A stretch of 37,609 bases of DNA from Promethearchaeota archaeon (GTDB taxonomy: Archaea; Asgardarchaeota; Lokiarchaeia; Sigyniarchaeales; SOKP01). A program made the position numbers and the translations under genes. Shown in pieces: positions 1 to 37,609 of this stretch (position 1 is its first letter; each line of letters starts with the position of its first letter). The stretch lies in the NCBI GenBank assembly GCA_008080735.1, contig SHMW01000039.1, forward strand, positions 1 through 37,609. The letters run 5' to 3'. The notes beneath the pieces are model-generated. The model was not told the origin of the DNA. It was given only the letters and a program-made list of their open reading frames with translations, and searched no databases.

Positions 1-96
1 GATAGATTATTCGAAAAATTCGTGATTTGTAATATTAAAATATAAATATTTATATAAATATATATAGTTATAGAAAAATAAAATTTATTATTGAAT

Positions 97-351
97 ATGA
101 CTTCCAAACTAATCTCAGTAAGAGAAGAGATATATAGAAAGCTGAAAAAGCTCAAACAGCATGATGAGAGTTTTTCTGATTTACTTGAGAGACTAATTAA
201 AACAGAAGAAAAGGAACCATTAAAATATTTTGGAATTGCTAAGCACATCCCAGAGGAACTAAAGAAGGAATTTGAAGATGTTATTCTAAGAGCTAAGAAG
301 GAATTTGCAGAGAATACTTCACGCAGATTCAAGGAACTTTGGGGGGAATAA
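97..351 (+). CDS. vapB: VapB-type antitoxin (archaeal DUF217/VAPB_antitox family)
   Basis: MTSKLISVREEIYRKLKKLK..ESFSDLLERL pattern typical of archaeal VapB antitoxins; directly upstream of a PIN gene. ATG at 97 preferred over TTG at 91. Confidence 0.85.
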   Translation: MTSKLISVREEIYRKLKKLKQHDESFSDLLERLIKTEEKEPLKYFGIAKHIPEELKKEFEDVILRAKKEFAENTSRRFKELWGE

Positions 352-352
352 A

Positions 353-766
353 ATGATGGTAGTTGACACAACTGTAATTATTGATATATGGCGTGGACGA
401 AATAATGTTAGGAAGTGCTTAGAACAATATTCTGATAATTTGTTCGCCATATCATCAATCACAATTGAAGAAATTTATGATGGACTCGGATATACAAAAA
501 AAGAAAAAGGAGAGAAACTCTATGAGGAAATTAGGGATCAATTTATAAAAATATTACATAATTTTCAGATCATCCCCTTATCTACAGAGATTTTAAAACA
601 AACAGGATTGATTCGGGGAGAACTTAGACGAAACGGTGAGATGCTGGATCTTGCTGATATCATCATAATGGTTACAGCTCAAGAAACTCACGCATCTAAA
701 ATCATCACGAGGAATCCAAAGCATTTCAAGAAGTCTCCAATTCCCATTGAATCCTATAATGTATAG
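353..766 (+). CDS. vapC: VapC PIN-domain ribonuclease toxin
   Basis: VVDTTVIID, SITIEE, DLADIII and TRNPKHF PIN motifs; ATG at 353 lies 1 nt after the antitoxin stop (ORF-track start at 305 is too long). Confidence 0.88.
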   Translation: MMVVDTTVIIDIWRGRNNVRKCLEQYSDNLFAISSITIEEIYDGLGYTKKEKGEKLYEEIRDQFIKILHNFQIIPLSTEILKQTGLIRGELRRNGEMLDLADIIIMVTAQETHASKIITRNPKHFKKSPIPIESYNV

Positions 767-852
767 AATTTGATTCATTGACACTCGAGGGAGCATCAAG
801 TGAAAAATTTCACTATTTGATGAGAAAAGAAGTTAAACTCGAAGAAAATCAA

Positions 853-1242
853 TCAGCCTGAATTTTGGTTTACAGTTTTTAAATTTTTTGCCCATATTGC
901 TATTCTTTCAAAAATATCCTCCAACCCTTTACTCTTTTTTGTTAATGAATATTCAACTCGTATTGGAATTTCATTAAAGACTTCTCGGCGAATTAATCCA
1001 AGAGCTTCTAATTCTCTTAATCTAGAAGTTATAGTTTTTGGGCTTCCTCCTAATTTTTCTTCAATTTCGTTAAATCGAAGTTTATCATGTATAAGTAATG
1101 CCCTAATGATCGGCATTACGTATTTTTTTCCAAAAAGAGATAACACTTGTTTTACATAACATTCCTCCATACAATTGCTAACATCTTCATGCTTTGAACA
1201 GTGCCATTCTAAAAAATTATCTTTATTTTCTTCATTATCCAT
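853..1242 (-). CDS. HxlR-family winged-helix transcriptional regulator
   Basis: LRFNEIEEKLGGSPKTITSRLRELEALGLIRREVFNEIPIRVEYSLT is the HxlR signature; N-terminal Cys residues as in redox-sensing members. Confidence 0.9.
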   Translation of the reverse strand: MDNEENKDNFLEWHCSKHEDVSNCMEECYVKQVLSLFGKKYVMPIIRALLIHDKLRFNEIEEKLGGSPKTITSRLRELEALGLIRREVFNEIPIRVEYSLTKKSKGLEDIFERIAIWAKNLKTVNQNSG

Positions 1243-1264
1243 TTTTACTACCTTTTCTTTCTAT

Positions 1265-1333
1265 ACTTTATTTTTGGGAAGTTGCTTCAATACTTCATAC
1301 TTGGAAGTTTAAATACTTTAAAAAATTAAGTAT
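1265..1333. promoter_or_regulatory. Putative HxlR operators (ACTT-N9-AAGT inverted repeats) in the divergent promoter
   Basis: ACTTC-N7-GAAGT at 1292-1308, ATACTT-N9-AAGTAT at 1313-1333 and a weaker ACTT-N10-AAGT at 1265-1282, between the regulator and the divergent operon. Confidence 0.55.
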
Positions 1334-1370
1334 AATAATATTATACAAAATATAAATTTATAGTGATATT

Positions 1371-1514
1371 ATGAGTAAAGAAAAAAGAATTGAACATTTA
1401 GAAGAATGTGAGTGCGATAAACCTGAAATCCGTGCTACTTTCAAGCAAGGCTGTTCAAAAGAACAGATTATAAAATGTCATGGGAAAAAATATCTTGAAA
1501 GTTTAGAAGGATAA
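1371..1514 (+). CDS. Small Cys/His-rich protein (47 aa), absent from the ORF track
   Basis: Hand translation: MSKEKRIEHLEECECDKPEIRATFKQGCSKEQIIKCHGKKYLESLEG*; GTGA SD-like motif upstream; fills the gap before the cupin gene. Confidence 0.7.
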   Translation: MSKEKRIEHLEECECDKPEIRATFKQGCSKEQIIKCHGKKYLESLEG

Positions 1515-1535
1515 TCTTATTCCAATATCAGGTAT

Positions 1536-1853
1536 GTGAAAAAAATGAAAAAATTTGAAAATCTGATTGATAGTGAGGGCTCAGTAGAGGGAAAAATAAA
1601 TAAAATAGATATTATTAAAGAAAGAAATATCAAAATAGCTATAATAAAAATAGCAAAAGATCAAGAAATAGTTCCTCATCCTGAAAACTATGCAGTATTT
1701 TTTTTTATTATCCAAGGATCGGCTATTTTTACGACAGGAAATGGTACATATAAAATTATAAAAAATAAAGCAATTTATTACGATCCTAATGAAATAAGAG
1801 GTATAAAACCTCTTGAAGATTCAATACTTTTAGGAATTCAAATCTTTGATTAA
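1536..1853 (+). CDS. Cupin-fold protein
   Basis: IVPHPENYAVFFFIIQGSAIFT..YYDPNEIRGI beta-barrel pattern; metal ligands incomplete. Confidence 0.7.
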   Translation: MKKMKKFENLIDSEGSVEGKINKIDIIKERNIKIAIIKIAKDQEIVPHPENYAVFFFIIQGSAIFTTGNGTYKIIKNKAIYYDPNEIRGIKPLEDSILLGIQIFD

Positions 1854-1888
1854 TGATAAATAAATTTAAAACCATTTAATATTAGTAA

Positions 1889-2851
1889 TTGATGATGAGT
1901 AAAGCACAAAGTGCAATTAAAGCCTCAAATCTATTTAAGAGATTTGGAGATCTAATTGCAGTTAATAATATATCGTTTGAAATTTTTGAAGGTGAGATTG
2001 TTGGAATTTTAGGACCAAATGGCGCAGGAAAAACGACTACAATCCGTATAATTACAGGTCTTTTTGAATCGGAAGATAATACAGACATTTCCATTTTTAA
2101 TCAAAATCTACGAAAAAACCTTGAGTTATGTAAATCTAAGTTTGGTATTGTTCCCGAAATAAGTAATGCTTTTCGAGATTTTACTGTGTGGGAGAATTTA
2201 TTATTTACAGGAAGAATTTATGGTCTCTCAAAGCAAGAAGTTGAATCCCGTGCTAACCTTTTATTACATCAATACGATCTTTATGATAGGATAAAAACTA
2301 AAACAAAAACCCTCTCAAAAGGCTTACAGCAAAGGTTAAATTTTTGTTTAGCTCTATTACACGACCCGCCCATATTAATTCTTGATGAGCCAACAAGCGG
2401 ATTAGATCCAATTTCCGTCTCCATTATGAGAAAAAGAATTCTACAGATGAAAGAAGAGGGAAAAACAATATTAATTACCACACATGATATGCAAGAGGCT
2501 CAAAATCTCTGCGATAGAGTTTTAATTATGAACAAAGGAAAAATTATTACAGATGCGGACCCAGATACACTTAGGAGAAATTTCAAACAAAAATCTACTA
2601 TTCGCTTTCAACTCGTCAATAATATCTCATCGCCCCAATTGAAAACATTAAAGGAAGAGTTCGGAATTAAACAAGAAAAGAGTGGGTATTATAGTTTTTT
2701 AAGTGATAATCCGATTCAGGACATCTCTTCATTATCTCATATTATATCACATTCTGATATAGACATTGAAAATCTTACAATTAAAGAAGTCTCTCTGGAA
2801 GATGTTTTTATTGATTTAATTAACAAAACTAAACAAGAGGAAGTAAAATGA
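1889..2851 (+). CDS. ABC-2 type exporter ATP-binding subunit
   Basis: Walker A GPNGAGKTT, signature LSKGLQQR, Walker B LILDEPTSGLD, H-loop TTHDM. Confidence 0.95.
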   Translation: MMMSKAQSAIKASNLFKRFGDLIAVNNISFEIFEGEIVGILGPNGAGKTTTIRIITGLFESEDNTDISIFNQNLRKNLELCKSKFGIVPEISNAFRDFTVWENLLFTGRIYGLSKQEVESRANLLLHQYDLYDRIKTKTKTLSKGLQQRLNFCLALLHDPPILILDEPTSGLDPISVSIMRKRILQMKEEGKTILITTHDMQEAQNLCDRVLIMNKGKIITDADPDTLRRNFKQKSTIRFQLVNNISSPQLKTLKEEFGIKQEKSGYYSFLSDNPIQDISSLSHIISHSDIDIENLTIKEVSLEDVFIDLINKTKQEEVK

Positions 2852-3639
2852 TTAATGAAAAATTAGTAATCGTGTGGGTATTGTGCAAAAAGAATATCTC
2901 TCTCTATATTAAAAGAGGACCAGTATTAATATTTGGCCTTATGTTTCCTTTCTTTATAACACTTTCATGGGTAATTGGCAGAGATCTCTCGACTATTCAA
3001 ATATTTATCGGAATTGTTGCTATGACTGCTTTTTTTACATCAACAGCGATAAGTCCTGTTGTGTTACCTCAAGAAACACGAGAAAAATCCTTAGAGAGAC
3101 AATTGTATTATCCTATTTCGATTTATCAAGTTCTTTTAGGGATATTAATTGCCTCGTTCTTATATTCCTTAGTCATAACTATTATTATTACAACATGCTT
3201 CATCTTTATTCTTTCAATCTCTTTCCTCTCAATAGTTCAGATTGTTATTATGGTTATTGGAATTGTGTCTATAACTTTATTTGGGTCATTATTAGGTTTA
3301 CTCCTTTCTGGTATTCCTAGTGATATGACATCTGATATTATGGTAGTGAGTAATCTCATCAAATTTCCTTTAGTTTTCATCAGTGGTATTTTTGTTCCAC
3401 TTAGTTTGGCTCCTTTCAGCCTCCTGGTCTTATCTCTATTCTCACCCTTAACATATTTCACAGATTTAATGAGATTTTGTACCGCCAATAATCCGTTTTT
3501 TAATCTTGAGTTGGATATATTCATATTAGTATTATGGATAATTATTCTATTAATAGCTAATGTGGTTTTTCATAGAAGAACGATGCCTAAACGATTTTCA
3601 GAAGGAAATGGAACTCAAAAAAAATCTAAGAAAAAATGA
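2848..3639 (+). CDS. ABC-2 type exporter permease
   Basis: About six hydrophobic segments, FISGIFVP and SPLTYFTDLMR motifs; 4-nt overlap with the ATPase gene. Confidence 0.9.
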   Translation: MINEKLVIVWVLCKKNISLYIKRGPVLIFGLMFPFFITLSWVIGRDLSTIQIFIGIVAMTAFFTSTAISPVVLPQETREKSLERQLYYPISIYQVLLGILIASFLYSLVITIIITTCFIFILSISFLSIVQIVIMVIGIVSITLFGSLLGLLLSGIPSDMTSDIMVVSNLIKFPLVFISGIFVPLSLAPFSLLVLSLFSPLTYFTDLMRFCTANNPFFNLELDIFILVLWIIILLIANVVFHRRTMPKRFSEGNGTQKKSKKK

Positions 3640-3808
3640 AAAAATAAATCGTCATTTGAATTAGATGAGTATAATAAACTGCGCTCCAATCAAAAAGAAA
3701 AAAAATTATTCTTATATCGATAAGAATAATTTATCCCAATAGAATAAGCGATTAATTGCTTTAATTAAAGAAAAAGGTTAAAATAATATTTATAGGTAAT
3801 TTAATTCA

Positions 3809-5317
3809 TTAGGTCAGAGATTCTCTCTTAGGATATCTGGCTTGCGCTTTTAAATTCTCTTGTAAGAGCTTATAAACCAAATCTTTCCGGATTTCCTTCT
3901 CAGTATCCCATAAATTATTCAATTCATGGGGATCTGCTCGCATATCGTAAAGATCTCCCTTATCAAACCCTTCATACACCGTCAATTTATATTTTTCGGT
4001 GATTAAATGCCTTATTCTTATTTGGATATTCGTAACCTCCTCATCTTCCTCAATCAAACAGTAGTCTCGAATTTTTTTATTTGGATCCTGTAAAATTTCG
4101 GAGGCATTATATCCTTGCATATCCGGAGGGTGATGGCGTTCCTTAATATTTAGAAGATTAAGCATTGTGATTGGTATATCGATTGAACTAATTAATGAAT
4201 CGGTTTGAGCTTTTTGTGTGAGACCTGGAACTTTCCAAATTAATGGAACTTTTAATATACCCTTATATGGTGAGGGACCTTTCAATAATAGCCCATGGTC
4301 CCCAGCTAAATCACCATGATCACTTGTATAAATAATCATTGTATTGTCATCTAAGCCTAGTTTACTCAGTGTTGCTAATATTTCTCCTACGCTATGATCG
4401 ATCATCGAAATGGACCCATAAGTCAAAGCAAGAAAGCGTTTCACTTCTTCCTCAGAAGATTCTCTTAATAATGCCCCTCTAAATATCGGATCTTTTAGAT
4501 ATTTTCCAAGAAATTCATGAACATACAAATTTTCTTTATCATCAAAACTCGGTGGTAACTCAATTTCAGCTTGATCATACATATCATAATATTTCCCTGG
4601 AGGACATACGGGATGATGGGGATCGGGAAAAGAGCAATGAAGGAAAAAGGGTTTATCTCCAAATATACCTTTCTTGTAGTTTTCAAAGAAATCGATCGTC
4701 CGTTCTTTTACATAGTTAGTCGGATACAATTCCTCCGGTAATGAGGTCTCATACATTAGATTCTCGAAAAAGCATGTAAATCGTTTTTTAATTTCTATCA
4801 CATGCTCAGGGGAGCGTTCTTCTAACCAGTCAAGATAATGACCTGCTACTAGATCTCCATGTCCTAAGGTGAGTTCTACATCCTCAAATCCATAATACGG
4901 CTTTTCAAATCGCTTTTTCTTTTTTTCCACCGTTGCTGGTCTAATCCACTCGGAGATCATTTCTGCAGATTCGGAGGATCGTTTATAGGGAGGAAAATTA
5001 AATTGATAATGGGTTTTTCCTATAGATTTTGTATACCATCCTCTTTCTCGTAAAGTTTCTGCGATTGTAGGTACATTTTCGGGAAGATTTATGCCGTTGC
5101 TTCTTACTCCATGTGCATTGGGGTATAATCCAGTTAATAGAGTAGCCCTGTTGGGCATACACATCGGGTTCGTACAATAGGCATTGGTGAAGCGCACCCC
5201 TTCCTCGGCAATCCTATCTATATTTGGTGTTTGTAATCTTGCATTCCCATAACATCCTAAATGATCCGCTCTCTGTTGATCGGTAATCATAAAAAGTACA
5301 TTCATTTTTTTACTCAT
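3809..5317 (-). CDS. Cys-type (formylglycine-dependent) sulfatase-family hydrolase
   Basis: NVLFMITDQQRADH, CMPNRATLLTG (CxPxR), GKTH, DPHHP and TSDHGD motifs; no signal peptide. Confidence 0.93.
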   Translation of the reverse strand: MSKKMNVLFMITDQQRADHLGCYGNARLQTPNIDRIAEEGVRFTNAYCTNPMCMPNRATLLTGLYPNAHGVRSNGINLPENVPTIAETLRERGWYTKSIGKTHYQFNFPPYKRSSESAEMISEWIRPATVEKKKKRFEKPYYGFEDVELTLGHGDLVAGHYLDWLEERSPEHVIEIKKRFTCFFENLMYETSLPEELYPTNYVKERTIDFFENYKKGIFGDKPFFLHCSFPDPHHPVCPPGKYYDMYDQAEIELPPSFDDKENLYVHEFLGKYLKDPIFRGALLRESSEEEVKRFLALTYGSISMIDHSVGEILATLSKLGLDDNTMIIYTSDHGDLAGDHGLLLKGPSPYKGILKVPLIWKVPGLTQKAQTDSLISSIDIPITMLNLLNIKERHHPPDMQGYNASEILQDPNKKIRDYCLIEEDEEVTNIQIRIRHLITEKYKLTVYEGFDKGDLYDMRADPHELNNLWDTEKEIRKDLVYKLLQENLKAQARYPKRESLT

Positions 5318-5329
5318 TTTGATCCACCA

Positions 5330-6628
5330 TTATGTTTTTAGTCTTGAGATATCTCTCATATCCACTTTTTTCGTTTCTTTAAGGTATTTATATATGAGCG
5401 GAACGATTATTATTCCAAAGAGACCTAATATAACAAACGAAATACTCAAGTTGGAAATATAAGTCATAAGCGCTGTGGAAAGAAATCCAATAGTTATTCC
5501 GAATGCCCCGAAAAATGACTTCAATCCACTTCCGGTACCCCGAGACTCGGTGGGTACTAATTCCATAACAACAATGCTCAGAGTAATCCAACCCCCCCAA
5601 TACCCAAATTCAGACATCCCTACGAATAAAGAAGTAAGGGGAAATGTTAATATTGGTTGGAATGCAACGATCGCAAACATTATTCGGGCGATGGGGATTA
5701 AAATTGAAAAGATGTAAAGCAAGGGAATTCTGCCAAATTTATCTGCAAGTACTCCGATTAGAATAACCGCCAAGTAGACCGCAATCACACCTATAAGCAT
5801 TAATAGGCTTATTTCTTGTTGATTTAAGTAGGAGCTAGAGGAAACGGCTTCTTCTACTAAATTCCGAAAAACCGAATTCATACCTAAAATCACGCTTATA
5901 ACTAAACAGACTATTATTTCTGTGCGATTTTCAGATTTAAAAAGTCCTGACACATTTTCTTTCAGACTGATTATTCTCTGTTTTGAGTCTAAATCGTCTT
6001 TCATATCGGTATATATTTTGGGGTCTTTCAGAGTAAACACGATTAGCAATCCTAAAGGAACTCCAAAAATAATCACTAACCATGTAATTCCCCGCCAATT
6101 AGAAGTGGTCTCGGTGATAAATCTAGACCGTACGATAGGAGCAAGAATCGCTCCAATTAGACCAAAAATTAGAATAATATTAGTCCAGAAGGCTCTTTTC
6201 TCTCGAGGTGATTCTTCGCCTATATATATCATCCATACATCCGAGCGAGTGAAAAACCATAAAAAGAGGAGATATATCGTGAAATCTATAATACTCACGG
6301 AGAAGTTTATTAATAGTGCGACTAAAACCATTCCAAAAACCGTGATAGCTAACATCGTTTTTCTTCCTATTTTATCAGAAAGATAGGTATTAAATGCACA
6401 AAAATACATACCCACCGAAGCCAAAGCTGTCACAAACGCAAAGATAGAAGCACCGATATTTTCTGGAAATCCATACAGAAATTCGTCAATAATGCTTGAA
6501 GGCACTAAGGTTGGAAATGAAGTGCTGTAGGAATCTATTACTTGAACGAAAATTAGAACAAATATCGAATAGAGGAAATATTTCCGATTTGAAGAAGGTG
6601 ACTCATCAACTACCATTTTTTGATTCAT
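5330..6628 (-). CDS. MFS transporter
   Basis: About 12 TM segments; motif A in both halves (LSDKIGRK, LADKFGRI); EESPREKRA and ELVPTESRGTG sugar-porter-like loops. Confidence 0.92.
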   Translation of the reverse strand: MNQKMVVDESPSSNRKYFLYSIFVLIFVQVIDSYSTSFPTLVPSSIIDEFLYGFPENIGASIFAFVTALASVGMYFCAFNTYLSDKIGRKTMLAITVFGMVLVALLINFSVSIIDFTIYLLFLWFFTRSDVWMIYIGEESPREKRAFWTNIILIFGLIGAILAPIVRSRFITETTSNWRGITWLVIIFGVPLGLLIVFTLKDPKIYTDMKDDLDSKQRIISLKENVSGLFKSENRTEIIVCLVISVILGMNSVFRNLVEEAVSSSSYLNQQEISLLMLIGVIAVYLAVILIGVLADKFGRIPLLYIFSILIPIARIMFAIVAFQPILTFPLTSLFVGMSEFGYWGGWITLSIVVMELVPTESRGTGSGLKSFFGAFGITIGFLSTALMTYISNLSISFVILGLFGIIIVPLIYKYLKETKKVDMRDISRLKT

Positions 6629-6677
6629 ATGTAATCACTCCTTATATTATTTTATTAATTTTTTATATTGTGAAAAA

Positions 6678-7526
6678 TTATGAATTTGCTTTCCTCTCTG
6701 CTTCTCTCTCTTGTTTTTTCACCTTTCTCTTTAGAAAATTCCACGCTGGTGGTCCAAATCCTTTAGGAATACTTCCTATGAAAAATCGTGATGGTTGTCG
6801 CATATTGAATTGCTCCCCTGATTTGAAAAGATTATCATTTACATAGGAGATTAGTTTGCTGGGCATTCCTATTGCCATTTCTTCTTCCTTAGTTAGAGCA
6901 AGAGTTCTATCACCAGTCCCAGGGAGAACTACTTCTGGTTTTTCAGTGAGAAAGGGTATCAGCACACCCTTTAGACAAGACTCTCCAAATCCTATGAATG
7001 AAGAATTTACCAAATATTTTCCCTCATAACTTAATGCTTGAACTATATGAGTCATCTGACTGGGATCTCCATAAATAAGAATGACATCAGGTTGAATAAT
7101 GGTTCTTGGTAGGGGAGACGAGATAAATCCTACATGATCTTTAATCTTGGAATAATTTTCTTTATTTGATAATGCGGCATACTGAGATTGTACAGATAGT
7201 TCTGCCTTCGCATCTTTATGATATCCAGAAATTATTTGAGATTTAATAATATCTTTAGGGGATACTTTTTTCCACTGATGGACTAATGAACTTGTTATAC
7301 ATGCATTATCCTCGTACGTCATCGCAACGTGAGCACCCCAACGTCGTGCCATGGTAAAGGATTGACATAATGTAATATTCTGACCTATTTTGGACGGTCT
7401 CTGTGCCTTTTCGGGGATTTCAACATAATCTTTGATGAATTTTATAGCAATGGGATAAGTTAATAATCTGAGCTTTTCATAGACTTTTTGTCCAATATTT
7501 CTAAACTCGTCAATAATTTTCGACAT
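6678..7526 (-). CDS. DUF169 (COG2043) family protein
   Basis: YPIAIKF, TLCQSFTMARRWG, DNAC, PDVILIYGDPSQM, GESC and PGTGDR motifs. Confidence 0.8.
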   Translation of the reverse strand: MSKIIDEFRNIGQKVYEKLRLLTYPIAIKFIKDYVEIPEKAQRPSKIGQNITLCQSFTMARRWGAHVAMTYEDNACITSSLVHQWKKVSPKDIIKSQIISGYHKDAKAELSVQSQYAALSNKENYSKIKDHVGFISSPLPRTIIQPDVILIYGDPSQMTHIVQALSYEGKYLVNSSFIGFGESCLKGVLIPFLTEKPEVVLPGTGDRTLALTKEEEMAIGMPSKLISYVNDNLFKSGEQFNMRQPSRFFIGSIPKGFGPPAWNFLKRKVKKQEREAERKANS

Positions 7527-7785
7527 TATTTACCCTTTTTTCTATTTTAATTATAAATTATTTCGAAGAAATTAGTTTATAAACCATTTGATGATATTTT
7601 TCAATTATATTTATATTTCTAATCTTTCACAATAAACAAAAAATTTTATAAAACTATATTTCATCTTATTATTTATAAATGTTTTCACTTTTGATTCTCA
7701 CTAATGTAAAGATATATATATAAAAAAAAATCCATAACATATTGTAGAAATAATTATGTAATAAACCGAAATAGTTCCGATTAAA

Positions 7786-8898
7786 ATGAATGATTTAAAA
7801 AAAAATAATGCCTATGATCAAATCTTAGAAAATATGAGAGAATATCCCCAAAATATTCCCATAATTGATGATAAAGTCTCAGATGCATTTAAAGCATATA
7901 TCGAATTATTATTTACTCCAGAAGAAGCAGAGATTGCACAATATCTCAAAGTGAAACCTCAATCTATAAGGATATTAGCTAAAAAATTAGGAAAAGAAAA
8001 AGAAGATGTTGAGAAAATTTTAGAGGATATGACAGAGAAGGGAATAATTCAAGATATTGGAGGATATTCCTATTTTCTTACCATGGCGCATCTTCTCAAT
8101 GTAGGTTATAAATATTCCAAGGCATTGGAGCGATTAGGAGAGAAAGGTGCAGAATTGTATGAAAAATTTTTCATCCATGATAAATTTTATAAACGCTATG
8201 AATCTTCTGATGCTGGCACTTCCCTAATGCGAGTAGTTCCAGTAGAACACTCCATAAAATATGAGACAGAAATATTGAACGTTGAAGAAGTCCATAAAAT
8301 CTTAGAGCAATGTCAAAAACCAATCGTTATTACCGATTGCCCTTGTAGGAAAAGAACAGAAATCTTGGGAAAGAGAGAATGTAAGGGTAAATTTCCAATT
8401 GAGAATTCTTGCTTTCAACTAGGATTTTTTGGTTCTTATTTTCTCAGACGCGGAGAAGGTAAAGAATTATCTATTGAGGAAGCAAAAGAATTGGTTGATA
8501 AATTTTCTGAATTGGGATTGATTTTTACCACAGAGAACCATGAAAATGTGAATCATCAAGTTTTGTGTTGTTGCTGTGAGTGTTGTTGCAGTCTTCTCAG
8601 AGGTATGACCCGATTTGAAGATAAAAACGAAAATTGCGTAGCAAAATCTAATTATGTTTCTAAAGTAGAGAAAGATCTCTGTAAAGGATGTGGGATATGT
8701 GTAGAACGATGTGTTTTCAACGCAATAACGCTAAATGATAAAAAGGCGTCCGTCAATCCAGAAAAATGCTATGGGTGCGGTTTATGTGCAGTTACATGTC
8801 CTACAGAAGCCATAAGACTTCATAGAGAAGAGAGAAATAAGCTTTTTAAAAATCCCGCAATCCTCCAAAATACCATTTATAAAGAGAATAGAGAATAG
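7786..8898 (+). CDS. Cys-rich 4Fe-4S protein with N-terminal HTH-like region and C-terminal 2x[4Fe-4S] ferredoxin domain
   Basis: LFTPEEAEIA, DCPCR, VLCCCCECCCS, CKGCGICVERC and CYGCGLCAVTCP. Confidence 0.8.
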   Translation: MNDLKKNNAYDQILENMREYPQNIPIIDDKVSDAFKAYIELLFTPEEAEIAQYLKVKPQSIRILAKKLGKEKEDVEKILEDMTEKGIIQDIGGYSYFLTMAHLLNVGYKYSKALERLGEKGAELYEKFFIHDKFYKRYESSDAGTSLMRVVPVEHSIKYETEILNVEEVHKILEQCQKPIVITDCPCRKRTEILGKRECKGKFPIENSCFQLGFFGSYFLRRGEGKELSIEEAKELVDKFSELGLIFTTENHENVNHQVLCCCCECCCSLLRGMTRFEDKNENCVAKSNYVSKVEKDLCKGCGICVERCVFNAITLNDKKASVNPEKCYGCGLCAVTCPTEAIRLHREERNKLFKNPAILQNTIYKENRE

Positions 8899-9018
8899 AT
8901 TATTGCTATTACAGATTCATTTAATATTCCAAAGTATGAATGAAAAAATATTAATTACTCTCAACACAATAAGTAAAGAAATAGACTGAATAAAAATAAC
9001 CAATTTGTACATAAGAAA

Positions 9019-9882
9019 ATGTCAGATATAGATATTGAACCAACCTATATAGGAAAAAATGAAGATCTGAAATTTATTGTCCCGAAAGAGCTTTTTAGTA
9101 TGGGAACTGGACCAGCGGAAACAATCGATCGTGATTTAGCGAAAAAATTTAGTAAATACATTAGAGGAACATTTAAGGGATTCCAAGATGCTCGGAAAAC
9201 GAAATATGGGAATGAAAAAAACTCAAAAACCAAAACAACTCCAGAATTTTGGAGGGAGTTTGAACAAAAAGCAAGAAATATGGATGTAGACTTTATTGGA
9301 TATACTCCCGTGGATGAGAGTTTTATTTTTTATGATTTAAAAGTATATGGTAAGAACGCAATAGTATTAGGAATGGAGATGAAATGGGATAAGATCAAGA
9401 CAGCGCCGAGCGCTATATGCGAGATTGAGGTTTTCCGCGTTTATAAAGTTCTCGGCGATGTGACAATTGAATTAACTGAGTATTTGAAAGATAGAGGATT
9501 TAAAAGCGAAGCACATCATCCTTTTGGGGGAAAACTTTTATACGGCCCTCATGCTGTAGCAGCGGGACTTGGAATATTAGGACAAAATGGATTAATTATT
9601 ACATCAGAGTATGGACCACGGCAACGATGGAGTATCATAACAACAGATGCGGAAATACCCGAAACAAAATCAAGGGATTTAGATACTTTAAAAGAGTTTT
9701 GTAGAGGATGTGGGGCGTGTGTAAGAGAATGCAAGGGAGAAGCAACTTTTAAGGAACCACTTAGATATGAAAATTCTCCACATATTACTCATATTGATAG
9801 GTCCAAATGTATCCGTAGCATACTAGATAATACCTATTGTTCTTATTGTTTAAAAATCTGTCCGCAAGGAAAGAAAACTTAA
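9019..9882 (+). CDS. QueG/reductive-dehalogenase-like double [4Fe-4S] (probably cobamide) protein
   Basis: AVAAGLGILGQNGLIITSEYGPRQRWSIITTD, FCRGCGACVREC and CSYCLKICP; no TAT leader. Confidence 0.8.
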   Translation: MSDIDIEPTYIGKNEDLKFIVPKELFSMGTGPAETIDRDLAKKFSKYIRGTFKGFQDARKTKYGNEKNSKTKTTPEFWREFEQKARNMDVDFIGYTPVDESFIFYDLKVYGKNAIVLGMEMKWDKIKTAPSAICEIEVFRVYKVLGDVTIELTEYLKDRGFKSEAHHPFGGKLLYGPHAVAAGLGILGQNGLIITSEYGPRQRWSIITTDAEIPETKSRDLDTLKEFCRGCGACVRECKGEATFKEPLRYENSPHITHIDRSKCIRSILDNTYCSYCLKICPQGKKT

Positions 9883-9943
9883 AATTAATGAGTAGAAAAT
9901 TATCAAATTAAAAAATAATCATATTAAGTGAGGTTAAATATAA

Positions 9944-11218
9944 ATGAGTTTTTCACAAAATGATATTAAGTTTTTTATTGGAATGATTCCACCCCAAAGT
10001 GTTGAAGATGGAACGGTTCACCTTATTCCATCGTTCGGAAATATTGGTGTTATTGAAACAAATGAGGGATTAGTTGTTTTTGATATAGCATTACGGCAAT
10101 TTGCTCGAAGAAATTTCAAAACACTCAGAAAAATCACTAAAAAACCAATCAAATACCTTATCTTTAGTCATGGGCATTTTGATCATTGTTATGGATTTGA
10201 ACCATTTATCAGTGAAATTAAAGAAAAAGGCTGGGAAATGCCTGAAATAATCGCTCATGAGAATGTCTATAAACGATTTAAAAAATATCAGATGCTTGAT
10301 GATTATCATCGATGGTTAAATGCGCAACAGTTCTCTTCAGTTATGGGAAGGTCTAATGATGTGATTGAACCCGACAAGATCCTGAAACCAACTGTAATGT
10401 TGGATGGAAAAGAACCATACCTATTTGATTTTGGAGATATTGAGTTTGAAGTTAATCATGATATCGGTGAGACGGATGATTCCAGTTGGTTGTGGGTACC
10501 CGAAAAAGAATTGATCTGCAGTGGAGATCTTATGATTTCTTCTTATCCAAATGTTGGAAATCCCTATAAAGTTCAGAGATATCCTAAAAGATGGGCAATC
10601 GCCATGGAAAATATGATGGAAAAAGAAGCAAAATATATTATTCCAGGTCATGGAAAAATGATTGAAGGAAAAGAAAACGTTCGAGAGGTGTTAGAAATTA
10701 CTGCTGAGGCCATGCATTTTGTCCATGATGAGGTTGTAAAGCGTTTAAATGAAGGAAAATGGTTTGAACAAATATTTCATGAAATGCTCGAAATATATCC
10801 GGATAAATTTAAGAATCACGAATATCTGAGACCGCTTTATGGTTGCTATAGATTTGCGATTCATGCAGTGTATAGATTATACCATGGATGGTACGATACT
10901 GGAAATCCTACAGATCTTTTTCCAGCAAGATCTCATGAGATTGCTCAAGAATTTTTAAAGATATCCAAACCAGAAGAGTATTTTAATCACGCCAAAAATC
11001 TTCTTAAACAACAAAAATTTCAGCTTGCTCTTCATATGTTAGATGTTATCATTAAAGCAGAAAAAAATGTACCAGAGGAGCTCTTATTAGATGCTCTAAA
11101 AATTAAACAAGAGATTTTAGAACAAAAAGTTGAGCGAGAGCCTTCATTTATAGTTCGAAATATTTTAAACAACGGTGCAAAACGGATCAAATCAAGTATT
11201 AAGTCTCAGAAAAAATAA
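9944..11218 (+). CDS. Alkyl-sulfatase-like metallo-beta-lactamase fold hydrolase (SdsA1-related)
   Basis: FSHGHFDH, GETDD, SGDL..YPNVGNPYKVQRY, IPGHG, and Y.GWYDTGNPTDLFP dimerisation-domain motif. Confidence 0.82.
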   Translation: MSFSQNDIKFFIGMIPPQSVEDGTVHLIPSFGNIGVIETNEGLVVFDIALRQFARRNFKTLRKITKKPIKYLIFSHGHFDHCYGFEPFISEIKEKGWEMPEIIAHENVYKRFKKYQMLDDYHRWLNAQQFSSVMGRSNDVIEPDKILKPTVMLDGKEPYLFDFGDIEFEVNHDIGETDDSSWLWVPEKELICSGDLMISSYPNVGNPYKVQRYPKRWAIAMENMMEKEAKYIIPGHGKMIEGKENVREVLEITAEAMHFVHDEVVKRLNEGKWFEQIFHEMLEIYPDKFKNHEYLRPLYGCYRFAIHAVYRLYHGWYDTGNPTDLFPARSHEIAQEFLKISKPEEYFNHAKNLLKQQKFQLALHMLDVIIKAEKNVPEELLLDALKIKQEILEQKVEREPSFIVRNILNNGAKRIKSSIKSQKK

Positions 11219-11260
11219 TATGAGAAGCCAAAAAGATTAAAAATTTAGAGTGATTGGGAG

Positions 11261-12106
11261 ATGTCTGATAAAAAGAGCGTAAAAGAGTATCAAAAGGCTG
11301 GACAAGAGATTTTTGATAGGCTACACATTCAAACTTACCCAATCGGGATAAAATATATTAAGAGTGTTAATCAAATTCCATCAGAAGCAATACTACCTTC
11401 CACACAAGGTAAGATGATGAGTATTTGCCAAGCATTCTATATGTCCCGTAAGTTTGGAAATATTTATGCTATCACAGCTGCAGATAATTTTTGCACCCCC
11501 TCAAGTGTTGCCCATGGATGGGTTAATATCTCTGAGGAAGAATTCATCGAAAGTCAAGTCCGCCAAGGATGGCATAAAGATGAAAAAGCAGAAAAAAGAA
11601 GAGCAAAAAAATTATATTCAACAAATTTTAAAAATATTATAAAATTGGGATTTTGCGGCTTAATCTCGTTTCCCTTACATAAAGCTCCGGATATTCCCGA
11701 TACTGTTCTTATGTTTGGGAATGGAGCACAATTGACACACATTATTCATGCGCTAAGTTTTGAACATAAAACAAAATATAGTATTAAATCAAGTTTTGAA
11801 GGATTTGGAGAATCTTGTGGAAAGGGAGGATTAATGCCCTTTCTTATGCGGAAAGCGCAGATTGTAATACCAGGCTCAGGAGATAGAGCTTTTGCTGGTA
11901 TTCAAGATTATGAGATCGGGATTGGAATGCCTGCCCAGCATATATTTTATATTATAGAGAATTTGTTCAAGACGGGAGGCAGGCAAGGACTCGGATTTCC
12001 CGTAAAAAGTATGATTCCTTTGAATTTAACAACAGATCTAACACCTGGATTTAGATATATGAAAGATCTTATCGATAAAAAGCTAGGTGAGTCTAAAAAA
12101 AAGTAG
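11261..12106 (+). CDS. DUF169 (COG2043) family protein, paralog of 6678-7526
   Basis: YPIGIKY, SICQAFYMSR, DNFC, GESC and PGSGDR, colinear with the 6678 protein. Confidence 0.8.
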   Translation: MSDKKSVKEYQKAGQEIFDRLHIQTYPIGIKYIKSVNQIPSEAILPSTQGKMMSICQAFYMSRKFGNIYAITAADNFCTPSSVAHGWVNISEEEFIESQVRQGWHKDEKAEKRRAKKLYSTNFKNIIKLGFCGLISFPLHKAPDIPDTVLMFGNGAQLTHIIHALSFEHKTKYSIKSSFEGFGESCGKGGLMPFLMRKAQIVIPGSGDRAFAGIQDYEIGIGMPAQHIFYIIENLFKTGGRQGLGFPVKSMIPLNLTTDLTPGFRYMKDLIDKKLGESKKK

Positions 12107-12118
12107 ATAGTGAAAAAA

Positions 12119-13048
12119 ATGATTAGCCAAAAAAAGATTCTAAATGATGGAAAACTCCACCTCTTTTTATTAGGGACAGGAGGTCCGATGAATAATGATG
12201 TACGAGTGGCTTCTAGCATAGGTGTAATCGCTGGAGGAGAATTTATTTTAATTGATGTAGGTCCAGGATCATACAGGAATGTTGATGTTCTCCGACTACC
12301 AGCAGAGAAGCTAAGTGCAGTGTTTCTTACGCATTTTCATTCAGATCATATTGGAGATCTTGGGGAAGCAAACATGTTATCATGGGTTAATGGTCGGGCG
12401 AAAGCTCTAGAGGTTTATGGACCAGATGGTGTGGAAAAGATTGTAAAAGGGTTTGAGCTTGCATATGAATCAGATACTGAATACCGGATCGCCCATCATG
12501 GAAATCAGATCGTAACAAGAGAAAATGGAAAGATGATTGCTAAAAAAGTTATATTAGAAAAAAATAATGAGAAATATTTATGTTTTGATAGAAATGGTCT
12601 TAAGGTGTTCGCATTTAAAGCTGCACATCCCCCAATAGAGCCAGCTTATAGTTATAGAGTTGAATATCGTGGAAATGTAGTGGTAATTACCGGTGATACG
12701 ATAAAAACAGATAATTTAGTAAAGCATTGCAAAAAGGCGGATATATTGATAAGTGAAGCTATCTCATTTAAGATGATTAATAATCTCATAGCTGGAGCAA
12801 AAAAGCTTGGACTCGAAAGATATGCTAAAATATTAACAGATATTCAGAATTATCATATGAATCCAATAACAGCGGCAGAGTTAGCCAAGGAAGCGAAAGT
12901 TAAAAAACTCGTGCTCGTTCATATCACCCCACCTTTGTCTAGTGAGAAAGCTCAAGAGCTTTATTTAATGGGAGTTAATGAAGTCTTTGATGGTGAAATT
13001 ATATTAGGAGAAGATGGGATGAGATTTAATCTGGATCCAAATAATTAA
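12119..13048 (+). CDS. RNase Z/AtsA-like metallo-beta-lactamase fold hydrolase (possible arylsulfatase)
   Basis: LLGTGGP, THFHSDHIGD, TGDT, YH..P..A and LVLVHITP; ATG at 12119 (GTG at 12110 possible). Confidence 0.82.
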   Translation: MISQKKILNDGKLHLFLLGTGGPMNNDVRVASSIGVIAGGEFILIDVGPGSYRNVDVLRLPAEKLSAVFLTHFHSDHIGDLGEANMLSWVNGRAKALEVYGPDGVEKIVKGFELAYESDTEYRIAHHGNQIVTRENGKMIAKKVILEKNNEKYLCFDRNGLKVFAFKAAHPPIEPAYSYRVEYRGNVVVITGDTIKTDNLVKHCKKADILISEAISFKMINNLIAGAKKLGLERYAKILTDIQNYHMNPITAAELAKEAKVKKLVLVHITPPLSSEKAQELYLMGVNEVFDGEIILGEDGMRFNLDPNN

Positions 13049-13097
13049 TGAATTTATAGATAGATTGTATCAAATTAAAAAATTAAATTAAAATAAT

Positions 13098-14237
13098 ATG
13101 AATTTGAAAGAATTAAAACAAGAAGTAAATAATATCGTGTTAGATGGAGGGGCAAAATTGGTAGGAGTAGGAAGGAGAGAGAGATTAAAAGATGCACCCC
13201 CATCAGGGGATATGGAATACTGTCTTCCAGACGCTCAGAGTTGCATCATTTGGGCCTACCCGAATCCTATAGAAGCATTGGAAAATTACTTTTCAAAAAA
13301 GGAACGGATGAGCATTAAAAAATTCCAACATTTTGCCTACAAAAGTGCTTGGGATACAGGTTTAAAATTAAAAGAATTTATTGAAGAGAATTCAATTTAC
13401 AAGGCATTTGTTGTGATACCAAATGGAAAATATAGGAAAGCAGGAGGTTATACTAATTTTATGAAAGTGGATCAAGCATATCCCAGATTTTCCTTACGAT
13501 ATGGTGGAGTAGCAGCTGGATTAGGTCATCTAGGGTGGTCAGGAAATTTAGTTACTAAAGAATTTGGTGGATCCATATATCTAGGAGGTATTCTTACAAC
13601 TGCTCCCTTGGAACCCGATCCAATGGCAAAAGAAAATTATTGTAATAACTGTAAAATATGTTGGCAATCCTGTACAACTGGGTATTTTGAAAAGGATCTA
13701 GAAGAGGCACAGCAAGAAGTTATAATCGGAGGGAAAAGAGAAGTATATGCAAAGCGGGGGACTTATTCTAAATGTGGAAACGGATGTGCAGGCTTATCTG
13801 GGCTGTCTGAGGATGGTAAATGGACCACGTGGACAGCAGATCATATCTGCTTAAAAGAATATGCAAATGAAGAGTGGGAAGCTAACCCTTCCTTAAAAAG
13901 GGAACTGATCAGGAAGGTAATAGTTGATAAAAATACGCCAAAAAAAATAAGGAACTTCAATAAAAAAATTCTCAAATCGTATGCTGGAGTTGGCACGACA
14001 GAAAATGTTGCTTTACGTCCGCTAGAAGATACAAATCCTAGATGTGGAAATTGTAATTTCATCTGTGTTGCCGATCTAAAGAAGAGGGTAGAACTATTGA
14101 AACTATTGAAAACTTCTGGAAAAGTATTTTTAGATGAAAATGGAAGAGAATATGTGAAAAAATTAAAAAAAGATGGGGAGGAGATAATATATTATCCACC
14201 TACCGAAGAGGAATTTTTTAATACGAATTCTAATTAA
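13098..14237 (+). CDS. QueG/reductive-dehalogenase-like Fe-S protein with extended C-terminus
   Basis: FSLRYGGVAAGLGHLGWSGNLVTKEFGGSIYLGGILTTAPLEPD, CNNCKICWQSC, KCGNGCAG and CGNCNFIC. Confidence 0.8.
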   Translation: MNLKELKQEVNNIVLDGGAKLVGVGRRERLKDAPPSGDMEYCLPDAQSCIIWAYPNPIEALENYFSKKERMSIKKFQHFAYKSAWDTGLKLKEFIEENSIYKAFVVIPNGKYRKAGGYTNFMKVDQAYPRFSLRYGGVAAGLGHLGWSGNLVTKEFGGSIYLGGILTTAPLEPDPMAKENYCNNCKICWQSCTTGYFEKDLEEAQQEVIIGGKREVYAKRGTYSKCGNGCAGLSGLSEDGKWTTWTADHICLKEYANEEWEANPSLKRELIRKVIVDKNTPKKIRNFNKKILKSYAGVGTTENVALRPLEDTNPRCGNCNFICVADLKKRVELLKLLKTSGKVFLDENGREYVKKLKKDGEEIIYYPPTEEEFFNTNSN

Positions 14238-14291
14238 GCAGATTCTAAAAAAAATAGGTTCATTAATTAAAGATTTGGATGGAAAAATCGA

Positions 14292-15788
14292 ATGTCAGCT
14301 AAAACGAATGTATTATTCTTTATTACCGATCAACAACGTGTTGATCATCTGAGTTGCTATGGAAATCAAGTTTTACGCACACCAAATATAGATAGGATTG
14401 CTGAAGATGGCATTCGCTTCACAAACTATTACTGCAATACTCCTATATGTATGCCAAATAGGGCGAATTTCTTCACGGGATCGTACCCAAGCGTCCATGG
14501 AACGAGATCAAACGGTATCAATCTCAATCCAAATGAAAAAACAATCGCAGACTCGCTAAGGGAAAAAGGCTATCACACGGTTAGCATTGGAAAGACACAT
14601 TTTAATTTTTTCTCCCATCCGTTTACGAGAAAAGTTTCTTCTTTAGAAGATATTGCGCGTTGGATGGCGGGCAATATCCCTAAACCATTCCCAACACCCT
14701 ATTATGGGTTCGAAGAGGTTTTATTGACAGTGGGACATGGAGATGTCATGGGTGGACACTATTTTGAATGGCTCAAGGAACAAGGATACGAAGAATTAGA
14801 GAAATTGAAAAATCGATTTTTAGCTATCAATGAAACATATTATGAGACCGACCTACCCGAAGATTTATACCCAACTTATTACATAACCCAGAAAAGCATT
14901 GAATTTCTTGAAAGATATGCCCAAGGAACCTACGATAATAAACCATTTTTTCTTCATTGCTCTTTTCCCGATCCCCACCATCCCGTATGTCCTCCAGGAC
15001 AGTATAAAGAACTCTACTCCCCCGAGGATGTCGAACTACCTCCCAGTTTCGATGATGCTAAGAATCTCCTTGAGCATCCTTTTATTGGACAACATATAAA
15101 AAATGCACGTTTTCGACATTTATTACCGCAAAATGTTGATAAAGAAACGACTAAAAGGTTCACCGCTTTAACTTATGGGTCTATCTCAATGATTGATGAT
15201 GGAATTGGAGCAATACTAAATAAACTAGAAGAGCTGGGACTCTCTGAAAACACAATGATTATTTTTACAAGCGATCATGGAGATTTATGTGGGGATCATG
15301 GATTAATCCTGAAAGGACCAGCTCATTACAGAGGTTTAATAAATATTCCTCTTTTGTGGAAGATATCAGGAAAAACTAAAAATAACGTTTCAGATTCATT
15401 AATTTCAACCATAGATCTTCCGAAAACAATCTTAAATCTTTTAGGAATAAGAGAAAAATATCATCCAAAGAGAATGCAGGGATATGATTTTTCTGCGGTA
15501 TTAGAAAACCCAGAAAAAAAAATACGGGACCAAATCCTTATTGAGCATGATGAGGAGATTTCAAAGGATAAAATAATGAGACTTCGCACTTTAGTAACTG
15601 AGAATTATCGCTATACATTGTACGACAGCGTGTCCGAATTTGGAGATATCTTTAATCTGAAGGATGATCCTTATGAAATGAATAATTTGTGGTATAAAGA
15701 AAACTTAAGAAATCAATTAAATACTCGAATGCTCAGAGAAATTATAAATCTTTACCCCAGATATCCAGAAAGAACGGCTTATAATTAA
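14292..15788 (+). CDS. Cys-type sulfatase-family hydrolase, paralog of 3809-5317
   Basis: TDQQRVDH, CMPNRANFFTG, DPHHPVCPPG and TSDHGD; colinear similarity to the 3809 protein throughout. Confidence 0.93.
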   Translation: MSAKTNVLFFITDQQRVDHLSCYGNQVLRTPNIDRIAEDGIRFTNYYCNTPICMPNRANFFTGSYPSVHGTRSNGINLNPNEKTIADSLREKGYHTVSIGKTHFNFFSHPFTRKVSSLEDIARWMAGNIPKPFPTPYYGFEEVLLTVGHGDVMGGHYFEWLKEQGYEELEKLKNRFLAINETYYETDLPEDLYPTYYITQKSIEFLERYAQGTYDNKPFFLHCSFPDPHHPVCPPGQYKELYSPEDVELPPSFDDAKNLLEHPFIGQHIKNARFRHLLPQNVDKETTKRFTALTYGSISMIDDGIGAILNKLEELGLSENTMIIFTSDHGDLCGDHGLILKGPAHYRGLINIPLLWKISGKTKNNVSDSLISTIDLPKTILNLLGIREKYHPKRMQGYDFSAVLENPEKKIRDQILIEHDEEISKDKIMRLRTLVTENYRYTLYDSVSEFGDIFNLKDDPYEMNNLWYKENLRNQLNTRMLREIINLYPRYPERTAYN

Positions 15789-15885
15789 AAAATAAGACCA
15801 TTTTTTTGATTACTAAATAAACAAATTAAATAAAGAATTTATCTCTTGATTCAATTTTCTTACCTAGAGATAGAAGGATAATAAA

Positions 15886-16569
15886 ATGAAAAAATCAAAA
15901 AATAAAAAATCTTCAGAAGAATATATGGAAGAGATTATGTCTTTTATTAATCAAAATCCTTCTGGAGTGACTATCACAGATATTGCTAATGGAATCAGCA
16001 CTTCGCGTGTTACAGCGGGAAAGTATATTGCAATCCTTTTAGAAAGACAAGAAGTGTTTTTTAAAGAAATTGGGGCCTATAAACTCTATTATAGTACAAA
16101 AAGCAAATTAATCCCCCGCGAATTAATATATTCCTACTTTACCGGCCTTTTATCTGGTTTAGATAAAATTATTGAGAATAAAGAACAATTAAAATTAATA
16201 GGAGAAGCAATTTCTGAGAGAACAGATTTTCCCTATGGTTCGAAATTTCCAGAGGAAGTCCTTCCAAAAAATAACAGTCGCTCTGTTATTAAATTTCTCA
16301 CTTATTTTGGCTCTATGATACCATTCGTGCCATTTGTATATCGAAACAAAATTGAAGTAAATACAAAAATTCTTAAAGAACAAAAAAAGGCATTTTATCG
16401 AATCAAAAATCTACGAGATTTGTCTGAATTTATGCAAAATCACTTCTATATTATGATAGGAGTAATTGAGCATTCAATCAAGAAGAAATTAGGAATAGAG
16501 GTAAAATGTGAAGTTGTGAAGATGGATTTAGAAAATAATGTTGTAGAAATATCTCTTGAATTCATTTAA
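15886..16569 (+). CDS. Winged-helix regulator with C-terminal V4R/H-NOX-like ligand-binding domain
   Basis: NPSGVTITDIANGISTSRVTAGKYI HTH; C-terminal HFYIMIGVIE..LGIEVKCEV resembles V4R-fold ends. Confidence 0.65.
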   Translation: MKKSKNKKSSEEYMEEIMSFINQNPSGVTITDIANGISTSRVTAGKYIAILLERQEVFFKEIGAYKLYYSTKSKLIPRELIYSYFTGLLSGLDKIIENKEQLKLIGEAISERTDFPYGSKFPEEVLPKNNSRSVIKFLTYFGSMIPFVPFVYRNKIEVNTKILKEQKKAFYRIKNLRDLSEFMQNHFYIMIGVIEHSIKKKLGIEVKCEVVKMDLENNVVEISLEFI

Positions 16570-16582
16570 AAGACAACCTACC

Positions 16583-17323
16583 TTATCCAGCTTTCATGCC
16601 TCCATCAATCGGGATTATCGTACCCGTTTGCCATGATGATTGATCAGAGGCTAAATAGAGGATTGCTCCAAAAACATCTTTTGGTGTTCCAATCCTCCCT
16701 AAAGGATGCATCTCCCGTGAAATTTCCAGCGCTTTTTCTGAGGTTGTCAATTTTGCAGAGGCAGATAAAGGAGTATCCACTAAACCTAAAGCAACTCCAT
16801 TAAAACGAATTCCTCTGGATGCATACGTAATTGCCGCTGATCGTATCATAGCTTCAAGACCCCCTTTCGCAGCACTAATTGCTTCATGATTGCGTAAACC
16901 CTTTGAACCTGCTACAGAGGATATAATTATAATTGATCCCTCTTTTCTTCTCATCATTCCACGAATCACGGCTTTGATAGCTAAAAATGCAGATGTTAGA
17001 TTTATTTTTATTGTATCTTGAAATTCCTTTTCTTTTAAAATATGAATGGGTTTTAGAAGAATAGACCCGATAGCATGGATTAGAACGTCAATTTTTCCAA
17101 ACTTCTCCTCACCTTTTTTTACAATTCTACGCAAATCTTCCAACTTTGTTGCATCCCCAGAAATCGCGATTGAATCATTGAGTTTGGCATTTAAGTTATC
17201 CAAATCTTCTTCACTCCTCGCAACTAAAATGAGTTTCGCCCCCAATTTGGATGCCTCTTTAGCAATTTGGGCACCAATTCCCCCAGTTGCACCCAATAAA
17301 AGAATCACTTTATCCTTCAACAT
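16583..17323 (-). CDS. SDR-family oxidoreductase (atypical, catalytic Tyr absent)
   Basis: GATGGIG Rossmann motif, ISSVAG, HEAISAAKGG, HPLGRIG and IPIDGG; GGTGG SD before ATG 17323. Confidence 0.9.
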   Translation of the reverse strand: MLKDKVILLLGATGGIGAQIAKEASKLGAKLILVARSEEDLDNLNAKLNDSIAISGDATKLEDLRRIVKKGEEKFGKIDVLIHAIGSILLKPIHILKEKEFQDTIKINLTSAFLAIKAVIRGMMRRKEGSIIIISSVAGSKGLRNHEAISAAKGGLEAMIRSAAITYASRGIRFNGVALGLVDTPLSASAKLTTSEKALEISREMHPLGRIGTPKDVFGAILYLASDQSSWQTGTIIPIDGGMKAG

Positions 17324-17540
17324 TATTTTCCACCATTTATAGTTAATAAACACTATAATTACTCTTTTATATAAATTCGCCCCGTATATTTCATAAAGGC
17401 ATGAAGACACTTCTTATTCTTAGACTGTCCAATAACAGACAAGATTTTCTGAGAATTAAAAAATTGTGAAATGGAAATTAAGTCCCAATTATTCATAGAT
17501 CGATAGAAATTTTAAATATGATTTGATGAATTACTATTAT

Positions 17541-18485
17541 ATGAAAAAGCGATATTTGTTGCTTATTTATATAGCTTTGGTCACTCTGATTACATTGATA
17601 TTTTTATATCCAAGCTTTTTCTTTCCCGGAGTAAATCCGCTCGCAGTGGATCTGATAATCATTAACATTATAATCTATTTGATTAGAACGCCGATCATAA
17701 GGATTATTGCTTATATATTCAGAAAACGCCTCATCAGAATAGTAATAACGAGTTTAATCAATATTACTTGGGGAGTTTTCTTACTTGGTCTCTTATTTGC
17801 GCTTTCACTTGAAACTTTCATCGCTGTCTTATCCTTCTTGATTATCGCAGTCTCATTAACGTTCAAGAAGTTGATAAACAACATCACATCAGGAGTACTT
17901 ATGCTGACCACGGAGCAATTTGAGATCGGAGATCTAATTGATACAAACGGTGTTCAAGGGCAAGTCCAAGAAATCACCTTAAACCAAACAAAATTGAAGG
18001 AATTTGATGGGGTAAATGTGGTGGTGCCTAATAGCAATATTTTTGGAACTATGATAACGAAATTCACCTATAAAGTCCAAACACTAGTTGATTTAAAGAT
18101 TGAAGATGATGAAGAGGAGGATGAGGGAGACAGAACAGATTACAAGAAATATATAGAAAAAGCACAGCAGTTGTTTGAAGAAGATAAGAAAATCACCAGG
18201 TACGCCAAAAATGTGGAAATCACATCTGACGTTGAGCCTGAGGAGTTGGATAGACTGTTGAATGAGGTGTTTGATGAATACGAACCGCGCTTCGGTGTCA
18301 GACCTGATTACGTGGTAGATATGGTCACCGTCTCTCGATGCAAAATAGATTTATTAATCACAGCGGAGACTCCAACGCTTGTCCTTCAATATCTTGATGC
18401 ATTCTTACGAGATGTTCTATTCAAATTACATCATGATTCTATCTATAATAAATGGGAAGAATATAAAGAAAAATTGGAGGTTTAA
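17541..18485 (+). CDS. MscS-family mechanosensitive channel protein
   Basis: N-terminal TMs, NNITSGVLML..QFEIGDLID..GQVQEITLNQT..VVVPNS MscS beta-domain. Confidence 0.8.
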   Translation: MKKRYLLLIYIALVTLITLIFLYPSFFFPGVNPLAVDLIIINIIIYLIRTPIIRIIAYIFRKRLIRIVITSLINITWGVFLLGLLFALSLETFIAVLSFLIIAVSLTFKKLINNITSGVLMLTTEQFEIGDLIDTNGVQGQVQEITLNQTKLKEFDGVNVVVPNSNIFGTMITKFTYKVQTLVDLKIEDDEEEDEGDRTDYKKYIEKAQQLFEEDKKITRYAKNVEITSDVEPEELDRLLNEVFDEYEPRFGVRPDYVVDMVTVSRCKIDLLITAETPTLVLQYLDAFLRDVLFKLHHDSIYNKWEEYKEKLEV

Positions 18486-18491
18486 ATTAAG

Positions 18492-19391
18492 ATGGCATTA
18501 TTTAATACAGATTTAATGGCTTTGACTGTTCTTCTCATTGCGATTGGAGCATTCATCGGATTGAACAAATTGATAAGCTATCTATTGCGATCTACCAAAA
18601 GATTAACCGTAGAACAGAAAAACAAGTCGAATTTTGCATTTAAACTGATCTCTATTGTGGTTATTGTCTTTCTGGCAATCGAAGGATTTCCTTCCTTTGG
18701 AAACATTGACCCTGAGATTGCTGCAGTCTTAACGGGTTCCATAAGTACTGCTCTGGCATTTGCTTCAAGTGAAATCTTTGCTAACATTTTATCCGGACTC
18801 CTTTTGTTTATCATCGATCCATTTGATCTAGGACATATAGTTAAAATAAAGGGAAAGAAAGGAATTGTCAAGAAAATTACCTTTACCAAGGTGGTTATCG
18901 AAACGTTTAATAATATTATGATTGAAATCACCAATAATGAGATTGTAAATTCAAATATTATTAATTATACTATAGAATTGCAGGATATTGAAACGTTTGA
19001 GGATTTCAAAAATAAGATCCAAAGCCCCCAAGATAAAGGAAAAGCGAGGATAGATTTTGATCTCAATGATAAATTAAGAGATTATAAGGAAGAAATGGAA
19101 GAAATCTATGATGTATTCATAGAAAAAAATTATGAACAAATTCATTCCTACACTTTTCGGATGCGATTTGAATACGATAAATTCCGAATAAAAATTGATA
19201 GAATTAGTAAATTATGCGATGAGTATAAACAAAACTTCGGGTTTAAACCTCGATTTCATATCGTATGGTTTGGGAATCGAATTGGAGTTAAATTCCGTAT
19301 ATTGACCTTTAAAACTCAAAATGTTGTTCAGTATCAACCAAAATTCGCACACGAGCTCTATAAAATAAGCATGGGAGAAGAAAAGTTCTAA
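18492..19391 (+). CDS. MscS-family mechanosensitive channel protein
   Basis: ALAFASSEIFANILSGLLLFIIDPFDLGHIVKI..GIVKKIT; 6 nt after the previous gene. Confidence 0.8.
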   Translation: MALFNTDLMALTVLLIAIGAFIGLNKLISYLLRSTKRLTVEQKNKSNFAFKLISIVVIVFLAIEGFPSFGNIDPEIAAVLTGSISTALAFASSEIFANILSGLLLFIIDPFDLGHIVKIKGKKGIVKKITFTKVVIETFNNIMIEITNNEIVNSNIINYTIELQDIETFEDFKNKIQSPQDKGKARIDFDLNDKLRDYKEEMEEIYDVFIEKNYEQIHSYTFRMRFEYDKFRIKIDRISKLCDEYKQNFGFKPRFHIVWFGNRIGVKFRILTFKTQNVVQYQPKFAHELYKISMGEEKF

Positions 19392-19489
19392 AACAAATTA
19401 AATTTTCTTTCACTTTTTTTTAATAACCACTTATCTAAAATCTAAGAAAGAAAAAAGAAAAAAATATTGAATAATAAATCTTGTTCATT

Positions 19490-19981
19490 CTAATCGGGAT
19501 GTGTAATGTTTCTATCCCACATCAATAAATTCTTGCCACTTAGCCTGTATGCATCATAAAGATCGGTAAAAAGATTTTCCTCTTCCATTTGCTCCTCATT
19601 AAACCAATCTAAAAGTTCGTATGCATAATACTCTTTCTTCTCTTTGGCTAAGTCCATCAAATCCTTTATTTTGCTGGTAATATGTTCTTCGTGAGAAATA
19701 GCTTCTTTTAGTACAGTTTCAACATCTTGCCAATCTGTAGAAATTTTTTCTATTGTTCCATATTCTACTTTACCACCTGCTTCAAGAATGTAGTCAACAA
19801 ACTTCATCGCATGAACATATTCCTCTTGCTCTGCATGCGTTCGCATAAAATTAGCGAGTCCTTTTAAGCCCTCTCTGTCGGCCCATGCAGCCATACCTAA
19901 ATATATATAAGCTGATCTTAGTTCCTCGACGATCTGCTTATTCATCAGGTCATTCATTTCTGGGGAAATAAAATTTACCAT
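19490..19981 (-). CDS. ftn: Non-heme ferritin
   Basis: QIVEELRSAYIYLGMA, EEYVHAMKF, HEEHIT and WFNEEQMEEE ferroxidase motifs; AGGTGA SD supports ATG at 19981. Confidence 0.92.
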   Translation of the reverse strand: MVNFISPEMNDLMNKQIVEELRSAYIYLGMAAWADREGLKGLANFMRTHAEQEEYVHAMKFVDYILEAGGKVEYGTIEKISTDWQDVETVLKEAISHEEHITSKIKDLMDLAKEKKEYYAYELLDWFNEEQMEEENLFTDLYDAYRLSGKNLLMWDRNITHPD

Positions 19982-20199
19982 ATTTTCATTCACCTAAATT
20001 GATACACATTTAATTTGTAAAAAAGATTTTTTTTATAATTCCAAAAAACCTCTTTATGATCTTATTATTTCTAAAAGTAATTTTAAGATATTTTTTATAA
20101 AAACTTAATTACATTTAAAGGAGAAAAAAAAATTGATTGAAAAATATTTTAAAAGAAGTACTTGAACAAAAATTACCATAATCGGGGATTTTTTATGTC

Positions 20200-20892
20200 T
20201 CACTTGAAAGCGAAATCCACAGCGCCCTCAAGATGTATTTTTAAAGTATCAAAAAGTGGAATATCAACATCTTCAGGCTTAATAATGAGCGGTATCTCTG
20301 TACAACCCAGAATAATTCCTTGCGAACCTTTTTCTTTTAATTTTCTAATAATTTTTAGGAAATATTCTTTAGTTGAATCTAAAAATTTACCCTTCGCAAG
20401 TTCTGTATAAATAGCATTATTTATATATTCCCGATCTCTCCCCTCTGGTATATAAACAGTTAAACCATGTTTATCAGTCAATCTGTTTTCATAAAATTCT
20501 CCTTCCATGGTAAATTTCGTGCCCAATAGGCCTATTCTCTCCAGATTTTTTTCTTTAATGGCTTTCGCAGTCTCATCCACTACATGAATTATAGGGATTG
20601 ATATATTTGATTCGATTTGATCTGCAATTTTATGCATAGTGTTTGAACATATCACAATAGTTTTGCATCCGAATATCTCTAAATTTTGACAAATATCAAT
20701 TATTTCTTCTGCTATCTTATCCCATTCATTTGAATTTTGAAGCGGTAAGATTTCTTGGAAATTAACCGAATATAGTAGGATCTTTGCTGAGTTCCAATCC
20801 CCTAATCTTTCATTTACTAATGAATTGATCACTTTATAATATTCAATAGTGCTTTCCCAGCTCATCCCGCCAATTAGTCCGATCAATTTCAT
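20200..20892 (-). CDS. Aspartate/glutamate racemase family (YgeA/RacX-like)
   Basis: IGLIGGMSWEST, ICSNTMH, LLGTKFTM and ILGCTEI. Confidence 0.92.
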   Translation of the reverse strand: MKLIGLIGGMSWESTIEYYKVINSLVNERLGDWNSAKILLYSVNFQEILPLQNSNEWDKIAEEIIDICQNLEIFGCKTIVICSNTMHKIADQIESNISIPIIHVVDETAKAIKEKNLERIGLLGTKFTMEGEFYENRLTDKHGLTVYIPEGRDREYINNAIYTELAKGKFLDSTKEYFLKIIRKLKEKGSQGIILGCTEIPLIIKPEDVDIPLFDTLKIHLEGAVDFAFK

Positions 20893-20894
20893 AT

Positions 20895-21884
20895 CTATTT
20901 TTTCCAATAGCTTCTTCCTCTCCAAGTATCTTTTAAATCAAATCTCATCAATTCTTCTGGAAAAATATCAAAATAGAGTTGGTTTTTCAAGTATGATTGA
21001 TCAAATCGTATAATCCAGGATTTCAATAGGCTTCTTAGCACAAATAGCGGTATCCATCCAGCCCGATATTTTTCTAATTCATCCAGAAAGTATGCTTTCT
21101 CCTCCTTAGAGAGCTCATCCGAAAAATAGCCCAACATATGCATCAAAACATTGATGTGCGAAGTATATTTGGGAGGATATGCGATAAGTGTATGGAGATG
21201 CGTTTCATATTCTTCAATTACTTCCCTAAATGATTTTTTGCTGGCATTTCCAACGATCCTTCCCATTCTTCTCATCTCTTCTTGATTATAAGCCATAAAG
21301 AGAAATTTGTTTCTCTCTTGAAATTTCACGAGTTTATGCATTGATTCTGATGTTTTTACCTCTCGAAATCGCGTGAGAGTATACAGTTTCGTTAAATAAT
21401 GCTCTCGTATTCTAAAATTCTTCAGCCTCCCCTCATTTTCCACCGGAAGATTACCAAATTTTTCTAAAACAGTCTTTCCGAATAATCCTGGACCAGTTGC
21501 TAATTTTGCTGCCCCTTTCTGAATAGTTGCTAAATATGGAGTATGTTTTGTACCACAAGAAGGTGATTTATATTTTAAAATAAACCCATCTACCTTTTTT
21601 AAAGAATTTAGAAATTGCTCCGCAAATGTGAGCATATTCTCTGTAACATCCATAGCTGTGGAACTTTGAATCAATTTTAAAGATTCATCTTTTTCTTGGA
21701 CGATTCGAATTGGGTCTCGGGGTACTCCTAACCCAATCTCCACTTCTGGGCATATCGGTATAAATTCTACAAAATCCTTCATCTCTTTTACCACATCGCT
21801 GCTGATAATATTGTTATTATAGCGGCAATACGCGAATTCGATACATTTGGACACTACCACAACTGGTTTAATAGAATTATTCAT
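20895..21884 (-). CDS. DUF523 + DUF1722 (YbgA-like) protein
   Basis: SKCIEFAYCRY, ICPEVEIGLGVPR, KSPSCG and EGRL (DUF523), followed by NVLMHMLGYFS and YLKNQLYF (DUF1722). Confidence 0.88.
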   Translation of the reverse strand: MNNSIKPVVVVSKCIEFAYCRYNNNIISSDVVKEMKDFVEFIPICPEVEIGLGVPRDPIRIVQEKDESLKLIQSSTAMDVTENMLTFAEQFLNSLKKVDGFILKYKSPSCGTKHTPYLATIQKGAAKLATGPGLFGKTVLEKFGNLPVENEGRLKNFRIREHYLTKLYTLTRFREVKTSESMHKLVKFQERNKFLFMAYNQEEMRRMGRIVGNASKKSFREVIEEYETHLHTLIAYPPKYTSHINVLMHMLGYFSDELSKEEKAYFLDELEKYRAGWIPLFVLRSLLKSWIIRFDQSYLKNQLYFDIFPEELMRFDLKDTWRGRSYWKK

Positions 21885-21897
21885 ATTTCATAACCTT

Positions 21898-23250
21898 TCA
21901 TAAGTATGTTTTAATATATTTTTGAAGTTCAAACTTTCTTTTTAATCCATTATAAGACATATATCTAATCTTTCCATATATTGGACGTTCTTTCCACGCC
22001 CGATCATGGATCCCTCCAATGGACCATGCAATCCCAGTATAACCATTAGGATCCCTCCCGTCTAATTCATACTTGTTATTCAAAAAGATGGCGATTTGGA
22101 GTGCTTCTTCCGGAGTCTGTGTCCATTCAAGAATCTTTTTACCCCAATACATTCTCATATATCCGTGCATCTTTCCCGTCGTTTTCATTTCGATTTGAGC
22201 AGCGTTCCATGCATCATCATGGGTTTTGGCATTTTCGAACTCTTCTTTCTTGTAAATATATTCCCTTGTATCATTTCGATGAGTATTAAGAGTTTCTTGA
22301 GCCCATGAATGAAATCCCTCAAAGGAATCATACTTAGGCTCATAAAAACAAAAGTTATCAGATAACTCCTTTCTGACAATTATCTCATCATAAAAGGAAT
22401 TCTTCAAATTAGCTACATTTTTTATTTTACTCGCTTCCAAGACAACCCTTTGGGAAGATATATGCCCAAAATGGAGGTATGGAGAGAGATCTGAGGTTCC
22501 CTCTTCGTTGGGATCATTTCGAGTTTTATTATAACTCGTTAATTTTTCTTTAAGGAACTTTTGGAGAATTCTCATTGCATATTCTTCTCCTGGTTTGAAT
22601 TCTGTATCTATAAATTCTGTCTTCTGGACTTCAACCTTATTTAATAACTTTTTCCACTCAATTGGACTGGTATTTTCACTCCATATCTTCCTTAGCTTTT
22701 TTAATTTCGGAAATTCCTCTAAAAACGCTCCTATTTTTACTTCAATCTTCTTGCGTAAGGTATATGCGGCGTATTCCTTCTTTGATGAAACTTCCCATAC
22801 AGGGATTATGTTATGAGCATCCACTTCATAGAATGGGATAGAGATTTTCTCCTTAATTCTTTCATTCCAGGTTTGTTTTATTCTAAGTGGAGAAAAATCC
22901 GTTATCAATAATGAAATCCCATTTTCTTCAATAAATTGTGGAACGAGGATTTCGGGATATCCCAATTTCAGAACAAATGCTATATTTAGAGATTCTAATT
23001 TCTGGCTTACTTGATTCAGCCCTTCTAACATAAACTTGTATATTCGGTAGGTAGCTTCCTTGAATTGAGGAACTAACGTGAAATATACAATAAGCGGACT
23101 TTTATTCTTTAATGCCTGGTTATATCCATAAATTAAGGCCCAATTATCATCTACTCTTTGATCGCGACTCATCCAATATACAATCGATCCTTTCTGCTCT
23201 TTTCCTTTCTGAAGTCGCCTCAATCGTTTTTTATTCATTAAAATTACCAT
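21898..23250 (-). CDS. phr: Class II CPD DNA photolyase
   Basis: YWMSRDQRVDDNWAL, EVDAHNIIP, LSPYLHFG, GKMHGYMRMYWGKKILEW and DGRDPNG class II signatures. Confidence 0.95.
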   Translation of the reverse strand: MVILMNKKRLRRLQKGKEQKGSIVYWMSRDQRVDDNWALIYGYNQALKNKSPLIVYFTLVPQFKEATYRIYKFMLEGLNQVSQKLESLNIAFVLKLGYPEILVPQFIEENGISLLITDFSPLRIKQTWNERIKEKISIPFYEVDAHNIIPVWEVSSKKEYAAYTLRKKIEVKIGAFLEEFPKLKKLRKIWSENTSPIEWKKLLNKVEVQKTEFIDTEFKPGEEYAMRILQKFLKEKLTSYNKTRNDPNEEGTSDLSPYLHFGHISSQRVVLEASKIKNVANLKNSFYDEIIVRKELSDNFCFYEPKYDSFEGFHSWAQETLNTHRNDTREYIYKKEEFENAKTHDDAWNAAQIEMKTTGKMHGYMRMYWGKKILEWTQTPEEALQIAIFLNNKYELDGRDPNGYTGIAWSIGGIHDRAWKERPIYGKIRYMSYNGLKRKFELQKYIKTYL

Positions 23251-23283
23251 TCTACTGGTCCTTGAGAGAAATTTTATATCTCT

Positions 23284-23748
23284 CTATGTTTTATAATCGT
23301 TTAATTGCCCATAGTCTTCAAGCTTGTTATATTTCTTTTTTGGAGATTGAAAATGTACAATAATCTTAGCATCATCTAGCTTCGGATACTTATCAAATAG
23401 ATCTTTATCTGCATATCGAATTACTTTAAGTACATGGGGTAAATGATGGCGGAAAATTCTTTCTCTTAACCAGGCTCCGCCAATCACATATCCTCCACTC
23501 ACATGGAGATAGACATGAAGTTCGTATTCATATTCTCCTTTGATCCATTCAGCCAATACCTCATCTCTCATCAATTTTGAATAGAAATTAGATATTTCTT
23601 CATTATCATAGGAGCAATTGATTGTTAAAAAGAGATCCCCGGTAAAATCTGAGTGAGTAAGTGTGTATTTTCGCTGCAAAATTGATTTCTCAGTCTCAAT
23701 TGAATGAGTACATTTCACATGAATTTTTTCTGGCAGGATTTCGCTCAT
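23284..23748 (-). CDS. Stay-green (SGR) family protein, Mg-dechelatase-like
   Basis: RKYTLTHSDFTGDLFLTI, MRDEVLAEW, LHVYLHVSGG, R..IFRHHLP.VL..IRYAD and VHFQS motifs of the Staygreen family. Confidence 0.88.
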   Translation of the reverse strand: MSEILPEKIHVKCTHSIETEKSILQRKYTLTHSDFTGDLFLTINCSYDNEEISNFYSKLMRDEVLAEWIKGEYEYELHVYLHVSGGYVIGGAWLRERIFRHHLPHVLKVIRYADKDLFDKYPKLDDAKIIVHFQSPKKKYNKLEDYGQLNDYKT

Positions 23749-23909
23749 AATAATTCTCCTAATAAAAATACTCTGCTTTCAATTTATACCTTTTAATAAT
23801 ATTTCATAATCTCATTTAAGAAGAATTTTCTTTCATACTAAGAGAATTTAGAAATAGAATTCATAAAATTGTAAAATGAAAAAAAAAAAAATAAGAGGAA
23901 ATTTATAGA

Positions 23910-24602
23910 TTATTTCAGGTATTCTACTTTTTTCACTACTAATGCGAGAGAAATAATAGACGCAAGTCCAATTAGGAATAATGGATAGGCTGATATATTC
24001 ACGATAGCTTCACCTAAAAAATCATAAAAATAGTTATTAAATGAGATATCTACATCACTCATTACCAAGACTTTCCATTCAGAAATTGTTTTATTATTTG
24101 GAACTATATCTGTAACATTTAATTTAGGAAATGTCCATGCAACTGTCTCCCCATTGATTGCGTGAATACCATACTGGATATATTCTCTTATACCTTCGCA
24201 TTTAACGCTACTACTTGATTGTCTTAAATATATGTGGACATTTGCATCTTTTTGATTGGAACTAGAACTATTTATATTAAAATAGATTTCAATTCTAGAA
24301 TCGGAACTTTCATTATAATCCCCATAAAATCCAACCGCTATGGTGAAATTAGGATCATTTTCAGTAATTGTGATATTTTTAAGATCAATTGAAGGGATTT
24401 GCGTGGATGAAGGAATAAATTGATCATTATCTATAGAATATAAATCGTTTGCTTGATCTTTTATTATATTGTCATTACCAATACTTTTCATAACCACTGG
24501 TATAGTTGGTAAACCTTTGGCATGAACAAACTTGGGAAAGAGAGAAATTCCAAACAGAGATAATATCAAAAAGAAGAATATAAGATTTTTTTTATTTAAC
24601 AT
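23910..24602 (-). CDS. Secreted, C-terminally anchored surface protein (Loki-CTERM-like tail)
   Basis: Signal peptide ending VHA, many N-x-S/T sequons, ISAYP + hydrophobic helix + KK tail. Confidence 0.7.
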   Translation of the reverse strand: MLNKKNLIFFFLILSLFGISLFPKFVHAKGLPTIPVVMKSIGNDNIIKDQANDLYSIDNDQFIPSSTQIPSIDLKNITITENDPNFTIAVGFYGDYNESSDSRIEIYFNINSSSSNQKDANVHIYLRQSSSSVKCEGIREYIQYGIHAINGETVAWTFPKLNVTDIVPNNKTISEWKVLVMSDVDISFNNYFYDFLGEAIVNISAYPLFLIGLASIISLALVVKKVEYLK

Positions 24603-24924
24603 TTTTGTAAAAAATTTATTTTTTAATTTTATTTTAAATGAAGGAATATATAAAGATATCTCAAGTCAAAGTCCCAGATTTTTTCTTATTAATATGTGAG
24701 TAATTAACTAGTATGGAAGAAATAATTGGAATTCAACTAATTATGAATTTATATTTATGTATCCGTTTGATTTATCGAGCTAAAAATAGGTCAATTTTAA
24801 TATTCGAGATTGAAAACCAGAAAAATTATTGCTAAATTGAAAACTCAGAATTTCATAAAGATAGCTTTAAATTCAATAAGATTTAAATATAGAATATTAT
24901 TTAACAGTAGAGGAATGATATGCT

Positions 24925-25161
24925 ATGTTTAAAATAGAAGATGCTCCCACGGGCAGCACAGAGTGTAGTTGGTGTGGAGAGCTCATTAAAAAAGGGTCAC
25001 TTAGACTCAGATTTGCCCCACCAAAAGGCTATAATTATTATTGGCATCAAGAGTGCGGGATTAAATATTTAGAGGGAGTAAAAAGCTTAATAAAAAATGG
25101 TAAACAAGGTCATATTGGAAGGGAAGAGGCCGATAAAGCTCGCAAGGAAGCGGATTTATAA
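24925..25161 (+). CDS. Standalone PARP-type zinc-finger-like protein
   Basis: FKIEDAPTGSTECSWCGELIKKGSLRL..YYWHQEC = C-x2-C-x23-H-x2-C with zf-PARP-like flanks; GAGG SD upstream. Confidence 0.72.
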   Translation: MFKIEDAPTGSTECSWCGELIKKGSLRLRFAPPKGYNYYWHQECGIKYLEGVKSLIKNGKQGHIGREEADKARKEADL

Positions 25162-25260
25162 ATTTGCGATTTCAAATCCTTCTGTTAAAGAGAATTATTA
25201 TTTTTAATTTATTGATTTAAGTATATAGTGAGATTTAAAAAAAGAAAAAAAATAATTTTT

Positions 25261-25950
25261 TTAATGTGCTTTCTTGAATCTTCGTAATGGAACGAAAATG
25301 GAAACAATAGATACAAGAAAAATAACAACCATCGGATATGCTAATATAATCGGATTTGAAAAGCCAATAAAGTCAAAATAATATGTTCCCAGAGAATCTC
25401 CCTGGCTTCTTACTAAAACTCTCCATTCAGGTATAGGTCTAGTATTTGGAATTAAATCTGTTATATTCAATTTAGGAAATGTGAAAGAAACAATATTTCC
25501 ATTGATTGTATGGATTCCGTTTTGTATTGTTATACCTTCATGGCTCAATCTACTATTTGGACCTCCAAGAAATGGAGAAATAGAAACTTGAAGCTTAGAA
25601 TTTCTTGCCTCAAGACCGGAGTTATTAACATCTAAATAGATATTAATTATTGAGGTTTCATTAAAGTCTTCATTTAATTCTATTGTCAGAGTATAGTTCA
25701 AACCAGAGTCAGCAAAACTAATTTTTTTAAGATCAATCCAAGCTATTTGCGTTGGTACAGATACATATTGATCTCCCTCTTGTATATATAAATCATCTGT
25801 CTGATCCGTTATTTCCATATCATTTCCAACAGTTCCCATATCGATAGGAAACTCAATTATTCCGTTTGCTCGCCCTAACGGAAGAAAAAGCGAAATAGTT
25901 AAAAAAGAACAGATCAAAAAATATAGAGCAACTTTATTTTTATTTGACAT
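25261..25950 (-). CDS. Secreted, C-terminally anchored surface protein, paralog of 23910-24602
   Basis: Shared DQ..DLY, TQI..IDLK.I and GIH.ING..V..TFPKLN.TD..PN...I.EW.VLV; ILAYP + TM + RRFKK tail. Confidence 0.7.
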   Translation of the reverse strand: MSNKNKVALYFLICSFLTISLFLPLGRANGIIEFPIDMGTVGNDMEITDQTDDLYIQEGDQYVSVPTQIAWIDLKKISFADSGLNYTLTIELNEDFNETSIINIYLDVNNSGLEARNSKLQVSISPFLGGPNSRLSHEGITIQNGIHTINGNIVSFTFPKLNITDLIPNTRPIPEWRVLVRSQGDSLGTYYFDFIGFSNPIILAYPMVVIFLVSIVSIFVPLRRFKKAH

Positions 25951-26144
25951 CTTTGTAAGTATTCTGTAAATGATCTATTTTTAGATCAAAGAATTATTTA
26001 AATCTATCTTAATTGTGAATTATCATCAATCATATTCTTAGTCTAAATATTCGCAATAATAGAATATCCTTGAGATGGGACGGATTAGAATAAAATCTAT
26101 AAAATTTGCTTTTTAGTATTTTTCTCTTGATTTAGGTTTTGTAA

Positions 26145-26330
26145 GGCTATAATAGGATTAATACGTGAACTACAAACCCTCTCAAGGGGGTGGCTTCAAC
26201 CATTCGGCTAGGCCTTTGCGATGCTAACTTCATGCGGTTGTTCGGGGCATTCACAGGTCCCCCCATCCCAGCGAACTCGTTATCCGCTGAGCTATGTTGA
26301 TGGCAGCATTCAAGTCTCTATCGTAGGTGA
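26145..26330 (-). ncRNA. Putative TnpB omegaRNA (reRNA) scaffold plus flanking guide
   Basis: Position matches known TnpB guide RNAs (tnpB 3' end through the right end into the flank); predicted guide GUAUUAAUCCUAUUAUAGCC. Boundaries approximate, expression unknown. Confidence 0.5.
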
Positions 26331-26407
26331 GCCCGCACCGAGAACACTCCTTAGAGGTATTAAGGGATCTTATCCCTTAAGGGATGAGTTTTCTCGCATT
26401 TTCAATG
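26165..26407 (-). mobile_element. Non-autonomous IS200/IS605-family mini-element (internally deleted, PATE-like)
   Basis: GC-rich island in AT-rich DNA. Minus strand: TTTAT|CATTGAAAATGCGAGAAAACTCATCCCTTAAGGGATAAG (left-end hairpin) ... GAAGCCACCCCCTTGAGAGGGTTTGTAGTTCAC (right-end hairpin ending TCAC); no terminal inverted repeats or target duplication. Confidence 0.85.
26251..26349 (-). pseudogene. tnpB: tnpB 3'-terminal remnant
   Basis: Hand translation ECSRCGLTYDRDLNAAINIAQRITSSLGWGDL* = second Zn-ribbon CxxC plus RuvC-III DRDxNAAxNI; in-frame TAA at 26377-26379 and no start codon. Confidence 0.88.
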
Positions 26408-26413
26408 ATAAAA

Positions 26414-26467
26414 TTTATATACCACTGATCGATATATATGTCACCGATATATCATTTTTCGATATAT
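26414..26467 (+). promoter_or_regulatory. TATA box and putative PadR operator array
   Basis: TTTATATA at 26414-26421, then exact CGATATAT at 26430, 26445 and 26460 (15-bp period), forming an ATATATC-N7-GATATAT palindrome at 26447-26467. Confidence 0.65.
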
Positions 26468-26508
26468 GATATTTCAGATAGTAATTCTCAATATTTGGGG
26501 TTTTTAAA

Positions 26509-27066
26509 ATGCCTGATGATCAAGTGAAAAGATTTGAAAAAGCAATGAAAAAGGGATTTATGAGTTTGCTTGCTTTAACTGTACTCGAAAAAAAACCAAG
26601 ACATGGCTACGGAATCATGAAGGATATTAAAGATCTTACTTTGGGTTTATGGGAACCTCCTGCATCAACGATGTATACAATTTTGGATGATTTAAGTGAA
26701 AATGACCTAATTCATATTATCGAGGAGAAAGTAAAAGATAAAAGGACAAGGAAGGTTTATGGATTAACCCCCAAAGGTGAGGAAACATTAAAAGAATTGA
26801 TCAAAAAGCAGAGAGAAATGATGAAAGGGATGCGTTCAATTATAGTTTCAACACTCGGAATGGACGAGCAAGATTTTCCTGCTGAGGATATTGAACAATT
26901 TATCAATCCTCCCATCATGCTTGGCAAATTAGAGGCAGCCTCAGAGGAAGAAAAACGCGAACTACTAGAAAAAAGAAAACAATTTTTGAAGATGCGAATA
27001 AAGCGCTTTAAGAGCATGCTCCAAAATATTGAGAAAAAATTAGAAAATCTACAAAAAAATGAATAA
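26509..27066 (+). CDS. PadR-family transcriptional regulator
   Basis: LTVLEKKPRHGYGIMK, STMYTILDDL and RKVYGLTPKGEE; coiled-coil C-terminus. Confidence 0.92.
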   Translation: MPDDQVKRFEKAMKKGFMSLLALTVLEKKPRHGYGIMKDIKDLTLGLWEPPASTMYTILDDLSENDLIHIIEEKVKDKRTRKVYGLTPKGEETLKELIKKQREMMKGMRSIIVSTLGMDEQDFPAEDIEQFINPPIMLGKLEAASEEEKRELLEKRKQFLKMRIKRFKSMLQNIEKKLENLQKNE

Positions 27067-27089
27067 AACACATAAAATAACAAATAACA

Positions 27090-28139
27090 TTGGTGAAAAC
27101 AATTTCAGAAACGATAATCAAACTTGAAAACTTAAGCAAACATTTCGGAAACTTGAAAGCAGTTGATAACATCAATTTAGAAGTGAAGCAAGGAGAGACA
27201 ATCGGTTTAGTTGGGCCAAATGGCGCTGGTAAGACCACTACCATCAAAATGATTTCAAATATCTTAAACCCTACGAGCGGCAAGATCTATATCAGAAATA
27301 AAAAGGGAGTACTCCAAAATTTGGTAGAAAACCCCAGAAATTTGGTACCACGGGGATTTTTAATCGATATTCCCTCCTTTTATGAAATGACGCCCGCTCA
27401 GCTACTAACATATTTTGCGAAATTACAGAATTTCCCAAACGACCAAATTAAAGACCGAATGGACAGATTGCTGAAACTTTTTAACTTATATGAATGGAAA
27501 TATGAAAATGTTGAAGACTTTTCAAAAGGGATGAAACAGAAACTTGGAATAATACAAGCTATAATACATGACCCCGATTTCATTATCCTCGATGAGCCGC
27601 AGACAGGACTTGATCCGAAAGCACGAATTGAAGTACGCAGGTTTATTCGCGGGCTCCAAAAGCAAGGAAAAACCATATTTGTAGCCTCACATCTGCTCCA
27701 TGAAATTTCGGAAATCTGCGACAAAATCGCCCTAATTAGCTACGGAAAAATAATCGCCTTTGATACCATTGAAAAACTGGAAGTGAAACTGAGAACAAAT
27801 GAGCTCCTATTTCAAACTCTCCAAGAGATCACCCCCGATAAATTAGGACCAATTATCGAGAAATTAACTTCCAAGCTTGAACCATATTTAGATAAAGATT
27901 TGGACCCGAAAATATCGAGGATCCCCGTGTATTATGACTCGAAGGATAAAGAATTTGTTATCTATTATGACGGGAAACGCGAGTCAAGAGCAGATATTTT
28001 GAAGATTCTAATGAACGAATTTCCAGAATTCGATTTAATCTCCTTTTCTCAGCCACGTACCTCACAATTAGAACGGATTTATGAACAAATGATAGGAGAT
28101 CAAGGTCAAAAAGAAATGAATGAACGGAGGATGAAATAG
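27090..28139 (+). CDS. ABC exporter ATP-binding subunit
   Basis: GPNGAGKTT, FSKGMKQK, IILDEPQTGLD and ASHLL. Confidence 0.95.
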   Translation: MVKTISETIIKLENLSKHFGNLKAVDNINLEVKQGETIGLVGPNGAGKTTTIKMISNILNPTSGKIYIRNKKGVLQNLVENPRNLVPRGFLIDIPSFYEMTPAQLLTYFAKLQNFPNDQIKDRMDRLLKLFNLYEWKYENVEDFSKGMKQKLGIIQAIIHDPDFIILDEPQTGLDPKARIEVRRFIRGLQKQGKTIFVASHLLHEISEICDKIALISYGKIIAFDTIEKLEVKLRTNELLFQTLQEITPDKLGPIIEKLTSKLEPYLDKDLDPKISRIPVYYDSKDKEFVIYYDGKRESRADILKILMNEFPEFDLISFSQPRTSQLERIYEQMIGDQGQKEMNERRMK

Positions 28140-28143
28140 AAAT

Positions 28144-28986
28144 ATGAACACAAACATTTTGAAACGATTATATTTAGGAGTAAAACCTATTGGACATACA
28201 TTTATTTTCGAATTAAAAAAGCAATGGAAGAAATTCGTGGCGTTCTCGATTATTACCGTGGGATTAATTTTTCTTGCAAGCTGGCTTCCCTATGCACTTT
28301 TTCCAGGCAATTCTCTGCCCGCAATCCAAACAGAATTCTTTAGAACAAATCAGAACTTTCTCTCGCTAATTTTAATCTTCGCGAATTGTTTCTTCTTTTC
28401 GGGAATAATTTGCTCAGAATACGACAAAGAGACCGGATTTATCCTTTTTCCCAAGATAAACAAATATAAACTCATCGTGGGAAAATATATCGGGAGTTAT
28501 GTATTTGTAATGGGGATAACTGGCGTATTCTATTTTACCCTGGGAATGCTAGGTCTCTTTTACTACGGTGGACCTCTTGACATTCGATTTTTCCACTCAT
28601 TCGGGATTGCACTTTTATATATTCTCGCCGTTAGCAGTTTCATCACATTTTTCAGCTCGTTCATGAAAAAAGAGAATATGACCATCGTAACCACGATTCT
28701 TATCTTATTGATTGGATTTAATGTAATTTCTCAATTTGTGGTATTGGCGAATCCAGACATCGAACCGCTCTATTCATTACAATATGCTGGAAATTTAATT
28801 TCGTCGATTTTATATTTAGAATTTCCTGATAGTGTAGCAGAACGATATACGCAGATTGATATCAGAAACTTTACCTTTAGAACGTGGAACACCCCAACTA
28901 TCATGGCTGGAGTTAGCATTATGCTGATTTATACATTCATTAGTTTACTATTAGCGGCAATTATATTTAAAAGGAGGCAGTTGTAA
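28144..28986 (+). CDS. ABC-2 family permease
   Basis: About six TMs, ICSEYDKETG..PKINKYKLIVGKY motif, AAIIFKRRQL end. Confidence 0.88.
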   Translation: MNTNILKRLYLGVKPIGHTFIFELKKQWKKFVAFSIITVGLIFLASWLPYALFPGNSLPAIQTEFFRTNQNFLSLILIFANCFFFSGIICSEYDKETGFILFPKINKYKLIVGKYIGSYVFVMGITGVFYFTLGMLGLFYYGGPLDIRFFHSFGIALLYILAVSSFITFFSSFMKKENMTIVTTILILLIGFNVISQFVVLANPDIEPLYSLQYAGNLISSILYLEFPDSVAERYTQIDIRNFTFRTWNTPTIMAGVSIMLIYTFISLLLAAIIFKRRQL

Positions 28987-28987
28987 A

Positions 28988-29953
28988 ATGAAATCGACTA
29001 GGCAAAAAAAAGGATACATCAAGGCAACATTTACGGTTTTTTGGATAACAGTTGGACTACTCATCCTTCCAACATTAGTTTCTGCGGCAAGCTATTCCGT
29101 TTCACTTCAAAAGGGTGGTTATTATCAAAAAATAGATGTATATGAAAAAGATATCTGGAATAATACCATAAGCTCCATTAACGGACCAGAATATTATTTT
29201 GAAGGAGATTCAAATATAACGGGCTCAGAGAGTAAGGGAATAATTCGTAGCTGGTATCAAGACACTGTAAATACATCAGATTTATTTTTTAACCTTCTTT
29301 TTCCACAAGAACAACTCCTCAACATAACATTTTCCCCTTTCAATAAAACATACATAGACGAGAATTACAACACTACCTATAAAATTAATCTTGTATTAAT
29401 TTCAAAATGGGGCTTCAATTCATCGGCTCTACCAGAGAATGCGACCGAACCGAATAATCTTATATATGTTTTAAGAGATCCAATTGGTTTTAAAACACTT
29501 TTAGATGATTATAACGCTTATGTCAGCAATGTTTCTACATATCCTTTTATAGATTTGGTAGCTTTCAATATCGAAGATTTCTTATTTAATCTCTTGATTA
29601 CTCAAATGAGTGTTGGGGCTCCAATAGAGAGCTATTTATCTGAGATGGTTGATGATCTCAATAATGAGAACGTTACAAGTGAAGGAAATACTTTAGCCTT
29701 GCAATTACGTGGAGAAACTAACTATTCTGTCCAGATTTCTTTTGGAAGTACGGGGTTCCCATCAAGTATTACTTTTTTGGACAGTGAGAATAATGTATTT
29801 TATAAAATCATCACTTATGATACGGAATGGACCGTGTGGTTAATTATAGGTATTGTTGGTGCTTCAATCATCACTGTGGTAATATATGCATTTTATAGAC
29901 GGAGAAAACGAATGAAACGGTTTGAAGAATCACTGGAACGCATGAAATCTTAA
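28988..29953 (+). CDS. Secreted single-pass membrane glycoprotein, hypothetical
   Basis: Signal peptide (LVSAAS), many N-glycosylation sequons, C-terminal TM followed by RRRKR; 1 nt after the permease stop. Confidence 0.7.
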   Translation: MKSTRQKKGYIKATFTVFWITVGLLILPTLVSAASYSVSLQKGGYYQKIDVYEKDIWNNTISSINGPEYYFEGDSNITGSESKGIIRSWYQDTVNTSDLFFNLLFPQEQLLNITFSPFNKTYIDENYNTTYKINLVLISKWGFNSSALPENATEPNNLIYVLRDPIGFKTLLDDYNAYVSNVSTYPFIDLVAFNIEDFLFNLLITQMSVGAPIESYLSEMVDDLNNENVTSEGNTLALQLRGETNYSVQISFGSTGFPSSITFLDSENNVFYKIITYDTEWTVWLIIGIVGASIITVVIYAFYRRRKRMKRFEESLERMKS

Positions 29954-29991
29954 CTCTCTTTTTTATTCTCTTTTTTATTTTTATTAATTTT
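29954..29991 (+). terminator. U-rich archaeal terminator region
   Basis: CTCTCTTTTTTATTCTCTTTTTTATTTTT immediately after the stop, between convergent genes. Confidence 0.45.
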
Positions 29992-30076
29992 TGCGATTAA
30001 AAATTAAGTACAATCTAGTTCTGCTGAATGTCCCATAGTATAAACGTTTAGAATGATAAATGAAAAAAAATGAAAA

Positions 30077-31177
30077 TTATTCCAGAGCCTCATCAGGACC
30101 AAAAAGTTTACGTTTTGTCTTATATCTTCCATACTGCTTAGTGAGTTCGATCATCATATCCAAGCGTTCAAATGGAGTTCCGCGATTAACCCCACCTCCA
30201 GTAGAAAGAACATATCCGCTTCCAGGACCATAAGTGGTAATATTTTCTATAATATGCTGTTTTACCACCTCATTATCAGGCTCTCTCAGCATAACATCTC
30301 GGCCGGGAATTTGTCCTACGAGGGTAAATCGATTTTCTGCGTTCATGACTCTTTCCTTTGCTTCTTGATGAGGGCCCCACTCTTGTCCGTGAAACATCGC
30401 GTAGCCCCAATCACCGATATCATCCAGAAAATGGTCGCTCTTATTCTCAGAATGATAAAACATCGCTCCCGTCATTTCCGATAGCTCCGCGCATAGTTGG
30501 GTATGATAAGGAGCAAAAAATTCGTCTACATATTTTTTTCGCATGAAGCCACTGACGTGATCCGCCACGAGAATGATGGTGGCATATCCCCCTATAAGTT
30601 CAATCCATTCTTTCTGGAATTTTATTACAACTTCAGTGCATTTTTCTAATAATGTATGAATGATATCTGGTTTTTGAACCATATGAAGCAAGAATTTGTC
30701 ATATCCGTAGATTAAAGCCGCTAATTCTACGGGACCGAACTCTCCTGTGCCAGCAGGTTTAATGCCCGATTCTAAGGAATATTCTATTTTTTCTAACCAT
30801 TTCCCCGTTCCAGGAGTATCCCACATAGTTTCAGGTACTTCCAGATCTTCTATTTCTTTAGGCGATTGGATTGCTCGTTCTAACACAGAAGGAATCAAAT
30901 CCTCTGGCTCCATTAATTTACATCCTAACGCTTGCGCAACGGCATAAGGCTGATATATCGACACCGCACAATAGGCATCGGAAAATCGCTCTTTAAAACG
31001 CTCGCCTGTTTCCATCTGTAAATCTACATTATTTAGATATTCTTTCACTCGTTTGTCTGCAAAATCTGCCATAAGGTCAAATTCGGGAAAGAACAGTACT
31101 GGAACGCGGTCTGGCTTTAGATAAGCCATCGACTTCAGCATCCGGGCAGCGGGGTTTAACTCTCTTCTTGGAGACAT
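30077..31177 (-). CDS. Uroporphyrinogen decarboxylase/MtaA-CmuA fold protein
   Basis: PDRVPV, AQALGC, GPVELAALIYGYDKFLLHMVQKPDIIHTLLE and GSGYVLSTGGGVNRGTPFE. Confidence 0.82.
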   Translation of the reverse strand: MSPRRELNPAARMLKSMAYLKPDRVPVLFFPEFDLMADFADKRVKEYLNNVDLQMETGERFKERFSDAYCAVSIYQPYAVAQALGCKLMEPEDLIPSVLERAIQSPKEIEDLEVPETMWDTPGTGKWLEKIEYSLESGIKPAGTGEFGPVELAALIYGYDKFLLHMVQKPDIIHTLLEKCTEVVIKFQKEWIELIGGYATIILVADHVSGFMRKKYVDEFFAPYHTQLCAELSEMTGAMFYHSENKSDHFLDDIGDWGYAMFHGQEWGPHQEAKERVMNAENRFTLVGQIPGRDVMLREPDNEVVKQHIIENITTYGPGSGYVLSTGGGVNRGTPFERLDMMIELTKQYGRYKTKRKLFGPDEALE

Positions 31178-31441
31178 TTTCTTCTACTAATATTGTGTTT
31201 TTTTTGTATTTTATTAATATTAAGATATAGTTTTTAGAGGAAAAATACAAATTCTATACTATAAGCTTTAGTAATATAATTTGATTTTATTCACTATAAA
31301 TTCTTTCTCTTAATCTTTATATTTGCTGGATAAAAAGTTATTTATTGTATTGGGAATATTCCTAATTATCTGAATAAGGTATGATAGGGATAAAAGCACT
31401 TTTTGATTCCTAGCATATTTTCTTTTTAGTGAAGTAAAATA

Positions 31442-32935
31442 ATGAGTAAAAAGCCTAATATCATATTTATTTTTGAAGACCATAAAGCGTATTACGGACA
31501 TGGGGAATTAGGAAAGGGGGGGAAAATCTATAAGCCAAATTTCGAGCGTATTGCAAATGAAGGAGTGGAATTTACCAATTCCTATACTGCGTGCCCACTC
31601 TGCGGACCCGCACGGAGAACAATTCTTACAGGCGTATATCCCCATAATCACGGAGAAATTAAAAATGAATCAAATGAAGAATATACCTATGAAATGTATT
31701 TCGAAAAATTAGCTGAGCAAGGGTATAAGAATTATTACTTTGGAAAATGGCATGCGGGACGAGGTACTGCACTCGATTTTGGATGTGAGGGATTTTCTGT
31801 ACCCGGATATGGGAATCCATATATGACACCCGAATATGAGAAATATTTGGAGGAAAATGATTTAGAATATATCCAAGTAAAAATCCAGAAAAATTTCGAT
31901 GATCCTATTTCAAAACACCTCGGGATTGAAGAGGGAGAGTTGTATGAGCCGAGATTCCCCGCGTATTCAGAATATGTTTCAGGGGTAATGACCACTCCAA
32001 AGGAGACTCATGAAGCTTTTTTTCTGACTAACATGGCTTGTGAGAAGCTTCGCGAAATTGCAAAGGATGGAAATAAGGAACCATTTCATATGCGAATCGA
32101 TTTTTGGGGCCCTCATGAACCTTATTTTGCCCCTCAAGAATTTATTGATAGGTATGACCCCGAATCGATCCCAGAACATCCCAATTTCATAGATAATTTA
32201 GATACAAAACCAGAAATATATAGGCGACAAAATGGCGATCTTATTAGTAAAGACAAGCATCTTATTTTGCCAAATCCATTGCCGTGGTCAGAATGGCAGA
32301 AAATTTTAGCTGTCAATTATGCGGAACAAACCTTAATAGATGAAGCTGCAGGTATTTTCCTTGATACTCTAGAAGAGTTAGGATTGGCAGAAAATACCAT
32401 CATTATATGGGCAGCAGATCACGGTGATGCAGTAGCGTGTCATGGAGGACATTTCGATAAAGATGCGTATATGCCGCAAGAGGTAATTAGGGTTCCCTTG
32501 GCGATTAAATGGCCGGGAGTGGTGGCTCCAGGACAAAAATGCGAGAAATTTGTAAGTAATGTGGATTATCCCCCAACGTTTCTAGATTTTGCGGGCACTA
32601 CATTTTCCAATCCGATCGATGGTGAAAGTTTATTGCCTCTATTAAAAAACAAGGAAGCGGAGTGGAAAGAGGAGCAATTTTGCGAGACGCATGGTCATTT
32701 TACCACAATAGTTGCAAGGGTTCTTATTACGGAGAGATATAAACATATCTATAATGAGGGATATATGGACGAACTTTATGATTTGAAAGAAGATCCTTTT
32801 GAATTGCATAATTTAATAAATGAAAAGGAGTATAGCCATATATTGGAAGATTTAAAGGCGCGGCTACAGCAATGGCGGAAGAATACCGGAGATAAAGTTA
32901 AATTTGACATGATAAAAGGAAAACGATTAAAATAA
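31442..32935 (+). CDS. Cys-type sulfatase-family hydrolase
   Basis: KPNIIFIFEDH, CPLCGPARRTILTG, GKWH, GPHEP, ADHGD and DELYDLKEDPFEL. Confidence 0.92.
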   Translation: MSKKPNIIFIFEDHKAYYGHGELGKGGKIYKPNFERIANEGVEFTNSYTACPLCGPARRTILTGVYPHNHGEIKNESNEEYTYEMYFEKLAEQGYKNYYFGKWHAGRGTALDFGCEGFSVPGYGNPYMTPEYEKYLEENDLEYIQVKIQKNFDDPISKHLGIEEGELYEPRFPAYSEYVSGVMTTPKETHEAFFLTNMACEKLREIAKDGNKEPFHMRIDFWGPHEPYFAPQEFIDRYDPESIPEHPNFIDNLDTKPEIYRRQNGDLISKDKHLILPNPLPWSEWQKILAVNYAEQTLIDEAAGIFLDTLEELGLAENTIIIWAADHGDAVACHGGHFDKDAYMPQEVIRVPLAIKWPGVVAPGQKCEKFVSNVDYPPTFLDFAGTTFSNPIDGESLLPLLKNKEAEWKEEQFCETHGHFTTIVARVLITERYKHIYNEGYMDELYDLKEDPFELHNLINEKEYSHILEDLKARLQQWRKNTGDKVKFDMIKGKRLK

Positions 32936-32961
32936 TATATTAATAAAAAAGAGATATTAAT

Positions 32962-34467
32962 ATGAGTCAAAAACCAAATATTATTTATATTTTACAGGAT
33001 CATCATGCTTATTATGGGCATGGGAAAATGTTTGGAGGTCCCGAAGTTCAGCGCCCAAATTTGAAACGATTTGCAAAACAAGGCGTCGAATTCACGAGGG
33101 CATATACCGCATGTCCATTATGTGGGCCAGCGCGAAGAACCATGCTAACTGGGTTATATCCCCACAGTCATGGGGAGATTAAAAATGAAACTAACCACAA
33201 ATATGATAAGGAACTTTATTTTGAAAAATTACAGCAAGAGGGATATGAGTTATATTATTTTGGCAAATGGCATGCGGGAAAAGGAGTTCCAATGGATTTC
33301 GGATGTAAGGGATTTTCAACTCCCGGATATGGAAATCCGTATATTACTCCAGAATATAGAGAATATCTGAAGAACCATGATTTTCCGCATTTTGAAGTTA
33401 AAATTGAGCATAGCCTCTTAGATCCTGAACATAATTATACAAAAGTCCTTGATGTCTACGAAGGAGAAACTCACTCACCGAGTTTTGTAAGTTCCTCGGA
33501 ACATGCTTCAGGTATAATGACAACTCCAAAAGAAACCCATGAAGCGTTTTTTATTTCGGCGCTTGCTTGTGACCAACTTGATAAAATTGCCAAGTCTGGA
33601 AATACGCGTCCATTTCACATGAGAGTGGATTTCTGGGGTCCTCACCAACCATATTATGCTGCCCAAGAATATTTTGACTTGTATGACCCCGAATCGATAC
33701 CGGAATATCCCAGCTTCAGAGAAGATCTAAAAGATAAACCAGAAATATACAAAAAAGATGTGAATTATCCAACCTCGGAAGATGGAGAATTATTATATCC
33801 TAATCCGCTACCTTGGTCAGTATGGCAAGAAATCATAGTAGCTAATTACGCCCAACAAACTCTAATGGATGAGGCTATTGGAAAAATACTTGATAAATTA
33901 AAAGAGCTGGGATTGGAAGAAAACACAATGATCATTTGGACATCCGATCATGGTGATGCTCTGGCGAGTCATGGAGGGCATTTTGACAAGGACGTATATC
34001 TGCCAGAAGAGATGATTAGAATTCCATTTTTTATTCGATTTCCGGGTAAAATACCGGAGGGAATTGCCAGTGAGAAATTGGTAAGTAATATTGATGTCGC
34101 TCCCACGATCCTTGATGCTGCGGGAACAAGATTCTCTGAACCAGTTCATGGTAGGAGTGTTCTATCCATTTTTGAAGAAGCACAAAATCAGTGGCGTGAG
34201 GATTTAATGTGTGAAACAAACGGTCACATTACTCGACATTTGGGACGAGCTCTCATTTATGATGGATTTAAATACATCTACAATGAAGATGCATTAGATG
34301 AGCTTTACAATCTGGAAGAAGACCCCTATGAACTCCATAACTTAATTTACAATGAGAAATATAAGGAAATATTATCCGAAATGAAAAACAGATTAGACAC
34401 TTGGAGAGACAAAACTAATGATGATATCACTCTTGATAATATCAAAGGAAAAAGACTGAAAAGATAA
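32962..34467 (+). CDS. Cys-type sulfatase-family hydrolase, tandem paralog
   Basis: KPNIIYILQDH, CPLCGPARRTMLTG, GKWH, GPHQP and SDHGD; colinear with the 31442 protein. Confidence 0.92.
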   Translation: MSQKPNIIYILQDHHAYYGHGKMFGGPEVQRPNLKRFAKQGVEFTRAYTACPLCGPARRTMLTGLYPHSHGEIKNETNHKYDKELYFEKLQQEGYELYYFGKWHAGKGVPMDFGCKGFSTPGYGNPYITPEYREYLKNHDFPHFEVKIEHSLLDPEHNYTKVLDVYEGETHSPSFVSSSEHASGIMTTPKETHEAFFISALACDQLDKIAKSGNTRPFHMRVDFWGPHQPYYAAQEYFDLYDPESIPEYPSFREDLKDKPEIYKKDVNYPTSEDGELLYPNPLPWSVWQEIIVANYAQQTLMDEAIGKILDKLKELGLEENTMIIWTSDHGDALASHGGHFDKDVYLPEEMIRIPFFIRFPGKIPEGIASEKLVSNIDVAPTILDAAGTRFSEPVHGRSVLSIFEEAQNQWREDLMCETNGHITRHLGRALIYDGFKYIYNEDALDELYNLEEDPYELHNLIYNEKYKEILSEMKNRLDTWRDKTNDDITLDNIKGKRLKR

Positions 34468-34484
34468 ATGCAATTTTTTTTAAT

Positions 34485-35381
34485 TTAAATCCAATCGACT
34501 TTCAGTTCTTCTCTCGGTGGAATTCTTTGATAGGTGGCGACGGGATATCCAATAGCTAAAGAATATCCAACACGATGATCTTTCGGGATATTCAAAAGCT
34601 TTTTAATTTTTTTTGATCTGTTGGAAAAATAGGTTAGATACCCTAAAGAACACGTGCCTAAGCCTAATAATTCAGCACCCAACATGATTTGAGCTGCTGC
34701 GAGAGAAGTATCTTCAGAAATCCCTCCAAGTTCCGCCTCGCCGTGAATACTAATAAGCTGACCATTCCAACACCAAAAATCAACACCCTCCTCAACTTTT
34801 TGTAATATCCATTTTGTTTGCGGCAACATTTCTAATGATTGCTCTAGTCCTTTTTCTGACATCTGAGTTTTCAATATTTCCCTTCCACGCTCCTCTTCAG
34901 CTAAGTTAACAAACATTTTCATCTGGTTATTCAATTCTTTTGAAATTTGGGAGACGATTTTCTTATCGGTCACCACGGAGAAATATAGATTCTGAGTGTT
35001 TTTAGCGGTGGGGGAATACCGCGTCAGGTTGAGAATTTTTTCAATCTCGCTTTTCGGAACTTCTTTATCTTTGAATTGTCTTCGGGATCTGCGTAGCAAA
35101 GCCAGATTTTTGAATGATTCAAATGAAGGTATATGTTGTTGGAGTTTTTTTACCTTTCTCATTTCTGCTTTGTCGTAATTTTTCAGATGAATTGCCTGAA
35201 CCGGGCATATAGCAACGCAATGCCCACATTCGATGCATGTATCTTCGAAGATATCTGCTATCTTTAGAATTTCCTCGTCTATGTAATATAATTGAGCGGG
35301 ACAAGCACCAATACACGCTTCACATTTCGTACATTTTTCTCTGTCTACTTCGATAAGAGAATTACTTATATTTTCCATCAT
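34485..35381 (-). CDS. Nitroreductase family protein with N-terminal 2x[4Fe-4S] ferredoxin domain
   Basis: CTKCEACIGACP, CIECGHCVAICP, RRSRRQF, SPTAKNTQ, LGLGTC and IGYP; start uncertain (35381 or 35408). Confidence 0.9.
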   Translation of the reverse strand: MMENISNSLIEVDREKCTKCEACIGACPAQLYYIDEEILKIADIFEDTCIECGHCVAICPVQAIHLKNYDKAEMRKVKKLQQHIPSFESFKNLALLRRSRRQFKDKEVPKSEIEKILNLTRYSPTAKNTQNLYFSVVTDKKIVSQISKELNNQMKMFVNLAEEERGREILKTQMSEKGLEQSLEMLPQTKWILQKVEEGVDFWCWNGQLISIHGEAELGGISEDTSLAAAQIMLGAELLGLGTCSLGYLTYFSNRSKKIKKLLNIPKDHRVGYSLAIGYPVATYQRIPPREELKVDWI

Positions 35382-35503
35382 TGATAATTCATCTATGATT
35401 TTATTCAATATAACGTTAATTACATTTGGAATTCAAAAACTAAAGTATAATTAAGCGAAAAAAATAGAAAAAGAAGAGATATTGCTATAGGAAATTTCCT
35501 CTC

Positions 35504-37558
35504 TTAATCAGATTCATCCTGTTGGCGATTTTTAAGAACCAGCATCTCGATAAGTTGATTAATACGTGGCACCATAGCAGAGGGATTGGGTAAATCTCCC
35601 TCAGAGAGAAGACAATTTTCGAATAATTGGATCACGATGGGCTTAACCATTTTATTATCTTTATCCTCCTTATAGACCTGAATCAAGTTCTGAATGATCG
35701 GATGATTTGGATTGAACTCAAGAATCTTCTTAGGGATGTTGAACTTTTCTCCAGAGAAGGATTGTGTCCAATAACGCATCGCTCGTTGCTGACTTGAAGT
35801 GGGACCTCCCGCCGGATTAGCCAATCGGCAAGGACTACCATATAATTTATCTGAAGTTTTTGCCTCAACAATCTTATCTTCTAATATTGATTCCACATAG
35901 TCCAAGAAGGATTCCACTTCCTTGGGAACTTTCTTTTCTTCTTCTTTCTCCTCTTCCTCCTCTTCACCTTCTTTTTCCTCCTTTTCAGCCACATCTATCG
36001 GAGAGAACTGAATGTATTCCATTTCTTTCTCATCTCCCTCACCTTTTTCTATTTTATAGTCGTTCATATTCATCATCAAGAAATTGTCAACGGGTTGGTC
36101 AAAAAGGATTACCTCGATGTCGTTTTCCATATAATACCCCAGATGTGGAGACATCTTCATCGTCTCTAAATCTTCTCCAACTAAATAGAATATTTTTTCT
36201 TGGTCTTCCTTCATTCGATCAAGGTACTCTTGCAAACTAATCAGTTCATCATCCTCTGTCTTTGAGGTTTTCACACGAATTAAATCTTTAAGTTTGTCCT
36301 TACGTGCGACATCTGAGATTATCCCTTCCTTGATAAAATGGTTAAATTCATTCCAAAAGGTCATATATTTTTCCTTATCTTTTTCAGCAAGATCCTTAAG
36401 TTCTCTGATAAGCTTTTTTACAATTAATCCGCTCATCTTCATCATTAATCGATTGGATTGGATAGTTTCTCTGGAGATATTCAACGGGATATCTTCAGAT
36501 TCGAGAACACCTTTCACGAATCTCATCCACTGAGGAATCAGCTCCTTACAATTTTGCATAATCATAACATTCTTGGAATATAATGCTAAACCGTAATCTG
36601 TTTCCGGTTGGAGAATGTCTTGTGAAGGAGATTCTGGAATATAAAGAATAGAGCGAAATCGTACGCGACCGCTCACTTGATAATTGAGAACGTGTAAATA
36701 ATCATCATATCGGTTGGATATATAGTGGTAAAACTCTTTATACTCCTCTTCGGTAATCTCATCCTTCTTTTTCTTCCATATTGGTTCGACTTGATTAACT
36801 GGCCCCTTTTCTTCTACTCCTTCTCCCTCCTCTTCTGCTTTCTCTTCTGCTTCCTCTTCTTCTTTCTCCTCAACTTTTATTTTCCCGGTTTCGGGAATAG
36901 TACCTTCTTCGAGTTCATAGATATAGATCGGAAATGGTACAAAATTTGAATATTTCTTTATGATTCTTTGAAGGCGGAACTCGTTTAAATATTCCTCCTC
37001 TTCTTCATTTAAGTATAAAATAACATCCGTACCCCTTTTTTGCTTCTCTACTGTTTTGATATTAAACTTCCCTGTTCCATCAGATTCCCATTCATAAGCA
37101 TCTTCTTCTTTTAAGTATGATTTAGTCCGCACCTTTACATTATTTGCAATCATAAATACAGAATAGAACCCAATTCCAAATTGTCCGATTATATCTAAGT
37201 CCACCGTCTTTTCTTCTTTATCTCTCATTTCTTGTAGTTTTTTAATGAACTTCTCTGTGCCACTTCCCGCTATCGTGCCTAAATCATTAATAAGCTCATT
37301 CTTGCCCATCCCAACCCCATAGTCTCGGACCGTGATCGTGTGCTCATCTGGATTAAAATAGATTTCAATACGCAACTCTTCGTCGGGATCTTCGATGTCT
37401 CTATTCGTTAACAGAATAAATTTAATTTTCTTAAGTGCGTCCACCGCATTGCTGACCAACTCTCTCAAAAAAATCTCTTTATGCTTGTATAAAGACTTGC
37501 TTAAGATATCCAGCAGTTTTTTAATTTCCGCTTGAAATTCATACTCTTGCTCGCTCAT
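35504..37558 (-). CDS. htpG: Molecular chaperone HtpG (Hsp90)
   Basis: FQAEIKKLL, EIFLRELVSNAVDA, D.G.GM, IGQFGIGFYS, PLNISRETIQ and LEFNPNHP. Confidence 0.97.
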   Translation of the reverse strand: MSEQEYEFQAEIKKLLDILSKSLYKHKEIFLRELVSNAVDALKKIKFILLTNRDIEDPDEELRIEIYFNPDEHTITVRDYGVGMGKNELINDLGTIAGSGTEKFIKKLQEMRDKEEKTVDLDIIGQFGIGFYSVFMIANNVKVRTKSYLKEEDAYEWESDGTGKFNIKTVEKQKRGTDVILYLNEEEEEYLNEFRLQRIIKKYSNFVPFPIYIYELEEGTIPETGKIKVEEKEEEEAEEKAEEEGEGVEEKGPVNQVEPIWKKKKDEITEEEYKEFYHYISNRYDDYLHVLNYQVSGRVRFRSILYIPESPSQDILQPETDYGLALYSKNVMIMQNCKELIPQWMRFVKGVLESEDIPLNISRETIQSNRLMMKMSGLIVKKLIRELKDLAEKDKEKYMTFWNEFNHFIKEGIISDVARKDKLKDLIRVKTSKTEDDELISLQEYLDRMKEDQEKIFYLVGEDLETMKMSPHLGYYMENDIEVILFDQPVDNFLMMNMNDYKIEKGEGDEKEMEYIQFSPIDVAEKEEKEGEEEEEEKEEEKKVPKEVESFLDYVESILEDKIVEAKTSDKLYGSPCRLANPAGGPTSSQQRAMRYWTQSFSGEKFNIPKKILEFNPNHPIIQNLIQVYKEDKDNKMVKPIVIQLFENCLLSEGDLPNPSAMVPRINQLIEMLVLKNRQQDESD

Positions 37559-37609
37559 ATATAAAAAAATTAAATTTGATTTTTAAAAATTATTTTTATA
37601 TTTTTAAAT

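Follow-up and report, generated by a model that had tools for sequence, protein, structure and literature searches.

The window, by which we mean the whole stretch of 37,609 nt that was analysed, is contig C39 of a metagenome-assembled genome (MAG) of a Promethearchaeota archaeon; the MAG comprises 4.15 Mb in 140 contigs, has a GC content of 33.6%, is 93% complete and is congeneric with 'Promethearchaeota archaeon TEKIR_8'. Within the window a short island with a GC fraction of 0.47-0.56 stands out from flanks of 0.20-0.33. It lies between a minus-strand gene (25261-25950, starting at 25950) and a PadR-ABC operon that extends from 26509 onward, where the PadR-like gene starts. Between the island and the PadR-like gene there are three CGATATAT-type repeats (26425-26480), which could be the operator of the PadR-like regulator. 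On the other side, the gene at 25261-25950 has a minus-strand paralogue at 23910-24602; both encode proteins of about 230 aa that combine a signal or anchor at the N-terminus with a membrane helix at the C-terminus, and the similarity of their DNA is 77% over about 100 nt. A small, GC-richer ORF on the plus strand (24925-25161, 78 aa, with a CxxC..HxxC motif) stands alone in an AT-rich spacer.

The island contains an element proper of 243 bp, located at 26407-26165 on the minus strand, which begins directly 3' of TTTAT and ends in TTCAC. Its features, and those of the adjoining bases, are as follows (L279 is the contig of the full-length parent described below).

26408-26412, minus strand: target or transposon-adjacent motif (TAM) TTTAT, with the core TTAT, 5' of the left end and preceding the left end in ten of ten genomic copies
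26367-26407, minus strand: left end (LE), 97.6% identical to L279:715-755 and 94-98% identical to nine other LE copies
26392-26389, minus strand: LE DNA guide AAAA
26388-26369, minus strand: LE hairpin CTCATCCC/TTAA/GGGATAAG
26362-26366, minus strand: filler CCCTT (5 nt) of the deletion junction J1, where the parent on L279 reads ..CCAGGAAATACC..
26208-26361, minus strand: 3' remnant of tnpB, with the zinc-finger half, the RuvC-III motif DRDLNAAINI and the C-terminal tail
26210-26208, minus strand: native tnpB stop codon TAG
26165-26207, minus strand: right end (RE), the 43 nt after the native stop
26197-26194, minus strand: RE DNA guide GAAG, just upstream of the RE hairpin
26191-26176, minus strand: RE hairpin ACCCCC-TTGA-GAGGGT, with a C.A mismatch at A26180
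26169-26165, minus strand: RE terminus TTCAC, including the cleavage motif TCAC (26168-26165)
26145-26164, minus strand: flank GUAUUAAUCCUAUUAUAGCC, which from TnpB biology would be the guide source if an RNA is made

A preliminary description, made from the sequence alone, had reported a 243-bp GC-rich insert with a left-end hairpin after TTTAT and a right-end hairpin ending in TTCAC, and all of these are present on the minus strand. The range that it gave to the element, 26145-26412, is too wide, as it also takes in the target motif (5 nt) and 20 nt of flank regarded as the guide. The termini of the element (CATTG.. and ..TTCAC) do not form an inverted repeat, and the hairpins are subterminal at both ends. 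No transposase gene or intact gene of any kind is found inside the 243 bp; the only coding trace is a remnant of TnpB (..NTSKECSRCGLTYDRDLNAAINIAQRITSSLGWG..), which matches positions 42-60 of Pfam PF07282 with 27.9 bits (cut-off 26.3). As previously described, the remnant has no start codon, but 38 codons rather than about 32 are readable before a TGA.

GC-rich islands of AT-rich archaeal genomes are often RNA genes, and this one might accordingly be a structured RNA gene, or another feature unrelated to transposons, in which the TnpB-like peptide is a coincidence. Searches of Rfam in gathering and E-value modes gave no family, only chance-level matches such as hsp17 (E = 0.07), which lies outside the element, and no tRNA was found in the island by ARAGORN. 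The explanation is ruled out, with a residual probability that we regard as negligible, by the Pfam TnpB domain above the cut-off and by the match to a full-length tnpB element, with which the island is 94% identical over 185 nt.

A protein search led to an intact 398-aa TnpB (P0003) encoded on the public metagenome contig L279, where the full-length parent element occupies 717-2095 (1.38 kb) and follows TTAT. The pieces of the C39 copy are 94-97.5% identical to this parent. A full-length relative from the congener G002 (L069:375-1747; 1,373 bp) lies between TTTAT and TTCAC and carries tnpB only, the product again being 398 aa in length with the D-E-D motifs intact. The parent family is of the IS1341 type, that is, a tnpB-only IS200/IS605 family that never carried tnpA. 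The preliminary description was right in that TnpA is absent, but not in calling it lost; that almost all of tnpB is gone is confirmed, since only the 3' remnant is left in comparison with the 398-aa parent protein.

The deletion junction had been placed at about 26350-26365, and the position is correct; instead of a single junction, however, two are present. At J1 (26367-26361), the LE runs to ..GGGATAAGAT and is followed by CCCTT and then by tnpB from ..AATACCTCTAAGGAG.., with about 1.09 kb deleted relative to L279. J1 duplicates ATCCCTTAA, so that TTAAGGGAT-aag-ATCCCTTAA forms an inverted repeat of 9 bp with no mismatch, which overlaps the LE hairpin (26380-26360). At J2, which is private to the C39 copy, 48 bp were lost in frame (16 zinc-finger codons) between GAGTG repeats (26349-26345). 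The J1 type of deletion also removed a TATA-like box, TTTTAAAT, from the 5' UTR of the parent, whereas the MITEs of the relatives G001 and G003 keep this box. A full-length tnpB donor was thus located on metagenome contig L279 but not in the MAG itself: in the 4.15-Mb assembly, including contigs as short as 240 nt, residues 54-327 of a cognate TnpB are absent, an absence that is not proof because the MAG is 93% complete and some contig ends are unpaired.

The RE core is present in five genomic copies (on C39, C52, C73, C61 and C105), all five of which end in TTCAC and continue into unrelated DNA. The LE is present in about ten genomic copies, TTTAT precedes it in ten out of ten, and the same motif stands before the LE in most relatives. 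Both the predicted TAM and the predicted terminus are borne out by these copies, and the occurrence of TTTAT before and of TTCAC after them is far beyond chance. Across five genomes, 58 copies lose their similarity at one and the same position after TTCAC, which fixes the RE boundary. The flanks past TTCAC are not repeats of the 5' flank, so that there is no target-site duplication. The copies are 94-100% identical. Solo LEs were observed at C101:7145-7195, C10:32158-32201 and C3:38300-38341; each consists of TTTAT and about 40 nt, is cut right after the hairpin and then continues into AT-rich DNA. These may be the scars of aborted or partly deleted elements.

The preliminary description had proposed a search for the empty site, and none was found in the relatives or the metagenome contigs. 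The exact 24-mer of the predicted joint is absent from the metagenome contigs, and in the genus relatives only the PadR gene region is common, with 71% identity. A 15-mer scan of genome contigs returned almost exclusively chance matches, in bacteria.

When separate loci have an internal junction in common, this marks the transposition as non-autonomous. An identical J1 is present at an unrelated site in the copy at C52:19628-19918, and a decayed remnant of J1 with different flanks is found at C58:12089-12154. A second deletion lineage, represented by C62 and by C97 and C73 (joined via a 49-nt overlap), has another junction in common. Because the same internal junctions recur at different loci, the mini-element moved after the deletion, and the element belongs to the class of PATEs and MITEs; the original PATEs (palindrome-associated transposable elements) are those of Haloquadratum. 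The earlier suggestions that copies with the same deletion junction might exist and that the element was mobilised in trans are therefore supported by the C52 and C58 copies. We concluded that 26407-26165 is a non-autonomous PATE/MITE derivative of an IS1341-group IS200/IS605 element, the gene of which was lost before the spread.

The C39 copy arose in three steps. An internal deletion joined the LE hairpin to the last 80 or so codons of tnpB; the resulting element of about 290 bp then moved to new TTTAT sites; and once inserted, the C39 copy was shortened by another 48 bp through slippage and acquired one extra nucleotide and three substitutions. The mover would be a Y1 TnpA that another element provides in trans and that acts on single strands by 'peel-and-paste', and the signals that such an enzyme needs are still present, namely the two subterminal hairpins, the LE guide AAAA with TTAT and the RE guide GAAG with TCAC. 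The only Y1 tnpA of the genome is located at C36:69-437 in an IS605-type element; it reads CTG where its ortholog starts with TTG, and no recognisable LE lies upstream of it. The LE of the G002 ortholog, which lies at L256:1471-1896, has the arrangement ..TGCGAGAAA..hairpin..GAATCGC.. in common with the mini-element family. Judged from these sequences, mobilisation by the C36 Y1 TnpA is plausible.

In work credited to Barabas in 2008 and He in 2015, the TnpA of IS608 and IS605 reportedly recognises the element ends in such a way that a tetranucleotide at the 5' foot of the hairpin matches the cleavage site. The LE pair of AAAA for TTAT follows the AAAG for TTAC of IS608, and the RE pair of GAAG for TCAC follows its GAAT for TCAA. 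In comparison with IS608/IS605 of Helicobacter pylori, the last position of both guide and cleavage pairs has changed in concert in the Asgard family, and there is no tnpA inside the mini-element family. In the IS605-type element of the same genome the IS608 motifs are unchanged, with AAAG/TTAC in the G002 ortholog and TTCAA at the C91 right end.

This second family of the genome (G000), which is of the IS605 type, has both tnpA and tnpB and the ends ..GGTAGTTCAA. Its loci are C36:1-900, C91:16200-16984, C1:103300-104700, C12:1-700, C58:1-500, C97:1-300 and C104:11984-12284. One copy, split over the contig ends of C36 and C91, is probably intact; several others are decayed or internally deleted, and the C1 copy contains stop codons and adjoins a tRNA-like gene.

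The part of the parent that is retained at the 3' end of the C39 copy was aligned with its homologues. By homology to the full-length elements, the position of a scaffold in this part covers the 3' end of tnpB and the RE and ends at the RE boundary, with a conserved core that consists of the last 117-130 nt. The predicted parts of the scaffold in the C39 copy are as follows.

26165-26290, minus strand: predicted omegaRNA scaffold (alignment A1)
26290-26268, minus strand: stem A
26263-26260 with 26247-26244, minus strand: stem B
26254-26249 (GUGAAU) with 26170-26165 (GUUCAC), minus strand: pseudoknot
26240-26197, minus strand: stem C; the terminal hairpin is the RE hairpin (26191-26176)

In the alignment of 58 copies the pseudoknot is formed by the loop of stem B (GUGAAU) and the last six bases (AUUCAC), and 93% of the alignment cells are paired, in comparison with 25-50% in slid controls. 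Double-sided changes were observed in 10 pairs versus 5.8 expected (6 of 500 shuffles reach this value), and the covariation score was 0.142 versus 0.119 (reached by 0 of 500 shuffles), both values coming from close kin and from a structure derived from the same sequences. One pseudoknot pair changes across subfamilies from U-A through U.G to C-G. Covariation thus gives modest support to the predicted stem and pseudoknot architecture. Full-length copies of two subfamilies have an identity of 0.88 at third-codon positions over the last 25 codons, as against 0.58 upstream, and this excess points to a second, non-protein constraint on the 3' end. The fold of 26294-26165 as a single sequence was no better than those of shuffled sequences (z = -0.15), so that thermodynamics alone give no support. 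The C39 copy keeps 34 of the 35 scaffold pairs, the remaining one being broken by A26222. Taking these data together, we consider that the retained 3' module, of about 105-130 nt, probably corresponds to a complete TnpB omegaRNA scaffold; its function is inferred from sequence comparison. The conservation of the 3' end could instead largely serve the recognition of single-stranded DNA by TnpA.

It had been claimed that the deletion spared the omegaRNA portion. In the C39 copy the conserved structured region lies entirely within the retained 3' part, and the claim also holds across the genus, since no mini-derivative with an intact RE has fewer than the last 117 nt. A 230-bp MITE with three copies retains 117 nt, a 309-bp MITE with at least 11 copies retains 129 nt, and single derivatives retain approximately 140, 145, 167, 208, 256, 322 and 336 nt; the derivative at L071:2627-3014, which retains only about 87 nt, has also lost the RE end. 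If breakpoints were uniformly distributed, the expected number in the range from 45 to 117 nt would be about 0.7 of 12, so the retention of at least 117 nt is suggestive only and statistically not decisive.

The smaller of the two MITEs belongs to G001 and is present in three copies of 229-231 bp with one junction (L127:1689-1917, L128:1688-1918 and L129:301-531). The first 125 nt or so, with the LE and the TTTTAAAT box, are here fused directly to the last 117 nt. No smaller form that has proliferated was seen, and stem A of the predicted scaffold is truncated in it. The larger one, of 308-309 bp, occupies at least 11 loci of G003 on L259-L270 (for example L259:113-420) and retains the LE and the last 129 nt and, between them, the TATA-like box and an internal hairpin that is conserved. 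Two types of 3' module occur in it, one of them like the full-length copies of G003 itself, which suggests that the guide-RNA module has undergone recombination or gene conversion. A lower diversity of the 3' core than of the middle was not seen in 11 copies of the 309-bp MITE, in which the core is a mosaic of the two module types.

Compared with its sisters and the parent, the C39 copy has private lesions, namely the 48-bp deletion, one additional G and three substitutions, none of them compensated. The additional G, in the run at 26264-26259, causes a frameshift and thereby the premature TGA at 26253-26251. The substitutions are C>T at 26255 (loop), G>A at 26222 (a pair of stem C) and G>A at 26180 (RE hairpin); of the four small private changes, the last two, A26222 and A26180, are stem-breaking. 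Since no cognate tnpB is present in the assembly and the copy's own promoter box is gone, the C39 copy is most likely a recent, slightly decayed passenger and not a working guide gene. The earlier proposal of TnpB loading in trans or of a domesticated guide RNA is not supported, in view of the missing cognate tnpB, the deleted TATA-like box and the private lesions.

If a cognate TnpB were available, a transcript reaching into the flank would be expected to direct that TnpB to cut the site left behind on excision, TTTAT|GTATTAATCC.., the predicted TTTAT-dependent target being GTATTAATCCTATTAT; recombination after the cut would restore the element, and the mini-element would hitch-hike on both TnpA and TnpB. 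The C39 copy might accordingly be an active parasite that consists of the omegaRNA only, is served by an unassembled or unbinned full-length copy, is transcribed from a flanking promoter, loads TnpB in trans and is retained by homing. The LE contig ends of C74 and C50 and the RE contig ends of C61 and C105 are unpaired, and a full-length copy could for this reason be missing from the assembly; an intact parent, 94-97% identical, does occur in the metagenome. The copies are young, as judged from their identity of 94-100%, 34 of the 35 scaffold pairs are intact, and PATEs bearing an omegaRNA are expected to act in trans (PMC10055086). Against this stand the absence of internal tnpB sequence from all 4.15 Mb, in contigs down to 240 nt, the loss of the copy's own promoter box and the stem-breaking private changes, which are uncompensated. 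The string TATATAAA at 26419-26412, just upstream of the TAM, might serve as a promoter, but such TATA-like strings are common in this genome at 34% GC. A TTTAT-flanked second target of the guide, for which the preliminary description had proposed a search, was not found elsewhere in the genome, where the only other exact 12-mer is without a TAM. We consider an active parasite unlikely.

The location of the element in a divergent promoter region, with its 3' end pointing at the minus-strand gene 195 nt away, raises the alternative of a domesticated guide or regulatory RNA that would act on the adjacent promoters together with a TnpB-like protein, whether nuclease-dead or of another kind. Other TnpB-like ORFs are indeed encoded on C9 and C88, but these proteins are of different families, with about 30% identity. 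The flanking region is not conserved in the relatives, sister copies lie at unrelated sites, the guide is a mere insertion flank, and the C39 copy shows lesions instead of conservation. This alternative is thus very improbable. As potential TnpB partners of the element, the families on C9, C88 and C91/C58 were all rejected at about 30% identity, the C91/C58 family also on account of its different ends (..GGTAGTTCAA). The recent passenger, left by a mini-element that had spread after gene loss, is the reading that we retain for the C39 copy, with a probability of roughly three in four.

Elements of this kind have been reported in bacteria. Meers et al. (2023; PMC10055086) described PATE-like elements in Geobacillus stearothermophilus and stated that PATEs 'often encode omegaRNAs' requiring TnpB in trans, and a PATE with IStron ends is known from C. 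difficile (bioRxiv 10.1101/2023.11.20.567912). Like these, the mini-element has LE and RE subterminal hairpins, no protein gene and several copies, is inserted 3' of an invariant short motif with no duplication of the target, would need TnpA in trans and retains the guide-RNA region that overlaps the RE. It differs from known PATEs in its host, an Asgard (Promethearchaeota) archaeon, in its tnpB-only parent and in its junction, which is without the parent promoter box and has a 5-nt filler duplicating a hairpin arm.

In the omegaRNA of ISDra2 the scaffold is 116 nt long, and its 3' end forms a pseudoknot with a segment near the 5' end (Nakagawa et al. 2023, PMC10097598). The predicted scaffold of the mini-element, of about 105-130 nt and likewise with a predicted pseudoknot of this layout, also spans the end of tnpB and the RE, stops where the RE stops and has its terminal hairpin next to the guide. 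The two have no sequence similarity, the structure presented here is comparative and predicted, the TAM is TTTAT and not TTGAT, and the host is archaeal. Closer in host are the sotRNAs of Halobacterium, which derive from the 3' part of IS1341-type tnpB (Gomes-Filho 2015, cited in PMC10097598; PMC12558985). These are archaeal, sense-overlapping RNAs from the same part of the same type of gene as the predicted RNA of the mini-element, i.e. omegaRNAs; whereas their genes are full-length and the RNAs were detected by experiment, the gene of the mini-element is deleted and its RNA is predicted.

An omegaRNA-bearing mini-element is a kind of element already described and not a new idea, and because trans-dependent PATEs of this sort are known, the current understanding is unchanged. 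What is added is a well-documented Asgard example of the formation of a PATE/MITE from a TnpB-only insertion sequence, with exact junctions, the TAM TTTAT, the motifs for recognition of the ends and, for a TnpB of 398 aa, a compact candidate scaffold of about 105-130 nt. It is of use for annotation, as such islands escape gene callers and Rfam, and for those who mine archaeal genomes for TnpB/omegaRNA pairs. A further idea, which we put forward tentatively and hold to be rather doubtful, is that the gene-less minis of the genus have been selected as hyperparasites consisting of the guide RNA only, which swap their scaffold by recombination to match the resident TnpB subfamily, as the two 3'-module types of the G003 MITE might illustrate. 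If this were true, the minis would keep exactly the TnpA signals and the omegaRNA scaffold, guide cassettes would outnumber and outlive nuclease genes, and Asgard archaea would possess a natural trans-acting TnpB/guide system.
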